64,000 nucleotides of DNA from positions 6,272,001 to 6,336,000 of the forward strand of contig CBDDPY010000002.1 in the NCBI GenBank assembly GCA_965232515.1, in the 5' to 3' direction. The notes beneath the pieces are model-generated. The model had not been told where the DNA came from and searched no databases. It saw nothing but the letters and a program-made list of their open reading frames with translations. The stretch comes from Alphaproteobacteria bacterium. Its GTDB lineage: Bacteria > Pseudomonadota > Alphaproteobacteria > GCA-2731375. The position numbers were made by a program, and so were the translations under genes. Numbering within the stretch: the first letter of the stretch is position 1; the number at the start of each line of letters is the position of its first letter. Of the stretch, positions 1 through 64,000 are shown one piece after another.

Positions 1-675
1 ACGCGGCAGCCGAAGGTTCCCTACAAGGAGGCGATCCGCAAACCGATCAAGCAGCACGGCCGGTTCAAGCGGCAGTCCGGCGGCCATGGCCAGTTCGGCG
101 ACGTGCACCTCGAGATCAAGCCGCTGCCGCGCGGCACCGGCTTCCAGTTCGACGAGAAGATCGTCGGCGGCTCGGTGCCGAAGCAATTCATTCCGGGCGT
201 CGAGGCCGGCGTGAAGGAATATCTGAGCCAGGGTCCGTTGGGGTTCCCGGTGGTCGACGTCTCGGTGACGTTGTTCGACGGCCAGTACCACAGCGTGGAC
301 AGCTCGGAGATCGCCTTCCGCACGGCGGCGCGGATCGCCATGCAGGAAGGCATGCCGCAGTGCGGCCCCGTGCTGCTGGAACCGATCATGGCGGTGGAGA
401 TCGCCGTGCCGTCGGACTATACGCCGAAGGCCAATACCATCGTCAGCTCGCGGCGGGGCCAGATATTGGGCTTCGATGCCCGGCCCGGCTGGTCCGGCTG
501 GGACGTCGTGTCGGCGCACATGCCGCAATCGGAGTTGCATGACCTGATCGTCGAATTGCGGTCGGTGACGCAGGGCGTCGGCGGCTATACCGCGACGTTC
601 GATCATCTGCAGGAGCTGACGGGCCGTCTGGCCGATCAAGTGATCTCGGAACATCAGGCCGACGCGGCCGCCTAA
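1..675 (+). CDS. Elongation factor G-like protein (EF-G paralog), C-terminal domains IV-V, 5'-truncated by window
   Basis: Frame open from base 1: PKVPYKEAI, FKRQSGGHGQFGDV, DGQYHSVDSSEIAF, PVLLEPIM, ELRSVTQG. Not followed by tuf, so probably not the str-operon fusA. Confidence 0.9.
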   Translation, partial: TRQPKVPYKEAIRKPIKQHGRFKRQSGGHGQFGDVHLEIKPLPRGTGFQFDEKIVGGSVPKQFIPGVEAGVKEYLSQGPLGFPVVDVSVTLFDGQYHSVDSSEIAFRTAARIAMQEGMPQCGPVLLEPIMAVEIAVPSDYTPKANTIVSSRRGQILGFDARPGWSGWDVVSAHMPQSELHDLIVELRSVTQGVGGYTATFDHLQELTGRLADQVISEHQADAAA

Positions 676-693
676 CACTGGGGGAGTATTTGC

Positions 694-1494
694 ATGCTGG
701 ATACGGCGGCGGCCGCCCGCGCGGCCGCGATGCTGAATGACGTGCGGACGGGCGGCACGCTGATTGACGCGTTGCCCACGGAGTTGCGGCCGGCGGACGC
801 GGATGACGCCTACCGGATTCAGGAAGCCGGCGTCGCCGGCGTGCTCGACGCGGCCGGTGGCGGTGTGTCGGTGGGGCGCAAGGTCGGCGCCACCAATCCG
901 ACGGCGCAGGAGATGCTGGGCGTGTCGGAGCCGTTCCAGGCCCAGCTGCTGTCGCCGTTCGTGCTCGACAGCCCGGCGGAGATTCCGGGCGACGACATGT
1001 TCATGCGGGTGATGGAAGTCGAGTTCGCCTTCCGCATGGGTGGAGACACGACGACGGACAGCGCGCCCTACGATGCGGACAGCATTCGTCCATTGATTGC
1101 TGCCGTGGTGCCGGCCATCGAGATTGTCGATTCCCGGTTCACAGACTGGACGAGCGTCGGCGGCCTGAGCGTCATCGCCGATCAGGGCGGCGGCGGCCGT
1201 TGGGTCAAGGGCGCCGAGATCACCGACTTCGCGGCATTGGATTTCGCCGGCTATCCCGTCAGCATCAGCATCAATGGCGAGTTGCGGGAGAGCGGCTCAG
1301 GGGCGGCCGTGCTGGGCAGCCCGCTGAACTCGCTTGCCTGGCTGGCCAATCACCTGGCCGCGCGGGGCGAGACCCTGAAGGCCGGTGAATATGTCACCAC
1401 CGGGTCCTGCACCAAGCCGTTTCCGGCCGCGAAGGGCGAGACGGCGGTGGCCGATTTCGGCGATCTTGGTCAGGTCAGCGTCCGGTTCACATGA
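694..1494 (+). CDS. 2-keto-4-pentenoate hydratase / fumarylacetoacetate hydrolase family protein
   Basis: AYRIQ, GRKVGATN, EVEFAF, PAIEIVDSR, VLGSPLNSLAWLAN, GEYVTTGS motifs; GGGGAG SD upstream. Confidence 0.85.
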   Translation: MLDTAAAARAAAMLNDVRTGGTLIDALPTELRPADADDAYRIQEAGVAGVLDAAGGGVSVGRKVGATNPTAQEMLGVSEPFQAQLLSPFVLDSPAEIPGDDMFMRVMEVEFAFRMGGDTTTDSAPYDADSIRPLIAAVVPAIEIVDSRFTDWTSVGGLSVIADQGGGGRWVKGAEITDFAALDFAGYPVSISINGELRESGSGAAVLGSPLNSLAWLANHLAARGETLKAGEYVTTGSCTKPFPAAKGETAVADFGDLGQVSVRFT

Positions 1495-1519
1495 GGGATC
1501 GTCGGCCGGCCCAATTTAG

Positions 1520-1536
1520 TTTAGAATAATTCTAAA
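1520..1536. promoter_or_regulatory. Iron control element (Irr box) upstream of dps
   Basis: Perfect palindrome TTTAGAA-TAA-TTCTAAA, matching the alphaproteobacterial ICE consensus TTTAGAA-N3-TTCTAAA, about 100 nt upstream of dps. Confidence 0.8.
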
Positions 1537-1638
1537 AAATACTGGAAACTGCTATCGGAGCGCTTATATCTAATTCGTGATGGTTGCGGCACTGCCGTCG
1601 CCGAAAGTTAATCAGGCGAATGCGAGAGGGTTAGCAGG

Positions 1639-2106
1639 ATGGAAATCGATATCGGAATCGCCGAGGGTCAACGGAAGGACATCGCCGACGGTTTGTCGCG
1701 GCTGTTGGCGGACACCTACACGCTGTACCTGAAGACGCACAACTATCACTGGAACGTCACCGGTCCGATGTTCCAGACGCTGCACACCATGTTCGAGACG
1801 CAGTACAACGAGCTGGCGCTGGCTGTCGACGAGATCGCCGAGCGCATCCGCGCGCTGGGCATGCCGGCGCCGGGCAGCTACAAGGCCTATGCCGAGCTTT
1901 CCTCGATCGCCGAGGAGGACGGCGTGCCGGCCGCGACCGACATGATCGCCAACCTGGTGAAGGGTCATGAGGCCGTCGCCCGAACCGCGCGCTCGGTGTT
2001 CCCGGCGGCGGATGAGGCGAACGACGAGCCGACGGCCGATCTGCTGACCCAGCGCATGCAGGTCAGCGAGAAGGCGGCCTGGATGCTCCGCAGCCTGCTC
2101 GACTGA
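1639..2106 (+). CDS. dps: DNA starvation/stationary phase protection protein Dps
   Basis: [21 protein letters not shown] and [12 protein letters not shown] ferroxidase signatures, C-terminal EKAAWML; 155 aa. Confidence 0.95.
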
Positions 2107-2135
2107 GCGACCAACAAATAGACCTGGGATGGATG

Positions 2136-2168
2136 CGGCCCGGCGCGATGGAGCGCCGGGCCGTTCCG
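2136..2168. terminator. GC-rich hairpin between convergent dps and ribH
   Basis: CGGCCCGGCGC-GATGGA-GCGCCGGGCCG 11-bp stem; only a weak U tail. Confidence 0.5.
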
Positions 2169-2678
<510 letters not shown>

Positions 2679-2732
2679 TCAGGGCGTACGAAACAGCGAG
2701 GCGGCCGCGCGCAGGCGGCCGAAATCGCTCCT

Positions 2733-2894
2733 CCGTTCTCTTCCATCCGGACTATCACCGTCGGCCTCGGAATCGCACCGAGTCTGCTGACCCTTCCAGA
2801 CGGGCAATTGAACTGGCCGCTGAAAGGCGCTCGCGGGCTTGAGCGCTGGGCGCTCACACCGCCGGTGGGGACTTCCACCCCGCCCCGAGAACGT
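2733..2894 (-). promoter_or_regulatory. FMN riboswitch (RFN element)
   Basis: Minus strand: TTCTCGGGGCGGGGTGGAAGTCCCCACCGGCGGT...AGCCCGCGAGC...GTCAGCAGACTCGGTGCGATTCCGAGGCCGACGGTGATAGTCCGGATGGAAGAGAA, the conserved RFN blocks, upstream of ribH. Confidence 0.95.
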
Positions 2895-3058
2895 GCCGCG
2901 CGGATCGGCGCGACCGGGGAACTGTAGCGGCGGTTGTCGGGATTGTCGACAGCCCAGTAAACAAACGGCCGTTCTTAAAGATACTCCCGCTGGGCACGAA
3001 GCGACGTCCCGCGGTTGCCAGCGCTATTCACGTCGAGCGACCGATCGGTCGGGTCGAT

Positions 3059-3526
3059 CTATTCGCAGCGATAACCGGTCGGCGTCGCGCCGCAGGAGAT
3101 CTCGATGTCCTTGGGCAGGTCTATGGCGTTCAGGCCGCTCTTGGTAAGCAGCAGCCGACCGTTGTCGCCGAACGCACCCGCGGCCGCCATGCGCCGCTCG
3201 CCGCCGCGCTTTTGAATCAATTCGTAAAGCCGCATTTTGATTGCTAAATCGGCAAGACGGGCATTCACGTCGCTCACCTCGCCTTCATTGCGCCGCTGCC
3301 AGACGGCCTCCAGATAGGCGAACGTGAGTTCGATCAGGTCGCCGTGGACGTCGACGCGACTCAGGTCATGCACTTCGGCAGCCTGACGGCGACAGCGAAA
3401 ATCGGCCGCCTTGTCGACTACATTGTCGGACCTGCAATCGGCAACGATGCGCTCCAGCAGTGGCTTCTCCGGGCCGGCGCAGGCGGCCAGGGAGCAGACC
3501 AGCGAGATGAGCAGCAGACAGCGCAT
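3059..3526 (-). CDS. Hypothetical lipoprotein
   Basis: Hydrophobic N-terminus ending in lipobox LAAC; fills the intergenic gap; no family recognised. Confidence 0.55.
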   Translation of the reverse strand: MRCLLLISLVCSLAACAGPEKPLLERIVADCRSDNVVDKAADFRCRRQAAEVHDLSRVDVHGDLIELTFAYLEAVWQRRNEGEVSDVNARLADLAIKMRLYELIQKRGGERRMAAAGAFGDNGRLLLTKSGLNAIDLPKDIEISCGATPTGYRCE

Positions 3527-3676
3527 AACATTCTGATTTTACTGGAGAAACATTGGCATCGCTAGGGCGACGTTCAGATCCGGCCGCGACGATCGACGCC
3601 GGCCGGTCGCGGCTTGTTTGCGTGTGCGTTGCCGATGGCTTTGCGCCGGCGGCCGTTTTGATCGATCTTCAGCACC

Positions 3677-5005
3677 ATGACCAATGACGACAGCCGACGC
3701 ATGGCACGGCTGACCCGGGCGGAACAGGACGGGCTCCGGCTCGCCATTCTGTGCCGGACGCTGGCGCTCGCCGTCATGCTGGCCTGGTTCGTGTTCGCGA
3801 CGCTCGCGGTCGGCAATACGCCCCGGCCCTGGGGCATGATGGCGCTCGGCCTCTTCGTCGCCATTGGCGCGGCTTACTATTTCATCATCGGCACGCATCT
3901 CGACCGTCCCTGGGTCAAGTATCTGATCTACGCCGTCGATATGTTGGGTTTGTGCGCGCTGTTCGTGCTGATCCCCGTGAGCCGCGCCGGCGAAGTGCCG
4001 CAGATCATCGCCTTCCGGGCTTACGGCATCTACTACCTGTTGCCGCCGATCGCGCTCGCCTGCCTGTCGTTGTCCTGGGGGCTTGTCGCCTGGACCGGCA
4101 TCATCGCCTGCATCGGCTGGTGGGCCGCGTTCGCGATCGTGGTTGCGGGCATGGACCGCACCCTGTCCTGGGGTGACGTGCCGCAGAACGCGACGCGCGC
4201 CGACTACGAGACCGTGTTCCTGTCCATCGACTTCGTTGGCGTCGGCAATCGTGTTGAGGAAACGGGCTTCCTGCTGATCGCGGCGCTCGTGCTGTCGCTC
4301 GCGGTCTACCGCGCCCGGCGGGTCTTTCTGGCCCAGGTCGCCGCCGAAGCCGAGCGCGAGCGCGAGCGGGAAGGCCGGGAGCGGACGACCCGGATCCTGG
4401 GGCGCTACGTGCCCGAAACGATCGCGCAGCGGCTGGTGGCAAACGAGGCCGGGCTGGAGCCGCAGGTGCGGCAGGGCGCGGCGCTCGTACTCGATATCGA
4501 GGGCTTCTCCGGCTATGCGGCCGGGCGCGATCCCAAGACCGTGATCGAGACCCTGAACCGCTTTCTGGCCGATTGCGCCGACGCGGTCAGCCGCTGCGAC
4601 GGCGTCGTCATCACCTATCTCGGCGACGGTCTGCTGGCGACATTCAACACGCCAATCGATGTCGAACGTCCGGGCCACCGCGCGCTTGAGGCCGCCCGCG
4701 ATCTTCTGGCGTTATCGCGCGAACGGCGTTACGACGGAGAGCATTTTCGTATCCGTATCGGCATCGCCTCGGGCGCTATTGCTTCTGGCAGTGTCGGCTC
4801 GTCTGCGCGCCAGGCCTTCACGGTCTATGGCGACACGGTCAACCGCGCCGCGCGCCTGGAGCAACTCAACAAGACCACCGGCACGCAGCTGCTAGTCGAC
4901 CCCGAAACCGCGAATGCGCTGGGTACCGACGTGCCATTGCAAAGCCAGGGCCGGCACACGCTACGCGGCCAGGACGCGCCCGTGGAGGTCTGGTCCTCGT
5001 CTTGA
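3677..5005 (+). CDS. Membrane-anchored class III adenylate/guanylate cyclase
   Basis: Multi-TM N-terminus; LVLDIEGFS, YLGDGLLATF, IRIGIASG, FTVYGDTVNRAARLE catalytic motifs. Confidence 0.88.
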   Translation: MTNDDSRRMARLTRAEQDGLRLAILCRTLALAVMLAWFVFATLAVGNTPRPWGMMALGLFVAIGAAYYFIIGTHLDRPWVKYLIYAVDMLGLCALFVLIPVSRAGEVPQIIAFRAYGIYYLLPPIALACLSLSWGLVAWTGIIACIGWWAAFAIVVAGMDRTLSWGDVPQNATRADYETVFLSIDFVGVGNRVEETGFLLIAALVLSLAVYRARRVFLAQVAAEAEREREREGRERTTRILGRYVPETIAQRLVANEAGLEPQVRQGAALVLDIEGFSGYAAGRDPKTVIETLNRFLADCADAVSRCDGVVITYLGDGLLATFNTPIDVERPGHRALEAARDLLALSRERRYDGEHFRIRIGIASGAIASGSVGSSARQAFTVYGDTVNRAARLEQLNKTTGTQLLVDPETANALGTDVPLQSQGRHTLRGQDAPVEVWSSS

Positions 5006-5088
5006 GCGATGGTCGCGAAATTGCGCAAGATTCGTCAAATCGACCTGTGGTTAGGTGCCGATGAGTGGACGGGACGACGCGGACGGAA

Positions 5089-5955
5089 ATGGACATGAGC
5101 AACGCGCCCAACTTGGTTAACTATGAAGACCGCCTGAACCGGGTGACGGCTTACATCTACGATCACCTGGACGACGAGATCGATCTGAACAGGCTGGCCG
5201 ACGTTGCCTGCCTGTCGCCCTATCACTGGCACCGGGTCTATCGGGCCGTCACCGGCGAGACGATCGCCGCGACCGTGAAGCGCCTGCGTCTGCATCGGGC
5301 GGCTGGCTATCTCGCGCATACCAGCATGCCGGTCGCCGAGATTGCCGTGCGGTCGGGCTATACGAATCTGCAGTCCTTCACGCGCATTTTCAGCGCCGCC
5401 TACGGCATGCCGCCGGGCGAGTACCGGAAGAACGGCAGTCACATGCGCTTCCAGTCGCCGAATGAAACGCACAGGCCGGATCTGCATGAGGTCGAGATCA
5501 GGGAACTGCCGGATATGACGGCGGGCATGGTGGAGCACGTTGGTTCCTACATGAACATCGGCAAGGCCTTCGAGACAGCCTTTGGCTGGCTTGGGGCGCG
5601 GGGCCTGATCCGGCCCGGGCTGCGGTCGGTGGCGGTCTACTACGACGATCCCGACGCCGTTGCCGAGGAAGCGCTCTGTTCGGCGGCCGGCGTACTGATC
5701 GACGAGGATGTCGCGATCGAAGCGCCGTTGACCCGCAAGCGTGTCGCCGGCGGTCCCTATGCGGTCCTGCGCTACAAGGGGCCGTACGCGGACATGAAGG
5801 GCGCCTATCAGTGGCTCTACGGCGAGTGGCTGGTGAAATCGGGGCGTGAAGCCGCGAATGTGCCGGTGTTCGAGGAATATCTGAACAATCCGCGCGATAC
5901 GGCCCCGGCCGATCTGCTGACCGATATCTGTCTGCCGCTGGCGCGGCAAGCTTAG
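5089..5955 (+). CDS. AraC family transcriptional regulator with GyrI-like effector domain
   Basis: N-terminal AraC HTH (LADVACLSPYHWHRVY; SGYTNLQSFTRIF), C-terminal GyrI-like (HVGSYMNI, YKGPY, FEEYLNNP); start could be 5065, 5089 or 5095. Confidence 0.9.
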   Translation: MDMSNAPNLVNYEDRLNRVTAYIYDHLDDEIDLNRLADVACLSPYHWHRVYRAVTGETIAATVKRLRLHRAAGYLAHTSMPVAEIAVRSGYTNLQSFTRIFSAAYGMPPGEYRKNGSHMRFQSPNETHRPDLHEVEIRELPDMTAGMVEHVGSYMNIGKAFETAFGWLGARGLIRPGLRSVAVYYDDPDAVAEEALCSAAGVLIDEDVAIEAPLTRKRVAGGPYAVLRYKGPYADMKGAYQWLYGEWLVKSGREAANVPVFEEYLNNPRDTAPADLLTDICLPLARQA

Positions 5956-5970
5956 ACGCGGGAGAGCGCT

Positions 5971-6393
5971 ATGGCCCGAAAGAAAACCTGGACCGAAAAG
6001 CTGAACAACAAAACACCGCACAAGGTGAAGCCAGTCCCGAAAGACATGGCCGGCATGAAGGCGGGCGAGATCATGCTGGTGCCGTCCGCGCGCATTGTCG
6101 ACGATTTCATCCGATCGATCCCGGACCGCATCGAGATGGATGTGAAGACCCTACGCAAGAAGCTCGCCGAGCAATATGGCGCCGAGGTCACCTGCCCGAT
6201 TACGGCCGGTATTCACGTGCGCATCGTGGCCGAGGCGGCCTGCGAAGCGCTCGCGGCCGGCGCTTCGCTCGCCGAGATAACGCCGTTCTGGCGGGTGCTG
6301 GACGTCGACACGCCGATCGCGAAGAAGCTGTCCTGCGGCGTCGGTTTCGTGGCCGACCGGCGCGCCAGCGAGGGGTTGCCGACGCGCCAGTAA
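5971..6393 (+). CDS. Hypothetical protein, MGMT/alkyltransferase-like
   Basis: GGGAGAG SD; TCPITAG and ITPFWRVL resembling the PCHRV/PWHRV motif. Confidence 0.6.
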   Translation: MARKKTWTEKLNNKTPHKVKPVPKDMAGMKAGEIMLVPSARIVDDFIRSIPDRIEMDVKTLRKKLAEQYGAEVTCPITAGIHVRIVAEAACEALAAGASLAEITPFWRVLDVDTPIAKKLSCGVGFVADRRASEGLPTRQ

Positions 6394-6400
6394 TCTGCCG

Positions 6401-7951
6401 CTAAAGCTTTGCCTTCTCTACCCGCAATCCCTTGAAGACGCTGAAGCACATCAGCAGCAGCACGAGCGCGAACGGAAAGCCTGTGGCGATGGCGGCTGCC
6501 TGCAACGAGCCCAGTCCGCCGCCCAGCAACAGCGCGATGGCGACCAGGCCCTCGAAGATGCACCAGAAGATGCGCTGCGCCACCGGCGCGTCGATCTTGC
6601 CGCCGGCGGTGATGGTGTCGATCACCAGCGAGCCGGAGTCGGACGAGGTGACGAAGAAAACGATCACCAGCGTGATGCCGATAAACGACAGCACGCCCGA
6701 CATCGGCAGCGGTTCCAGCATCTTGAACAGCGAGAGTTCGGGCGCCCAGGTCTCGATGGTCTGCGTGACGCCGGTATAGCCGTCGTTGACGAATTGGCTG
6801 ATGGCCGAACCGCCGAAGGCGTTCATCCACAGGATCGAAACGACGGTCGGGATAATCAGCACGCAGAAGATAAACTCGCGCACGCTGCGCCCCTTCGACA
6901 CCCGCGCGATGAACATGCCGACGAACGGCGACCAGGAAATCCACCAGGCCCAGTAGAACGTGGTCCAGCCGTGCATGAAGTCGGTGTCCTCGCGGCCGAT
7001 CCAGTTGCTGAGCGGCACCAGGTTCACCGCGTAGGCGACGGCGCCCGTGAAGAAGCCCTGCACGATATCGAGCGTCGGTCCAACGGCGATCACGAAAACC
7101 AGCAGCAGGAAGGCCAACACCATGTTGATCTCGCTGAGCCGTTTCACGCCAGCGTCGAGGCCGGCGAGCACGGAGACCAGCGCCACGGCCGTAATGCCGA
7201 GGATCAGGAGAACCTTGGTGACATCGGTGACGGGAATGCCGAACAGATAGTCCAGGCCGGCGCTGGCCTGCTCGGCACCGAAGCCAAGCGACGTGGCAAG
7301 GCCGAACAGCGTCGCGAACACGGCCAGCGTGTCAATGACATGGCCGAACCAACCCCAGACCGCGTTACCGAACACCGGATAGAACGCGGACCGGATACTC
7401 AGCGGCAGGCCGTAGTTGTAGCAGACGAGCGCCAGCGCCAGGGCGACGACGGCATAGATCGCCCAGGGATGCAGGCCCCAGTGGAAGATCGTCGCCGCCA
7501 TGCCGAGCGAGCGGGCGGCGGCCGGATCGTCGCCGCTCATGCCGAGCGGCGGGTTCTGGAAGTGGAAGACCGGTTCCAGGACGCCGAAGAACATCAAGCC
7601 GATCCCCATGCCGGCGGCGAACAGCATGGCGAACCAGCCGGGATAGGAATAGTCAGGCTTGGCGTCGGGACCGCCGATCCGGACCTTGCCGAGCGGCGAG
7701 ACGATCAGGACCAGGCAGAACAGCACGAAGATGTTGCCGGCGATCATGAACACCCAGTCGAACGTCGACGTCAACCAGGGCCGCAGCGCGCCGAAGAACG
7801 CCGCCGATCCCTCCTGGAACATCAGAACGAAGATCACGAAGGCGACAATGATCACGCCCGAAATCAGAAAGACGGGGTTGTGGATGTCGAGGCCCAGTAT
7901 CCGGATATTGTCCTGACCGACCTCATAGTCGGTGGCGTCGATGCTGCTCAT
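6401..7951 (-). CDS. BCCT family (betaine/carnitine/choline) transporter
   Basis: WFAMLFAAGMGIGLMF, FHWGLHPWAIY, WTTFYWAWWISWSPFVGMFIARVS, FFVTSSDSGS; start set at ATG 7951 after GGAGG. Confidence 0.95.
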   Translation of the reverse strand: MSSIDATDYEVGQDNIRILGLDIHNPVFLISGVIIVAFVIFVLMFQEGSAAFFGALRPWLTSTFDWVFMIAGNIFVLFCLVLIVSPLGKVRIGGPDAKPDYSYPGWFAMLFAAGMGIGLMFFGVLEPVFHFQNPPLGMSGDDPAAARSLGMAATIFHWGLHPWAIYAVVALALALVCYNYGLPLSIRSAFYPVFGNAVWGWFGHVIDTLAVFATLFGLATSLGFGAEQASAGLDYLFGIPVTDVTKVLLILGITAVALVSVLAGLDAGVKRLSEINMVLAFLLLVFVIAVGPTLDIVQGFFTGAVAYAVNLVPLSNWIGREDTDFMHGWTTFYWAWWISWSPFVGMFIARVSKGRSVREFIFCVLIIPTVVSILWMNAFGGSAISQFVNDGYTGVTQTIETWAPELSLFKMLEPLPMSGVLSFIGITLVIVFFVTSSDSGSLVIDTITAGGKIDAPVAQRIFWCIFEGLVAIALLLGGGLGSLQAAAIATGFPFALVLLLMCFSVFKGLRVEKAKL

Positions 7952-8218
7952 GCTTCCGTCCCTCCGCAGGTGTGGGGGCGGCGAGCAAGATTCGCTCTTA
8001 TGCGAACGGCCGCCTCCAACTTCTTTGTTATTTTCGACCAGAGACGCCTGTGCGCTCCGACGCGGTCGTCGAATTGGTACTGCGTGACAGTGAACGATGT
8101 TATGTCGCGCGCGCTGACGCAAGTCGTTCAAAAAACGACGAAGATTGTCTATTCGCGAAGTCGAACCGAACCTGTGACCGTTGCGTGATCGCTGCACGCG
8201 AGACGACGGCCTCTTCGT

Positions 8219-9034
8219 TTACGCGAGAGGCGTTTCGCTGCTGATGTTGGAAAGATCGCCAAGTTGGCGTTCGTCGAGGTTGTAGAGCACATCGATCAGG
8301 CGTACCCGCAGGCTGCCCGGTCCCGCCGCCTCGGTTGCCGCCAATTGTCCGGCAACGCCCATGATGGCGAGACCGTCGACGGTAGCCGCCAGGGGAGCCG
8401 CGTTTACGGCGCAACAAGCGCCGATCAGGCAGGTGAGCGCGCAACCGAGCGCCGTGACCTTGGTCATCATGGGATCGCCGCCGCCGACGGCGATCACGTC
8501 GCGTCCGTCGGTCACATAGTCGATAGCGCCGGTCACCGCGACCACGGCGCCCGTGCTGGCGGCAAGCGCGCGTGCCGCGTCGACGGCTTCCTTCGAGGCG
8601 TGCGCGGAATCGACGCCCGAGGCCCGGGCAACCGCGTCGTCGCTCAATGTCATGATCTCGGAGCCGTTGCCGCGGATGACCGTCGGCCGCAGCGCGCAGA
8701 GCCGGCCGGCAAGCTCGCGCCGAAAACGGGTGCCGCCGACGCCGACCGGATCGAGCACCCAGGGTTTGCCGTTGTTCACCGCCGCAGTCGCCGCGGCCTG
8801 CATGGCCTCGGCCCGGTCCGCCGACAACGTGCCGATATTGACGGTGAGCGCGTCGGCCTTGGCGACGAACTCCTCGACTTCCTCGATGGCCTGCACCATG
8901 GCCGGCGAGGCGCCGACCGCCAGCATGACGTTGGCCGCCAGGTCCATGGCGACGAAGTTGGTGATGTTGTGGACCAGCGGCGTTCGCTGGCGGATTGCCT
9001 GTAGTGTCTGCCAGGGACTTGCGTCTGATGTCAC
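8219..9034 (-). CDS. thiM: Hydroxyethylthiazole kinase
   Basis: PLVHNITNFV, VGASPAM, VNIGTL, PWVLDPVGVG, VIRGNGSEI, VTALGCAL, GPGS motifs; GTG start; downstream of TPP riboswitch. Confidence 0.95.
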   Translation of the reverse strand: MTSDASPWQTLQAIRQRTPLVHNITNFVAMDLAANVMLAVGASPAMVQAIEEVEEFVAKADALTVNIGTLSADRAEAMQAAATAAVNNGKPWVLDPVGVGGTRFRRELAGRLCALRPTVIRGNGSEIMTLSDDAVARASGVDSAHASKEAVDAARALAASTGAVVAVTGAIDYVTDGRDVIAVGGGDPMMTKVTALGCALTCLIGACCAVNAAPLAATVDGLAIMGVAGQLAATEAAGPGSLRVRLIDVLYNLDERQLGDLSNISSETPLA

Positions 9035-9050
9035 GGCTTTCGCCCCCGGT

Positions 9051-10163
9051 TCACCCGGCGGATCGCAATTGGGCATCCAGCACGGCATGCCGCGCGACCC
9101 GACCCCAGGCGACCGAGCGACGGCGCGCTGACATGTAGGATTCGTAGATCTGCCGCGTCGCTGCGTCACCGGCGGCGGCCTCGGCCAAGACCTCATCGGC
9201 GGCGGCGCGGGCGGCGGCCAGAACGTCGTTCCCGAAGCGCACCAGTGTGATGCCGTATTTCTCTTCGATGCCGTCCAGCGCCAGAGCATTCATCCAATCG
9301 GCCTCGGCCATGCCGCGGGCGTTCTCGGCTTCGCAGACGGCGCTGACAATTTCACGCAGGTCGGCGGGCAGCGCCTCGTAGGCCGCGCGATTGACCAGGC
9401 ATTCGGCCGAGCCGTTCGGCTCGTGAAAGCCCGGCCAGTGATAGAACTTGGCGGCCTTGGCGAGGCCCAATCCGATATCGCTCCAGGGGCCGAGGAATTC
9501 GGCGCCGTCGATCACGCCGGTTTGCAGCGCCGGCAGAATCTCGCCCGGCGGCAGGCTGACCGCCGTGGCGCCGAGCCGGCGCATGACCTCGCCGCCGAGA
9601 CCGGGCATGCGGTACTTCAGGCCCTTGAGGTCGTCGAGGCTGCGGATCGCCCTGATGCACCAGCCGCCCATCTGCATGCCGGAATTGCCAGCCAGAAACG
9701 GTTTCACGCCAAACGGCGCGTAAAGCGCGTCCCAGAGTTCCTGGCCGCCGCCCTGATAGATCCAGGCATTGTGTCCGTCCGGCGTCAGACCGAACGGCAC
9801 CGCGGTGAAGAACGGGCTTGCCTTGACCTTGCCGGCCCAGAAGAACGAGGCGCTGTGGCCCATCTGGGCGACGCCGCGGCGGACCGCGTCGAACACTTCG
9901 AAGGCGGGCACCAGCTCGCCGGCGGCATAGAGCTTGACCGTCAGCCGGCCGCCGCTCATCAGCGTAATGCGCTCGGCGATGCGGCGCGCCGTGGTGCCGG
10001 GACCCGGCGCGTTCTTCGGCCAGGACGTCACCAGGTTCCAGGCGTAGCGGTCCTGGGCGACGGCCGGCGTGGCGGCAATGGCCGCGGCGCCGGCCGCGCC
10101 TGCGCCGAGCAGTGCGCGGCGATCTATCGGGGGGAATGACGGCGGAAGGCGTCGGCGCGACAT
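9051..10163 (-). CDS. TRAP transporter substrate-binding protein (DctP/TakP-like) with Tat signal
   Basis: DRRALLG Tat signal, WNLVTSWP, MSGGRL, AGELVPAFEVFDAV, GNSGMQMGGW, GLKYRMPG, PGFHEP. Confidence 0.92.
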   Translation of the reverse strand: MSRRRLPPSFPPIDRRALLGAGAAGAAAIAATPAVAQDRYAWNLVTSWPKNAPGPGTTARRIAERITLMSGGRLTVKLYAAGELVPAFEVFDAVRRGVAQMGHSASFFWAGKVKASPFFTAVPFGLTPDGHNAWIYQGGGQELWDALYAPFGVKPFLAGNSGMQMGGWCIRAIRSLDDLKGLKYRMPGLGGEVMRRLGATAVSLPPGEILPALQTGVIDGAEFLGPWSDIGLGLAKAAKFYHWPGFHEPNGSAECLVNRAAYEALPADLREIVSAVCEAENARGMAEADWMNALALDGIEEKYGITLVRFGNDVLAAARAAADEVLAEAAAGDAATRQIYESYMSARRRSVAWGRVARHAVLDAQLRSAG

Positions 10164-10220
10164 GGTTAAGGTCTCCCTAATGGGGGAGCCGGCCATCGCA
10201 GAAGCTTTTCGGTCTTTTGC

Positions 10221-10301
10221 GGCCGCTCCCTGCGCTGGCATGACCCAGATCAGGTTCGATGGGTGTGTTCTCAGCCCCCGTACGAGGGGCACCCCAGCCA
10301 T
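10221..10301 (-). promoter_or_regulatory. TPP riboswitch (THI element)
   Basis: Minus strand: GGCTGGGGTGCCCCTCGTACGGGGGCTGAGAACACACCCATCGAACCTGATCTGGGTCATGCCAGCGCAGGGAG with canonical GCTGAGA, ACCC, GAACCTGA and TGCCAGCG-AGGGA blocks. Confidence 0.95.
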
Positions 10302-10531
10302 TGACGATGCAAAAATGACAGCTCGCCCCGGTGCTGTCAAAGCAAGAGAATTGCTGGCCTGGATTGAACGCGGCGGAGGCTGTTTCCCGCGGTTTTCCTG
10401 TCCTGGGGGGTCACGGTTTCTTGAACGGCGGTTGTTTTGATCTTCGGGCAGGTTAGTCTCACTTCAACGACGCGCGGCGTCCAACGGGCGCCGGAAAATG
10501 TCGTGCGTGTCGAGCAGGAGATAGGGCTGCC

Positions 10532-11509
10532 ATGCTGATCAAACGTCCACGCGGCTGGGAGATGCCGGAATCGGAAGCGACGCCGGAATCGGTGTTTCTG
10601 AACAGACGTCGCTTTATCAAGGGCGCCGGGCTGGGCGCGGGCGCGATTGCCGTCGGTACGCCGCTGCTGATGTCGTCGGGCAGTTCCGATGCCGCCGATG
10701 CAGATCCGTCTGCCGAGCTTTATCCGGTGATGCGCAACCCGGCCTACAAGCTCGATCGCGACATCACCGACGAGATGGTCGCCAGCACCTACAACAACTT
10801 CTACGAATTCGGCTCGCACAAGCGGATCGCGCGGGCGGCGCAGAAGCTGAAGATCCGGCCCTGGACGGTGGAACTGGCCGGCATGGTCGAGACCGAGCAG
10901 ACCATCGACATCGACGCGCTGTTGCGCAAGATGCCGCTGGAGGAACGGCTTTACCGGCATCGCTGCGTCGAGGCATGGGCCATGGCCGTGCCCTGGTCCG
11001 GCTTCCCGATGAAGGCGCTGGTCGATCTGGCGCAGCCGCTGTCGGGGGCCAAATACGTCGTCATGCAGACTTTCCTCGATGCCGACATGGCACCGGGCCA
11101 GAAGCAGTTCTGGTATCCCTGGCCCTATGTCGAGGGCCTGACCATCGAGGAAGCGACGAACGAGCTCGCCTTCCTGGTGACGGGGATCTACGGCAAGCCG
11201 CTGCCGAAGCAGTTCGGCGCGCCGCTTCGCCTGGCGGTGCCGTGGAAGTACGGCTTCAAGTCGATCAAGTCGATCGTGCGCTTCGAGTTCACTGACCAAC
11301 GGCCGGTCAGCTTCTGGGAAGAGATCCAGGGCAAGGAATACGGGTTCTGGGCGAACGTGAACCCCGAGGTGGCGCACCCGCGCTGGAGCCAGGCGACAGA
11401 GGAACTGATCGGTACTGGCAAACGCGTGCCGACGAAGCTGTTCAACGGCTACGGCGAGTTCGTCGCCGATCTCTACAAGGGCAAGGAAGACGAGCGCCTC
11501 TGGGCCTGA
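10532..11509 (+). CDS. msrP: Protein-methionine-sulfoxide reductase catalytic subunit MsrP (YedY)
   Basis: Tat signal NRRRFIK, YNNFYEFG, ERLYRHRCVEAW, GAPLRLAVPWKYGFKSIKSI, EYGFWANVNP, HPRWSQA. Confidence 0.95.
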   Translation: MLIKRPRGWEMPESEATPESVFLNRRRFIKGAGLGAGAIAVGTPLLMSSGSSDAADADPSAELYPVMRNPAYKLDRDITDEMVASTYNNFYEFGSHKRIARAAQKLKIRPWTVELAGMVETEQTIDIDALLRKMPLEERLYRHRCVEAWAMAVPWSGFPMKALVDLAQPLSGAKYVVMQTFLDADMAPGQKQFWYPWPYVEGLTIEEATNELAFLVTGIYGKPLPKQFGAPLRLAVPWKYGFKSIKSIVRFEFTDQRPVSFWEEIQGKEYGFWANVNPEVAHPRWSQATEELIGTGKRVPTKLFNGYGEFVADLYKGKEDERLWA

Positions 11510-11566
11510 CTCCGGCTGGACAAATACCGTTTGGCGAGCGTCGGGTAGCCTGCTAAGCAGCAGGCC

Positions 11567-12217
11567 ATGGGGCCTGATCTGATCATTTTCGACTGCGACG
11601 GGGTGCTGGTCGACAGCGAGCCGCTGTCGAACCGGGTGCTGACCGATTGTCTCAACGAAGCCGGCTTCGACCTGTCGTTCGAGGAGGTGGCGAAGAACTT
11701 TATCGGCCTGACGCTGAACCGGTGCTTTGCCATGCTGGAAGAGCGGTTTGGCCGCCCGATGCCGCCAGACTTCGAAGTGGCGCTGCAGGAACGAACCTAC
11801 GCCCGCTTCCGTACCGATCTGGAAGCCGTGCCGGGCGTGATCGACGTACTCAATTCGCTCGATGAAGACGGGCAAGCGACCTGCGTCGCATCGTCCGGCA
11901 CGATGGAAAAGATGCAGGTTTCGCTCGGCATCACCGGTCTGTGGGACCGCTTCGACGGACGCATCTTCAACAGCGCCATGGTAACCCGCGGCAAGCCCTG
12001 GCCGGACCTGTTCCTGCATGCTGCCGAACGTATGGGCGTGGCGCCGGAGAACTCTGTCGTCATCGAGGACAGCCTGCCGGGCGTGCAGGCGGCGCGGGCC
12101 GCCGGGATGACGGTGTTCGGCTATGTCGGCGGCAGTCTCGCACGTCCGCTGGCGGCCGAGGGCGCCATCGAGTTCGACGACATGGCGCGGCTGCCCGAGT
12201 TAATCAGGACGCTCTAG
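11567..12217 (+). CDS. HAD family phosphatase (HAD-IA)
   Basis: IFDCDGVLVDSE, VASS, GKPWPDLF, VIEDSLPG motifs. Confidence 0.9.
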   Translation: MGPDLIIFDCDGVLVDSEPLSNRVLTDCLNEAGFDLSFEEVAKNFIGLTLNRCFAMLEERFGRPMPPDFEVALQERTYARFRTDLEAVPGVIDVLNSLDEDGQATCVASSGTMEKMQVSLGITGLWDRFDGRIFNSAMVTRGKPWPDLFLHAAERMGVAPENSVVIEDSLPGVQAARAAGMTVFGYVGGSLARPLAAEGAIEFDDMARLPELIRTL

Positions 12218-12830
12218 CGGCCTCGACGCGGCGCTTGATGTCATCCGGGTTGACGCCGGTTTCGCGCATGCGGGTCTCGGCCTGTGCTTTCACCGCGTCG
12301 CAGAACGCCGTAAGGAACGGATCGAAGGCGCAGGGCCCGTCCATCTTGGTGTAGACGAGGTCGTATTCGACCGGCTCCCAGCTCGCCATGTCGGCGAGAT
12401 TGTGCTGAACCTGAACTTCCAGCTTGTCGAGGGCGCCCGCAAACTTGGCTTCGTTGCTCTGCTTGGCCTCGTATTCCTGCCAAAGCGCCTGGATTTCCTC
12501 GCCGACGGCATCCGGCAGCTGTTTGCGGATGCTCCGCATGGCCGCGTCCTCGCGCGCGGCCTTCTGCTCCATGGCCTCGCCGGTCGCGAACGACGGCACG
12601 TCGCCGGCCTCGACCTCGACCAGGTCGTGCACCACGATCATCTTCAGGGTCTTTTCCAGATCGATCTCGACGTCAAGGTGCCGATGCATCAGCAGGGCCA
12701 TCAACGCCATCTGCCAGCTGTGTTCGGCGACGCTTTCGTGCCGGCCATTTGACAGCCAGCTGTGCCGCAACTCCAGCTTCAGGCGCTCGGACAGCTTCAG
12801 GAAGTCCAGAATTCTCCGCACCTCGTCCAA
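12204..12830 (-). CDS. HD domain phosphohydrolase (5'-deoxynucleotidase-like)
   Basis: LKLELRHSW, ESVAEHSW, VHDLVE, GD, ALDKLE; TTG start after GAAGGAA. Confidence 0.85.
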   Translation of the reverse strand: MDEVRRILDFLKLSERLKLELRHSWLSNGRHESVAEHSWQMALMALLMHRHLDVEIDLEKTLKMIVVHDLVEVEAGDVPSFATGEAMEQKAAREDAAMRSIRKQLPDAVGEEIQALWQEYEAKQSNEAKFAGALDKLEVQVQHNLADMASWEPVEYDLVYTKMDGPCAFDPFLTAFCDAVKAQAETRMRETGVNPDDIKRRVEAARAS

Positions 12831-12989
12831 TTTGTATTCCTTCCGTCATGGACCGCGTGAACTGGAGGCTACGCGTCGCAATTGAAGTTCGGCAAGATAA
12901 ACGGCTAGCATGGCGCAAGAAACGGGGGACGCGACCGGTCGACGATCAGGCGCGGTCAAAGCCCGACAACAGGGAGCAGTGAAGCAACG

Positions 12990-13985
12990 ATGAAACAGGG
13001 TATTGCGATTTTCGGGCTTGCCATGCTGGTGGGCGCCGGCGCGGCCTCGGCGGCGGACCTGAAGCCGGCCGTGGTCTTCGACATGGGCGGCAAATTCGAC
13101 AAGTCCTTCAACGAAGGCGTCTACAACGGTGTCGAGAAGTTCCGCGAAGAGACCGGCATCAAATACCGGGAATTCGAGGTCAAGAACCCGACGCAGCGTG
13201 AACAGGCGGTCCGCAAGATGGCCGAGCGCGGCGCGGATCCGGTGCTCGGCGTCGGCTTCGCCCAGGCCCCGGCGATCGAGGCCGTGGCCAAGGACTTCCC
13301 CGACACGCGCTTCACCATCATTGACATGGTCGTCGACCTGCCGAACGTGCAGTCCGTGGTGTTCAAGGAGCACGAGGGTTCGTTCCTGGTCGGCGTGCTG
13401 GCTGCCGCGGCGTCGAAGTCCGCCAAGGTCGGTTTCGTCGGCGGCATGGACATTCCGCTGATCCGGCGCTTCGCTTGCGGCTACGAGCAGGGCGTCAAAT
13501 ACGCCAGCCCCGATGCCGACGTCTATCTCAACATGACCGGCACCACGCCGGCGGCCTGGAACGACCCGACGAAAGGCTCGGAGCTGGCCAAGAGCCAGTT
13601 CGACCGTGGCGCCGACGTCGTGTTCGCCGCGGCCGGTGGCACCGGTATCGGCGTGTACCAGGCGGCGAAGGACAACGGCAAATACGCCATCGGCGTCGAT
13701 TCCAACCAGAACCACCTGCACCCCGGGACCATGCTGACGTCCATGCTGAAGCGCGTCGACGTCGCTGCCTACAACACCTTCCGCGGCGCCAACGATGGCG
13801 AATGGAAGCCCGGCATTCAGGTGCTCGGCTTGGCCGAGGGCGGCGTCGACTGGGCGCTCGACGAGCACAATGAAGGCTTGATCACGCCAGAGATGAAGGC
13901 GCAGGTGGAAGCCGCCAAACAGGACATCATTGACGGCAAGATCGTGGTGCATGACTACATGGCCGACAGCAAATGCACCTATTGA
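12990..13985 (+). CDS. BMP family ABC transporter nucleoside-binding protein
   Basis: Signal peptide; GGKFDKSFNE, FKEHEGSFLVG, GFVGGM, AAAGGTG, AIGVDSNQ, SMLKRVD. Confidence 0.93.
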   Translation: MKQGIAIFGLAMLVGAGAASAADLKPAVVFDMGGKFDKSFNEGVYNGVEKFREETGIKYREFEVKNPTQREQAVRKMAERGADPVLGVGFAQAPAIEAVAKDFPDTRFTIIDMVVDLPNVQSVVFKEHEGSFLVGVLAAAASKSAKVGFVGGMDIPLIRRFACGYEQGVKYASPDADVYLNMTGTTPAAWNDPTKGSELAKSQFDRGADVVFAAAGGTGIGVYQAAKDNGKYAIGVDSNQNHLHPGTMLTSMLKRVDVAAYNTFRGANDGEWKPGIQVLGLAEGGVDWALDEHNEGLITPEMKAQVEAAKQDIIDGKIVVHDYMADSKCTY

Positions 13986-14072
13986 TGGGCACGCCCCGCT
14001 GAGGCCGGCCGCCACGGTCATCCTGACCATGCGACCGACGGGGGTTCGTCCAATGCGAAACGGCGGGCGGCC

Positions 14073-15629
14073 ATGACCGGCGGCCCGCCGCCCGCCATCG
14101 AACTCCGTGGGATCAACAAGCGGTTCGGTCCCGTCCACGCCAACAAGGACGTCTCGCTGCTGGTGCCGGCCGGCACCATCCACGGCATCGTGGGCGAGAA
14201 CGGCGCCGGCAAGTCGACGCTGATGAGCATCCTTTACGGCTTCTATCAGGCCGACAGCGGCGACATCGCCATCTTCGGCGAAACCATGAAGATCCACGGC
14301 AGCGAGGACGCCATCGCCGCCGGCATCGGCATGGTGCATCAGCACTTCATGCTGGTCGACGTGTTCACCGTGCTGGAAAACATCCTGCTCGGCGCCGAGG
14401 GCGGCGCGCTCCTGGCCGAGGGCATGGCGGCGGCGCGGCGCGAGATCACGCGGCTGGAGGAGGAATACGGCTTGCAGGTCGATCCCGACGCGCTGGTCGG
14501 CGACCTGCCGGTCGGCCTGCGGCAGCGCGTGGAGATCCTGAAGGCGCTGTTCCGTGGCGCCAAGATCCTGATCCTGGACGAGCCGACCGGTGTGCTGACG
14601 CCGCAGGAGACCGATCAATTGTTCCGCGTGCTCGACACTCTGCGCCAGCAGGGCGTCACCATCGTGCTGATCACCCACAAGCTGCGCGAGATCATGGCCA
14701 TCACCGACAATGTCTCGGTGATGCGTGCGGGCGAGGTGGTGGCCAACCGGCCGACGGCCGAGACCACGCGGGAAGAACTCGCCGAGCTCATGGTCGGGCG
14801 CAAGGTGCTGCTGGAGGTCGGCAAACAGCCGGCGCAGCCGCGCCAGCCCGCACTTGAGGTCGATCATCTGACGGTCATCGACGAAAAGGGACTGCGCTGC
14901 GTGAACGATGTCAGCTTCACCGTTCGCGGCGGCGAGATCGTCGGCATCGCCGGCGTCTCCGGTAACGGCCAGAGCGAGCTGATGGAGGCGCTGGCCGGCA
15001 TCCGCGCCATCGACAGCGGCGAGGTCCGCGTCAACGGCAAGCACGTCACGCCGTCTCAGCCGACGGACGCCAAACTTATGCGGCAGGCGAGCCTGGCGCA
15101 CGTGCCGGAAGACAGGCACCGCATGGGCCTGGTGATGCCGTTCGAAGCCAACGAGTCGGCGATCCTCGGCTACCACGACGATCCGAAGTATTCGGGCATG
15201 GTGTTCATGAACAGCCGCGCCATCGTCGAGGACACGGCCGACAAGATGTCGCGCTTCGACGTCCGGCCGCAGGATCCTTTCCTGAAGACGGCGAATTTCT
15301 CGGGCGGCAATCAGCAGAAGATTGTCCTGGCGCGGGAAATGGAGCGCCATCCGGATATATTGCTTGTCGGTCAGCCCACTCGCGGCGTGGATATCGGCGC
15401 CATCGAATTCATCCACAAGCGCATCGTCGAGATGCGCGACGCCGGCTGCGCCGTCCTGCTGGTCTCGGTCGAACTTGACGAAATCATGTCGTTGAGCGAC
15501 CGCATCCTGGTGATGTTCGAGGGCGGCGTCGTCGGTGAGGTCGCCGCCGAGGACGCGGATTCCCGCACGCTGGGCCTGATGATGGCGAACATCGTGCCCG
15601 ATCAGGACGCGGAGGCCGGCCATGGCTAA
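14073..15629 (+). CDS. Nucleoside ABC transporter ATP-binding protein (two ABC domains)
   Basis: [46 protein letters not shown]. Confidence 0.95.
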
Positions 15630-16740
15630 CGGCAGCGGCCAGTTGCCGAAATGGGCCGACATCGTCGTGCTGCCGCTGATCAACGTGGCGATGGCGTTCA
15701 TCGTCTCCGGCATCATCATCGCCGCCATCGGCCAGAATCCGTTCGAGGCGACCAAGATCCTGGTGCTGGGCGCGTTCAGCTATGACGGCGCGCTCGGCTA
15801 TACGCTCTACTACACGACGAATTTCGTCTTTACCGGACTGGCGGTCGCCGTGGCGTTTCATGCCGGCCTGTTCAACATCGGCGGCGAGGGCCAGGCTTAT
15901 ATCGGCGGCCTCGGCGTCGGCCTTGCCGCCCTCGCGCTCGACAGCAGCCTGCCGTTCATCCTGCTGCTGCCGATTTCGATTGCGGGGGCTGCGCTGTTCG
16001 GGGCCGGCTGGGCCTTCATCCCGGGCTATCTGCAGGCGAAGCGGGGCAGCCATATCGTCATCACGACGATCATGTTCAACTTCATCGCCGCCTCGCTGAT
16101 GGTCTACCTGATGACCCAGGTGCTGATCCGGCCGGGGCAGATGTCGCCGGAAAGCCGCGTGCTGGCGGAGCATGCCTGGCTGCCATTCATGCACGAGGCA
16201 CTGGGCTGGTTCGGCGTCGAGGCCGCCCGCTCGCCGCTCAACCTGTCGCTGCTCTGGGCTCTGGCCTGCTGCGTGCTGGTCTGGCTGCTGATCTGGCACA
16301 CCAAGCTCGGACACGAGATCCGCACGGTCGGCAGCAACCAGACGGCCGCCGTCTATGCCGGCATCAAGCCGGACCGGATCATCATTATCGCCATGTGCAT
16401 TTCCGGCGGTCTCGCCGGCTTCGTTGGCGTCAACGAGATCCTCGGCGTGCAGCACCGGCTGCTGCTGGACTTCTCGGCGGGCTACGGCTTCACCGGCATC
16501 GCTGTCGCCCTGATGGGCCGCAACCATCCCGTCGGCATCGTGCTGGCGAGCCTGCTGTTCGGCGCGCTCTATCAGGGCGGCGCCGAACTGGCGTTCGAGA
16601 ATTCCGCCTTCACGCCGGATCTGATCGTGGTCATTCAAGGCCTGGTGGTGCTGTTCTCGGGCGCGCTCGGCTTCATGTTCCGGCCCTATCTGGAACGGCT
16701 GTTCGTACGCGGGCCCGCGCCGGCGTTGGCGGAGGGCTAG
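15622..16740 (+). CDS. Nucleoside ABC transporter permease
   Basis: AGLFNIGGEGQ, VITTIMFN, GYGFTGIAVALMGRNHP; multi-TM. Confidence 0.93.
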   Translation: MANGSGQLPKWADIVVLPLINVAMAFIVSGIIIAAIGQNPFEATKILVLGAFSYDGALGYTLYYTTNFVFTGLAVAVAFHAGLFNIGGEGQAYIGGLGVGLAALALDSSLPFILLLPISIAGAALFGAGWAFIPGYLQAKRGSHIVITTIMFNFIAASLMVYLMTQVLIRPGQMSPESRVLAEHAWLPFMHEALGWFGVEAARSPLNLSLLWALACCVLVWLLIWHTKLGHEIRTVGSNQTAAVYAGIKPDRIIIIAMCISGGLAGFVGVNEILGVQHRLLLDFSAGYGFTGIAVALMGRNHPVGIVLASLLFGALYQGGAELAFENSAFTPDLIVVIQGLVVLFSGALGFMFRPYLERLFVRGPAPALAEG

Positions 16741-17724
16741 ATGGCGGACGTCGGCGAGTTCCTGTTTCTCCTCGTCCTGACGCTGGACGCCACCGTGCGC
16801 GTGGCGACGCCGCTGGTTCTGGCGGCGCTGGCCGGCCTGATCGTCGAACGCTCCGGCGTCATCGATATCGGCCTCGAGGGCAAGATGCTGGGCGCGGCAT
16901 TCGCCGCGGCCACGGTCGCGGCGGTCACCGGGTCGGCCTGGCTCGGTCTGCTGATGGCGCTCGTCGTGTCGGTGCTGCTGGCGCTGCTGCACGGCTTTGC
17001 CTGCATTACGCACAAGGGCAACCAGATCGTCAGCGGCGTCGCCATCAACATCATGGTTTCCGGCCTGACGGCGTTGTTGGGCGTTGCGTGGTTCGCGCGT
17101 GGCGGCCAGACGCCGCCGCTGTCCGACGACGCGCGTTTCGGCGCCGTGACCTTCCCGGGCGCCGAGGCGCTGGCCGACGTGCCCCTGATCGGCGCGATCT
17201 ATTCCGAGCTGCTGAGCGGCCACAATGTCTTGGTCTACGTCGCGTTCCTGACCGTGCCGTTCGTCTGGTGGCTGGTCTATCGCACACGCTTCGGTCTGCG
17301 CCTCAGAGCCACCGGCGAGAATCCGGCGGCGGTCGACACGGCCGGCATTTCCGTCGAGCGCATGCGCTTTCTGGCGCTGATCTGCTGCGGCATCCTCTGC
17401 GGTCTGGCGGGCGCCTATCTCTCGACCGGCCACAGCGCCTCGTTCATCCGCGACATGACGGCTGGCAAGGGCTATATCGCGCTGGCGGCGATGATTTTCG
17501 GCAAGTGGCGGCCGGTGCCGGTGCTGTTGGCCTGCCTGCTGTTCGGCTTCCTCGACGCCGTGGCCGTGCGCCTGCAGGGCGTGGCCCTGCCGATGGTCGG
17601 CGAGATCCCGGTGCAGTTCGTCCAGGCGCTGCCCTATATCCTGACCGTCGTGCTGCTGGCCGGCTTCATCGGCCAGGCGATCGCGCCGCGGGCGAGCGGC
17701 ATTCCCTACGTCAAGGAACGATGA
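16741..17724 (+). CDS. Nucleoside ABC transporter permease
   Basis: ERSGVIDIGLEG, NQIVSG, FGLRLRATGENP, GKGYIALAAMIFGKW, ALPY. Confidence 0.93.
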   Translation: MADVGEFLFLLVLTLDATVRVATPLVLAALAGLIVERSGVIDIGLEGKMLGAAFAAATVAAVTGSAWLGLLMALVVSVLLALLHGFACITHKGNQIVSGVAINIMVSGLTALLGVAWFARGGQTPPLSDDARFGAVTFPGAEALADVPLIGAIYSELLSGHNVLVYVAFLTVPFVWWLVYRTRFGLRLRATGENPAAVDTAGISVERMRFLALICCGILCGLAGAYLSTGHSASFIRDMTAGKGYIALAAMIFGKWRPVPVLLACLLFGFLDAVAVRLQGVALPMVGEIPVQFVQALPYILTVVLLAGFIGQAIAPRASGIPYVKER

Positions 17725-18116
17725 CGGCGGTCGACGACATGCTGGCGGCGGCGCGGGCTGCCATGGCGAACGCCTACGCGCCCTATTCGAAGTTTCATGT
17801 CGGGGCGGCCGTCCGCACCGATCAGGGCAATATCTACGCCGGCTGCAACGTCGAGAACGCTGCTTATCCCCAGGGCACCTGCGCCGAAACGGCGGCAATC
17901 GCCGCCATGGTGACCGCCGGCGAGAGACGCATCGTCGAGGTGCTGGTGATCGGCGGCGGCCCTGAGCTGATCACGCCTTGCGGCGGTTGCCGGCAGCGCC
18001 TGCGCGAATTCGCGGCCGATGACGTACCCGTCCACCTCTGCAATGCCGATGGCCCGCAGCGCCGTGAGACGTTGGGCGCCTTGCTGCCGCGGTCGTTCGG
18101 ACCGGAGCATCTCTAG
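17721..18116 (+). CDS. cdd: Cytidine deaminase
   Basis: AYAPYSKFHVGAA, GCNVENAAY, CAE, TPCGGCRQ; ATGA overlap with permease stop. Confidence 0.95.
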   Translation: MTAVDDMLAAARAAMANAYAPYSKFHVGAAVRTDQGNIYAGCNVENAAYPQGTCAETAAIAAMVTAGERRIVEVLVIGGGPELITPCGGCRQRLREFAADDVPVHLCNADGPQRRETLGALLPRSFGPEHL

Positions 18117-18934
18117 TGCCGACCGACGACGCGGCGGCGGTTGACGTAATCCGATCGCGGGCCGGCGCGCTGTCGCCGCGTGTCGCCATTGTGCTGGGCT
18201 CCGGTCTGGGGCCTGTCGCCGACGCGGTGGAGGCACCGACGGTCATTCCCTATGCCGATCTGCCAGGGTTCCCGAAACCGGGCGTGCATGGCCATCAAGG
18301 CCAGTTATTGCTCGGCCGATTGGGCGGTGTGCCGGTCGCGATGATGCAGGGCCGCGCGCACTACTACGAAAGCGGGCGGGCGGATGGCATGGCCGTGGCC
18401 GTGCAAGCCTTGGCGGACGTCGGCTGTCAGACGCTCTTGCTGACCAACGCTGCCGGCAGCCTGCGGCCCGAGATGCCGGCCGGCAGCCTGATGCTGATCA
18501 GCGATCACATCAACTTCAGCGGTCTCAATCCGTTGGTAGGCCGGGATGACGAGAACCGCTTCGTCGATCTGGTCGACGCCTACGATCCCGATCTGCGGCA
18601 GGGCATGCTGAAGGCTGCCGCAAAGTTGAAGTTTCCGCTGCAGGAGGGCGTGTACGCCTGGTTCTCCGGACCGAGCTTCGAAACGCCGGCGGAAATCCGC
18701 GCCGCCGGCATTCTGGGCGCGGACGCCGTCGGCATGTCCACGGTGCCGGAGGCGATCCTGGCCCGGCACCGCGGCCTCAAGGTCGTGGCGCTGTCGCTGA
18801 TCGCCAACCTGGCGGCCGGCATGACGACCGAGCCGCTCACGCATCAGCAGACCATCGACGTGGTCGGCGCGGCGGCGGATAATGTCCGCCGATTGCTGAT
18901 CGCTTTTCTCGAGGGCCTCGAACATGACGGATGA
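18116..18934 (+). CDS. punA: Purine-nucleoside phosphorylase (trimeric PNP/XapA type)
   Basis: IVLGSGLG, VHGHQG, QGRAHYYE, TNAAG, SDHIN, GPSFETPAE, DAVGMSTVPE, NLAAG. Confidence 0.93.
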   Translation: MPTDDAAAVDVIRSRAGALSPRVAIVLGSGLGPVADAVEAPTVIPYADLPGFPKPGVHGHQGQLLLGRLGGVPVAMMQGRAHYYESGRADGMAVAVQALADVGCQTLLLTNAAGSLRPEMPAGSLMLISDHINFSGLNPLVGRDDENRFVDLVDAYDPDLRQGMLKAAAKLKFPLQEGVYAWFSGPSFETPAEIRAAGILGADAVGMSTVPEAILARHRGLKVVALSLIANLAAGMTTEPLTHQQTIDVVGAAADNVRRLLIAFLEGLEHDG

Positions 18935-19685
18935 CGCCGTCGCCCGGCGCGCGCTCGCGCATCTCGATCTCACGAGCCTGAACGATGACGACGACGATGC
19001 GGCCGTGACCGCGGTCTGCCGTCGGGCGCTGGGCCCGGCCGGCCGGCCCGCGGCGGTCTGCGTCTGGCCCCGCTTCGTGCCGCTGTGTCGTGACCTGCTG
19101 GCCGACAGCGGCGTGCGCATCGCCTGCGTGACGAACTTTCCGGCCGGTGCGCCGGATGTCGCGGCGGCGGCCGACGAGACCCGTCAGGCTGTTGCGCTGG
19201 GCACGGGCGAGATCGATGTGGTGTTGCCGTACACGGCATGGCTGGCCGGCGACCGGCAGCTTGCCGTCGATCTGGTCGCCGCCTGTCGGGAGGCCTGTGG
19301 CGATACGGTGCGGCTGAAGGTGATCCTGGAGACCGGACGGCTGGGGACGTCGGATAACATCCGGGCGGCGAGCGAGGACGCCATCGCCGGCGGCGCTGAC
19401 TTCATCAAGACCTCGACGGGCAAGATCGATATCGCGGCGACGCCCGAAGCGGCGGAAGCGATGCTGCAGGTGATCAAATCGTCGGATCGTCCGGTCGGCC
19501 TGAAGGTTGCCGGTGGCATTCGTTCGGTGACGGACGCGGGTGCCTATATGGCGCAGGCGGACGCCATCATGGGTTCTGACTGGGTTTCGCCGTCGACGTT
19601 CCGGATCGGCGCCAGCGGGCTGCTGAACGATATTGCCGCGACGCTGGGCGTGGACGTAGACGCGCCCGCCGCCTCGGCCTACTGA
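18924..19685 (+). CDS. deoC: Deoxyribose-phosphate aldolase
   Basis: LDLTSLN, VTNFP, EIDVV, LKVILETG, GADFIKTSTGK, GLKVAGG, FRIGASGLL. Confidence 0.95.
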   Translation: MTDDAVARRALAHLDLTSLNDDDDDAAVTAVCRRALGPAGRPAAVCVWPRFVPLCRDLLADSGVRIACVTNFPAGAPDVAAAADETRQAVALGTGEIDVVLPYTAWLAGDRQLAVDLVAACREACGDTVRLKVILETGRLGTSDNIRAASEDAIAGGADFIKTSTGKIDIAATPEAAEAMLQVIKSSDRPVGLKVAGGIRSVTDAGAYMAQADAIMGSDWVSPSTFRIGASGLLNDIAATLGVDVDAPAASAY

Positions 19686-19686
19686 C

Positions 19687-21012
19687 GTGCTGGCGCAGGA
19701 GGTCATACGCCGCAAGCGCGACCGCGAGACCCTGAACGACGACGAGATCGGGTTCATGGTCCGCGGCATCAGCGACGGTTCGGTCAGTGAAAGCCAGGTC
19801 GCGGCCTTCGGCATGGCGGTGTACCTGAACGGCATGACGCGGGCCGAATGCGTGGCGCTGACCGACGCCATGGCCCATTCGGGCCTGGTCCTGGACTGGC
19901 GTGACGTCGATCTGCGCGGACCGCTGCTGGACAAACACTCGACCGGCGGCATCGGCGACAAGGTCAGCCTGGTGCTGGCGCCGATGATCGCGGCCTGCGG
20001 CGCGCATGTGCCGATGATCTCCGGCCGTGGTCTTGGCCATACCGGCGGCACACTCGACAAGCTGGAGGCCATTCCGGGGTACAGCGTAACGCCGGATCTC
20101 GAACGGTTTCGCCGCGTCGTGCGCGATGTCGGCTGTGCCATTGTCGGCCAAACCGACGAGATGGCGCCGGCCGACAGGCGGTTCTATGCGGTTCGCGACG
20201 TCACCGCGACGGTCGAGTCGATCCCGCTGATCACCGCGTCGATCCTGTCGAAAAAGCGCGCCGCCGGGGTACAGGCGCTGGTCATGGACGTGAAGACCGG
20301 CAGCGGCGCCTTCGCCGGCGAGCTGGCCGACGCCCAGGCGCTGGCGACCAGCATTGCCGACGTGGCGAACGGCGCCGGCTTGCCGACGACGGCGCTGATC
20401 ACGGACATGAACCAGGTCTTGGGATCGACGGCCGGAAACGCCGTCGAAGTCCGGGAAGCGGTGGCCTTCCTCACCGGCGGCGATCGAGACCAGCGACTGC
20501 ACGATGTGGTTCTGGCGCTCGGCGAAGAGATGCTGCGCCTCGGCGGCATGACGGACGACGCCGACGCCGCACGCGGCACGCTGTCGGCGGTGCTGGACGA
20601 CGGGCGGGCGGCAGAGAGGTTCAGCGCCATGGTGGCGGCGCTGGGCGGGCCGGCCGACTTCATTGAGAAGGCCGACGGCTGTCTCCCGCATGCGCCCGTG
20701 GTGAAACCCATCTACGCCGATCGGGTCGGCTATATCGGCGCACTGGACGTACGCGCCATCGGCATGGCGATTGTCGAGCTCGGCGGCGGCAGACGGTTGC
20801 CCGGCGATGCGATCGATCACGCCGTCGGCCTGACCGAGATGGGGGGGCTCGGCGAAGCGGTGGGCTCCGACCAGCCGATCGCCGTCCTGCACGCGGGCGA
20901 CGACGATGCCTGGAATGCGGCGGCAGGCAAGGTGAGGGCGGCGGTTTCCGTTACCGAACGGCCGGCGGATTCCGCTGCGGCATTGATCTACGGGCGCTAT
21001 GGCGCGGGCTGA
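19687..21012 (+). CDS. deoA: Thymidine phosphorylase
   Basis: QEVIRRKRD, DKHSTGGIGD, PMISGRGLGHTGGTLDKLE, RDVTATV, SILSKK, DVKTGSGAF. Confidence 0.95.
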   Translation: MLAQEVIRRKRDRETLNDDEIGFMVRGISDGSVSESQVAAFGMAVYLNGMTRAECVALTDAMAHSGLVLDWRDVDLRGPLLDKHSTGGIGDKVSLVLAPMIAACGAHVPMISGRGLGHTGGTLDKLEAIPGYSVTPDLERFRRVVRDVGCAIVGQTDEMAPADRRFYAVRDVTATVESIPLITASILSKKRAAGVQALVMDVKTGSGAFAGELADAQALATSIADVANGAGLPTTALITDMNQVLGSTAGNAVEVREAVAFLTGGDRDQRLHDVVLALGEEMLRLGGMTDDADAARGTLSAVLDDGRAAERFSAMVAALGGPADFIEKADGCLPHAPVVKPIYADRVGYIGALDVRAIGMAIVELGGGRRLPGDAIDHAVGLTEMGGLGEAVGSDQPIAVLHAGDDDAWNAAAGKVRAAVSVTERPADSAAALIYGRYGAG

Positions 21013-21859
21013 TCGACAGGGACCGGCGGCCGATCGGCGCTCGGCCTTCGAGCGCGATGGCTTTTTGGTCATCAAGGAATTCGTTCCGACGGCCGATCGC
21101 GCCGGGCTGAGGAAACGCGCCGGCGAACTGGTTGACGGTTTCCAACCGCAAGCGGACGCGACGGTGTTCTCGACCCGGTCGCAGTCGCACGCGGCCGATG
21201 ACTACTTCCAAACCTCCGGCGACAAGATCCGGTTCTTCTTCGAGGAGGACGCCTTCGACGCCGATGGCGCGTTGACCCGACCAAAGGCGTTGGCCATCAA
21301 CAAGATCGGCCATGCCCTGCACGATCTCGACCCCGTGTTCAGCCGTTTCTCTCGCGCCCCGCAATTGGCCGATCTGGCCCGGGAACTTGGTTTCGTCACG
21401 CCGCTGCTGCTGCAGTCCATGTACATCTTCAAGCAGCCCGAGGTGGGCGGTGAGGTCACCTGGCATCAGGACGCGACGTTTCTCCATACCGACCCCATAA
21501 GCGTCGTTGGTTTCTGGTTCGCGCTCGAGGACGCGACGGTCGAGAACGGTTGCCTGTGGGCCCTGCCGGGCCAGCACAAATCAGGTCTGAAATCGCGTTT
21601 CCGGCGCACAGGCACCGGCCTGGAGATTGAGGTGCTGGACGATACCGTGTGGCCGACGGACGCCGCGCAGCCGCTGGAGGTGCCGGCGGGGACGCTGGTC
21701 GTGCTGCATGGCTTGCTGCCGCACTACAGCAGCGCCAACCGGACCACGTCCTCGCGGCATGCCTATGCGTTGCATGTGATCGACGGGCATACCCGCTACG
21801 CCGACGACAATTGGCTGCAGCGTGGGCCCGACATGCCCTTGCGCGGCTTCGAGACATGA
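20999..21859 (+). CDS. PhyH-family Fe(II)/2-oxoglutarate dioxygenase, PHYHD1-like
   Basis: SGDKIRFFFE, INKIGHALH, QSMYIFKQP, WHQD (HxD), ALEDAT-ENGCL, distal His LPHYS, SRHAY; overlaps both neighbours. Confidence 0.9.
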   Translation: MARADRQGPAADRRSAFERDGFLVIKEFVPTADRAGLRKRAGELVDGFQPQADATVFSTRSQSHAADDYFQTSGDKIRFFFEEDAFDADGALTRPKALAINKIGHALHDLDPVFSRFSRAPQLADLARELGFVTPLLLQSMYIFKQPEVGGEVTWHQDATFLHTDPISVVGFWFALEDATVENGCLWALPGQHKSGLKSRFRRTGTGLEIEVLDDTVWPTDAAQPLEVPAGTLVVLHGLLPHYSSANRTTSSRHAYALHVIDGHTRYADDNWLQRGPDMPLRGFET

Positions 21860-22839
21860 TCCCGCTGACCGAACTGCACTGCCATCTCGAAGGCGCGGCC
21901 GGGCCGGCCCTGGTCCGCCGTCTGGCGGCCCGCAATGGCGTGGCCCTGCCGGAGACGATCTTTGCCGACGGCGAGCGGTTCGCGTTCACCGACTTCGTCG
22001 ACTTTCTGCGGGTTTATGACGTCGCGGCCGGCTGCATCCGCACGCCGGATGACTATTACGATGTGACATCGGAATATCTGGCGGCCTGCGCGCGGGAAGG
22101 GGCGATTTATGTCGAAGTGATGTCGTCTCCGGATCATGCGGCGGCGGCGGGCATGACCTATGCCGATCACCTGGAAGGCATTGTGGCGGCGATCGCCGAC
22201 GCCAAACGGGATCATGACATCGAGGGTCGCATCATCGTCACCTGCGTGCGGCATTTTGGGCCCGAGCGGGCCATCGAAGTCGCGCGCCAAGTCGTTGCCG
22301 ACCCCCATCCGCTCGTCGTCGGCTTCGGCATGGGTGGCGATGAATCGGCCTATGCCGCCGCCGACTTCGCGCCGGCTTTCCGGCTCGCGCACGATTCCGG
22401 GTTGCCGTGCACGGTTCACGCCGGCGAATTCGGCGGTCCGGAAAGCGTTCGCGCGGCACTGGCCGCGCTGCCGGTTTCGCGCCTTGGTCATGGCGTACGC
22501 GCTATCGAGGACGCGGATCTCGTTCGTGAACTCGCCGACCGGGGCGTGACCCTCGAGGTCTGTCCGACCAGCAACGTCGCCACCGGGGTCTATGACGGCT
22601 ATGACGCGCATCCATTGTGCGAATTGCGTGATGCCGGTTGCCGGATAACGCTGAACTCCGACGATCCGCCGTATTTCGGCACGTCCGTGGGCCGCGAATA
22701 CCGCGTGGCCGCCGACGAATTTGGCTTTTCGGACATGGATCTTGTCGGGGTGACGCGCACTGCCGTCGAGGCCAGCTTTGCCGACGATGCGACCAAAGCG
22801 AACTTGTTGCGCCGGGTGGACGCCTGGAACCAAGCCTGA
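21856..22839 (+). CDS. add: Adenosine/adenine deaminase
   Basis: ELHCHLEG, GFGMGGDE, TVHAGE, RLGHGV, LEVCPTSN, TLNSDDP; ATGA overlap with dioxygenase stop. Confidence 0.93.
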   Translation: MIPLTELHCHLEGAAGPALVRRLAARNGVALPETIFADGERFAFTDFVDFLRVYDVAAGCIRTPDDYYDVTSEYLAACAREGAIYVEVMSSPDHAAAAGMTYADHLEGIVAAIADAKRDHDIEGRIIVTCVRHFGPERAIEVARQVVADPHPLVVGFGMGGDESAYAAADFAPAFRLAHDSGLPCTVHAGEFGGPESVRAALAALPVSRLGHGVRAIEDADLVRELADRGVTLEVCPTSNVATGVYDGYDAHPLCELRDAGCRITLNSDDPPYFGTSVGREYRVAADEFGFSDMDLVGVTRTAVEASFADDATKANLLRRVDAWNQA

Positions 22840-22845
22840 AAAAGC

Positions 22846-22881
22846 AAAAAAATGCCCGGAAATCCAAAGGATTTCCGGGCA
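22846..22881 (-). terminator. Rho-independent terminator of candidate sRNA
   Basis: TGCCCGGAAATCC-TTT-GGATTTCCGGGCA followed by TTTTTTT on minus strand. Confidence 0.85.
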
Positions 22882-23009
22882 AGTCTAACAGGGAGGCTTC
22901 ACGTCTGGGAGACGTAGAAGTTTGGGCCATCTCGCAACATGGGGGGTCGTGCGATGACCCAGTCCCGGACCCGGAGGCCCGGGCGGATGGTGCAATGCAA
23001 CATCCGTCG
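22846..23009 (-). ncRNA. Candidate small RNA (AbcR/MmgR-like architecture)
   Basis: Own promoter, four hairpins, CUCCCA loop, CCUCCCU linker, 13-bp terminator with U7; downstream of trxB-lysR. 5' end estimated from the promoter. Confidence 0.65.
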
Positions 23010-23015
23010 AAACAA

Positions 23016-23082
23016 TATTTAGTGGTTGATGTGCCCTCTTGCCACCCACATGGTCGCATTGGTGATATGCGCGTTCCGCATA
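23016..23082 (-). promoter_or_regulatory. Sigma70-like promoter plus LysR-type binding palindrome
   Basis: TGGCAA (23044-23039), N17, TAAATA (23021-23016); TATGC-N7-GCATA (T-N11-A core) at 23066-23082, centred near -65. Confidence 0.6.
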
Positions 23083-23098
23083 CCTTTGGAAATGGCCG

Positions 23099-23989
23099 TC
23101 AGAACGTCCAATCCTGGACCTTGCTGATCAGGAAATCGCGGAAAACGCCAATGCGTTTGGTGTTCCGCAGTTCCTCGGGATAGACGAAGTAGGTGTCGAA
23201 GCTCGGTCCTTCGATGTCCGGCAGCACCCGAATCAGCGAGTTGTTTCCGTGCACCATGTAGTCCGGCAGGGCGGCGATGCCCAACCCGGACTCGACCGCC
23301 AGCACCAGGCCGTAGATATTGTTGACCTGCAGTACCGGTCGGCGCCGGGTATGCGGCTTGGCCCCGAAATTCAGCAGCCAGTTGACGTTACGAAGCGACG
23401 GCGGCGCTTCGCTGCCGTAGACGACGATGGCGTGCTTGTCGAGGTCCTCGACTTTCTCGGGCTCGCCGTGGCGCTCGATGTATTCGCGCGTGGCGTAGAT
23501 GTGGTTGTGCACCGTCAGCAGCCGGCGCTTCACCAAGTCGGGCTGCGTCGGTGCGCTGAGGCGGATGGCCACATCGGCCTCGCGCATCGCCAGGTCCAGT
23601 TCCCGGTCCTCGCAGATCAGGCTGAGCGAGATATCCGGATAAAGTTCCAGAAACTCGCGGATTCGCGGGGTCAGCCAGGTCGAGCCGAAGCCGACGGTCG
23701 TCGTGACCCGCAGATCGCCGGAGGGCTTGGCCTTGCTGTCGGCCAGCATTGCCTTTGCGATCGCCAGCTTGCCGAACACGTCATGCGCGGTGCTGTAGAG
23801 CAGTTCGCCCTGCTCGGTCAGGATCAAACCGCGCGCGTGACGGTGGAACAGCGAGACGCCGAGTTCGTCCTCGAGCGAGCTGACCTGCCGGCTGACCGCG
23901 GACTGGCTCAGCGCCAGTTCCTCGCCGGCATGCGTGAAGCTGCCTGCCTGTGCGACAGCGTGGAATATCCTGAGCTTGTCCCAGTCCAT
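23099..23989 (-). CDS. LysR family transcriptional regulator (LsrB/VtlR-like)
   Basis: MDWDKLRIFHAVAQAGSFTHAG, LSQSAVSRQ, LFHRHARGLILTEQGE, MREADVAIR; directly downstream of trxB as in rhizobia. Confidence 0.93.
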   Translation of the reverse strand: MDWDKLRIFHAVAQAGSFTHAGEELALSQSAVSRQVSSLEDELGVSLFHRHARGLILTEQGELLYSTAHDVFGKLAIAKAMLADSKAKPSGDLRVTTTVGFGSTWLTPRIREFLELYPDISLSLICEDRELDLAMREADVAIRLSAPTQPDLVKRRLLTVHNHIYATREYIERHGEPEKVEDLDKHAIVVYGSEAPPSLRNVNWLLNFGAKPHTRRRPVLQVNNIYGLVLAVESGLGIAALPDYMVHGNNSLIRVLPDIEGPSFDTYFVYPEELRNTKRIGVFRDFLISKVQDWTF

Positions 23990-24056
23990 GACGCCAACCT
24001 GTGTGCGCGGGCTTATTGCGCCCGCGACCTCCCCGTTTTATCGCATGCTGATTTTC

Positions 24057-25025
24057 TTATTCGGCGGCCTGAGCAGCGCCGGCATCGAGCATGGCAAGAT
24101 ATTTTTCGGCCTCGAGCGCGGCCATGCAGCCTGTGCCGGCCGCCGTTACCGCCTGACGATAGACCTTGTCCTGTACGTCGCCGGCTGCATAGACGCCGGG
24201 AATCTCGGTGGCCGTACTGTCGGCGGCCGTGAACAGATAGCCTTCGTCATCCATCTGCAACTGACCGCGGAACAGGTCGGTTTGCGGCTTGTGGCCGATG
24301 GCGATGAAGACGCCGTCGAGGGCGATCTCACGGGTTTCGCCGCTCGCGACCTGGCGCAGTCGGACGCCGGTGACGCCTGGCGGATCGGTCTCGCCGAGGA
24401 TCTCGTCCAGGACGTGGTTCCAGACAACCTCGACCTTATCATTCGCAAACAGCCTGTCCTGCAGGATCTTTTCCGCCCGCAACTGATCCCGACGGTGGAT
24501 CAGATAGACCTTGTCGGCAAAGTTCGTCAGGAACAGGGCCTCCTCGACCGCCGTATTGCCGCCACCGACGACACAGACCTGACGGCCCCGATAGAAGAAC
24601 CCGTCGCAGGTGGCGCAGGCCGAAACGCCGAAGCCCTGAAAGCGTTGCTCGCTCTCCAGACCCAGCCACTTCGCCTGGGCGCCGGTGCTGATGATCAGCG
24701 TGTCGGCCGTGTAAACGTCCCCGGAATCGCCGACGCAGCGGATCGGACGCGACTTGAGGTCAACCTGGACGATCATGTCGCTAATGCGTTCGGTGCCGAC
24801 ATTCGCCGCCTGCTGCTCCATCTGCTCCATCAGCCAGGGGCCCTGAATGACGTCGGCGAAGCCGGGATAGTTCTCGACGTCGGTGGTAATGGTCATCTGT
24901 CCGCCAGGCTGCATACCGTGCACGATCGCCGGCTTCAGACCCGCGCGTGCGGCGTAGATGGCTGCCGTCAGGCCGGCTGGCCCCGATCCCAGGATAAGCA
25001 CGCGAAAATGGCGGGTCTCGGACAT
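24057..25025 (-). CDS. trxB: Thioredoxin-disulfide reductase
   Basis: ILGSGPAG, VENYPGF, GVSACATCDG, VGGGNTAVEEA, IHRRD, AAGDV, RQAVTAAGTG. Confidence 0.97.
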   Translation of the reverse strand: MSETRHFRVLILGSGPAGLTAAIYAARAGLKPAIVHGMQPGGQMTITTDVENYPGFADVIQGPWLMEQMEQQAANVGTERISDMIVQVDLKSRPIRCVGDSGDVYTADTLIISTGAQAKWLGLESEQRFQGFGVSACATCDGFFYRGRQVCVVGGGNTAVEEALFLTNFADKVYLIHRRDQLRAEKILQDRLFANDKVEVVWNHVLDEILGETDPPGVTGVRLRQVASGETREIALDGVFIAIGHKPQTDLFRGQLQMDDEGYLFTAADSTATEIPGVYAAGDVQDKVYRQAVTAAGTGCMAALEAEKYLAMLDAGAAQAAE

Positions 25026-25272
25026 AGCTCTCTCCTTACGCGCGCAGTCCGGCAGCAACGCCTGCCCGCACCGCGCGTCAACAGATCCGTTATGTAAATC
25101 GCCGCCTAAGCCCTCGCAAGGCGGACAGACAATTGTCAGAACAAACGTCGACAGCCGGACCGTCAAACGCCACCCGGCAACCGGTTTCGACGTCAGCGTC
25201 CCCGATTCCAATCATTTTAGCCGAAGCGGGGGCCGACCGCATCCCGAACCTGAAATGGCGGCAAACCGGGAT

Positions 25273-26238
25273 TCAGGCGCTGGCGTGCCGCGCGAGCCGG
25301 GCAAGAACTTCTTTGGCGACCTCACCGGTTTCGTCCAGCGCCGGATAGGTCCAGCTTTCGAGACCGCCTTCGAAGCGGCGTGTATAACCTGCCTGGCGCA
25401 GGCCGGCGTGGAAATCGTTGAATTTCCTGCTGCCGCCCTCGAGATCGACCACGTAGACCGGTTTTCCGGTGGCGCAAGCCTCCGAAACCATGGTGGCCGA
25501 GTCGCAGGTGACGACAATGGTATCGGCGATCCCGAGGTAGCCGAAATAGGGATTCGGGCCCTCGAAGTCCCAGATTTCGGCGCCGGTCTTTGCCAACCGA
25601 TCGTGCAGCACGGCAATGTTTTCCGCACCCGTTCGCCGCGACGGGGTGACGGCGAGCCCGGCATCGAGCGCGGTGAGCCTGTCGCAGAGGCCTGCCGTGA
25701 TCTCCGGCGTCAGGCGATAGGCCGAACTGTTGCCGCCGATAAGGACGGCCACGAGTGGCCGGGGCAAATGCGCGAGCTTTGGCGCGATCCGCTCGGCCTC
25801 GGCGGCGAGGCGTTCCGGCGTAACCCTGTGCAGGGCGCCCATCGTTTCGATGACGTTCGGGCCGGACAACCGGTCATGCCGTGGCGGCACCACCAGATCG
25901 AAGCGCCGAGGCGCCGTTTTCGGATCCTGGATATGCACCGTGTAGGTGCGGCCTCCGCTTGCCCGGCGGATGAACAGTGAAAACGGCACGCTGCGTCGGC
26001 CGCAGGTGATGAGCAGGTCGGGCCAGGGTGGCGTTATGGGCTCGTGGTCGACCGGGAGAGAGGCGAGCGGCGCCGGCCACCAGCCCGCCGGCAGCCAGAT
26101 CCAAGGCCGTCGCGGCTTTACGCGTTTGATCTCGAACGGCAGGCCGATCCGCTCCGCCAGGCCGACGGCCTGGTTTTCCATGCCGGCATGTCCGGGCGTC
26201 AGCACCCAGCACGATGGATTGTCGGACGATTCGGTCAT
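25273..26238 (-). CDS. ELM1-family (mitochondrial fission ELM1-like) protein
   Basis: GMENQAVGLAE, PDLLITCGR, VHIQDP, PRHD, VLIGG, TPSRRT, NPYFGYL, VTCDSATMVSEA. Confidence 0.85.
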   Translation of the reverse strand: MTESSDNPSCWVLTPGHAGMENQAVGLAERIGLPFEIKRVKPRRPWIWLPAGWWPAPLASLPVDHEPITPPWPDLLITCGRRSVPFSLFIRRASGGRTYTVHIQDPKTAPRRFDLVVPPRHDRLSGPNVIETMGALHRVTPERLAAEAERIAPKLAHLPRPLVAVLIGGNSSAYRLTPEITAGLCDRLTALDAGLAVTPSRRTGAENIAVLHDRLAKTGAEIWDFEGPNPYFGYLGIADTIVVTCDSATMVSEACATGKPVYVVDLEGGSRKFNDFHAGLRQAGYTRRFEGGLESWTYPALDETGEVAKEVLARLARHASA

Positions 26239-26369
26239 GTCCCGTCTATTGCTCAAGCCGAGGCAGCGGTTCGGACCACAAGAAACAGAGCGGATTGTGC
26301 GGGCATCCTTTGCGGTTCGACTGCATTGCGTAATATTATTGCGCGATCAGGCAGGCCAGGGTTCAAAAC

Positions 26370-26861
26370 ATGCAGCGCGTAAAGCTCGACAAAATCGACC
26401 GGCAGATCCTCGAAGAACTGCGGACCAACGGTCGGATCACCAACGTCGAGCTGGCCCGGCGGGTCGGCATCTCCGCGCCGCCCTGCCTGCGCCGGGTGCG
26501 GGCGCTCGAAGAAGCCGGCTTTATCGGCGGCTACCATGCCGAACTGAACGCCGAGGCGTTGGGCTATGGCCTGACGGTGTTCGCGATGGTCGGCCTGCAC
26601 AGTCAGGCGGAAGCGGATCTTGAGGCATTCGAAGGCATGGTGCGGTCGTGGCCGATGGTCCGGGAATGCCACATGCTGACGGGTGAAGCGGACTTTATTC
26701 TCAAGGTTGTCGCCCGCGATTGGGATAGTTGGCAGACGTTCCTGACGACCGAACTGACGCCTGCGCCAAACGTCGCCAGCGTCAAAACCTCGCCGGTGCT
26801 CCGACGTTCGAAATCCGATCCGGGCGTGCCGCTGGATGCAGCGCTGATCAGCGACGCCTGA
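26370..26861 (+). CDS. Lrp/AsnC family transcriptional regulator
   Basis: LDKIDRQIL, GRITNVELARRVGISAPPCLRRVRALE, ECHMLTGEADF. Confidence 0.93.
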   Translation: MQRVKLDKIDRQILEELRTNGRITNVELARRVGISAPPCLRRVRALEEAGFIGGYHAELNAEALGYGLTVFAMVGLHSQAEADLEAFEGMVRSWPMVRECHMLTGEADFILKVVARDWDSWQTFLTTELTPAPNVASVKTSPVLRRSKSDPGVPLDAALISDA

Positions 26862-26874
26862 ATGGCGCCACGCG

Positions 26875-27348
26875 CTACTTGTATTTGACCTTGACCAGTT
26901 CGTAATACTTGCCGCCGCTCGGCGTCGTCACCTCGACCTCGTCGCCGACCTGTTTGCCAATCAGTGCGCGGGCCAGCGGCGAGCCGATGGACAGCCGTTT
27001 CGACTTCACGTCGGCTTCGTCTTCACCGACGATCTGAAAATAGATCTCCTCGTCGATGTCTTCATCGATCAGCGTCACGGTGGCGCCGAACTTCACCGTC
27101 TTGCCGGACAGTGACGATGTATCGATGACCTGTGCCCGGCTGATCTTATTTTCCAGCTCGGCCACCCGGCTTTCGATGAACGCCTGCCGCTCCTTCGCCG
27201 CGTGATATTCGGCGTTCTCCGACAGATCGCCGTGCGCGCGCGCCTCTTCGAGCTGCCGGATTACGGCCGGTCGTTCGACGGACTTCAGTCGCTTCAATTC
27301 GTCTTCCAGGGCGGAAAAGCCCTGCAGGGTCATAGGATGACGTTCCAT
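26875..27348 (-). CDS. greA: Transcription elongation factor GreA
   Basis: [45 protein letters not shown]; follows carB. Confidence 0.96.
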
Positions 27349-27442
27349 AGCTAACTCAGTATGCAGCAAGAATCAGTCAAGTGTTGCAGAAACTGACGAC
27401 GGGTGCATGCTTTTGCGCATCTCGGCGGAAACCCCCGAATGG

Positions 27443-30668
<3,226 letters not shown>

Positions 30669-30676
<8 letters not shown>

Positions 30677-31841
30677 TCTTGGCCATCAAATCGACGAAGC
30701 GTTGGAAGAGATAGTGACTGTCCTGTGGGCCGGGTGAGGCTTCGGGGTGGTATTGCACCGCGAAGATCGGCTTATCGTCGACAGCGAAGCCCTCGAGGCT
30801 GCCATCGAACAGCGAAATATGCGTCGGCGTGACGCCCGCCGGCAGCGAGTCCCGGACCACGACAAAGCCGTGGTTCTGGCTCGTGATCTCGACCTTGCCG
30901 GTGGTCAGATCCTTGACCGGCTGGTTCGCGCCGCGATGGCCCATATGCATCTTTTCGGTCCGGGCGCCCAACGCCAGCGCCAGCATCTGATGTCCGAGGC
31001 AGATGCCGAACAGGGGTTTGCCGGACGCCATGACGCCGCGAATCGCCGGTACGGCGTATTCGCCGGTCGCGGCCGGATCGCCCGGGCCGTTCGACAGGAA
31101 CACGCCGTCCGGATCGTGGCGCAAGATATCCTCCGCGGTCGAATCGGCCGGCACGACCGTGACCCGGCAACCCGCCGACGCCAGGCAGCGCAGGATGTTG
31201 CGCTTGACGCCGTAGTCGACGGCGACGACGTGATGGCGGGGATCCTGGAGCTGGCCGTAGCCGTCCGCCAGCGACCAGCGGGTTTCCTCCCAGGCATAGC
31301 TCTGCCGGCAACTGACGTCGATGGCGAGATCCATGCCCTCCAGGCCGGGCCAGTCGTTCGCCTCGGCCTGCAGCGCCGCGACGTCGAACTGTCCGTCGGG
31401 ATCGTGGCGCAGCACGCCGCGCGGCGCGCCGAGATCGCGGATGCGCCGGGTCAGGCGCCGGGTATCGATACCGGCGATCGCCGGCAGGTCGAAGCGCGAC
31501 AGCCAGGCATCGAAGCCCCGGGCGGCGCGCCAGTTCGATGGCTCGGTAATGTCCATGCGCAGCACGCAGGCGCGCGCCGCCGGCGTCGTCGTCTCGTGGT
31601 CTTCGTCGTTCGCGCCGACGTTGCCGATATGCGGAAAGGTGAAGTTGATGATCTGACCGGCATAGGAGGGATCGGTCATGATCTCCTGGTAGCCGGTCAT
31701 CGACGTGTTGAAGCAGACTTCGCCGACCGCCTGACCGATGGCGCCCAGGCCATGCCCCCAGAACACCGTTCCGTCGTCGAGCACCAACGCGGCCGTCGCG
31801 CGTGAGGGCGGCGCGGCGGGATCGCTGCTGTTGGTTGTCAT
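30669..31841 (-). CDS. carA: Carbamoyl-phosphate synthase small subunit
   Basis: [48 protein letters not shown]. Confidence 0.98.
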
Positions 31842-32060
31842 CCGAGGGGTTCCGAGCCGGTCGCGCGGCCGCGACGATTCGCCTTGCCGCACTCAAAAAA
31901 GCGCCGGGACATTAAGCAAAAGCCCGGCCGTCGTCAAGCCTGTCTATTTGTTAGAAAATCTATATATTTCAATATCTTAGTTCCGCGTCGACGGTTTGCG
32001 TCGCCGATGCCTTTCAGTTAGCATTCCAAGCCTTATGCACGAACAGCGGGAGTCGTCCGA

Positions 32061-32537
32061 ATGCTGCGTGCCGATCTGTCAGAATCGCTCAAATCAGCCA
32101 TCAAGGCGAAAGACAGCCGTCGAGTCTCGACGTTGCGCCTGATCCTGGCCGCCATCAAGGACCGCGACATCGCCGTGCGCAGCGACGGCCGGGCGGACGG
32201 CGTCAGCGACGACGAGATCCTCGGTATCCTGCAAAAGATGATCAAGCAGCGCCGCGAGAGCATCGCGCACTACGAGCAGGGCGCGCGTCTGGAGTTGGCC
32301 GCGCAGGAGCAGGAAGAGATCGACGTCATACAGGATTACCTGCCGGCGCAGTTGAGCGATGACGAGATGAAGACGGTGGTGACCGAGGTTCTCGCCGAGA
32401 TCGGCGCCGAGGGAATCAAGGATATGGGCCGGACCATGGGGGTGCTCAAAGAGCGCTATACCGGCCGGATGGATACGAGCAAGGCCAGCCTGATCGTCCG
32501 GCAGCTATTGACCGGCGGCCCGTCATCGACGCAATAG
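32061..32537 (+). CDS. GatB/YqeY domain protein
   Basis: TLRLILAAIK, KMIKQRRES, YLPAQLS, KDMG motifs; usual position between carA and dnaG. Confidence 0.92.
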   Translation: MLRADLSESLKSAIKAKDSRRVSTLRLILAAIKDRDIAVRSDGRADGVSDDEILGILQKMIKQRRESIAHYEQGARLELAAQEQEEIDVIQDYLPAQLSDDEMKTVVTEVLAEIGAEGIKDMGRTMGVLKERYTGRMDTSKASLIVRQLLTGGPSSTQ

Positions 32538-32627
32538 GCTTGCCCTGAATGGGTTAAGGGCTAACTTGGTCTTGCGCCAACGTTACACGGGGCGTCCTGC
32601 AGCAACATCTGATACCAACATCCGCCG

Positions 32628-34481
32628 ATGGCATTCAGCGATCAGTTCCTCGACGAGATCCGGACCCGTGTACCGGTGTCCGATGTCGTCGGTCGGCGGG
32701 TCAAGCTGATCAAGCGGGGGCGCGAATATGTCGGCCTCAGCCCCTTCAACAGCGAAAAGACGCCTTCGTTCACGGTGAACGATCAGAAGCGGTTCTATCA
32801 CTGCTTCTCGAGCGGCGAGCATGGCGACGTCTTCACCTTCGTAATGAAGACGGAGGGATTGTCGTTTCCCGAGGCGGTGGAGCGGTTGGCGGCCGAAGCC
32901 GGTCTGGACGTGCCCAAGGATGCGCCGGAAGACCGCGCACGGGCCGAGCGCCGGGCCGGCCTGATCGAGGCCCAGGAAGCCGCGACGCAATGGTTTCAGG
33001 CCAAGCTGAACAGCCCGGCCGGCCGGCACGCCGCCGACTATCTGCGGGGACGCGGCCTCGACGCCGAAACCGTGGAGCATTTCCGGTTGGGCTTCGCGCC
33101 GGAACAGCGCACCATGCTGAAGGAAGCGCTGCTGGCGCGCGGCTTCACGGAAGAGGTGCTGATCGAGGCCGGCTTGCTGATCGCGCCCGAGGACGGCGGT
33201 GCGAGCTACGACCGGTTTCGCAACCGCGTCATGTTTCCGATCACCGACCGTCGAGGCCGGGTCATCGCATTCGGTGGCCGGACTCTTGGAGAGTCGCGCG
33301 CGAAGTATCTGAACTCGCCCGAAACCCCGGTCTTTCACAAGGGCAACGTGCTCTACAATCTCGGCCCGGCACGGCAGGCCGCCCACGAAACCGGGGTGGT
33401 GATCGTCACGGAAGGCTATATGGACGTCATCGCGCTGCATCGGGCGGGCTTCAAGCACGCCGTGGCGCCGCTGGGCACGGCCCTGACGGAAGCCCAGATC
33501 GCCGAACTCTGGCGGCTGGCGCCGGAACCCATCCTTTGTCTCGACGGCGACAATGCCGGTCGCCGGGCGGCCCAGCGCGCCGCCGAACGCGCGCTGCCGT
33601 TGCTGCAACCGGGGAAATCGCTGTGTTTCGCCGAGTTGCCGGCCGGCGACGACCCCGACAGCCTGTTGGCGTCCGAGGGACCGTCGGCATTGCAGCGCGT
33701 GCTGGATGCGGCCTCGCCCATGGCGGAGGTGCTGTGGCGCGGCGGCGCCGGCGGCGGGCGGCCGCTCGACACGCCGGAGCGGCGAGCCGGCTTGCGGCGC
33801 GATTTGGGCCGATTGGCCGCGGAAATCCGCGACGAGACGGTACGCACCTATTACCGTCAGTTTTTTGCTGAGAAAATGGACGGCCTGTTCGCCGGCAATC
33901 GGGCATCGACGCCGGTTTCCGGCGGCCAGCGCCGCGGCGGCCGTCATCGTACGTTTACCATAGAGAAACTACCTGCAAGACATAGTCTCGGGCAGGGTAG
34001 CGAGGCGCAGTCCGTTCGCCGGGAGCGGTTATTGACGGCGGTGTTGCTCAACCAACCGGCGCTACTTGAAGAGGTTTGGGAGGATTACGCTTCGTTAACC
34101 TTGTCCAGCCCCGCGCTTGACAGCCTACGGAATGCGATCATAAAACAGGCCGGTTTGGGCGAGCCCCTTGATATTGCTGGTTTAAAGGACAATCTCTCCG
34201 GCAGCGCACAGGCTGAGCTTATAAGCTTATCTGGGCCGAATGCGGCCGATTTGGAGCCATTTGCGCGTCTGGACGCAGATTTGAACGAGGCGAGGGCAGG
34301 TTGGGTGCAGACCCTTGGGCTGCACCGCTTGGAAGGGCTTCGCCTTGACCTGAACGCCGCCGCGGCTGTTCTGGCGCAGGACATGACGGAAGAGAATTAC
34401 GCGCGATACTTGGCTTTGAAGCAGGAATTCGACCGGGCACAGGGCGAGGCGACGTCACTGGATGCCGGTCAGAGAATCTAG
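32628..34481 (+). CDS. dnaG: DNA primase
   Basis: GLSPFNSEKTPSF...YHCFSSGEHGD, DRFRNRVMFPI, FGGR, KYLNSPET, EGYMDV, LDGDNAG, DPD. Confidence 0.97.
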   Translation: MAFSDQFLDEIRTRVPVSDVVGRRVKLIKRGREYVGLSPFNSEKTPSFTVNDQKRFYHCFSSGEHGDVFTFVMKTEGLSFPEAVERLAAEAGLDVPKDAPEDRARAERRAGLIEAQEAATQWFQAKLNSPAGRHAADYLRGRGLDAETVEHFRLGFAPEQRTMLKEALLARGFTEEVLIEAGLLIAPEDGGASYDRFRNRVMFPITDRRGRVIAFGGRTLGESRAKYLNSPETPVFHKGNVLYNLGPARQAAHETGVVIVTEGYMDVIALHRAGFKHAVAPLGTALTEAQIAELWRLAPEPILCLDGDNAGRRAAQRAAERALPLLQPGKSLCFAELPAGDDPDSLLASEGPSALQRVLDAASPMAEVLWRGGAGGGRPLDTPERRAGLRRDLGRLAAEIRDETVRTYYRQFFAEKMDGLFAGNRASTPVSGGQRRGGRHRTFTIEKLPARHSLGQGSEAQSVRRERLLTAVLLNQPALLEEVWEDYASLTLSSPALDSLRNAIIKQAGLGEPLDIAGLKDNLSGSAQAELISLSGPNAADLEPFARLDADLNEARAGWVQTLGLHRLEGLRLDLNAAAAVLAQDMTEENYARYLALKQEFDRAQGEATSLDAGQRI

Positions 34482-34548
34482 TGGAAGCGTGCGATTGATG
34501 GCGGCAGCGACATTCACCATTTCAAACGATTGGCGGGAGTAAGGCCCT

Positions 34549-36537
<1,989 letters not shown>

Positions 36538-36557
36538 ATTGCGTTGATAATCAGCGC

Positions 36558-37076
36558 CTAAGGGCCGGGGCTGTCGCTCCGGCCCTTTTTGTTGCGCGTG
36601 CCGCGCCGTCCGGCGATGACGACCGCCACCGGTACCTTGAGCAGCTCGTAGGCAATCCAGGTCAGGCCCAGCCCGGCGCCGCCATAGGCGAGACTGACCG
36701 GATCGAGCGGCAAGGCCGGCTGAAACGCCGCGAAGGTGGTGCGCGCAATCTCGCCGTCGATATGCCGCAGGAACACGAATGGCTTGGCGAAGGGATCGGC
36801 CGCCGCGATGGCGTCGTACGCGGAGGCCAGGGCCTCGACACGCGCCCGCGCGGCCTCGGCAAGCTGCGCGCGCGTGGTCTCGTCGACCGCGCGGTAGAGC
36901 GTGCCGTCGCGGATCAGGAGGTGATTGGCTTCCGCCTCTTCCAGCCGGCCGCCCAGCCGCTGCCGGTACTGCTGCAGAAAGGCCAGGAACTGCGACGCGG
37001 CGATGCCGCCCAGCGCCGCGAACATGGCGGCGACCAGGGAATCGAGTTTACGAAAGAGCCAGCGCATGTGCGGCAT
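36558..37076 (-). CDS. DUF2937-like membrane protein
   Basis: N-terminal TM, SQF..F.QQYRQRLGG, T...FQPALP then C-terminal TM. Confidence 0.7.
   Translation of the reverse strand: MPHMRWLFRKLDSLVAAMFAALGGIAASQFLAFLQQYRQRLGGRLEEAEANHLLIRDGTLYRAVDETTRAQLAEAARARVEALASAYDAIAAADPFAKPFVFLRHIDGEIARTTFAAFQPALPLDPVSLAYGGAGLGLTWIAYELLKVPVAVVIAGRRGTRNKKGRSDSPGP
36560..36592 (+). terminator. Rho-independent terminator of rpoD
   Basis: AGGGCCGGGGC-TGTC-GCTCCGGCCCT followed by a T run, about 20 nt after the rpoD stop. Confidence 0.75.
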
Positions 37077-37185
37077 GTCTAACGCGTATGGCGCGTGATG
37101 CCCAGCCCACGCGGAGGTGGCTTTTGTCGGTCATCGCCAGTTGCTATAACCCCGCAGCCGCTGACGGAGGCAAATGCCGCCACAA

Positions 37186-37262
37186 GGGCCCGTAGCTCAA
37201 CTGGTTAGAGCCGGCCGCTCATAACGGTCTGGTTGCAGGTTCGAGTCCTGCCGGGCCCACCA
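37186..37262 (+). tRNA. tRNA-Ile2 (CAT anticodon, lysidine type)
   Basis: 77-nt cloverleaf GGGCCCG...CTCATAA...GGTTCGAGTCC...CGGGCCCACCA with encoded CCA; paired 1:72 and no GGG/CCC anticodon stem, so not initiator; Ile2 rather than elongator Met is inferred from sequence pattern and position after rpoD. Confidence 0.9.
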
Positions 37263-37318
37263 CCCTTCGCCCTGCGGGCTTCGGGTGGCAAGCCACCCGA
37301 CGACAATTCAACGTCGCG

Positions 37319-38641
37319 TTAGTTGAAGCCCTGGATCTGGGCCGGCAGATAGGTCGCCAGCGCCGGGAACAGCAGGACCAGCAGCAGGACGATGGCCTGG
37401 CAGGTGATGAAGGGCATGACGCCGCGGTACATGTCGCCGAAGGTGATTTCCGGCGGCGCGATCGAGCGCAGATAGAAGATCGAGGGCGCCATCGGCGGCG
37501 TCAGATAGGACGTCTGGATGACGATGATCATCACCGTCGCGAACCAGATGGGATCGACGCCCTGATCGCTGAGGATCGGCAGGAAGATCGGCAGCGTGAT
37601 CAGCACCACCGAGACCCAGTCGAGGATGAATCCGGCGATAAAGACCAGCAGCAGCAGCACGCCGACGACGCCCCAGCTTGGCAGGTCGAGCGCGGACACC
37701 AGACCCTGCACCAGCTGGTTGCCCTGATGCAGCCGGAAGATGCCGGCGAAGATGTTGCCGCCGACGACGATCAGCAGGATCATGCAGTTGATCAGCAGGG
37801 TTCGCCGGAGCGTATCCGCCAACACGGCGAAGGAGAAACGGCCGTAGGCGATCGTCAGCACGACGGCGCCGAGCGCGCCGATGGAGGCGGCTTCGGTCGG
37901 CGTAGCGACACCGAATATGATCGCGCCCAGGACCGCGCCAATCAGGCCGATCGCCGGCACCATGCCGGTCGCGGTGATCTTCAGCTTTTCGCCGAGCGGC
38001 AGGTCCGTGCCTTCCGTGACCGCCGGCGAGCCCTCGGGCTTGAGCAGCGCGCGGGCCAGGATATAGCCGAGGAACAGCGCCACCATGATGCCGGCTGGAA
38101 TCAACACGGCGGCGAACAGCTTGCCGACCGACTGGTTCGAGATCGAGGCGTAGATCACCACGACGATCGACGGCGGCACCATGGTGCCGAGCGAGCCGCC
38201 GGCGCAGATCGTGCCGGCGATCAGCGAGCGGTCGTAGGCGTAGCGCATCATGATCGGGATCGCCATCACGCCGATCACGACCTCGACGGCGCCGACAATG
38301 CCGGTCGACGCGGCGATCACCGCCGCCATGCCGATGGTCGCCAGCGAAAGGCCGCCGGGCAGCCGGCCGAGCCAGACCTGCATCGCCCGAAACAGCCGCT
38401 CGGATATGCCGGAGGACTCCAGCATCACCCCCATGAACACAAAGGCGGGCACCGCCGAGAGCAGGAATTGGGACGCGGTGTGCTGAATGACGCCGTAGAT
38501 CTGCAGCGAGGCCAAAGCGCCGAAGGCAGGCAAGGCCATGAGGAACGCCGTGGCGATCAGCGCGAAGGCGACGGGGATGCCGAGGAAGACGAACAGGAAA
38601 AGCAGCGGAAACATCAACGCCGCGAGCGTTTGGCCGTCCAT
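37319..38641 (-). CDS. TRAP transporter large permease (DctM)
   Basis: GIPVAFAL, AVPAFVFMG, GGSLGTMVPPS, ATPTEAASIG, QTSYLTPPM. Confidence 0.93.
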   Translation of the reverse strand: MDGQTLAALMFPLLFLFVFLGIPVAFALIATAFLMALPAFGALASLQIYGVIQHTASQFLLSAVPAFVFMGVMLESSGISERLFRAMQVWLGRLPGGLSLATIGMAAVIAASTGIVGAVEVVIGVMAIPIMMRYAYDRSLIAGTICAGGSLGTMVPPSIVVVIYASISNQSVGKLFAAVLIPAGIMVALFLGYILARALLKPEGSPAVTEGTDLPLGEKLKITATGMVPAIGLIGAVLGAIIFGVATPTEAASIGALGAVVLTIAYGRFSFAVLADTLRRTLLINCMILLIVVGGNIFAGIFRLHQGNQLVQGLVSALDLPSWGVVGVLLLLVFIAGFILDWVSVVLITLPIFLPILSDQGVDPIWFATVMIIVIQTSYLTPPMAPSIFYLRSIAPPEITFGDMYRGVMPFITCQAIVLLLVLLFPALATYLPAQIQGFN

Positions 38642-38644
38642 GCG

Positions 38645-39199
38645 TCAGGCTGCCGTTTGCTCGCGTGCGCTCGGCGCGGGCACCGCCTCGGGCCGCCACA
38701 GACCGATCAGATGCCGGACCGCTTCGATCAGCACCTGCAAGGCGAAGCTGGTGAGGCCGATCGCGATACCGGTCAGGAACGGCCAGATCAGCGGCTCCCA
38801 GGCGCTCATGCTTTCAAGCGTGCCCCGCTCATAGGCCTTTGCCGCCTTGCCGATGGCAAAGTTGGCCGTCATGGCCAGCGCCGGGAGAAAGATACCGAGA
38901 TAAAAGGCCGCGTTGATCGCGTGCTGCACACGCAGCGGCAATCGCGATGAGGCGAAGTCGATGCGGACATGCTGGTTCGCGCGCAACGTAAACGCCGCGC
39001 CCAGCAGGAAGAGCGTGCCATTGAACATGTAGGAGACCGTGTTCGCCCACATCGTCGGCGCGTTGAAGCCGCGCCGGGCGACGACCTCCCAGATCATGGC
39101 GCCGATCATCAACAGCATCAGCAGCATGGCGATCACGCCAAGCCAGCGCCCGACCTGGTCAAGGCCGCGCAGGATTTTCAGAATGGATTCGGTGCTCAC
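38645..39199 (-). CDS. TRAP transporter small permease (DctQ)
   Basis: 4 TM, EVVARRGFNAPTMWA, NQHVRID; between dctP and dctM. Confidence 0.9.
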   Translation of the reverse strand: MSTESILKILRGLDQVGRWLGVIAMLLMLLMIGAMIWEVVARRGFNAPTMWANTVSYMFNGTLFLLGAAFTLRANQHVRIDFASSRLPLRVQHAINAAFYLGIFLPALAMTANFAIGKAAKAYERGTLESMSAWEPLIWPFLTGIAIGLTSFALQVLIEAVRHLIGLWRPEAVPAPSAREQTAA

Positions 39200-39273
39200 C
39201 CGGCCCCCATCCCGGCACGCCGGGCACCCTTCATGCGAAGTGCGCCCGGCGGCCTACGATGCCGGCAAATCGG

Positions 39274-40338
39274 TCAGTCGCGATGGTCGACGACCATATA
39301 CTTGGCGTTGGCCTGCCACTTTTCCTGAAAGGCGATGATCGACTCGATCGCCTGCATGGGATAGGGGTTGCCCTTGGCGGCGGCCTCTTCGGCCACCTTC
39401 TTGGCCCAAGCGCGCGAAGCTTCCCGGGACTTCGCCACGAAGTCGTCCGACAGGCGGATGAACTCGTTGTTGCCGCCCTGCAGTTTTTCCATGGCGTCGA
39501 GGTCGGACATGATGAAGCGGTTCATGCCGTCATAGGTCGTCAGCCGGGCCGCGGTCTCGATCGCCTGCTGGATGTCCTTCGGCAGCTCGTTCCACTTGTC
39601 GAGCAGCACGACGCCCTCGAAGGCCCAGGCGCCGGCATGGATGCCGGGGTAGATGATGTAGGGCGCCACCTCCTGGTAGCCGAGCTTGATATTCTCGCCG
39701 GGCGTCGAGTACTCGGTCATGTCGAGACCGCGCTTTTCCAGCATGCCGTAGATCTCGGGGCCGGGGACGGTCGTGGGCGAGGCCTGGAAGTACTCTTTGA
39801 CGATGGCAGCCCAGTTGCCGAGCGTGCGGTACTTGACGTTGGCGAGGTCGCCGACATTCTCGATCTTGATATGGCTGTGCGCGAAGAACTCCGACGGTCC
39901 GGCGCCGAGCACGAAGCTGTGCATGCCCATCTTGTCGGCGCGGTGCGCCTTCAGGATCTGTTCGCCGCCGCCATAGTAGAGCCAGGGCACCATCGAATCG
40001 ACGCCGAGCCCGGTCGGAAAGCCGAGGATCATGGCGTTGATCGGGTCCTTGGTGCCAAGGAAGGCCGGCGGCATCATCGCCATCTCGACCAGACCGTCGT
40101 CGACCTGCTCGTAGATCTTAAAGATGTTGCCGAGCGTGCCGCCTGGTAGCGGTTCGAGCTTCATGCGCCCCGCGGTGAGCTGTTCGACCAGATCGACAAA
40201 GGGCAGCATGAAGTTGTTCCAGTACGAGCCGGTCTCGCCGTCGAACGTCGCGACCCGCCACTTGTATTCCTGTGCGTTGGCCGTGGTAGCCGCCAGCACC
40301 AAGACGGCTGCGGCGGCCAATCCCTTAAAGATCTTCAT
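39274..40338 (-). CDS. TRAP transporter substrate-binding protein (DctP)
   Basis: Sec signal, TAGRMKLE, DLANVKYRTLG, EIYGMLEKRGLD; heads dctQM. Confidence 0.88.
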   Translation of the reverse strand: MKIFKGLAAAAVLVLAATTANAQEYKWRVATFDGETGSYWNNFMLPFVDLVEQLTAGRMKLEPLPGGTLGNIFKIYEQVDDGLVEMAMMPPAFLGTKDPINAMILGFPTGLGVDSMVPWLYYGGGEQILKAHRADKMGMHSFVLGAGPSEFFAHSHIKIENVGDLANVKYRTLGNWAAIVKEYFQASPTTVPGPEIYGMLEKRGLDMTEYSTPGENIKLGYQEVAPYIIYPGIHAGAWAFEGVVLLDKWNELPKDIQQAIETAARLTTYDGMNRFIMSDLDAMEKLQGGNNEFIRLSDDFVAKSREASRAWAKKVAEEAAAKGNPYPMQAIESIIAFQEKWQANAKYMVVDHRD

Positions 40339-40595
40339 CCCCGTTCTCCCTTTTCTTGTCACTCGGCCGATACAATCTACGCTCGTTGCCTGTGCTTGCG
40401 GGCTCGCAGGCCGTCGCCAAGGCCATTCACGGCCTTGGTTCGGACCGCTCTTCTAGATTTTCCGGATGCCGCCCAATCGGCGAATGGCGGCCGCGCCTCC
40501 CATAACTGTCCCGTCACCCCGCAAACCGACGCTTATCTTAAGAGGCAGTGGGGGTATTTTCACCCTTAAGATTCCCGCCGCGTTTTTGCCGGTCG

Positions 40596-41375
40596 CTACG
40601 CATCGCACCCGGCCCGGATTTGTGTGAGGCCTGCTTTCACGGCATCGCCCCAGGCCCAGGCGTCGGCCGAGTAAGCGATGAAGTCGAAGCCCTGCTTGTA
40701 GAGCGCGATGGCATCGGCGACGTCCGGCACCAGGCGTCCGGCCGACGTGTTCGTCGCCTTGCAGGCGTCGATCACAGCGGCAATGGCGTCCGTGAAAGCG
40801 GGATTGTCGAACTCGCCGGGAATGCCGAGCGAGCAGGACAAGTCGAAATGCCCGACCCATAGGCAATCGACGTCGGGCAACGCGGCGATGTCCTTGGCGT
40901 TCTCGACCCCTTCGGCGGTCTCGATTTGCGCAAAGAAGGCCGTGCGCGCGTTGGCCTCGGACAGCTTGTCCAAGGTCGGACCGGCGGTGTAGCGGTCATG
41001 GGCGCTGCGCAGGATCACGCCCCGGCCGCCGGCCGGCGGATACTTGATGCAATGGATGATCGCTTCGGCCTCGGCGGCGGTGCTGACCATCGGCAGCATC
41101 ACGGCTTCGGCGCCCGCGTCCAGCGTGCGGGCAATGTCCTTATAGTCCTTGGACGGCACCCGAACGACCGTCGGTACGCCGGCCGCCCGCATATAGGCGA
41201 CGACATTCTTGACCGTTTCGACCCCATAGCCGCTGTGCTCCGTGTCGAAGATCACGAAGTCGCAGGTCGCTTCCTTCATGATGTAGCCGATGCCTGATGT
41301 GTTGAACTCGAACAGGAAGTGCCCGGCTTTCAGATCGCGGTTGCCGGCCATGGATTTGAGCGCTGTTTCGGTCAT
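40596..41375 (-). CDS. HpcH/HpaI class II aldolase family protein
   Basis: DFVIFDTEHS, VVRVP, LDAGAEAVMLPMV, KYPPAGGRG, AQIETAEG, WVGHFDLS. Confidence 0.9.
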   Translation of the reverse strand: MTETALKSMAGNRDLKAGHFLFEFNTSGIGYIMKEATCDFVIFDTEHSGYGVETVKNVVAYMRAAGVPTVVRVPSKDYKDIARTLDAGAEAVMLPMVSTAAEAEAIIHCIKYPPAGGRGVILRSAHDRYTAGPTLDKLSEANARTAFFAQIETAEGVENAKDIAALPDVDCLWVGHFDLSCSLGIPGEFDNPAFTDAIAAVIDACKATNTSAGRLVPDVADAIALYKQGFDFIAYSADAWAWGDAVKAGLTQIRAGCDA

Positions 41376-41574
41376 GTCTGCGTCTTTCGCCTTTTCTCGC
41401 TCTCGATGTCGTCGAGCACACAGTCTAACCCCGTCGGCGGGCGGAGGCAGTCACGGTTGCGATTGTCGCGCCGGTTGGCGGTGTCGCCACTTTCTGCTGA
41501 TATAGGCCGAACATTCGATGACGGCGGAAGCGCGGCGCGCCCGCCACCCCCAACAACACTGCGGAGGCGAGGCG

Positions 41575-42183
41575 ATGAAACTCTATGACCTGAAGGCTGG
41601 CATGAACCCACGGCGGGTGCGGATCTTTCTTGCCGAAAAAGGCATCGAGGTGCCGAAGGTCGACGTCGACATGATGAAGGGCGAGAACGCGACACCTGCG
41701 TTCCTGGCGTTGAATCCACTCGGCAAGCTGCCGGTCCTGGAGCTGGACGACGGCACCATCCTGACCGAGTCCATGGCGATCTGCCGCTACTTCGAGGAGC
41801 TGCATCCCGAGCCGCCGCTGTTTGGTCGCGACGCGTTGGAACGCGCGAAGGTCGAGATGTGGAACCGGCGCATGGAGCTGGAGATCGCCTATCCGATGAC
41901 GCAAGTCTTCCAGCATGGCTACGAGTTCTGGAAGGACCGCATCACCCAGGTCCCCGCCTTCGGCGAGGTCTGCCGCGAAAAGCTGCGGGACCGCATGAAC
42001 TGGCTCGACGGCGAGTTGGCCGATCGGGATTACATCGTCGGCGACAGCTACACCGTCGCCGATATCACCGCGCAGTGCGGCCTGCTGATGGGCAAAGCCG
42101 TCGATATGCGGATCCCTGAAGCACTGGAGAACCTGTCGCGCTGGTTCGAAAGCGTTGTGTCGCGGCCAACCGCGCGCGCCTGA
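41575..42183 (+). CDS. Glutathione S-transferase family protein
   Basis: NPRRVRIFLAEKG, LNPLGKLPVL, LTESMAICRY, YTVADIT. Confidence 0.92.
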   Translation: MKLYDLKAGMNPRRVRIFLAEKGIEVPKVDVDMMKGENATPAFLALNPLGKLPVLELDDGTILTESMAICRYFEELHPEPPLFGRDALERAKVEMWNRRMELEIAYPMTQVFQHGYEFWKDRITQVPAFGEVCREKLRDRMNWLDGELADRDYIVGDSYTVADITAQCGLLMGKAVDMRIPEALENLSRWFESVVSRPTARA

Positions 42184-42186
42184 GCC

Positions 42187-42960
42187 ATGGCTTTCGATCA
42201 TCTCGGTGTGACGGTTGAGGACCGGATCGGCTGGCTGGAATACAACCGACCGCCGGTCAACGCGTTCACGATGGAGATGGTTCGCGAAGTCTCCGAGGCT
42301 TTGGACCAGTTGCTTGCCGATCCGCAAGTGCGGGTTCTCGTCATCGCCAGCGCTGTCGAAAGCTATTTCAGCGCCGGTGCCGATCTGACGGTCTTCGACG
42401 GCATTGGCGAGGCCGGCATGCGCGCCTGGGTCGAGGACGTGCATGGCATCGTCCGCAAGATGCGGGCGGCCGACAAGCCGCTGCTGGCCGCGATCAACGG
42501 CACGGCGGTCGGCGGCGGGCTTGAGATGACGCTGCATTGCGACGTGCGGTTTGCCGCCGCCGACGCCCGCCTCGGCCAGCCCGAGATCAACATCGCCTTC
42601 ATCCCGCCGATCGGCGCCACCCAGGCGCTGGCGCGGCTAATCGGCCGGCCGCGGGCGATCCGTTACCTCTACGAGGGTCGCCTGCTGCCGGCCGCCGAAG
42701 CCCTCGACATCGGGCTGGTCGATGTCGTCGTGCCGCCGGACCAGTTGCGGGCGGAGGTGCGCGCCTACGCGCTCGATCTGGCGGCCAAGCCGGCGGGCGC
42801 GCTGGCCGCGATCCGACGCACCATCACCGAAGGCGGTGGCAGGACATTCGACGAGGGCTTGGCGATGGAGGCGGAGGCCGTCGTGGCCCTCGCCGCCCAT
42901 CCCGATTTCGCCGAGGGCGTGCGCGCCTTCCTCGAAAAGCGCAAACCCAACTGGTCCTGA
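42187..42960 (+). CDS. Enoyl-CoA hydratase/isomerase family protein
   Basis: NRPPVNA, FSAGADL, AAINGTAVGGGLE, GQPEI, EGVRAFLEKR. Confidence 0.92.
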   Translation: MAFDHLGVTVEDRIGWLEYNRPPVNAFTMEMVREVSEALDQLLADPQVRVLVIASAVESYFSAGADLTVFDGIGEAGMRAWVEDVHGIVRKMRAADKPLLAAINGTAVGGGLEMTLHCDVRFAAADARLGQPEINIAFIPPIGATQALARLIGRPRAIRYLYEGRLLPAAEALDIGLVDVVVPPDQLRAEVRAYALDLAAKPAGALAAIRRTITEGGGRTFDEGLAMEAEAVVALAAHPDFAEGVRAFLEKRKPNWS

Positions 42961-42969
42961 TCGACGCGG

Positions 42970-44076
42970 CTATCGCTGCAGCGCCGAGTGGAAGCGGTCG
43001 ATCCCAAGGTCCTGCCGCAATTCCACGGTGTCCGCCGCCTTGGCGTCCTCCAACGGGATGCCGGTCGAGTCCGCGACCCGATCGATGGCGTTGAACAGGC
43101 CGGCGACGGCGGCCGCATCCACCAGCGCGTCGTCGCCGATTTGCTGCCGGATGCGGTCGCGCAGCTCGGCCAGGGCTTGATCGTTGTCACCGATCGCGGC
43201 TTCGGCAAAGGCCGTCAGCAGGGCGCCGTGGGCGATCCCGCCGTCGCCTGCGGCTTCGCCCGTCACGGCCTGCAGGTCCAGTTCGTCACCAGTATGAGCG
43301 CTGCTCGCACGGAGCAACTGAGCATGACTGGTGGTTCAATAGACGCAGCCGTTGAGGGCCGATACCCGGCCGGCGATCAGCTCGATCTGCGCATGATCGA
43401 TGGCCCGGAACTCGCGGTCGAAGTCGCGCATGGCTGCGCCCGGCAGATACTGGGTTTCGACGATATCGAAAAAACCGCGCACCTCGTCGGGCACCAGGCT
43501 AAGGGCGCGCCGGATGTGGGCGCCTGTGGTGCCGCCGTAGAGATCCGCCTCGGCGTCGCCGGCGTCCTCCGGCGCGATCCACGGCACCCAGGCGGGGCCC
43601 GGTTTGGCGCCGGCGGGCCGATAATTGGTCGGCGCGCCGTCCATGGGTTCGGGCAACGGCAGCGGTTCGACACCGATGCCTCGGGCAAAGGTGTCCACGG
43701 CGACGATGTTGGCCAGTACGCCGATGATCTCGACATACTGCCCATCGCTCAGGCCATCGGCCCGAACACTGTCGAACCAGCGCCGGGTCAGCCGGCCCGG
43801 GTCCGTCCGGACTCGATGGATGACCTCGACAATCGGGGCGCCGAGAACGCCCAGGCTTTGGTGTTCGCCATCGATGGCATAGGGCGACAGCGCGGCTTTC
43901 CGTTCCCGGCAAAGCGGGCAGGCGGTGGCGTTGCGGGCCTCGGCCGCGATCGCCACCCGCTCGGCGCCGGTGAACCAGGCACCGGGCCTGGCCAGGCGAT
44001 GCCAGGCGCGCGTATGGGCCGCAGTCAGGTCGGCCCGCACCGCGAATGGCGCGGTTTCATAGTTAATTTCTGTCAT
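42970..44076 (-). CDS. AhpD-related (seleno)protein, 368 aa with in-frame UGA at codon 247 (43338-43336)
   Basis: ORFs 43336-44100 and 42970-43317 are in one frame separated only by TGA; read-through gives QIELIAGRVSALNGCVY-U-TTSH, the AhpD CxxCxxxH motif; SECIS-like hairpin follows. Confidence 0.8.
43287..43335 (-). promoter_or_regulatory. Bacterial SECIS-like stem-loop
   Basis: 3' of UGA: lower stem CACCAGT/ACTGGTG plus ATG/CAT, upper stem GTTGCTC/GAGCAGC, loop CGTGC starting 24 nt after UGA. Confidence 0.7.
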
Positions 44077-44284
44077 TACGGATCCTCTCCTCGTGCCCAA
44101 AGCCTAGGGCAGACCAGTGGCCAGTTCGAGCGGAAATCGAGCCCGGCGGCGGGCGTGACGCCAGGACGATCGCGAACGGTCGCAAACGGATTAGTCAATG
44201 TCGCTCGAAAGCCAGTTGCGGCCGGCGGTCGGGCGCAACGTGGGCGTCGAAAATCGGTGTTCCCCTGGCAGAGGATCTTGGGTG

Positions 44285-45631
44285 ATGCTGAAAGCACAAG
44301 CGACCAATGGCGCCGCCGGACCGCGCCACGTTAACTTTCAAAACAGCGTTGATCAGAGCGATCGCAAGGTACCGATAAACCTGCGGCAGACCGGACCGAC
44401 CGCGGTCGAGATGCTGATCTCGACGCGGGTGCGGAAGTCGCCTTATTGGCATCTGTCGATGGAAGCCGGCTGCTGGCGCTGCACGGTCTACAACCGGATT
44501 TATCATCCGCGCGGCTATGTGAAGCCGGAGGATGGCGGTGCGGCCGTGGAGCACGACTCGCTGGTGAACGACGTCACTCTATGGAACGTCGCCGTCGAGC
44601 GTCAGATCCAGGTCATCGGTCCCGACGCCGAAGCGTTCGTCAACTTCGTGATCACCCGCGACGCCACCCGCATCGAGCCGATGAAAGGCAAATACGTCAT
44701 TCTCTGCAACGAGAAGGGTGGCATCCTTAACGATCCGGTGCTGCTGCGTCTGTCCGAAGATGAGTTCTGGTTCTCGATCTCGGACTCAGACCTGATGCTG
44801 TGGCTGCAGGGCGTGAATGTCGGCAAGCGCTTCGACGTCGAGATCAACGAGATCGACGTCTGCCCGGTGCAGATCCAGGGGCCGAAGTCGGAAGACCTGA
44901 TGGCCGATCTGGTCGGCGAGACCGTCCGCGAGCTGCCGAGCTACGGCATGATGCGGGCGCAGGTCGGCGGTCGCGACGTGGTCATCTCGCAGACCGGCTT
45001 TTCCGGCGAGAAGGGCTTCGAGATCTACCTCTACGATGCCACGCTGCATGCCGAGGACATGTGGTACGCGGTGCTGGCGGCGGGCAAGAAGCACAAGCTG
45101 CGGGTCATCGCGCCGGGCCATCAGCGGCGGATTGCCGCCGGCATCCTGTCCTGGGGCCAGGACATGGATTTCGAGACCGTGCCGTTCCAGGTCAATCTGG
45201 GTTACCAGGTGCCGCGCAAGAAGACGGCCGACTATATCGGTAAGGCGGCGTTGGAAAAGATGCGGGCCGACATCGAAGCCGGCAACCCGCCGTTCAAGAG
45301 CACGCTGGTCGGCATGGAACTGGGCGGCAAGCCGATCGACGAATATGCGCCGGACTTCTGGCTGATCTCCGGCCCCGACGGCGGCGACCCGTTCGGCTAT
45401 GTGACGTCGCCCTGGTACGCGCCCGAGCTCGGTACGAACATCGCCATGGGCTTCGTGCCGGTGGGCATGTCCGCGCTGGGGACCGAGCTCAAGGTCTGGC
45501 TGCCGGAGCAGTATCAGGAAACGGCCGGTCAGCCGGTCGCGGCCAAGGTGGTCGAGATGCCGTTCCGGCCGTCGGTCAATCCGAACGCGCGTGAAATCGC
45601 CAAGGCCGAAGGCCGCGACGCCGCGTTCTAA
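44285..45631 (+). CDS. GcvT-like aminomethyltransferase (THF-dependent demethylase, DmdA-related)
   Basis: RKSPY, TVYNR, VTLWNVAVERQI, GGILNDPVLLRL, IQGPKS, SQTGFSGEKGFEIY, RRIAAGILSWGQD; start uncertain. Confidence 0.85.
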   Translation: MLKAQATNGAAGPRHVNFQNSVDQSDRKVPINLRQTGPTAVEMLISTRVRKSPYWHLSMEAGCWRCTVYNRIYHPRGYVKPEDGGAAVEHDSLVNDVTLWNVAVERQIQVIGPDAEAFVNFVITRDATRIEPMKGKYVILCNEKGGILNDPVLLRLSEDEFWFSISDSDLMLWLQGVNVGKRFDVEINEIDVCPVQIQGPKSEDLMADLVGETVRELPSYGMMRAQVGGRDVVISQTGFSGEKGFEIYLYDATLHAEDMWYAVLAAGKKHKLRVIAPGHQRRIAAGILSWGQDMDFETVPFQVNLGYQVPRKKTADYIGKAALEKMRADIEAGNPPFKSTLVGMELGGKPIDEYAPDFWLISGPDGGDPFGYVTSPWYAPELGTNIAMGFVPVGMSALGTELKVWLPEQYQETAGQPVAAKVVEMPFRPSVNPNAREIAKAEGRDAAF

Positions 45632-45665
45632 CGGCACGGCCGGACGCCAAACGGAGGATTCGAAA

Positions 45666-46724
45666 ATGAGCGCCGATCAATCAACGGCCAAGCACGGCTT
45701 GCTGGAGCGCCTGGAAGCAGGTCCTGTTATCGTCGCCGAAGGTTATCTGTTCGAGTTCGAGCGTCGCGGGTACCTGCAGGCGGGCGCCTTCGTGCCCGAG
45801 GTGGTGCTGGAGCATCCCGAAGCCGTCCGGCAACTGCATATCGAGTTCGCCCGGGCCGGCAGCGACGTTATGGAAGCCTTCACCTACTATGCGCACCGCG
45901 AGAAGATGCGCCTGATCGGCCGCGAGGGGCAGCTCGAGGAGATCAACCGCAACGCCCTGCAAATCGCAAAGGGTGTCGCGGATGAGTACGGCACGTTGCT
46001 CGCCGGCAATATCTGCAACACCAATCTCTACGATCCGGCCGATCCCGAGTCGCACAAACAAGCCCGGGCGATCTTCGAAGAGCAGGTGCAGTGGGCGGTG
46101 GATGCCGGTGTCGATATGATCATCGGCGAGACCTATTCATGGGTCGGCGAGGCGATGATCGCGCTAGAGGTCATTAGTCAGACCGACCTGCCGTCCGTCA
46201 TGACATTGGCGCTGCACCGCGAGCCGACGACACGCGACGGCGTCGATCCAAATGACGGCTTCAAGCAGATGCACGACGCTGGCGCCGATGTCGTCGGCTA
46301 CAACTGTATTCGTGGGCCCTGGACCATGGTGCAGTTGCTGCCGGAACTGCGGCAGAAGGTGCCGGGCCATCTGGCGGCCTTGCCGGTTCCGTATCGCACG
46401 CTGCCCGCGCAGCCGACGTTCCAGTCGCTGCGGGATCCTGGATGCAACTCGATCCCGGACGACCGACCGTTCCCGGTCGCGCTCGATCCCTTCGTCTGCA
46501 ATCGATACGAAATGGCCGATTTCGCCAAGCAGGCCTACGAGGCCGGCGTGCACTATATCGGCGGTTGCTGCGGCACCGGTCCGCATCACGTGCGTGCGAT
46601 GGCCGAGGCGCTCGGCCGGCAGCCCGAAGCGAGCCGGTATTCGGTCGACATGTCGAAGCACGCTTACTTCGGCACCGAACAGAGCCTGAAAGCGACCAAT
46701 ACCGCGTACGCGGATCAGCTCTAG
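45666..46724 (+). CDS. Homocysteine S-methyltransferase, betaine-homocysteine methyltransferase (BHMT)-like
   Basis: ERRGYLQAG..VPEVVLEHPEAVRQLH.EFARAGSDV, Zn ligands GYNC and GGCCG, PFPVALDP. Confidence 0.88.
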   Translation: MSADQSTAKHGLLERLEAGPVIVAEGYLFEFERRGYLQAGAFVPEVVLEHPEAVRQLHIEFARAGSDVMEAFTYYAHREKMRLIGREGQLEEINRNALQIAKGVADEYGTLLAGNICNTNLYDPADPESHKQARAIFEEQVQWAVDAGVDMIIGETYSWVGEAMIALEVISQTDLPSVMTLALHREPTTRDGVDPNDGFKQMHDAGADVVGYNCIRGPWTMVQLLPELRQKVPGHLAALPVPYRTLPAQPTFQSLRDPGCNSIPDDRPFPVALDPFVCNRYEMADFAKQAYEAGVHYIGGCCGTGPHHVRAMAEALGRQPEASRYSVDMSKHAYFGTEQSLKATNTAYADQL

Positions 46725-46937
46725 CGAGACGATCCTGAGCGGGACAGGCCGACGAATAGCCGAGCAACAGGCCGCGGCTGAGGGCCGCTTCATGCGGTTG
46801 CGCGGCTTGGCGTGACGCGTCAAGCTAAAGGCGATTCGAGTCGATTTGTAAGCAACCGCTATTCGTCCGCGCCTGTTCGGGACTGATGCCGGGGCAGGAA
46901 CGCAGGCAACGGTCGATGGCGTAACCGCCCGGCAGCC

Positions 46938-47450
46938 GTGTCCGATTTGTCAACACCGCCGCAGCTCCACGCCGAAACCGGCTATGGCCTGATCGATCCA
47001 GACGACGTCGCAGAGCCTGTCCTGCGAGATCTGTACGACTATTGGGATGGCCTCAGGGCAAAAGGGCTTCCGCCGCGACGCGCGGACATCGATCCGTTGG
47101 AGATGCGCGGCTTCCTGCCGTATGTGTTCTTGGTCGATACGGCCGAGCATATCGGCGAATTTCGCTTTCGGTTGTACGGCACCGCGGTTGTCGAAGGCTT
47201 CGGCGAAGACCGCACCGGCTGGCGCTTCGAGCAGCACGCCCATATCGAGAATGTGCACGAGGTGAATGCTGGCTACCTGTTCGTGCGCGACAATGCCCGG
47301 CCGCACTATTTGCCCGACCGCGTCGTGTCGCATTGGCGCGATTACCGCGGCTATTCGCGTCTGCTCCTGCCGCTGTTCGGCGAGATCGGACAGGTCGAGA
47401 TGATTATCGGCGGCGCCTGGTTTTTCCCCGTGGACGATCTGGAAACCTGA
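46938..47450 (+). CDS. Stand-alone PAS domain protein (PAS_5-like)
   Basis: LYDYWDGLR, PRRADIDPLEM..FLP.VFLVD, FRFRLYGT, RLLLPL. Confidence 0.8.
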   Translation: MSDLSTPPQLHAETGYGLIDPDDVAEPVLRDLYDYWDGLRAKGLPPRRADIDPLEMRGFLPYVFLVDTAEHIGEFRFRLYGTAVVEGFGEDRTGWRFEQHAHIENVHEVNAGYLFVRDNARPHYLPDRVVSHWRDYRGYSRLLLPLFGEIGQVEMIIGGAWFFPVDDLET

Positions 47451-47456
47451 CGCCGC

Positions 47457-47948
47457 TCAGGTCGTTGGTTTGGCGGTTAGGCCCATGACACGGCCGACCT
47501 GCGGTGGCGTCGGCAGGGTCGAATGCGCCGCCAGGACCTCCGCCAGCTTGTCCTGAACCGCGCCCGCCATCGGCGCGGCGCGGCGGGTCTCCCGACTGAC
47601 GTGCAGCGACATAAGCTCATTGGTTGCCGCCAGGTATCCCTCATCGGCGTGATGCATCTCGTGGAAGTAGTGAATGCGCTTCTCGTCGAAGGCCAGCAGC
47701 TGGGTCGTGAAACGCAGCGGATCGCCGGACATGACCTCGCGCCGGTAGGTGATGTGGCCTTCGAGCGAGAACGTCGAAACGCGATGTTCTTTCCGGTGCG
47801 CCCGGGTCAGACCGAGGTAATCCAGCCAGGCATCGGTGGCGAAATCGAAGACCAGCAGGTAATAGCCCATGTTCATATGCTGATTGTGGTCGATCCATTC
47901 GGGCCGAACTTCGTCGCGGTACAGATCGAACAAAACGCTTTCGTCCAT
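47457..47948 (-). CDS. Hotdog-fold acyl-CoA thioesterase
   Basis: VRPEWIDHNQHMNMGYYLLVFD.ATD, FSLEGHITY.REV, DEKRIH. Confidence 0.85.
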   Translation of the reverse strand: MDESVLFDLYRDEVRPEWIDHNQHMNMGYYLLVFDFATDAWLDYLGLTRAHRKEHRVSTFSLEGHITYRREVMSGDPLRFTTQLLAFDEKRIHYFHEMHHADEGYLAATNELMSLHVSRETRRAAPMAGAVQDKLAEVLAAHSTLPTPPQVGRVMGLTAKPTT

Positions 47949-48027
47949 GATCCGGTGTATCTTCCTTATCCAATGACGGCGGCAGTTTAGGCAAACGGTC
48001 ATCGGCAAACAAATGGGAGTAGATGGA

Positions 48028-48462
48028 ATGGTCTCGGCGAGTGATCTCATCGGCGCTTGGCGTCTGGCCGACTGGGCAATCGAATACTCGGATGGTCGGC
48101 CGACGACCTATCCCTTCGGCGAGAAACCCGACGGGCAGCTGATGTACTCCGCCGACGGGCGGATGTCGGGCACGATCTGCCGCCGCGAGCGCGAACGGAT
48201 GTCCAACGAGAACGTGCGGCAGGCGCCGATGGCCGAAAAGGCGGCCGCGTTCGACAGCTACTTTCAATACGCCGGCACCTGGCGGATCGACGGCGAGCAG
48301 GTCATCCATACGGTCGAGCAGTCGCTGAACCCGAACTTCGTCGGCAGCGATCAGATCCGCGACATGGACTATTCGGGCGATCAGCTCATTCTATCGGCGC
48401 GTATGCGGACCGCATCCGGCGCCGAGATGCACAACAAGCTGGTTTGGCGGCGCGTCGGCTAA
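48028..48462 (+). CDS. Lipocalin-like domain protein
   Basis: LIGAWRL, PFGEKPDGQLMYSADGRMS, YAGTW, SLNPN, LVWRR. Confidence 0.8.
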   Translation: MVSASDLIGAWRLADWAIEYSDGRPTTYPFGEKPDGQLMYSADGRMSGTICRRERERMSNENVRQAPMAEKAAAFDSYFQYAGTWRIDGEQVIHTVEQSLNPNFVGSDQIRDMDYSGDQLILSARMRTASGAEMHNKLVWRRVG

Positions 48463-49440
48463 TAACGGATCGTGCGCACGTCCTCATCGAAGCTTTTGAA
48501 CGACTGTCGCCACGTCTCCGACGGCCACCGGAATTCCACCTCGCCGGCCAAAGGATCATAGACTGCCGTGTAGAGTGTCCCGAGCCAGCCGTCGTAGTCG
48601 GTCTGGAACAACGGCGGTTCGGCAAATGCGGCGATAAGCCGATCCCGCGTCGTCGCCGGATCGGTGCGCAGATCGTGCAGACGGTCGCTGCGCTCCACGG
48701 TCCGGCTATGGGCGGCCATCTCTGGATGCTCGACGCGTTCCTGGTGGTTGGTGGTCACCGGCGTGCGGTCGACCGCGGCCTTCCGGTCCGGCCCCCAGGT
48801 AGACGACGGCATGATCGCCGGTTCGGTCGAGCAGCATGACGTTCTGCGACATGCAGACCGGTACACGACGTAACACCTCGATCGCGCTGGCGGTCGTTTC
48901 GCAGCACTCGAGCAGATAACGCAAGACGACCAGGATGCTGAAGCCGTCGCCGTGCACCGGTCGGCCGCCGAACGTCAACGCCACGGTCAGGCCGGCGTCG
49001 TTGATGCCGTCGAGCACGCCCCACGAGCCGTCCACAACGGCGATGACCCGGCGTCCCGTCCACCGGCTGTGGAGGATCGTGCCCTCGCAGAAGTTGGGGC
49101 TGAAATCGTAGTTTCGGATCAGCAGCGGTTGATCGCCCGGCGCCACGACGACGCTGCAGCCCGGCATTACCGGCGGCGGATTGTAGCCGCTCAGGTAACG
49201 GCCGGCGATGTTGTCGCCGCCGGCCAGCTCGCAAATCGCATTGTAGATCGGCAGCAGTTCCGGCATGTGGTGGCGCAAGGCCGCGATGCAGGTCGTCCGA
49301 TCTGGCCGTGCCTCTAGCCCCTGATGACAGAACCAGTCTCGGTAGAACGGCCAGGTCTCGTCAAACCGGCGGCGCCATTTGCCGCCGGGCAAGGGTTCGT
49401 CGATGGCTTCGAAACGGACGCTGTGTTTGGTACTGGTCAT
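48459..49440 (-). pseudogene. Peptidase C45 (Ntn-hydrolase) family gene with apparent single-base frameshift
   Basis: HMPEL, G|CS nucleophile site, IRNYDF, GVLDGINDAGL in one frame; TNHQ and GTLYTAVY in another; removing one base from the run at 48792-48796 joins them. Confidence 0.7.
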
Positions 49441-49618
49441 CGTCGGCTCGCCGCTTGCGTTGATGTCGCGGCCATTCTGGCAGGCGGGCAGGACTCGGGT
49501 TTGATCAGGATTGCGATATGCGGACCCCCGTGCCGATGCATAGCTGATTTGTCCGGATCAATTCTCGCCGTCGCTGCCGAGTTGCTATAGTAGGCGGCTG
49601 ATTTAATGGGAGGTGGGC

Positions 49619-52600
49619 ATGGCGTTGGCCCAGGTATCGCTCGACGACAAATACACGCTTTCGTCGGGCCGGGTGTTCCTGACCGGATTGCAAGCTTTGG
49701 TGCGGTTGCCGATGATGCAGCGGCAGCGCGACGACGCGGCGGGCTTGAACACGGCCGGCTTTATTTCGGGCTATCGTGGCTCGCCCTTGGGCGGCTACGA
49801 CGCCGCGCTGTGGCAAGCTTCGCGTTTCCTTAAGAGCAACCACATCCACTTCCAGCCGGGCGTGAACGAGGACCTGGCGGCGACATCGGTCTGGGGCAGT
49901 CAACAGATTAACCTCTGGCCCGGCGCCAAATACGACGGCGTCTTCGGCATCTGGTACGGCAAGGGCCCGGGCGTCGATCGCTCGGGCGATGTGCTGAAGC
50001 ACGGCAATGTGGCGGGCGCGGCGGCGAACGGCGGCGTGCTGGTCATCGCCGGCGATGACCACGGCTGCAAGTCCTCGACCCTGCCGCACCAGAGCGAACC
50101 TGCCTTCATGGCCGCCTCCATGCCGGTGATCAATCCGGCCGGCGTGCAGGAATACATCGACCTCGGCCTGTATGGCTTCGCGTTGTCGCGGTTCTCCGGC
50201 TGCTGGGTCGGCTTCAAGGCCGTCGGCGACACCGTGGAAAGTACGGCCGCGATTTCGATCGATCCGCTGCGCATCAAGGTTCAGCTGCCGGATGTCGAGA
50301 TGCCGCCCGGCGGGTTGAATATCCGCTATCCCGACGAGCCCATGGCGCAGGAAGACCGGCTGCTGAACTGGAAGCTGCCTGCCGCCAAGGCGTTTGTCCG
50401 GGCGAACGGCCTCGACCGCGTCGTGATCGATGCGCCCAAGCCCCGGCTCGGTATCGTCACCACCGGCAAGGCCTATCTCGACGTTCGCCAGGCGTTGGAT
50501 GAGCTGGGTATCGGTCCCGCCCAGGCCGCCGAGATGGGCCTGCGGCTCTACAAGGTGGCGATGACCTGGCCGCTGGAGCCCGAGGGCGCGCTCGCCTTCG
50601 CGAGCGGGCTAGAGGACATCCTGGTGGTCGAGGAGAAGCGGCCGATCCTGGAGGATCAGCTCAAGAAGCTGCTCTACAACCGCAGCGACATGCCGCGGAT
50701 GATCGTCGGCAAGCTGGACGAAGAGGGCCGGCCGCTGCTGCCGGAAGCCGGCGAGCTGACGCCGGGCATGGTGGCCGAGGCCATTGTCGGCCGGCTGCGG
50801 CGGTATCACGACCGCCCGGAATTCGAGCAGCGCCTGGCGCGCATGGAGCAGATCGAGAAGCAGGCCCGCGGCGCGGCGCCGTCGATGATGCGCACGCCCT
50901 ATTTCTGCTCCGGCTGTCCGCACAACACCTCGACCAACGTGCCGGAGGGCAGCCGAGCCATGGCAGGCATTGGCTGCCACGGCATGACGATCTGGATGCC
51001 TGAGCGCCGCACCCAGACCATCACCCATATGGGCGGCGAGGGCGTCAATTGGATCGGTCAGGCGCCCTTCACCTCAACGAAACATGTGTTTCAGAACCTG
51101 GGCGACGGCACCTATTTCCATTCCGGCCTGATGGCAATCCGCGCCGCCGCCGCGGCCGGCGTCAACATCACCTACAAGATCCTCTACAACGACGCCGTCG
51201 CCATGACCGGCGGCCAGCCGGTCGAAGGCAGCATCACACCGGACGAGATCAGCCGGCAGGTCGCCGCCGAGGGCGTATCGAAGGTCGTCGTGGTCAGCGA
51301 CGAGCCGGACAAGTATCCGGTTGGCACCAACTGGGCGTCCGGCGTCACGGTCTGGCATCGCGACGATCTGGACAGCGTGCAGCGCGATCTGCGCGAGACG
51401 CCCGGCGTGACCGTTCTGATCTACGATCAGACCTGCGCGGCAGAGAAACGTCGCCGCCGCAAGCGCGGCACCTTTCCCGATCCTGACAAGCGAGTGTTCA
51501 TTAACGATCTGGTCTGCGAGGGCTGCGGCGACTGCTCGGTCAAGTCGAACTGCGTCTCGGTGCAGCCGCTGGATACGGAATGGGGCCGCAAGCGGCAGAT
51601 AGACCAATCCAATTGCAACAAGGACTTCTCCTGCGTCAAAGGCTTCTGTCCCAGCTTCGTCACGGTGCATGGCGGCAAGCCGCGTCGCGCCAAATCCGCT
51701 GGCCCGGCGACCGTCGCCGACGACCTGTTTGCCGACCTGCCGATGCCGGCGGTGCCGCCGGCGAGCGAGCCTTACGGCATCCTGGTCACCGGCATCGGCG
51801 GCACGGGCGTCGTCACCATCGGCGCGCTGTTGGGGATGGCGGCGCATATCGAAGGCAAAGGCGTCTCGGTGCTTGATATGGCCGGCCTCGCTCAGAAGAA
51901 CGGCGCCGTCACCAGCCATATCCGCATCGCCGACGACCCCGACGATCTGCATGCCGTGCGCATTGCCGCGGGCGGCGCGCAGCTGCTGCTGGGTTGCGAC
52001 ATCGTTGTCGCCGCCGGGCCGGACGCCCGTGCGCGCATTAACGAAGGCGTCACCAGCGCCGTCGTGAACAGCCACGTGGTGCCGACGGCGTCCTTCGTCG
52101 GCAATGCCGACCAGGACATGTCGGCCCGGCTGATGATCGACCTGTTGCGAGACGCCACGGGCGAGCAACGCAGCCATTTCGTTAACGCCACGCGCCTTGC
52201 GACGGCGCTGCTGGGCGACTCCATCGCCACCAACCTTTTCATGCTGGGCTATGCCTTCCAGAAGGGTCTGGTGCCGCTGAGCGCGGACGCCATCATGCAG
52301 GCGATCGAGCTCAACAATGTCGCCGTCGAGGCCAACAAGCGCGCCTTCGGCTGGGGTCGGCTGGCGGCGCACGATCTGCCGCGGGTCGAGGCGGCGGCCG
52401 GACCGACGGTTCGGGCGGCCGAGAGCCCGACCTTCGCGCGCACGTTGGACGAGATCGTCGCCAAGCGGGTGGCGTTCCTGACCGACTATCAGGATGCGGC
52501 CTATGCGCAGCGCTATGCCGCGTTTGTCGAACGCGTCGGCGCAGTCGAAGCTGAGCGCGCCAAGGGCCTGGACGGTCTCGCCGAGGCGGTGGCACGGAAT

Positions 52601-53101
52601 TTGTTCAAGCTCATGGCCTACAAGGACGAGTACGAAGTGGCGCGGCTCTACACCACGGGCGAATTCGCGGCCAAGCTGCGCCAGCAGTTCGAGGGCGACG
52701 TCAGGCTAACGTTCCACCTGGCCCCGCCGTTGATGACGAACCGGGACCCCGAGACCGGCGAATTGCAGAAGCGCGAATACGGCCCCTGGATCCTGACGGC
52801 CTTCAAGTTCCTGGCGAAGCTCAAGGGCTTGCGCGGCGGCCCGTTCGATATCTTCGGTCGTACCGAGGAACGCCGGACAGAACGTCGGTTGATCGAAGAC
52901 TACATGACCACCGTCGAAACGCTGCTCGCGGGCCTGGACCACGACAACCACATGCTGGCGGTCAACATCGCCGCCTTGCCCGACAAGATCCGGGGCTTCG
53001 GCCATGTCAAGGAAAGGAACCTGCAGGCGGTCGAGGCCGAGGAGGCGCAGCTGCTGAACGAATTCAGGCAGCCGGCGGCACGGGCGAGCGCGGCGGAATA
53101 G
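49619..53101 (+). CDS. Indolepyruvate ferredoxin oxidoreductase family protein (fused alpha/beta)
   Basis: SGYRGSPLGG, NEDLAAT, YFCSGCPHN, GDGTYFHSG, NDAVAMTGGQ, CEGCGDC, GIGGTGV, MAYKDEYEVARL. Confidence 0.95.
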   Translation: MALAQVSLDDKYTLSSGRVFLTGLQALVRLPMMQRQRDDAAGLNTAGFISGYRGSPLGGYDAALWQASRFLKSNHIHFQPGVNEDLAATSVWGSQQINLWPGAKYDGVFGIWYGKGPGVDRSGDVLKHGNVAGAAANGGVLVIAGDDHGCKSSTLPHQSEPAFMAASMPVINPAGVQEYIDLGLYGFALSRFSGCWVGFKAVGDTVESTAAISIDPLRIKVQLPDVEMPPGGLNIRYPDEPMAQEDRLLNWKLPAAKAFVRANGLDRVVIDAPKPRLGIVTTGKAYLDVRQALDELGIGPAQAAEMGLRLYKVAMTWPLEPEGALAFASGLEDILVVEEKRPILEDQLKKLLYNRSDMPRMIVGKLDEEGRPLLPEAGELTPGMVAEAIVGRLRRYHDRPEFEQRLARMEQIEKQARGAAPSMMRTPYFCSGCPHNTSTNVPEGSRAMAGIGCHGMTIWMPERRTQTITHMGGEGVNWIGQAPFTSTKHVFQNLGDGTYFHSGLMAIRAAAAAGVNITYKILYNDAVAMTGGQPVEGSITPDEISRQVAAEGVSKVVVVSDEPDKYPVGTNWASGVTVWHRDDLDSVQRDLRETPGVTVLIYDQTCAAEKRRRRKRGTFPDPDKRVFINDLVCEGCGDCSVKSNCVSVQPLDTEWGRKRQIDQSNCNKDFSCVKGFCPSFVTVHGGKPRRAKSAGPATVADDLFADLPMPAVPPASEPYGILVTGIGGTGVVTIGALLGMAAHIEGKGVSVLDMAGLAQKNGAVTSHIRIADDPDDLHAVRIAAGGAQLLLGCDIVVAAGPDARARINEGVTSAVVNSHVVPTASFVGNADQDMSARLMIDLLRDATGEQRSHFVNATRLATALLGDSIATNLFMLGYAFQKGLVPLSADAIMQAIELNNVAVEANKRAFGWGRLAAHDLPRVEAAAGPTVRAAESPTFARTLDEIVAKRVAFLTDYQDAAYAQRYAAFVERVGAVEAERAKGLDGLAEAVARNLFKLMAYKDEYEVARLYTTGEFAAKLRQQFEGDVRLTFHLAPPLMTNRDPETGELQKREYGPWILTAFKFLAKLKGLRGGPFDIFGRTEERRTERRLIEDYMTTVETLLAGLDHDNHMLAVNIAALPDKIRGFGHVKERNLQAVEAEEAQLLNEFRQPAARASAAE

Positions 53102-53179
53102 GCGCGACAGACACCAGCCGCCTCGACAGTGGGGGCGGCCGCTGGTTACGATGGGTTGAACCATCCGGGACATTGACCC

Positions 53180-53662
53180 ATGGGCCTGCTCAAGACACTG
53201 CTGCATCCCGATCACGAGGACGATCCGGACCGTGGCCAGATCTCGCATGCCGCCAACCTGCTGCAGGTGGGCGAGTTCCAGTTTTTGCAATTGGCGTTTG
53301 TCGAGTGGCACGGCCGGGAAATGACCAAGGCCGAGAGTGACGCGGCGTTCGATAGTTTCATGCTGCGCGGACAGGCGCCGGCGTGGCTGCGTAGCTACGC
53401 CCGCAAGATCATCGACATGGAAGAGCGCGGCGAGCTTGAGATCAACAATCGCCGCTATCACCGTTACGACAACGAATATTTCTCGACCGTGCTGCCCAAT
53501 GGGGTGCGCCGATTTATCGTCGCGGTCACGATCGTCACCGGCGTGCTCGGCGGCGGCATCGCCATGGCGAGCTACACGGTCAGCCACACCGGCAAGTGCA
53601 TCGATATGCTGCCGCCCTGCATGACCGAAGCGGAACTGCCGTCGTCCCAAGCGAAGGACTGA
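53180..53662 (+). CDS. Hypothetical membrane protein
   Basis: Clean ORF with genome-like codon use and one C-terminal TM; no family recognised. Confidence 0.65.
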   Translation: MGLLKTLLHPDHEDDPDRGQISHAANLLQVGEFQFLQLAFVEWHGREMTKAESDAAFDSFMLRGQAPAWLRSYARKIIDMEERGELEINNRRYHRYDNEYFSTVLPNGVRRFIVAVTIVTGVLGGGIAMASYTVSHTGKCIDMLPPCMTEAELPSSQAKD

Positions 53663-53679
53663 TCCGGTCGGCCGCTCGC

Positions 53680-53883
53680 ATGCTGGGCATACCGGAAGAG
53701 TACGAGACCCTCGTCAACATCGTCTTTCTGATCGCCACGGGCGCGATCGCGTGGCACGGCATCCGCTATCGCGACCAGGACGGCAATTCGGACACGGTGC
53801 GGCTGTTATTCGGCTGCATCGCCGCCGTGTTCTTCTTCCTGGTGCTGTTTCAGGACGTGCTGGGGATCGCGACGTTCGGATAG
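53680..53883 (+). CDS. Small hypothetical membrane protein (2 TM)
   Basis: 67 aa, two hydrophobic helices, fills the gap to the convergent gene. Confidence 0.6.
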   Translation: MLGIPEEYETLVNIVFLIATGAIAWHGIRYRDQDGNSDTVRLLFGCIAAVFFFLVLFQDVLGIATFG

Positions 53884-53886
53884 GGA

Positions 53887-54501
53887 CTACGGCTTGTACA
53901 TGCGTTGCTTGGCGTCCAGTTCCGGGATGCGCATGATCCGCTCGCTCTCTGGCTTCTGGAACTGCTCGTAAAGATATCTCGCTCGGTCGCGCACCGTATG
54001 CGGACGGGGATCGTGCACGATCTTGTCCACCAGCCCGGGTCCGTCGACGGCGTTGGCGTCAATTCGCAGCGCGGCAATATAGTCGTCGAAGGCCTGCCGG
54101 TAGCGGGCTTCGCGATCGTGCACATTGCCGCGGTTCGCATAGGCCACCGACAGCGATCGCCTGATAAATGAGTCTTTCGGATCTTCGGCCAGCCGTTCTT
54201 CCAGCAAATCGATGATGTAGGTCAACTCGGCAATGGCGTCAGTGTAGCGCTCGAGTTGGATCAGGGCGATCGATCGGCCCATCAGGCCGCCCAGATGATC
54301 GGAGCTTTGCCGCAGCGCCTGATTGAACCAGTCCAGCGCCTCGTCAAACTTGCCGTCCGACAGCATCATGTCGCCCTTTTCCGCCTCGTAGTCGCCGGGC
54401 GGCCGGTCGATGACCGAACTGTAGAAATAGAAGGCCGTAAACCCGACCAGCGTCGCGATGAACATCAGCGATATGAAGCGCTTGAGAACGGCGGGGTTCA
54501 T
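53887..54501 (-). CDS. Membrane-anchored tetratricopeptide repeat protein
   Basis: N-terminal TM; TPR-like GKFDEALDWFNQAL, AYANRG, YRQAFDDY; ATGA overlap with upstream gene. Confidence 0.8.
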   Translation of the reverse strand: MNPAVLKRFISLMFIATLVGFTAFYFYSSVIDRPPGDYEAEKGDMMLSDGKFDEALDWFNQALRQSSDHLGGLMGRSIALIQLERYTDAIAELTYIIDLLEERLAEDPKDSFIRRSLSVAYANRGNVHDREARYRQAFDDYIAALRIDANAVDGPGLVDKIVHDPRPHTVRDRARYLYEQFQKPESERIMRIPELDAKQRMYKP

Positions 54502-54743
54502 GGCGTGTCCCGGAACAGCCATTGCGTATAGAACACCGCAAACAGCAGGCAGATAAGGCCGCCGGTCACGCTCGCCCGCCGCTTCAGGCGTCCACGCTCG
54601 GCGTCGTCCAGCCGCTCGCCCGATTTGGCCTCGCCGCGGCGCACATACAGCACCCAGATCAGATTGCGAACGGGCACGAACAGCGCGAGGCCGAGGGCTG
54701 CCGCCCAGAGCATCCAATAGTCCTGCGAGAACAGAGACGTCAT
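54498..54743 (-). CDS. Small membrane protein (2 TM)
   Basis: 81 aa, two hydrophobic helices, coupled to the TPR gene. Confidence 0.7.
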   Translation of the reverse strand: MTSLFSQDYWMLWAAALGLALFVPVRNLIWVLYVRRGEAKSGERLDDAERGRLKRRASVTGGLICLLFAVFYTQWLFRDTP

Positions 54744-54782
54744 CGTCAGGTCATCCGTGTCCGAGACGGCGAGGACGCTAGC

Positions 54783-54815
54783 AAGAAAAGAGGGGAGGGC
54801 AAAGGCCCTCCCCTC
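54783..54815 (-). terminator. Rho-independent terminator after symporter gene
   Basis: GAGGGGAGGGC-CTTT-GCCCTCCCCTC followed by TTTTCTT on minus strand. Confidence 0.75.
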
Positions 54816-54849
54816 AACAGACGCGACATCAGAACATGTTCGCCGCCGG

Positions 54850-56814
54850 TCACTCCGCCGGTTGCGTGACGTCGCCGATATCTTCGGCCAGCACCTCGAT
54901 TTCCTTCTCGGGCACTGTCGACATTTCCATCTTGTAGGCCAGGAACCACATCATGGCCACGCCCAGCAGCCAGAACAGGATCTGCCAGGCCCAGATCGAC
55001 GGGATGCCGAAGGTCCAGCCTTCGACCCCGGCGTCCGGCGCGCCGAAAATGTCGTTGCCGATCACGGCGCCCGGGCCGATGCCGAAGAACAGCCAGGCGA
55101 TGGTGACGATCCAAGCCACCGGTACCAGCTTCTTCTTATCGGCCGACAGGCCCGCATGCTCACGCAGGAACTCGTGATACTTCATGCGGTGCGACATCGC
55201 CTCGTTGCTCTGGGTCATCGCCGAGACGATCACGCAGACGACGAGGTTGAACATGATACCCCAACCGGCCGAATGCATGGTCCACGGCCACCGGCCCCAG
55301 GGCAGCTCGAAGCCGAAGAAGGCCGCGATGCTGAGGCCGAAGTTCTCGGTGAAAATCACCGCCAGCAGACCGAACACCAGACCCCAGGTCGCACCCTGTC
55401 GGGTGATCCACGGGAACCAGCAGACGGCGGCCAGCGATGGCCACATCTGGAACCCGAAGGCCACGGCCAGACCGCCCAGCAGGACAATGGCGTCGGTCGA
55501 GATCGTAGCGACGGTCAAAGCCGCCAGCACGATAAAGGCGACGCCAATGCGGCCGAACAGCTTCTGCGTGACGTGCGACGCTGTCGGGTTCAGATACTTC
55601 TTGTAAAGATCGCGCGTCAGCATGCCGCCGGCGGTGGACATATAGGCCGCCCCCGTCGACTGCATGGCCGCCAGCGCACAGACCGCCAACAGGCCCATCA
55701 GCCAGGGCGCGGCATCCGCGATCTGGTTGATGTAGAACGGCACGATCTTGTTCGGCACGGCCGAGATCTGCTCGGGATCGAGCACCTGCGCGATGGACAT
55801 TCCGGCCGCGTTCACGTCGGCGTTGGCGCCGAGAAGATTGCCGCCCATGCCCTGCGCCGCGGTGAAGAAGAACAGGATCAGGCCGATGCCAAGCGAGGAG
55901 GCCCAGACCTGCTGCGGCGCGAACGGCGTTGGGTCGGTATTGGAGAACGCCCACATAGAGAACGCCGGCGAGGACTGAATGCCCATCAACGCGAACATGT
56001 AGGTCAGCACCATAATGCCGGTCCATGGACCGCCGATCGCCTGGGCGCCGGCTGGCACGAACTGGATCACGCCGGGAATGGCGAAATAGGCGTTGTAGTC
56101 GCCGCCGCCATAACCTTGCGTCGTGCCCCATTTGCCGATGTCGGTCTTGGCCAGTTCGGCCAAGCCGGCATTCAATGCGCCCCAGCCGCCGGCAAGGTTG
56201 TAGGCAATGAAGCCGATCACGACGATGCCGAAGGCCAGCAGAATGCACTGCAGCGTGTCCACGTAAGCCACGGCGCGAAGCCCGCCGGAGGCCACATAGA
56301 TCAGCACCACCAGCGATAGCACCCACATGCCGAAGGTCTGATTGACAAAGCCGTCGGTCAGCACGTTGAACAGCGAACCCGAAGCCGCGAGCTGCAGGCC
56401 GAGATACGGGATCGAGAACAGCAGCGCGACGATCACCACCAGGATGCGGATAAAGTCGCCCTGGAAGTAGTCGGACAGCATCTCGCCCGGCGTGACATAG
56501 CCGAAACGCTTGCCCAGCATCCATTGGCGCTTGAGGAACATGACGCCGGTGAACGGAATGGTGATCGTGTAGAACGACGCGTAGGCGTACTGGAAGCCGT
56601 CGCGATAGATCAGCCCTGGATGGCCCATGAAGGTCCACCCTGAGAACGACGTCGCCGTCGCCGCCAGCACGAACACCCAGATCGACAACCGGCGGCCGGC
56701 AATGAAATAGTCGGACGCCGTCTTTGCCGTCATGGCGCCCCGGATGCCCCAATAGATGCAGTAAACCCAATACAGGGCAACAAAGGCGAATAACCAGACT
56801 ACCTTCGCTTCCAT
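54850..56814 (-). CDS. Sodium:solute symporter (SSS/SLC5) family protein
   Basis: DYFIAGR, ATSFSGWTFMGHPG, YVASGGLRAVAYVD, LAAMQST, LTRDLY; AGGAGGGAG SD. Confidence 0.93.
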   Translation of the reverse strand: MEAKVVWLFAFVALYWVYCIYWGIRGAMTAKTASDYFIAGRRLSIWVFVLAATATSFSGWTFMGHPGLIYRDGFQYAYASFYTITIPFTGVMFLKRQWMLGKRFGYVTPGEMLSDYFQGDFIRILVVIVALLFSIPYLGLQLAASGSLFNVLTDGFVNQTFGMWVLSLVVLIYVASGGLRAVAYVDTLQCILLAFGIVVIGFIAYNLAGGWGALNAGLAELAKTDIGKWGTTQGYGGGDYNAYFAIPGVIQFVPAGAQAIGGPWTGIMVLTYMFALMGIQSSPAFSMWAFSNTDPTPFAPQQVWASSLGIGLILFFFTAAQGMGGNLLGANADVNAAGMSIAQVLDPEQISAVPNKIVPFYINQIADAAPWLMGLLAVCALAAMQSTGAAYMSTAGGMLTRDLYKKYLNPTASHVTQKLFGRIGVAFIVLAALTVATISTDAIVLLGGLAVAFGFQMWPSLAAVCWFPWITRQGATWGLVFGLLAVIFTENFGLSIAAFFGFELPWGRWPWTMHSAGWGIMFNLVVCVIVSAMTQSNEAMSHRMKYHEFLREHAGLSADKKKLVPVAWIVTIAWLFFGIGPGAVIGNDIFGAPDAGVEGWTFGIPSIWAWQILFWLLGVAMMWFLAYKMEMSTVPEKEIEVLAEDIGDVTQPAE

Positions 56815-57189
56815 GATCTAACTCCCTCCTGTGTGGAGGCCCGTCGTCATACGGATTGCGACGGGTCCCGCAGAAAAGCAGTCGCGCCAGCGTGCGGCTG
56901 GCGCCATGGCGCAAGGCTGCGGCCGCCGGGAACCAATCCCGCCGGAGCAATCGAAACACTGGTTTGCCGCAACCACGTGACGCCCACTCCCCTTGGTGGC
57001 GCCGGTTCGATCCCGGCGACGCCCAAACCGTGAGGTCCGGGAGTTCGCCGACCGGGACCGGCATTGCCCTCATTTTCTCGTCGTGACGAACTTCGCCACG
57101 ACGGTCGACGTTGGGTCGCACCTTGTCGCCGGCGCGATCCCGCGGGCCGAGGGCGATCTTAATCGCCATCGATTCGCGCAGGCGAATTG

Positions 57190-57288
57190 TTCACATATTA
57201 TGGAAAACCGTCAATAACATATTGAATCAAAAGAAAATTCTTGTAAATTAATTTATTGGAATTCTGGTTAATATTGTAAATATGTGAA
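57190..57288. promoter_or_regulatory. AT-rich divergent promoter with repeated operator-like motifs
   Basis: TTGTAAA at 57241-57247 and 57274-57280; inverted pair TTCACATATT (57190-57199) / AATATGTGAA (57279-57288). Confidence 0.55.
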
Positions 57289-57319
57289 TGCCTCGATTGT
57301 CGATGGGAAGGGGCAGGGA

Positions 57320-58951
57320 ATGGCGGCTAGCACCTTGATGGGAAACAAGATTCGCGAGCGTCGCCGAGAGCTGGAGATTTCTCAGCGGGAGCTCGCGCAA
57401 CGCGTCGGCATCTCACCGAGCTATATGAACCTGATCGAGAACGACCGCCGGTCGGCCACCGCCGTGCTGCAGGTCGAGATCGCCCGGGCGCTGGATGTCG
57501 ATGTGAAGACGTTTGCCGAGGACGCCGAGGCGATCGTCGCGGCTGACCTGGTCGAAGCGTTTTCCGACCCGCTTTTCGATTCCGTCCCGGCGGGCGAGTC
57601 TGAGCTTCGGCAGCTGGCGTTGCGTCATCCGGCGGTGGGCGGCGCGATGCTGGCGCTCTATCGCGCCTACCGAAACAATCTCGATGAACTCGCCGCCATC
57701 TCCGAACGGCTGTCTGATGATCAATATCTGGACGATGCCGATTTCGAATTTCGCTCGTTGTTGACGACTGTCCGGTCTTCATCCGAGATCCTGCGTGACA
57801 ATGCCGACATGCCGCTGGAACAACGGCAGCAATTCGTCGATGTGATCCTGAAGGACAGCGAGCGTCTGTCGCCGGTGATCGATCGACTCCTGGGGCGGGC
57901 GACCGCGGGCCAGTACCGGGACGTGGGCGTCGCGCGCTCGGCCGCGGACGAGGTCGCCGACGCGTTTCAGTCCTGGAACAACTATCTGGCCGTCCTGGAA
58001 GACGCCGCTGAAGCGCTGGTGCCGACGTTGGGTTCTGCCGGTCATGCAAGCCATCCCGGACTGATTGCGTATCTACATGACGCCCATCGCGTAACTGTGG
58101 AAATTGTCGGTGCCGGCGAGCTTGGCGGCGCGGTTCGGTTTTTTTCGCCTACGTCGAAACGGCTGATGCTCTCGGACGAGCTGAGCCACGGCAGCCAGAC
58201 ATTTCAGTTGGCTGTACAGATCGGGTTGCTGGAACTGCAGCCGGCGTTCGACGAGATCATTTCCGAAGCGACCTTCAGCGGCGAGGCGAGCCGTGTATTG
58301 TGTCGTATCGCGCTGGCGAACTACTTCGCGGCGGCTCTGTTGATGCCCTACGGTTCGTTTCTGGCTGCCGCGCGGGAGTTGCGCTACGACATCGACCGGC
58401 TGCGGAGCCGCTACGGCGTCAGTTTCGAGCAGGCCTGTCACCGGCTGACGACGCTGCAGCGACCGGGCGACAGCGGCGTCCCGTTTCATCTGATCCGCGT
58501 CGATATCGCCGGCAATATTTCGTTGCGGTTCAGCGCCTCGGGCATACGCATCCCGCGTTACGGCGGTGCCTGTCCCCGCTGGAACGTGCATGCTGCGTTT
58601 TTGACGCCGGGTGAAATTGTGACCCAGCTTGGCGTGATGCCCGATGGCCGGACCTTCTTCACCGTTGCCCAAACGGTCAGCAAAGGCGGCGCGTTCGGCG
58701 CGCCGCGCAGTCACCTGTCGATCGCCCTTGGCTGCGATGCGAGCCATGCCGACCAGCTTGTCTATGCCGACGGTGTGGACCTTCAGGACCTCGAACGCGC
58801 AATGCCGGTCGGCGTCAGCTGCCGCATCTGCGAGCGGCTGGATTGCCGACAACGGGCGTTTACGCCGATCAGCCATCGGCTCGAACTGGACACGAATCTG
58901 CGCGGGCCGTCGGTGCACGCCACGTTCCCCGTGCCGCTCGATACCGATTGA
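57320..58951 (+). CDS. Short-chain fatty acyl-CoA regulator family (ScfR/RamB/PrpR-like) XRE regulator with DHp-like insert
   Basis: XRE HTH (GISPSYMNLIENDRR), LANYFAAALLMPY, VSFEQACHRLTTLQRPG, RVDIAGNIS, GGACPRWNVH, C-terminal CRICERLDCRQRA. Confidence 0.92.
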   Translation: MAASTLMGNKIRERRRELEISQRELAQRVGISPSYMNLIENDRRSATAVLQVEIARALDVDVKTFAEDAEAIVAADLVEAFSDPLFDSVPAGESELRQLALRHPAVGGAMLALYRAYRNNLDELAAISERLSDDQYLDDADFEFRSLLTTVRSSSEILRDNADMPLEQRQQFVDVILKDSERLSPVIDRLLGRATAGQYRDVGVARSAADEVADAFQSWNNYLAVLEDAAEALVPTLGSAGHASHPGLIAYLHDAHRVTVEIVGAGELGGAVRFFSPTSKRLMLSDELSHGSQTFQLAVQIGLLELQPAFDEIISEATFSGEASRVLCRIALANYFAAALLMPYGSFLAAARELRYDIDRLRSRYGVSFEQACHRLTTLQRPGDSGVPFHLIRVDIAGNISLRFSASGIRIPRYGGACPRWNVHAAFLTPGEIVTQLGVMPDGRTFFTVAQTVSKGGAFGAPRSHLSIALGCDASHADQLVYADGVDLQDLERAMPVGVSCRICERLDCRQRAFTPISHRLELDTNLRGPSVHATFPVPLDTD

Positions 58952-58960
58952 GGGAGTGGG

Positions 58961-61723
58961 TTATTCGGCGGCCGCGCGGGCGTCCGACACCCGCGACGTC
59001 AGCGGGATCGCGAACGAAAAAGTGGCGCCGACGCCGGGACGGCTCTCGACCCAGATGTCGCCGCCTAAGTAGTCCAGAATTTCCCGACAGATAGCGAGCC
59101 CCAGGCCGCTGCCCATGGGCTTCTCCGTCAATGTATCGCCGCCCTGGCGGAACTTATCGAAAATCGTTTGCTTGTCCTTAGGCGCAATACCGGGACCGTT
59201 GTCGGTGACGTCGACCCGGATGCGCTCGGCCTCCGCCGTAAGGCGGATGCGCGCCCAGCCGTCCTTGTCGGGCACGAACTTCACGGCATTCGACAACAGG
59301 TTGATCATCACCTGCATGACCCGGTCCCGGTCGGCGGGTGCCGGCGGCAAGGTTTCCGGCGCCTCGACAACAAGCTCGACAGATTTCTCCCGGAACAATT
59401 GTCCGGTTGCCGCCACGGCCTCATCCAAGACCTGCCGCAGGTCGAGCGGTTCTATCCGCCACTCGGCCTGCCCGGCCTCCAACCGGGCCAGGTCGAGCAC
59501 CTGGTTGATCAGGCGGGTCAGCCGCTCGCTCTCGCGGATGATGATGGTCAGGAACTCGCGTCGTTTCTCGGCGTCGAGATCAGGATCATCGAACAGAATC
59601 TCCGAGAACGAGCGGATCGAGGTCAACGGTGTTCGCAGTTCATGCGTAATGGTGCTGAGGAAGCTGTCCTTCAGGCGGTCAAGCTCCTTCAGCCGGTCAT
59701 TCGCCTCGCGCAGCTCGTTTGTCGCCTGCTCGAGCTGCCAGGACTTCTCCTCCAGCTGACGGCTGTATTGAATGACCTGAGAGGCCTCGTCCAGGATCTC
59801 CATGACCTCGCCGATGCCGAGCGGCTCCTCGGCGACGACGGACGAGACCATCACCCTGGCCGACGCCGCCCCGATCGAGCCCGCCAGCATCCGTTCGGCG
59901 AAGTTCACCAGGCTGGCATCGGCATGCTGCATGGCCGCCAGATCGACGCCGCGGCCGGTCGCGTAGTTGGTGAAGGCCTGGTCGGCGCGATCTCTGCCGA
60001 CGAAACGGGCGACGAGCGCATGCAGATCGTCGATGCTGGCCGTGCCGCGCCAGAACTGCGGTCCGCCGTCCTTGGCCGAGTGCTGGAACACGTCGACGAA
60101 CAGGATGGCCTGCGTTCTCTCGAGCGCAGACTGGCGGCTGGCCATCGAAACACCGACATACAGGCCGATATTGGCCAACAGGCTCCAGAACAGCGAATGT
60201 GTGATGCCATCGAGGCCGCCGAGGCCGAACAGCGCGTAGGGACGCAGCAGCTCGATACCCAGCGGGCCGTCGGTCAAGAAGCTCTGTGGCAGCCAGCCGG
60301 ATTGCGCGAAGGCCGGCAGTAGCAGCGTATAGGTCCAGACGACGAAGCCGCCCAGCAGCCCGGCCAACGCGCCGAGTCGGCTGCCGCCTGACCAGTAGAT
60401 GCCGCCCAGGATGACAGGGGCGAATTGGGCCGCGGCGGCGAACGACACCAGGCCGATGGTGACCAGCGCGTAGGATTCGCCGATGCGCCGAAAATAGATG
60501 TACCCCAGCAGCACGATCACGGCGATGCTGACGCGGCGGATCGTCAGCAGCAGCGGGCCGAGTTCTTCCCGTTCAGACAGCCGCAGCCGGCGGATGCGCA
60601 ACAGGATCGGCATCACCAGGTCGTTACAGACCATGGTGCTGAGCGCGATCGTGGCGACGATCACCATCGCGGTCGCCGCCGACAGGCCGCCGATGAAGAC
60701 CAGCAGCGCCAGGAACTGCTGCTGCTCGGCCATGGGCAACGTCAGCACGAAGGTGTCGGCATCGACCTCGCCACCGGGGAAGCGCATGAGCCCGCCGAAA
60801 GCGATCGGCAGCACGAAGATGTTGATCACCAGCAGATAGAGCGGGAACAGCCACATGGCCGTCCGCAGGTGATCCTCGCTCTTGTTCTCGATCACCGCGA
60901 CCTGGAACTGCCGCGGCAGGAACATGATCGCCATCATCGACAGCAGCGTCAGCGAGGCCCAGCCGCCGTACTCGCGTGGCCCGCCATCGAACGTGAACAG
61001 GCTGGCGATTCGAGGCGACTCGGCGGCCCGCGCGAACAGGTCGCCGAAGCCGTCGTAGATCCCGTAGGTGACGAAGATGCCGACGGCCAGAAACGCGATC
61101 AGCTTGACCACCGACTCGATGGCGACGGCCGCGACCATGCCCTCATGATGTTCCGTCGCATCGATATGGCGTGTGCCGAACAGAATGGCGAAGGCGGCGA
61201 GCAGCAGGGCGATGTAGAAGGCGCTGTCGCGCGGGAACGCGATATCGCCGATCTGCGTCGGCATGACGATGTCGGGATACTGCAGCAGGATCAGGAAGCT
61301 CGTCGACACCGCTTTCAGCTGCAGCGCGATATACGGCATGATCCCCACCACGGCGATGATCGTCACCAGGCCGCCCAGCAACGGGTCCTTGCCGTAGCGC
61401 GACGAGACGAAGTCGGCGATCGAGGTGATCCGATGCACCTTGCTGATGCGGATGATCTTGCGCAGGACGATCAGCCAGACCATGGCCATCAGCGTCGGGC
61501 CGATATAGATCGGCAGGAAGCCGATGCCCGTGGTCGCCGCCCGCCCGACGCTGCCGTAGAACGTCCAGGCCGTGCAGTAAACGGCGATCGACAGCGTGTA
61601 GATATAAGGGTTGTTGATCAGGCTGTGGCCGCGGTCCGAGCGCCGGTCGCCCCAGGAGGCGACGGCGAACAGGACGCCGAGATAGACCAGCGCGACCAGC
61701 AGGATGACGGAACCCTGAAGCAC
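58961..61723 (-). CDS. SSS(SLC5)-STAC-fused sensor histidine kinase (CrbS/CbrA-like, no PAS or receiver)
   Basis: VYCTAWTFYGSVG, SIADFVSSRYGK, FLPRQFQV, STAC-like AERMLAGSIGAASAR, H box THELRTPL, N box NLLSNAVKF, DNGPG, GSGLGL. Confidence 0.93.
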   Translation of the reverse strand: MLQGSVILLVALVYLGVLFAVASWGDRRSDRGHSLINNPYIYTLSIAVYCTAWTFYGSVGRAATTGIGFLPIYIGPTLMAMVWLIVLRKIIRISKVHRITSIADFVSSRYGKDPLLGGLVTIIAVVGIMPYIALQLKAVSTSFLILLQYPDIVMPTQIGDIAFPRDSAFYIALLLAAFAILFGTRHIDATEHHEGMVAAVAIESVVKLIAFLAVGIFVTYGIYDGFGDLFARAAESPRIASLFTFDGGPREYGGWASLTLLSMMAIMFLPRQFQVAVIENKSEDHLRTAMWLFPLYLLVINIFVLPIAFGGLMRFPGGEVDADTFVLTLPMAEQQQFLALLVFIGGLSAATAMVIVATIALSTMVCNDLVMPILLRIRRLRLSEREELGPLLLTIRRVSIAVIVLLGYIYFRRIGESYALVTIGLVSFAAAAQFAPVILGGIYWSGGSRLGALAGLLGGFVVWTYTLLLPAFAQSGWLPQSFLTDGPLGIELLRPYALFGLGGLDGITHSLFWSLLANIGLYVGVSMASRQSALERTQAILFVDVFQHSAKDGGPQFWRGTASIDDLHALVARFVGRDRADQAFTNYATGRGVDLAAMQHADASLVNFAERMLAGSIGAASARVMVSSVVAEEPLGIGEVMEILDEASQVIQYSRQLEEKSWQLEQATNELREANDRLKELDRLKDSFLSTITHELRTPLTSIRSFSEILFDDPDLDAEKRREFLTIIIRESERLTRLINQVLDLARLEAGQAEWRIEPLDLRQVLDEAVAATGQLFREKSVELVVEAPETLPPAPADRDRVMQVMINLLSNAVKFVPDKDGWARIRLTAEAERIRVDVTDNGPGIAPKDKQTIFDKFRQGGDTLTEKPMGSGLGLAICREILDYLGGDIWVESRPGVGATFSFAIPLTSRVSDARAAAE

Positions 61724-61727
61724 GGGG

Positions 61728-61964
61728 CTATCCCGACGGTCCGCCGCGTTTGGCGGACGAACGCTGCGCGGTGGGCCGGACGACCAGCGCCAACAGCAGA
61801 ATCAGAGCCAGCCAGCAGGAAAACACGTAGACGAACTGGATGGGGATACCGAACAGCATACCGTCGACGCTGAACAACGACAGGATCGGATAGTTGAACA
61901 GCAGCAGCCCGAGGCACAGCAGACCGATCATCCGCTCCTGCAATATCCGGGGCCGTTGCATCAT
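61728..61964 (-). CDS. Small 2-TM membrane protein preceding the SSS-kinase
   Basis: LLLFNYPILSLF...FGIP...YVF..W; tightly packed in the operon. Confidence 0.75.
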   Translation of the reverse strand: MMQRPRILQERMIGLLCLGLLLFNYPILSLFSVDGMLFGIPIQFVYVFSCWLALILLLALVVRPTAQRSSAKRGGPSG

Positions 61965-61970
61965 CGGCCG

Positions 61971-62354
61971 CTACTCCGCCTGGCCGCTCTGCTGCAGCAG
62001 CGCCTCGACCTGGGAGATGACCTCGCGTGTCGAGAACGGCTTGGTGATGTAGTCGTCGGCGCCCAGCGCCAGGCCGGTTTCCCGTTCGACATCGCGGTGC
62101 TTGGCCGTCAGCATGACGATCTTGGTGCCGGTGAATTCCGGCTTGGCCCGCAGTTCGCGGCAAATATCGTAACCATTTCGATTGGGCAGCATGACGTCCA
62201 GCAATACAACATCCGGTGGCGCGGCAAGGGCCAAACGCAGGGCTTCGTCGCCGTCGGCCGCCGTGGTGACGGCATATCCCGCGCGTTCCATAATGAATTG
62301 CAGCGATAGGACGATATTCGGCTCATCGTCCACGATCAGGACGGACTTGGCCAT
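61971..62354 (-). CDS. Single-domain response regulator (receiver only)
   Basis: VLIVDDE, LLDVMLP (D53), MLTA, GADDYITKPF; 127 aa, no output domain. Confidence 0.93.
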   Translation of the reverse strand: MAKSVLIVDDEPNIVLSLQFIMERAGYAVTTAADGDEALRLALAAPPDVVLLDVMLPNRNGYDICRELRAKPEFTGTKIVMLTAKHRDVERETGLALGADDYITKPFSTREVISQVEALLQQSGQAE

Positions 62355-62446
62355 GATGGCTTCCGCTCCCTTCCGACGCGTTCGCGTCCTCGGTCCCTGC
62401 GTAGGCGGCGCTTCGTGGTACCGCCCGTTTTTTTCCGCAGGCTATC

Positions 62447-64000
62447 ATGAGGCCGGATGGGCCGACAATTGAGGCTGGAGAGGTGCATCGCAGCGACCAC
62501 GACAAGGATCAGGCCTCGGCGCCACCGGCCGACCGCGCCATCGGCCCATCGCGGACGGCGGCGTTCCGCCGGCGGGTCGCCGATCACATGGCGCCGCCGC
62601 CGCCGCAGCTGGCGGTTGACGCGACCTGCGCCGCGGCGATTGAGCAAATGCGGGCATCAACGGCGGCCAGCGTCGTCATCACCGGCGCGGACGGTCGGCC
62701 GGCCGGGATTCTGACCGAACGCGACGTCGCCAGGCGCGTGGTATTCGACTTGCCGCCGGAAACGCAGGTCGAGACCGTGATGTCGGCGCCGCTCGTCACG
62801 ATCCAGGCGGACGATCTGCTGTTTCACGGCATCGCCCGCATGCGGCGCGACGGCTTCCGGCATATGCCGGTCGTCGACGCCGCGGGACAGGTCGTCGGCC
62901 TGCTGCATCTGCATGAGGCCTTGAGCACGGCGGCGGCGCAGCTCGTCGATCAGATCGATCGCCTGACCCACAGCGAAACGCTGTCGGGTCTGGCCGAGGT
63001 GAAGCGGGCCCAGGTCGAGGTGGCCGAGGAGTTGTTTGCCGACGACATGCCGGCGCTCGAAATCCAGGCCCTGCTGACCGACCTGAACAACGACATCTAT
63101 GCCCGTGCCACCGAGCTCTGCCTCGGCGCGATGACGGCTGAAGGGTTGGGGCCGCCGCCGACCGGCTTCTGCGTGCTGGTCATGGGCTCGGGCGGGCGTG
63201 GCGAGAGCTTTCTGAACCCCGATCAGGACAACGGCTTCATCATCGACGACTATCCGGACGCCGACCATGACCGCATCGACGGCTGGTTCAATGAGCTCGC
63301 CGGACGCCTGACCACGGCGCTCGACGACATCGGTCTGCCGCTTTGCAACGGCGGCGTGATGGCGACCAACCCGACCTGGCGCAAGACCAACAGCCAATGG
63401 CGTCGGCAGATGGACTACTGGATCGCCAAGCAGAACCCCGGCACGCTGAGGCTGGCCGACATCTTCTTCGATTTCAAACCGGTCTATGGCGATGCGTCTT
63501 TGGCCGACATTCTGCGCGATCACATCCTGCACCGGATCCGCAGCAATACCCGCTTTCTGCGAGAGGTGTACCGGTTGGACGAGGCTTACGGCGTCGGTCT
63601 GGGGTTGTTCAATCGGTTCATCGTCGAGCGCGACGTCGAGCCGCATAAGGGTAAACTGAACCTGAAGATATCGGGCTCGCTGCCTCTGGTCGAAAGCGTG
63701 CGGATCCTAGCGCTGCGCGAGGGGATCGCGGATACCTCGACGCTGGCGCGGATCGAGGCACTGCGTGACAGCGGCGTCCTGGACAGCGACGAGGCAGACT
63801 ATCTGCAGGGCGCCTTCCGTCACATCACCGATCTGCTGCTACGGCAGCAACTGGCCGACTATCGGGCCAATGGGCGTGTCAGCAACTATGTCCACCCCGA
63901 CAATTTCAGCGAGCGCGAGCGCGATATGCTGGTCGACGGCTTCAAGGCTATCCGGGCGCTGCAACGACGCCTGCGGAGTGAACTGACCGGCGATCTGTTT
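62447..64000 (+). CDS. CBS-pair plus DUF294 nucleotidyltransferase-like protein, 3'-truncated by window (absent from ORF track)
   Basis: Open frame 62447-64000: GILTERDV, FRHMPVVD (CBS), LVMGSGGRGESFLNPDQDNG (GS...DxD), LCNGGVMATNP.W, DIFFDF, NLKISG; start 62447 or GTG 62483. Confidence 0.88.
   Translation, partial: MRPDGPTIEAGEVHRSDHDKDQASAPPADRAIGPSRTAAFRRRVADHMAPPPPQLAVDATCAAAIEQMRASTAASVVITGADGRPAGILTERDVARRVVFDLPPETQVETVMSAPLVTIQADDLLFHGIARMRRDGFRHMPVVDAAGQVVGLLHLHEALSTAAAQLVDQIDRLTHSETLSGLAEVKRAQVEVAEELFADDMPALEIQALLTDLNNDIYARATELCLGAMTAEGLGPPPTGFCVLVMGSGGRGESFLNPDQDNGFIIDDYPDADHDRIDGWFNELAGRLTTALDDIGLPLCNGGVMATNPTWRKTNSQWRRQMDYWIAKQNPGTLRLADIFFDFKPVYGDASLADILRDHILHRIRSNTRFLREVYRLDEAYGVGLGLFNRFIVERDVEPHKGKLNLKISGSLPLVESVRILALREGIADTSTLARIEALRDSGVLDSDEADYLQGAFRHITDLLLRQQLADYRANGRVSNYVHPDNFSERERDMLVDGFKAIRALQRRLRSELTGDLF

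Follow-up and report, generated by a model that had tools for sequence, protein, structure and literature searches.

A TRAP-type binding protein encoded with thiM under a TPP riboswitch as a strong candidate for thiazole precursor import in Alphaproteobacteria

The window analyzed is a stretch of 64,000 nucleotides of an alphaproteobacterial genome (assembly GCA_965232515.1, contig CBDDPY010000002.1; hereafter G000). On its minus strand, a TPP riboswitch (10306..10210) heads an operon composed of a DctP-family gene with a Tat signal (10163..9051) and, after a gap of 16 nt, thiM (9034..8219). The features of the locus are:

10210..10306, minus strand: TPP riboswitch aptamer (THI element; RF00059)
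10164..10209, minus strand: putative expression platform, from reading of the sequence
9051..10163, minus strand: dctP-like gene, from ATG at 10163 to TGA at 9051, 370 amino acids (PF03480)
9035..9050, minus strand: intergenic spacer ACCGGGGGCGAAAGCC of 16 nt, between the dctP TGA and the thiM GTG
8219..9034, minus strand: thiM, hydroxyethylthiazole kinase, GTG start at 9034, 271 amino acids (PF02110, NF006830, TIGR00694)
6401..7951, minus strand: gene for a BCCT transporter, downstream of thiM
Upstream of the operon, divergent: gene for a molybdopterin oxidoreductase

This layout, as described in the original prediction, was confirmed by model searches and by reading of the sequence, and the claim that the operon contains no dctQ, dctM, thiD or thiE was likewise borne out. 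The thiM product matched PF02110 with 259.1 bits and exceeded the curated equivalog cut-offs of NF006830 (303.3 bits, cut-off 180) and TIGR00694 (260.2 bits, cut-off 256.4). The spacer includes a G-rich stretch that may serve as ribosome-binding site for thiM. Co-transcription of dctP and thiM, a point on which the original prediction depended, found weak evidence in one assembled contig of 946 nt, from an RNA library of a relative about 96% identical, which covers 8713–9658 and so bridges the dctP/thiM junction, with carry-over of DNA into the library possible. RNA-library contigs from X1–X3 also span 8000–8551, downstream of thiM, but neither reveal transcript ends nor rule out carry-over of DNA. 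A scan of 7800–10600 yielded no promoter-like sites; the number of terminator-like sites, two, was close to the chance expectation of 2.5, and neither lay between thiM and the BCCT gene.

The riboswitch matched RF00059 over the full model (1–105 of 105) with 66.3 bits (gathering score 54.3; E 8.1e-11) and extends 5 nt past the end originally assigned to it. A whole-genome search identified it as one of three TPP riboswitches in the genome. Between aptamer and dctP, an anti-Shine-Dalgarno stretch GGCCGGCUCCC was read at 10194–10184 and a Shine-Dalgarno sequence GGGAG at 10177–10173, ending 9 nt ahead of the dctP ATG. Folding of 10182–10232 paired GGGAGCGGCC with GGCCGGCUCCC (−22.7 kcal/mol), and upon removal of the 3′ strand of the aptamer CUCCC paired with the Shine-Dalgarno sequence, the hairpin alone having −9.9 kcal/mol. 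The unconstrained minimum free energy fold of the whole leader displayed neither the aptamer nor a clear switch (z-score −0.71). Pairings of favourable energy that either expose or occlude the Shine-Dalgarno sequence can be drawn, and from these we infer a putative TPP-coupled expression platform. The riboswitch of E. coli thiMD controls translation initiation by sequestration of the Shine-Dalgarno sequence. As in that system, a TPP aptamer here precedes a salvage operon containing thiM, and control at the level of translation is probable; unlike in E. coli, the first regulated gene encodes a transporter component and the operon lacks thiD.

The DctP-like protein matched PF03480 with 150.6 bits and NF037995 with 62.1 bits (cut-off 50). 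Its N-terminus, MSRRRLPPSFPPIDRRALLGAGAAGAAAIAATPAVAQ, carries a twin-arginine signal (signal peptide at about 10053–10163) whose R15 R16 pair is invariant in an alignment of 52 sequences of relatives. Arg185, within the motif GLKYRMPG, corresponds in the alignment to Arg177 of TakP from Rhodobacter sphaeroides, in agreement with the carboxylate-binding arginine originally proposed in this motif. The nearest solved structures are 7ug8, 5cm6, 4pet, 4yic, 4yzz and 2hzk/2hzl, with phmmer E-values from 3.6e-80 to 3.8e-65 for the closest. An AF2 model (pLDDT 89.4) contained a long C-terminal helix (334–369) and superposed on structures of keto-acid receptors with target-normalised TM-scores of 0.91–0.96, at 32–42% identity. 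By sequence and predicted fold, the protein belongs to the TakP subfamily of alpha-keto-acid-binding proteins, sharing with TakP (2HZK/2HZL), 7UG8, 5CM6 and 4PET the fold, the arginine clamp, the equivalent of Glu214 and the long C-terminal helix. It differs from TakP in that dctQM genes do not adjoin and in that its gene belongs to TPP-riboswitch-controlled thi operons, a placement seen for no canonical relative examined. Scans of the protein against Pfam and NCBIfam returned only DctP/TRAP models and thus no homology to known thiamin-pathway transporters, for which ThiBPQ, ThiXYZ, ThiT, ThiW, ThiU, ThiV, CytX and PnuT were considered (in part from Table 1 of PMC10881298).

A survey of 401 Alphaproteobacteria genomes found thiM in 39, and the flanks of all 39 were inspected. 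In 10 of these, belonging to at least seven families, a homologous DctP (46–100% identical) was encoded in the thiM operon on the same strand, in the arrangements riboswitch-dctP-thiM, riboswitch-thiM-dctP, riboswitch-thiM-(thiE)-thiD-dctP or dctP-thiM-thiE. The TPP riboswitch was above the gathering score at six of the 10 linked loci (G024, a genome of the same genus, has one above this score as well); at the others it scored just below (52.5 bits, G070), was not found (two loci), or the locus was interrupted by the contig end. With three metagenome contigs, the linked loci numbered 13; the synteny, for which the original prediction had called for a survey, recurs and is not peculiar to one genome. 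The metagenome contigs came from 79 fetched, of which five carried the pocket signature of the linked proteins (see below); thi genes were present on all three that had sufficient flank, and one signature contig had a riboswitch at 71.3 bits. By contrast, among 74 metagenome contigs with the canonical TakP signature, thi genes were present on none and TakQM adjoined on 26. In a phylogeny, a single branch (UFBoot 97/SH-aLRT 96) separated the 16 thi-linked or signature-bearing sequences from the 69 others, and none of the 44 QM-adjacent sequences fell inside the thi-linked clade.

Gene content of the linked operons bears on which half of thiamin is concerned. At every linked locus with a visible upstream part thiM was in the operon, and at seven of the 13 a thiM-thiE-thiD operon ended with the DctP gene, next to thiD, an arrangement that cannot separate a thiazole from a pyrimidine ligand there. 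No thiD at all was present in the operons of G000, G070, G095, G181 and G327. For loci L097, L099, L104 and L108, thiD or thiE was assigned from reading frames and Pfam, and DctP of L097 and L101 from tblastn coordinates.

The thiamin genes of the carriers were then considered. Absence of thiG from this genome had been put forward originally as a check, and here the expectation failed: thiS-thiG is present in G000 and thiG also in G024 and G181, from all of which thiC is absent, so that import of thiazole is not obviously needed in these three genomes, although G000 gave no ThiO above cut-off and no ThiH. ThiG had no real match in eight of the 10 other carriers, ThiC none in nine of the 10, and Thi4 none in any of the 11 carriers. 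Since ThiG was found in 192 of the 401 sampled genomes and 209 gave no match, and since the genomes are related, its absence from eight carriers amounts to a modest enrichment that is too weak to support a statistical conclusion. TPP riboswitches were inventoried in six genomes (G000, G070, G095, G201, G278 and G340), in which all those other than the dctP-linked one stand before ThiXYZ-type components or thiC and, in G000, also before thiD-NUDIX; no thiazole source stood under any of them. As these switches account for the pyrimidine half, DctP alone among the transport components of the TPP regulon in the six genomes is left without an assignment. ThiXYZ, which is under separate TPP riboswitches in this genome and other carriers, offers a parallel: with ThiY, it is an importer that salvages one half of thiamin, depends on a binding protein and is controlled by a riboswitch. 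It differs in fold (NMT1/THI5-like versus DctP), in coupling (ABC versus TRAP) and in the half concerned (pyrimidine versus thiazole).

Together, these data point to the DctP-like protein as a strong candidate for the importer component of thiazole precursors such as carboxythiazole (cHET). We consider it probable that dctP and thiM together make up a TPP-repressed module of two genes for thiazole salvage, in which DctP captures a thiazole precursor, most plausibly cHET, and feeds ThiM. The choice of ligand draws on the surrounding operon, on the phyletic pattern and on the chemistry of the pocket, and sequence does not discriminate between cHET, HET and other thiamin-related acids.

Import of some other thiamin-related compound, whether thiamin itself, a carboxylated product of its degradation or a precursor of the pyrimidine type, is the likeliest of the alternatives and appears unlikely. 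It would suit the position of the gene directly after thiD in seven of the 13 linked loci, the lack of thiC in nine of the 10 other carriers, which hence also need a source of pyrimidine, and the three genomes with thiG but no thiC. Yet thiM, and not thiD, is the constant partner in the operons wherever their upstream part is visible, and the thiC-less carriers inventoried (G000, G070, G095 and G201) each have a separate TPP-riboswitch-controlled pyrimidine importer of the ThiXYZ/NMT1 type. In G278, thiC is present with a riboswitch of its own and thiG is missing, and the DctP is carried nonetheless. As for thiamin itself, it is a cation, and the conserved arginine clamp points to a carboxylate.

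The ligand pocket was compared between 11 clade members and 51 other relatives by mapping the ligand-contact residues of TakP, as given in PMC1839085, onto the query through the alignment with 2hzk. The equivalents of Arg177 and Glu214 were retained in all 11 clade members, and the arginine clamp was present in all of the 120 best database hits; its conservation suggests a carboxylated ligand. By contrast, the equivalent of Tyr100 was Phe in 10 of the 11 (including the query) and Tyr in every one of the 51 others. The Tyr99 equivalent was Phe, Leu or Val in all 11 (Phe in the query), that of Trp215 was Phe in 10, and those of Ile47 and Pro243 were Pro and Gly, respectively, in all 11. Among the Na+ ligands, Gln156 was variable in the clade (Gln in four of 11), as was Glu240 (Glu in seven, Lys in four). 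Of 330 alignment columns, the 10 with the strongest divergence included four of the 15 pocket positions (p about 5e-4). The resulting signature, Pro55, Phe108, Phe223 and Gly251 with Arg185 retained, was carried by all of the 120 best database hits. On the phylogeny and these comparisons of sequence, the linked proteins are one thi-operon-specific clade with a remodelled pocket inside the TakP subfamily.

An ordinary TakP receptor for 2-oxo acids of the pyruvate type, placed under TPP control for instance for conditions in which TPP-dependent dehydrogenases stall, would fit the nearest structures, all of keto-acid binders (7ug8 with alpha-ketovalerate, TakP with pyruvate). The query itself retains R185, Q164, E222 and E248, the full Na+/keto-acid site of TakP, and binding of a 2-oxo acid is for this reason possible. 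The contact set of TakP as a whole (the hydrogen bond of Tyr100 and the Na+ ligands Gln156, Glu214 and Glu240) is, however, kept neither by the query nor by the clade: the Tyr that bonds the carboxylate of pyruvate is the one replaced by Phe, the Na+ ligands Gln156 and Glu240 vary within the clade, and divergence is concentrated in the pocket. Moreover, relatives with the canonical signature showed no thi linkage (0 of 74 from metagenomes and 0 of 51 from genomes), and import of 2-oxo acids under TPP scarcity has no evident benefit. This explanation is thus very unlikely.

TRAP receptors work with a membrane unit, which for the relatives of this protein, as for TakP, is of the TakQM type. The nearest DctM gene lies 27 kb from the dctP-like gene, which is one of only three of the 43 DctP genes in the genome with no DctM within 5 kb, and dctQM was beside the dctP gene at none of the 13 linked loci. 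The original prediction invoked a DctQM encoded elsewhere, and a specific candidate was indeed found: G000 has one TakQM-type pair without adjoining solute-binding protein (G000:C2:902203-904347), which is proposed as the candidate partner. One other orphan DctQM pair lies at C2:333314-335228. Homologues of this orphan pair (M subunit 65–77% identical) adjoin TakP-family binding proteins at many other loci. A homologue was present in nine of the 10 other carriers, G278 giving none at E<=1e-60, and G095 likewise has a TakQM pair with no adjoining binding protein. That the receptor instead senses or chaperones a thiamin-related compound in the periplasm, acting for example through a chemoreceptor or sensor kinase, would match the missing neighbour at all 13 loci, the lack of a close TakM homologue in G278 and the existence of signalling solute-binding proteins (PMC8050422), but is highly improbable given that the operons hold only salvage enzymes (thiM, thiE, thiD) that need the compound inside the cell, that most carriers lack both thiG and any other candidate thiazole importer in the TPP regulon, and that G000 and G095 each have an unaccompanied TakQM pair.

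Returning to thiazole import, the module could work as follows. Under scarcity of TPP, the riboswitch would leave the ribosome-binding site of dctP accessible. The Tat-exported periplasmic receptor, with a pocket remodelled from that of TakP-type keto-acid binders, would capture an exogenous anionic thiazole precursor, for which cHET is the best candidate, its N=C-COO− group being an isostere of the group O=C-COO− found in 2-oxo acids. The precursor would be handed to a TakQM-type unit encoded elsewhere, possibly the orphan pair. After import, the thiazole would be phosphorylated by ThiM and then joined to HMP-PP by ThiE, the pyrimidine half being presumably provided by the separately controlled ThiXYZ-type importer and ThiD-NUDIX. 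Overall, the original interpretation is supported, the computational checks suggested with it having turned out favourable or neutral in every case. A bolder version, toward which we lean slightly less than against it, is that the clade represents the missing high-affinity uptake of cHET in bacteria: a TRAP receptor evolved from 2-oxo-acid binders through N=C-COO− mimicry, plugged into a TakQM unit shared with keto-acid receptors and marking thiazole auxotrophy in many Alphaproteobacteria.

Two integral membrane proteins described mainly outside Alphaproteobacteria, ThiW and ThiU (ECF S-component and permease), have the same proposed role, uptake of thiazole for ThiM, likewise deduced from thi-operon and riboswitch context; the gene described here differs in encoding a periplasmic TRAP receptor with an arginine clamp suggestive of a carboxylated ligand. 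ThiW is named as a predicted transporter in PMC6429828. No importer of cHET appears among the B1-related transporters in Table 1 of PMC10881298 or in our literature searches, which also brought up no publication that connects TRAP proteins with the salvage of thiamin. Biosynthesis of vitamin B1 is lacking in many aquatic bacteria and algae, which depend on precursors instead. E. coli and picoeukaryotes use cHET at picomolar or lower concentrations, with E. coli lacking thiG using it at sub-picomolar levels and Ostreococcus requiring ThiM for its use (PMC5899164). A purifiable protein family with a sequence signature makes the question of the cHET importer directly testable. If confirmed, the family would provide a marker gene for use of thiazole precursors in genomes and metagenomes, and would exemplify both a TRAP receptor whose gene is separated from those of its membrane unit, a unit probably used by other receptors as well, and a keto-acid pocket retuned to a heteroaromatic acid.

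Further searches concerned the distribution of the gene. A DNA-pattern search for the clade motif GH[ST]A[SA][FL]FW in the 401 genomes matched four places, three of them the thi-linked genes of G000, G070 and G278; the pattern missed seven of the 10 known carriers and is hence too strict for a census. The fourth match, in G333, was by chance, with stop codons around it and the DctP homologue absent. A DctP of G373 (41% identical, followed by a xanthine/uracil-family permease), convergent to a riboswitch-thiM-thiE operon, has the canonical signature, falls outside the clade and was not counted. Among 33 genomes searched at the level of the order, an orthologue was found only in the same-genus genome, the other matches being paralogues of 36–57% identity. 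A single-protein scan of contigs recovered two loci, one of them in a same-genus MAG.

The Tat-signal TRAP substrate-binding protein of the window (DctP, the query) is encoded between a TPP riboswitch and thiM, in a unit flanked upstream by a divergent molybdopterin oxidoreductase gene. The following features were annotated:

10306..10210, minus strand: TPP riboswitch (full-length match to the Rfam model, 66.3 bits against a gathering score of 54.3)
10163..9051, minus strand: dctP-like gene, 370 aa, ATG at 10163 to TGA at 9053-9051 (Pfam DctP PF03480, 150.6 bits; NCBIfam TRAP_S1)
9034..8219, minus strand: thiM, 271 aa, GTG start at 9034 (NF006830, 303.3 bits; TIGR00694, 260.2 bits)
6401..7951, minus strand: BCCT-family (betaine/carnitine/choline) transporter gene, the next downstream of thiM (PF02028, 604.5 bits)
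2731-2896, minus strand: FMN riboswitch (RF00050, 107.9 bits)

The riboswitch lies 46 bases from the dctP ATG, and 16 bases separate the dctP stop from the thiM GTG. DctP carries an N-terminal twin-arginine signal (MSRRRLPP...RRALLGAGAAGAAAIAATPAVAQ), and thiM scored above both curated equivalog cut-offs (180 bits for NF006830 and 256.4 bits for TIGR00694). The original prediction had described the locus correctly in every particular, the GLKYRMPG motif included, and dctQM, thiD and thiE are, as it said, all missing from the operon. The BCCT gene starts about 267 nt past thiM on the same strand; the intervening stretch gave no terminator-like site in a simple scan, and the gene was not seen at any other thi-linked locus scanned.

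An even sample of 401 Alphaproteobacteria contained 39 genomes with a thiM gene (PF02110), the source genome (G000) among them. The flanks of thiM from all 39 were searched with DctP by tblastn, genes being assigned by Pfam and riboswitches by Rfam. A same-strand DctP, 46–100% identical, was observed in the thi operon of 10 of the 39, G000 included; in 4 of the 29 non-linked genomes (G063, G066, G169 and G194) the thiM contig is shorter than 5 kb, so that a DctP neighbour could be missed. A scan of metagenomes yielded 79 loci, 5 with the pocket signature of the thi-linked proteins and 74 with the canonical TakP signature. All three clade-signature loci with usable flanks were thi-linked; no thi gene was present in the 74 fetched flanks of canonical loci, 26 of which adjoin TakQM. 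No DctQ or DctM gene was found at any of the 13 thi-linked loci. The linkage is thus not unique to this genome.

Gene order at the 13 thi-linked loci and in G024 (RS, TPP riboswitch; G, genomes; L, metagenome loci)
G000: RS-dctP-thiM
G070: RS-dctP-thiM (RS 52.5 bits, just below gathering score)
G024 (same genus as G000): RS-dctP, at contig end
G095: RS-thiM-dctP
G426: RS-thiM-thiD-dctP
G201 and G278: RS-thiM-thiE-thiD-dctP
G340: RS-thiM::thiE fusion-thiD-dctP
G136: thiM-thiE-thiD-dctP (contig begins within thiM)
G181 and G327: dctP-thiM-thiE (no riboswitch match at a cut-off as loose as E ≤ 1)
L130: RS (71.3 bits)-thiM-thiE-thiD-dctP
L151: thiM-thiE-thiD-dctP
L131: thiD-dctP

A further candidate, in G373 (L083 1257-4271, plus strand), was rejected: its DctP is convergent to an RS-thiM-thiE operon and has the canonical TakP signature. 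The gene immediately after it encodes a xanthine/uracil-family permease (PF00860) rather than DctQM, and a TRAP receptor next to an NCS2-type permease is an unusual combination.

Keto-acid TRAP receptors supply the closest solved structures, namely 7ug8 (with alpha-ketovalerate), 5cm6, 4pet, 4yic/4yzz and TakP (2hzk/2hzl), and an AlphaFold model of DctP (pLDDT 89.4) gave target-normalised TM-scores of 0.91–0.96 on these receptors. Maximum-likelihood analysis of 85 TakP-family proteins separated 16 thi-linked or signature-bearing rows from the 69 others (UFBoot 97/SH-aLRT 96, the bootstrap being not fully settled), and none of the 44 TakQM-adjacent rows fell inside this clade, which reached an SH-aLRT of 98 in a quick 65-row tree. 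The signature was found in all 120 best matches of a search of 5.8 billion proteins, and the clade is therefore large. As described for TakP, pyruvate is contacted by a salt bridge from Arg177 and a hydrogen bond from Tyr100, Na+ is bound by Gln156, Glu214, Glu240 and the Trp215 carbonyl, and a hydrophobic cavity surrounds the remainder (PMC1839085). These residues were mapped through the 2hzk alignment (offset +8) in 11 clade members and 51 other family members.

Residues at TakP pocket positions (clade; others)
Arg177: Arg 11/11; Arg 50/51
Glu214: Glu 11/11; Glu 49/51
Tyr100: Phe 10/11; Tyr 51/51
Tyr99: Phe/Leu/Val 11/11; Tyr 49/51
Trp215: Phe 10/11; Trp 49/51
Ile47 equivalent: Pro 11/11; Leu 46/51
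Pro243 equivalent: Gly 11/11; mostly Thr/Ser/Ala
Gln156 (Na+ ligand): Gln 4/11; Gln 51/51
Glu240 (Na+ ligand): Glu 7/11, Lys 4/11; Glu 51/51

When the 330 alignable columns were ranked by between-group divergence, the top 10 held 4 of the 15 pocket positions (hypergeometric p ~5e-4), and two further top-divergence columns directly flank pocket positions. In our reading, the carboxylate clamp appears to have been kept and the remaining pocket retuned, which would fit a carboxylated ligand other than a simple 2-oxo acid. For carboxythiazole (cHET, thiazole-2-carboxylate), the expected chemistry is that the ring nitrogen would take the place of the keto acid's carbonyl oxygen. Elsewhere in the protein, 4 of the 12 most clade-specific columns (residues 284, 288, 289 and 290 of the query; segment 284-290, window ~9294-9314, minus strand) fall on a single face of the long helix 267-296, away from the TakP ligand residues; in the model this face might serve as a surface for dimerisation or docking.

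The source genome (7.39 Mb assembly, 96% complete; the window is C2:6272001-6336000) has three TPP riboswitches by genome search. One precedes genes for an ABC ATPase, a permease and an NMT1/THI5-like binding protein, which constitute a ThiXYZ-type pyrimidine importer; another controls a thiD fusion, and the third precedes dctP-thiM. Two genes located elsewhere in the genome are relevant:

G000:C2:6798532-6799827 (L006 6532-7827), minus strand: ThiD (Phos_pyr_kin)-NUDIX fusion, 431 aa, immediately downstream of a TPP riboswitch of its own
G000:C2:1753675-1754409 (L007 5658-6719): thiS-thiG in one open frame, with ThiS and ThiG Pfam matches

Two ThiE-type genes are present and ThiC was not found in the genome, so that G000 must import the pyrimidine half of thiamin. 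The suggestion that thiG might be missing did not hold, thiS-thiG being present. Neither a TPP riboswitch nor thiO, thiE or thiC accompanies it; genome-wide, the best ThiO match, at 137 bits, fell short of the curated cut-off of 250.8, and neither ThiH nor Thi4 was found. De novo thiazole synthesis by G000, for which ThiG needs a glycine-imine substrate, is uncertain.

Among the ten other carriers (G024 and nine from the sample), a real ThiG match (E ≤ 1e-98) was found only in G024 and G181, the remaining matches being partial and of 19–31 bits, and ThiC only in G278; Thi4 was found in no carrier, whether G000 or the ten others. Since ThiG and ThiC were not found in them, most carriers would be double auxotrophs keeping ThiM, ThiD and ThiE. 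Enrichment of ThiG absence among carriers appears modest, because just 192 of the 401 sampled genomes (a tally that takes in G270, flagged as unpublished, on which no other claim rests), and 8 of the 39 thiM-bearing ones, gave a ThiG match. More telling are the regulons. TPP riboswitches other than that of dctP control ThiZ/ThiX, an NMT1-type ThiY or thiC in G070, G095, G201 and G278, so that, with G000, 5 of the 6 genomes inventoried have the pyrimidine half covered by ThiXYZ-type genes or thiC. The exception, G340, showed no TPP riboswitch besides that of the dctP operon, and no ThiXYZ-type gene or thiC under TPP control. The inventoried regulons would contain no source of the thiazole half except whatever DctP imports. 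G278, which has thiC under its own riboswitch and is predicted to make its own pyrimidine, has no thiG, yet carries DctP in a thiM-thiE-thiD operon.

Predicted thiazole transporters include ThiU. ThiW is another (PMC6429828). Table 1 of a marine study gives ThiB, ThiT, ThiY, ThiV, CytX, YkoF, a nucleobase-type permease and Omr1 as B1-related transporters; neither an importer of thiazole or cHET nor a TRAP protein is among them (PMC10881298). Paerl et al. reported that thiG-less E. coli grows on sub-picomolar cHET and needs about micromolar HET, the non-carboxylated form, for which low-affinity entry routes were suggested, and that cHET use in Ostreococcus requires ThiM, the hydroxyethylthiazole kinase (PMC5899164). 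In searchable full text, which mostly leaves out subscription journals, so that an earlier mention is possible, no link of TRAP/DctP proteins to thiamin, thiM, thiazole or cHET was found. The TRAP receptor, the TPP riboswitch and ThiM are familiar parts; what that literature does not describe is the specificity, a role in the salvage of B1 precursors, or the free-standing architecture. The interpretation of DctP as a capture protein, put forward in the original prediction, gains support from independent comparative evidence, the ligand itself being predicted. The clade very likely consists of thiamin-salvage receptors, and its ligand is probably a thiazole precursor; that it is specifically cHET is a tentative assignment, somewhat short of an even chance.

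G000 contains 43 DctP-family and 51 DctM places. Only 3 of the 43 DctP genes, the thiM-linked one among them, have no DctM within 5 kb, and its orphan status is therefore real and unusual. There are two DctQ-DctM pairs devoid of a substrate-binding protein (SBP), and exactly two TakP-family SBPs, both orphans:

G000:C2:902203-904347: orphan TakQM-type pair (Q 180 aa, M 532 aa)
G000:C2:333314-335228 (L109 4315-6228), plus strand: second orphan DctQ-DctM pair, no SBP within 5 kb, TauD-family dioxygenase gene alongside
G000:C2:1685915-1686946 (L072 5889-7058), minus strand: second TakP-family orphan SBP, 51% identical to the query, canonical signature LYYQREWVET
G000:C2:5180692-5181477 (L111): third orphan DctP

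Homologues of the TakQM-type pair (M 65–77%, Q 49–60% identical) adjoin TakP-family SBPs in ~30 loci of other genomes. The second TakP-family SBP gene adjoins genes for a biopterin-dependent aromatic amino acid hydroxylase (phenylalanine-hydroxylase-like) and a D-2-hydroxyacid dehydrogenase, and its product might act as receptor for an aromatic 2-oxo acid and share that pair. Judged from gene content, docking of both SBPs on it would be the simplest arrangement. A TakM homologue (E ≤ 1e-60) was found in 9 of the 10 other carriers, G278 having none at this threshold. A canonical SBP adjoins the best homologue in G136, G201, G340 and G426 and lies ~1 kb upstream of it in G070; in G095 no SBP was found within 1.5 kb. 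Gene content leans towards the use by the clade protein of a TakQM unit encoded elsewhere.

As read from the sequence, the aptamer 3' strand GGGAGCGGCC (10230-10221) is able to pair with GGCCGGCUCCC (10194-10184), the predicted fold of 10182-10232 being of -22.7 kcal/mol, and the Shine-Dalgarno GGGAG (10177-10173) could form a hairpin with CUCCC (10188-10184) that alone reaches -9.9 kcal/mol. The TPP-bound aptamer would hold its 3' strand, and CUCCC would be freed to pair with the Shine-Dalgarno. These alternative pairings suggest a translational OFF switch. Assembled contigs ~96% identical to the window carry parts of the stretch in three RNA-seq runs of one study: one of 946 nt spans the dctP/thiM junction (8713-9658), another (10042-10369) contains the aptamer plus the 5' end of dctP, and a further one starts within thiM and continues beyond the stop codon as far as 8000, toward the BCCT gene. 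The first two are compatible with a single dctP-thiM transcript, but contigs are no proof of one: DNA carry-over is possible, and the third extends beyond thiM. Two orphan structured-RNA motifs, fcbT1-I and fcbT1-II, are located upstream of fcbT1-type (TakP-family, COG4663) TRAP SBP genes (PMC6429828); they are unrelated to the TPP element at dctP-thiM, and RNA-level control thus recurs in the TakP-type SBP family.

Follow-up and report, generated by a model that had tools for sequence, protein, structure and literature searches.

The interval 42970..44076 on the minus strand of the window, the 64,000-nucleotide stretch of alphaproteobacterial DNA that was analysed, is very probably a single gene whose product, a selenoprotein of 368 residues with the motif C-x-Y-U-T, belongs to the curated family NF041238. 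The gene is a genuine member of an already known selenoprotein family, known since 2005. Specifically, according to the table of a 2026 review (PMC13188914), NF041238 is the family called 'hypothetical protein 1' in the Sargasso Sea selenoproteome of 2005 (PMC1088965), and the 2005 paper describes a conserved CXXU and SECIS-like stem-loops in that family. The window gene shares with it the C-x-Y-U-T motif, the Sec/Cys column and a SECIS-like stem-loop 3' of the UGA, and nothing essential differs.

An earlier note, made from the sequence, had called the gene hidden. It is indeed split by naive ORF calling, but the family itself is curated and published, and nothing here should surprise a selenoprotein specialist. 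In the annotation, one selenoprotein gene with Sec at residue 247 should replace the two ORFs. The features of the gene are collected in Table 1.

Table 1. Features of the selenoprotein gene, in window coordinates
Feature	Position	Strand	Details or basis
Complete selenoprotein CDS	42970..44076	(-)	368 codons + TAG; ATG 44076..44074, TAG 42972..42970
Shine-Dalgarno-like GGAGAGGA	44083..44090	(-)	6 nt 5' of ATG 44076; putative function
N-terminal helical half, ~residues 13-135	43672..44040	(-)	Probably a second, divergent AhpD-like fold; predicted models
N-terminal C53-P-L-C56 motif	43909..43920	(-)	Family alignment rows
C-terminal AhpD/CMD-fold half with CxxU, ~residues 185-350	43027..43524	(-)	Pfam and structure matches
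Active-site stretch	43324..43383	(-)	E232 43381..43383; C244-V-Y-U247 43336..43347; H251 43324..43326
In-frame UGA = U247	43336..43338	(-)	TGA=U translation and homologue column
UGA and whole two-stem hairpin of the window copy, RNA positions 1-52	43287..43338	(-)	MFE fold
Conserved SECIS-type apical stem-loop, GUUGCUC/GAGCAGC	43300..43318	(-)	Loop CGUGC 43307..43311

Reading frame and family assignment

Calling with translation table 11 yields two ORFs, one of 254 residues (43336..44100, minus strand) and one of 115 residues with a TTG start (42970..43317, minus strand). The minus-strand codons AAC GGC TGC GTC TAT TGA ACC ACC AGT CAT read N-G-C-V-Y-UGA-T-T-S-H. When TGA is translated as U, the frame runs from ATG 44076 to TAG 42970 and gives 368 residues, in which U247 is followed by 121 residues. 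The reading of the earlier note, with 121 open codons after the UGA and a TTG-start downstream ORF devoid of a Shine-Dalgarno sequence, agrees with the sequence; on inspection by eye, no GGAG-like Shine-Dalgarno motif was seen before the TTG of the 115-residue ORF. A promoter scan returned 0 promoter-like sites, and a terminator scan returned one terminator-like site within the gene (43494..43479), which is at chance level (0.7 expected).

The read-through protein matches NCBIfam NF041238.1 (AhpD_rel_CFYUT) with 503.7 bits (E 3.1e-151), far above the curated cut-off of 175 bits. The match is end to end, residues 13-364 of the protein aligning with model positions 1-357 of 357. The part upstream of the UGA matches model positions 1-238 (333.9 bits) and the part downstream matches positions 240-357 (140.5 bits), in the same register. 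A search of the genome with the NF041238 profile gives 495 bits at the gene with 1 TGA read through, and the family motif is present as C-V-Y-U-T. The NCBIfam entry is named "alkylhydroperoxidase-related (seleno)protein", with the short name AhpD_rel_CFYUT; the family with a CFYUT motif that the earlier note mentioned does exist.

The protein falls below the cut-offs of two neighbouring families, with 19.4 bits against 191.95 for AhpD proper (TIGR00777) and 47 bits against 81.8 for the peroxidase-related family (TIGR01926), and so it does not belong to the TIGR01926 subfamily. The window copy is 44-62% identical in protein sequence to the 39 other family loci compared. One family copy is present in the window genome, and many relatives have 2-4 paralogues.

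Conservation of the UGA codon and the selenocysteine machinery

Among relatives of the window genome, 50 matches above the cut-off were found in 24 of 41 genomes, and each contains an in-frame TGA (49 have one, 1 has two). All 40 of the 40 loci fetched from relatives have TGA in the same C-x-Y-U-T-x-S/T-H column. The same holds for 80 of 80 loci in the named genome collection, which have TGA at the U247 column, and in a class sample of 301 genomes all 20 matches contain one TGA. Cysteine occupies the U247 column in three full-length relatives, which are 49-52% identical to the window protein and are themselves NF041238 members (452, 436 and 388 bits); these are the 3 Cys forms among 120 relatives listed from a large public protein collection. 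The sequence is conserved on both sides of the UGA in homologues. Thus homologues with UGA or Cys at this site and conservation on either side, which the earlier note had proposed to look for, do occur.

A FastTree phylogeny was built from 121 family proteins (123 minus 2 fragments of <300 aa). With midpoint rooting, the Cys forms do not group together but sit at two points among the Sec forms; the tree has no outgroup, so we make no claim on the direction of change.

Could the UGA be a true stop, giving a 246-residue protein and a separate 115-residue TTG ORF, or a pseudogene created by a nonsense mutation? Table 11 calls exactly those two ORFs, and 117 of the 120 best relatives listed are deposited as ~245-residue fragments cut at the UGA, mostly unnamed or labelled 'hypothetical protein'. 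However, TGA is kept at one column in 40/40 and 80/80 loci that are only 44-62% identical, which argues against a nonsense mutation; the downstream part is conserved and follows the NF041238 model in register at 240-357; invariant residues, H251 among them, and the AhpD-fold helices of the C terminus come after the UGA; the TTG has no Shine-Dalgarno motif by eye; and the genome has a complete Sec machinery (see below). A true stop is therefore very improbable, and the fragments among public relatives rather indicate that the family is systematically mis-called outside pipelines that use NF041238.

It is still less probable that the window genome has TGC or TGT here and that the TGA arose as an error of sequencing or assembly. 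One base change would give Cys, and the read data, from four runs, were compared as contigs only. A contig of run X1 (6707 letters) spans the entire gene and shows 0 differences, but the window sequence may itself derive from it; among the differences listed for the read-data contigs none lies at 43336..43338. TGA stands at this column in every homologous locus examined from other genomes. RNA-library contigs that are 95-99% alike match parts of the gene, a match that does not in itself demonstrate transcription.

Consistent with the selenoprotein assignment, the genes for Sec synthesis and insertion that the earlier note had suggested searching for (selA, selB, selC and selD) are all present in the window genome, which is 96% complete. 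Specifically, selA (575.7 bits), selB (429.2 bits) and selD (290.4 bits) each exceed their own cut-offs and have no internal stop; selD is present as a fusion. A tRNA-Sec is found by Rfam (71.6 bits) and is called tRNA-SeC with anticodon TCA by ARAGORN. All four, selA, selB, the selD fusion and tRNA-Sec, lie inside a ~11-kb cluster at C2:5873594-5884533.

Matches to TIGR01591 and TIGR01553, sought as a Sec-type formate dehydrogenase in the window genome, have no internal stop, and this is nothing against the Sec trait. The same genome contains a second selenoprotein candidate, a SelW-like protein with one TGA.

The stem-loop downstream of the UGA

For the 69 nt that begin with the UGA, the MFE structure (-24.5 kcal/mol) is a two-stem hairpin with 7 bp in its upper stem and a 5-nt loop, CGUGC, that starts 24 nt past the UGA. 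Compared with shuffled sequences, the window hairpin has a z-score of -1.96, with 8 of 200 shuffles folding at least as well, which is modest when taken alone. The two-stem hairpin described in the earlier note, with a G-containing 5-nt loop at that distance, is thus present in the window copy, but only its upper stem-loop is conserved across the family.

The core of the upper stem-loop, GCUC-CGUGN-GAGC, is invariant across 40 sequences and was found in 79 of 80 further loci of the named genome collection. Of 105 distinct sequences, 98-105 form the apical pairs 22-38 to 27-33. The share of paired cells is 83.5% for the named structure and does not exceed 51% once the partner is slid, and the covariation score is matched by 1 of 500 shuffles. 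Compensatory changes are few, with 2 pairs changed on both sides, a number that 233 of 500 shuffles reach. Codon choice within the stem is frozen as well: the Leu codon is CTC in 40/40 sequences (14.9% elsewhere in these genes), the Arg codon is CGT in 37/40 (9.9% elsewhere) and the Ser codon is AGC in 38/40 (34.8% elsewhere), counts that overstate independence in that the sequences are related and the stem partly overlaps the conserved peptide L-L-R-x-S-G.

The lower stem was considered as a family-wide feature and rejected. It had seemed compensatory in 20-40 sequences (column 6-52 has CG in 28, GC in 3, UA in 1 and UG in 1). Among the 105 distinct sequences, 27-97 are paired, depending on the pair, with no fixed register, and therefore only the apical stem-loop is claimed.

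The structure has the general form of a bacterial SECIS element, namely a stem-loop just 3' of the UGA with a G in its apical loop. bSECISearch reportedly uses a distance window of ~16-37 nt and a G within the first two loop positions. Rfam, searched over 42900-44200 with E values up to 10, gave six chance-level rows and no SECIS family. A conserved apical-loop guanosine is also noted in a figure legend of PMC1088965.

By the known bacterial pathway, the UGA (43338..43336) would be decoded as selenocysteine by the organism's own SelA, SelB, SelD and tRNA-Sec, and the SECIS-type stem-loop, with its 5-nt loop CGUGC 24 nt past the UGA, would direct the decoding. Read-through by other means, in which tRNA-Trp or tRNA-Cys acts as a near-cognate tRNA or the stop codon is reassigned, would likewise produce a full-length protein. 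Cys suits the fold, as the 3 natural Cys forms indicate, and the Sec assignment here is predicted. On the other hand, genes next to it terminate normally and no sel gene contains an internal stop, showing that the genome is not recoded. The conserved stem-loop is as far from the UGA as SelB-dependent decoding would lead one to expect, the UGA falls on the second, redox-active Cys of a CxxC dyad, a classic place for Sec, and both the curated entry and the literature treat the family as selenoproteins. We thus regard non-Sec read-through as highly improbable, and treat residue 247 as selenocysteine below.

Active site, fold and possible function

In the C-terminal half, the family shows no variation at E232, C244, Y246, U247 or H251. 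The spacing from the Glu (+12, +14, +15 and +19) equals that of Glu74, Cys86, Tyr88, Cys89 and His93 of YP_296737.1, as given in PMC4674687. U247 aligns with the second Cys of CxxC(xxxH), the CVYCAVSH of 6k40 standing opposite CvYCttsH, and the placement of the UGA at the second Cys of the AhpD CxxCxxxH motif, put forward in the earlier note, is thereby confirmed. As judged from the sequence, the catalytic constellation of the AhpD family is complete in the C-terminal half, with Sec in place of the second Cys of CxxC.

The fold of this half is supported by both profile and structure comparisons. Pfam CMD (PF02627) matches residues 225-261 with 27.7 bits against a cut-off of 23. The C-terminal half matches the profile of the AhpD structure 6k40 (E 3.1e-13), and also those of 3c1l, 2pfx, 2oyo and 2prr; in structure comparison it matches 2pfx (Z 12.9), 6ohi (Z 12.7), 3lvy (Z 12.5) and 1gu9 (Z 8.2).

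The predicted model of the whole protein has a pLDDT of 92.7 and a pTM of 0.93, and its best structural match is Sestrin2, with Z 16.7 and rmsd 3.4 Å over 239 residues (model residues 1-341). For the N-terminal half, the models have pLDDT > 90. When this half is compared alone, AhpD/CMD structures take the first 7 places among 48,161 chains, with Z 4.8-7.2, and likewise all of the top Foldseek rows, with E 0.25-1. An hhalign comparison of the two halves places their motifs in register, although weakly (probability 6.8%, E 0.005). These comparisons point the same way, but every score for the N-terminal half stays below the caution level of its tool. Pfam at E up to 0.1 lists no family on the N-terminal half, and CMD is the sole family listed for the protein. 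The model resembles a Sestrin2-like tandem of two AhpD-type halves, in which the N-terminal half is probably a divergent second AhpD-like fold. This half contains the separate CPLC that the earlier note had pointed out, at residues 53-56; C53, L55 and C56 are present in all 39 family rows that have the column (one of 40 rows is gapped), and they are invariant in the 25-row alignment A3.

The AhpD 'peroxidase-related' structures (6k40 of D. radiodurans, 2prr/YP_296737.1, 3c1l, 2pfx and 2oyo) share with the window protein the C-terminal fold, with Z up to 12.9, and the same Glu/Cys/Tyr/Cys/His constellation with identical spacing. These proteins are single-domain, of ~190 residues, and have CxxC, whereas the window protein has an extra N-terminal half with CxLC and uses Sec. 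M. tuberculosis AhpD (1gu9/1knc) shares the helix-turn-helix CxxC-type motif, and its fold matches with Z 8.2 over 138 residues (profile match to 1gu9, E 0.0082), but it is not an orthologue of the window gene. M. tuberculosis AhpD reduces the peroxiredoxin AhpC, and the mechanistic model given in PMC4674687 has a sulfenic/selenenic intermediate resolved by the neighbouring Cys.

Marine-metagenome selenoproteins with CxxU on an AhpD-like fold, which the earlier note took as established, are in print (PMC1088965 and PMC2398784). Specifically, AhpD-like 1 (COG2128) and AhpD-like 2 (PF02627) are selenoprotein families described in PMC2398784 as abundant in marine samples. Both have CxxU on the AhpD/CMD fold, as the window protein does. 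They occupy rows apart from NF041238 in the 2026 review table (PMC13188914) and, as far as the tables show, are short single-domain forms.

Sestrin2 (5cuf) has two AhpD-like halves per chain, as the window protein probably does. The catalytic Cys125 of Sestrin2 is in its N-terminal half, whereas the dyad of the window protein is in the C-terminal half and contains Sec. Pfam at E up to 0.1 gives no Sestrin (PA26) match in the window protein. Bacterial 'Sestrin analogues' with two AhpD domains, for example E. coli YciW, are described in PMC11429811.

These comparisons suggest how the enzyme may work. The description of the product in the earlier note as a 368-residue Sec redox enzyme is supported by the family match, the Sec genes and the homologues. 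By family resemblance, the enzyme would most likely cycle between the selenol/thiol and a Cys244-Sec247 selenenylsulfide, with a hydroperoxide or an oxidised partner protein being reduced in the process. The invariant N-terminal CxLC is a candidate second redox or metal-binding centre. A Sestrin2-like two-domain model with a second conserved CxLC would offer a concrete hypothesis for biochemistry; a literature search for NF041238 found no experimental study of the family. That the family is a selenium-dependent bacterial counterpart of Sestrin, with the N-terminal CxLC acting as an intramolecular relay or metal site for Cys244-Sec247, is a speculative and rather unlikely extension of this model. 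In the same unlikely reading, the near-exclusive use of Sec could reflect a chemistry that Cys handles poorly, such as reductive dehalogenation as in Bmp8, rather than generic peroxide reduction. Bmp8, a CMD-fold debrominase that carries out reductive dehalogenation, is a structural match with Z 12.7.

The divergent methyl-transfer genes (GcvT/BHMT) reported in the earlier note are confirmed as genes for GcvT and a homocysteine-S-methyltransferase, and they adjoin the homologue in none of 19 loci (1.5-kb flanks). When HpcH, GST, ECH, GcvT, S-methyltransferase and 4HBT were sought in these flanks of the 19 homologous loci, only GST was found, at 2 loci. In the window, no ahpC neighbour was seen. 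A Pfam scan of 102 flank ORFs, the longer ones of 164, identified PBP upstream and SLT_2 downstream as syntenic within one genus; elsewhere the same ORFs include scattered GST, rhodanese, MsrA, Sir2, isochorismatase and others, with no family-wide partner.

In a phylum-wide sample, 0 of 400 other genomes have a match at E up to 1e-30, a weak result with 4 candidates scored per genome. Within the Alphaproteobacteria, the family has a wide distribution, with members in genomes of marine, soil and other origin.

Family membership and reading frame

The minus-strand gene at 42970..44076 belongs to a selenoprotein family that is both curated and published. A plain ORF caller splits this gene, and the earlier note, in detecting it, correctly rediscovered a member of a known family. 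The note's reading, a 368-residue Sec enzyme, is borne out by the family match, the Sec machinery, the homologues and the stem-loop. Specifically, the read-through protein matches NF041238.1 (AhpD_rel_CFYUT), the NCBIfam equivalog model "alkylhydroperoxidase-related (seleno)protein", over model positions 1–357 of 357 with 503.7 bits (E 3.1e-151; curated cut-off 175 bits); the CFYUT family to which the note had pointed exists under this accession. The upstream table-11 piece covers model positions 1–238 (333.9 bits) and the downstream piece, in register with it, positions 240–357 (140.5 bits). In Pfam there is only a short match to CMD (PF02627; residues 225–261, 27.7 bits versus a cut-off of 23). 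Assignment to AhpD proper (TIGR00777, 19.4 bits versus a cut-off of 191.95) or to TIGR01926 (47 bits versus 81.8) was rejected.

With table 11 the region reads as two ORFs, and the break is a TGA at 43338..43336 within minus-strand AAC GGC TGC GTC TAT TGA ACC ACC AGT CAT. If TGA is read as U, the frame that opens at ATG 44076 and closes at TAG 42970 encodes 368 residues, with C-P-L-C at residues 53–56 and U247 followed by 121 residues. By eye, GGAGAGGA lies 6 nt upstream of the ATG, and no similar motif precedes the TTG of the downstream ORF. Every element that the note had described was found in the sequence, namely N-G-C-V-Y-stop-T-T-S-H with 121 open codons beyond the UGA, the separate N-terminal CPLC, and the downstream TTG start lacking a Shine-Dalgarno sequence. 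Among aligned contigs from four runs, one covers the whole gene (6707 letters, 0 differences) and may be the window's own source; the TGA position is free of differences among those listed. Contigs from RNA libraries overlap parts of the gene, which is not proof of transcription. Within the coding sequence, at 43479..43494 (-), there is one terminator-like hairpin followed by a T-run, which is not meaningful against the 0.7 expected by chance.

NF041238 is equated in a table of PMC13188914 with 'hypothetical protein 1' of the Sargasso Sea selenoproteome, which was described from four sequences with a conserved CXXU suggesting redox function; the paper reports no functional evidence for it (PMC1088965). 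Related short AhpD-like CxxU families rank among the most abundant marine selenoproteins (PMC2398784). In practice, the result corrects the annotation and offers a concrete hypothesis for biochemistry.

Coordinates of the two ORF pieces, neighbouring genes and other selenium-related genes
Feature	Location	Strand	Remarks
Upstream table-11 ORF	43336..44100	-	254 aa from first TTG; ATG at 44076
Downstream table-11 ORF	42970..43317	-	115 aa, TTG start
GcvT-family aminomethyltransferase gene	44198..45631	+	upstream, divergent
Homocysteine S-methyltransferase-family gene	45591..46724	+	upstream, divergent
Enoyl-CoA hydratase gene	42187..42960		downstream, convergent
GST gene	41518..42183		downstream, convergent
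4HBT thioesterase ORF	47457..48050	-	
AAT-family acyltransferase ORF	48706..49440	-	
POR + DUF6537 ORF	49613..53101	+	1162 residues
selA	within C2:5873594-5884533		575.7 bits, above cut-off, no internal stop
selB	within C2:5873594-5884533		429.2 bits, above cut-off, no internal stop
selD	within C2:5873594-5884533		290.4 bits, above cut-off, no internal stop
tRNA-Sec	within C2:5873594-5884533		Rfam 71.6 bits; ARAGORN tRNA-SeC, anticodon TCA
SelW-like CxxU gene	C2:4664906-4665109	+	TIGR02174 52.4 bits, above cut-off; one in-frame TGA

Homologues and the Sec column

Matches over the NF041238 cut-off occur in 24 of 41 related genomes, and all 50 carry an in-frame TGA (49 with one, one with two; counted from the table). 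The TGA falls in the same C-x-Y-U-T-x-S/T-H column in 40/40 loci fetched from related genomes, two unrelated regex matches (loci L055 and L061) being left out. An even sample of the class has the family in 14 of 301 genomes, each of the 20 matches with one TGA; a phylum sample, with four candidates scored per genome, has no further carriers among 400 genomes. A scan of a named genome collection found 237 relatives. The TGA is at the Sec column in all of the best 80, a set not fully independent of the 40 loci, since the source collections probably overlap (the 120 sequences comprise 105 distinct 60-mers). These 80 are almost all from alphaproteobacterial MAGs (Rhodospirillaceae, Defluviicoccus, Xanthobacteraceae, Stellaceae, Rhizobiaceae, Paracoccaceae) and include one Candidatus Sulfotelmatobacter. 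Many of the related genomes (G002-G024) hold 2–4 paralogues, all with TGA, in clades that share 44–54% identity with the window's copy; only one copy is present in the window's own genome.

A collection of 5.8 billion proteins contains 2426 matches at E up to 1e-20. Among the best 120, 117 have 233–264 residues (about 245), cover 64–67% of the query and end at the UGA; most are unnamed or 'hypothetical protein'. Gene callers systematically truncate the family in metagenome and MAG annotations. The remaining three are full length (352–434 aa, 49–52% identical), have Cys at the Sec column and are members at 452, 436 and 388 bits. In a FastTree phylogeny of 121 members (midpoint root, no outgroup) they are split between two positions among the Sec forms. 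Judged from these alignments, the column shows the classical Sec/Cys pairing and is flanked on either side by conserved sequence, as the note had anticipated for homologues.

Stem-loop and Sec machinery

The 69 nt from the UGA form a two-stem hairpin (-24.5 kcal/mol). Its upper stem is 7 bp long, and its loop, CGUGC, starts 24 nt past the UGA. The distance window of bSECISearch is reportedly 16–37 nt. No Rfam family matches the hairpin, and in this copy alone it is unremarkable against shuffles (z = -1.96; 8/200 fold equally well or better). Comparative support for the stem-loop is stronger than this single-sequence fold. Specifically, the core GCUC-CGUGN-GAGC is invariant in 40 aligned sequences, and 83.5% of cells are paired on the named structure versus 31–51% when the 3' partner is slid 1–3 columns. 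The covariation score is matched by 1/500 shuffles; both-side changes occur at only 2 pairs, not above shuffle level. The codons within the stem are frozen, with Leu CTC in 40/40 (14.9% elsewhere in the same genes), Arg CGT in 37/40 (9.9%) and Ser AGC in 38/40 (34.8%), in a comparison of mutually related sequences whose set starts at the preceding stop and contains a few non-coding codons.

Of 105 distinct sequences, 98–105 form each of the six apical pairs, and 27–97 form the lower stem in a fixed register. Because the lower stem varies in this register, the conserved element that we claim is the apical stem-loop, with the lower stem for this copy only; the note's two-stem hairpin stands here, loop distance included, and only its apical part extends to the family. 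A conserved guanosine in the apical loop is the rule for bacterial SECIS (PMC1088965, figure legend), and hypothetical protein 1 has a stem-loop similar to the bacterial SECIS (PMC1088965).

The window's own genome (7.39 Mb, 4 contigs, 96% complete) contains all four genes that the note had named for the Sec machinery, selA, selB, selC (tRNA-Sec) and selD. They lie in a cluster of ~11 kb (loci L001, L003, L011, L014), ~430 kb from the selenoprotein gene: selA adjoins selB, the tRNA-Sec gene is ~3.7 kb past selB, and selD is ~3 kb past the tRNA gene. At L011:1387-3711 (minus strand), the selD frame encodes a 774-residue fusion of Pyr_redox_2 (pyridine-nucleotide-disulfide oxidoreductase; residues 43–349) with AIRS/AIRS_C (residues 471–762), and is of the Ndh-SelD type known from marine metagenomes (PMC2398784). 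No internal stop interrupts the genome's matches to formate dehydrogenase alpha. The SelW-like gene is a second selenoprotein candidate.

Predicted fold, active site and genomic context

Among solved AhpD-family proteins, the family profile matches through its C-terminal half only, to 6k40 (E 3.1e-13), 3c1l, 2pfx, 2oyo and 2prr, and weakly to M. tuberculosis AhpD 1gu9 (E 0.0082). In 6k40 the residue opposite U247 is the second Cys of CVYCAVSH, the motif position to which the note had assigned the UGA. Throughout the family E232, C244, Y246, U247 and H251 are invariant, with the same spacing as Glu74, Cys86, Tyr88, Cys89 and His93 of YP_296737.1, which are named as catalytic dyad and proton relay in oxidoreductases of the AhpD family (PMC4674687). 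On the C-terminal half of the AlphaFold model (pLDDT 92.7, pTM 0.93, from 25 sequences), single-domain AhpD/CMD structures align with Z 12.9 (2pfx), 12.5 (3lvy) and 8.2 (1gu9), and the Bmp8 debrominase 6ohi with Z 12.7.

Over the whole chain, human Sestrin2 matches best (Z 16.7, rmsd 3.4 Å, 239 residues aligned, model residues 1–341). Sestrin2 consists of two AhpD-like halves (PMC4674687), and the same arrangement is likely in our model; bacterial two-AhpD-domain analogues include E. coli YciW (PMC11429811). For the N-terminal 160 residues folded alone (pLDDT 90.5), the seven best matches among 48,161 representative chains are all AhpD/CMD (Z 7.2–4.8, unrelated chains from Z 4.3), and so are the top Foldseek rows (E 0.25–1). 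Profile-profile comparison of the two halves places C-P-L-C in register with C-V-Y-U, weakly (probability 6.8%, E 0.005), and C53, L55 and C56 are conserved in 39/39 rows having the column. The N-terminal results are mutually consistent, each below the caution level, and the protein is likely to comprise two tandem AhpD folds. Three points may go slightly beyond the published accounts, or may already be on record there: the two-half model resembling Sestrin2, the invariant CxLC of the N-terminal half and the near-exclusive use of Sec.

The protein is predicted to be a thiol/selenol oxidoreductase. By analogy with AhpD, which cycles from sulfenic acid to disulfide (PMC4674687), catalysis would proceed through a Cys244-Sec247 selenenylsulfide, and the N-terminal CxLC could provide a further redox or metal centre.

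The divergent GcvT/BHMT genes of the note are present at 44198..46724 (+); they overlap by ~40 nt and look like a methyl-transfer pair. Beside homologues (19 loci, 1.5-kb flanks), none of the window's neighbours is conserved (GcvT 0/19, GST 2/19). In one genus (loci L024, L026, L027, L029, L031, L032, L034-L038, L040) the gene has on one side a divergent gene for a PBP/YbhB-like phosphatidylethanolamine-binding protein and, downstream, a lytic transglycosylase (SLT_2) gene; in other lineages it adjoins rhodanese (L033, L039, L041), GST (L023, L025) or MsrA (L028). The flanks scanned show no family-wide neighbour, and context therefore gives no substrate. Elsewhere in the window, the ORF that combines a POR domain (pyruvate ferredoxin/flavodoxin oxidoreductase) with DUF6537 lies near the 4HBT thioesterase and AAT-family acyltransferase ORFs.
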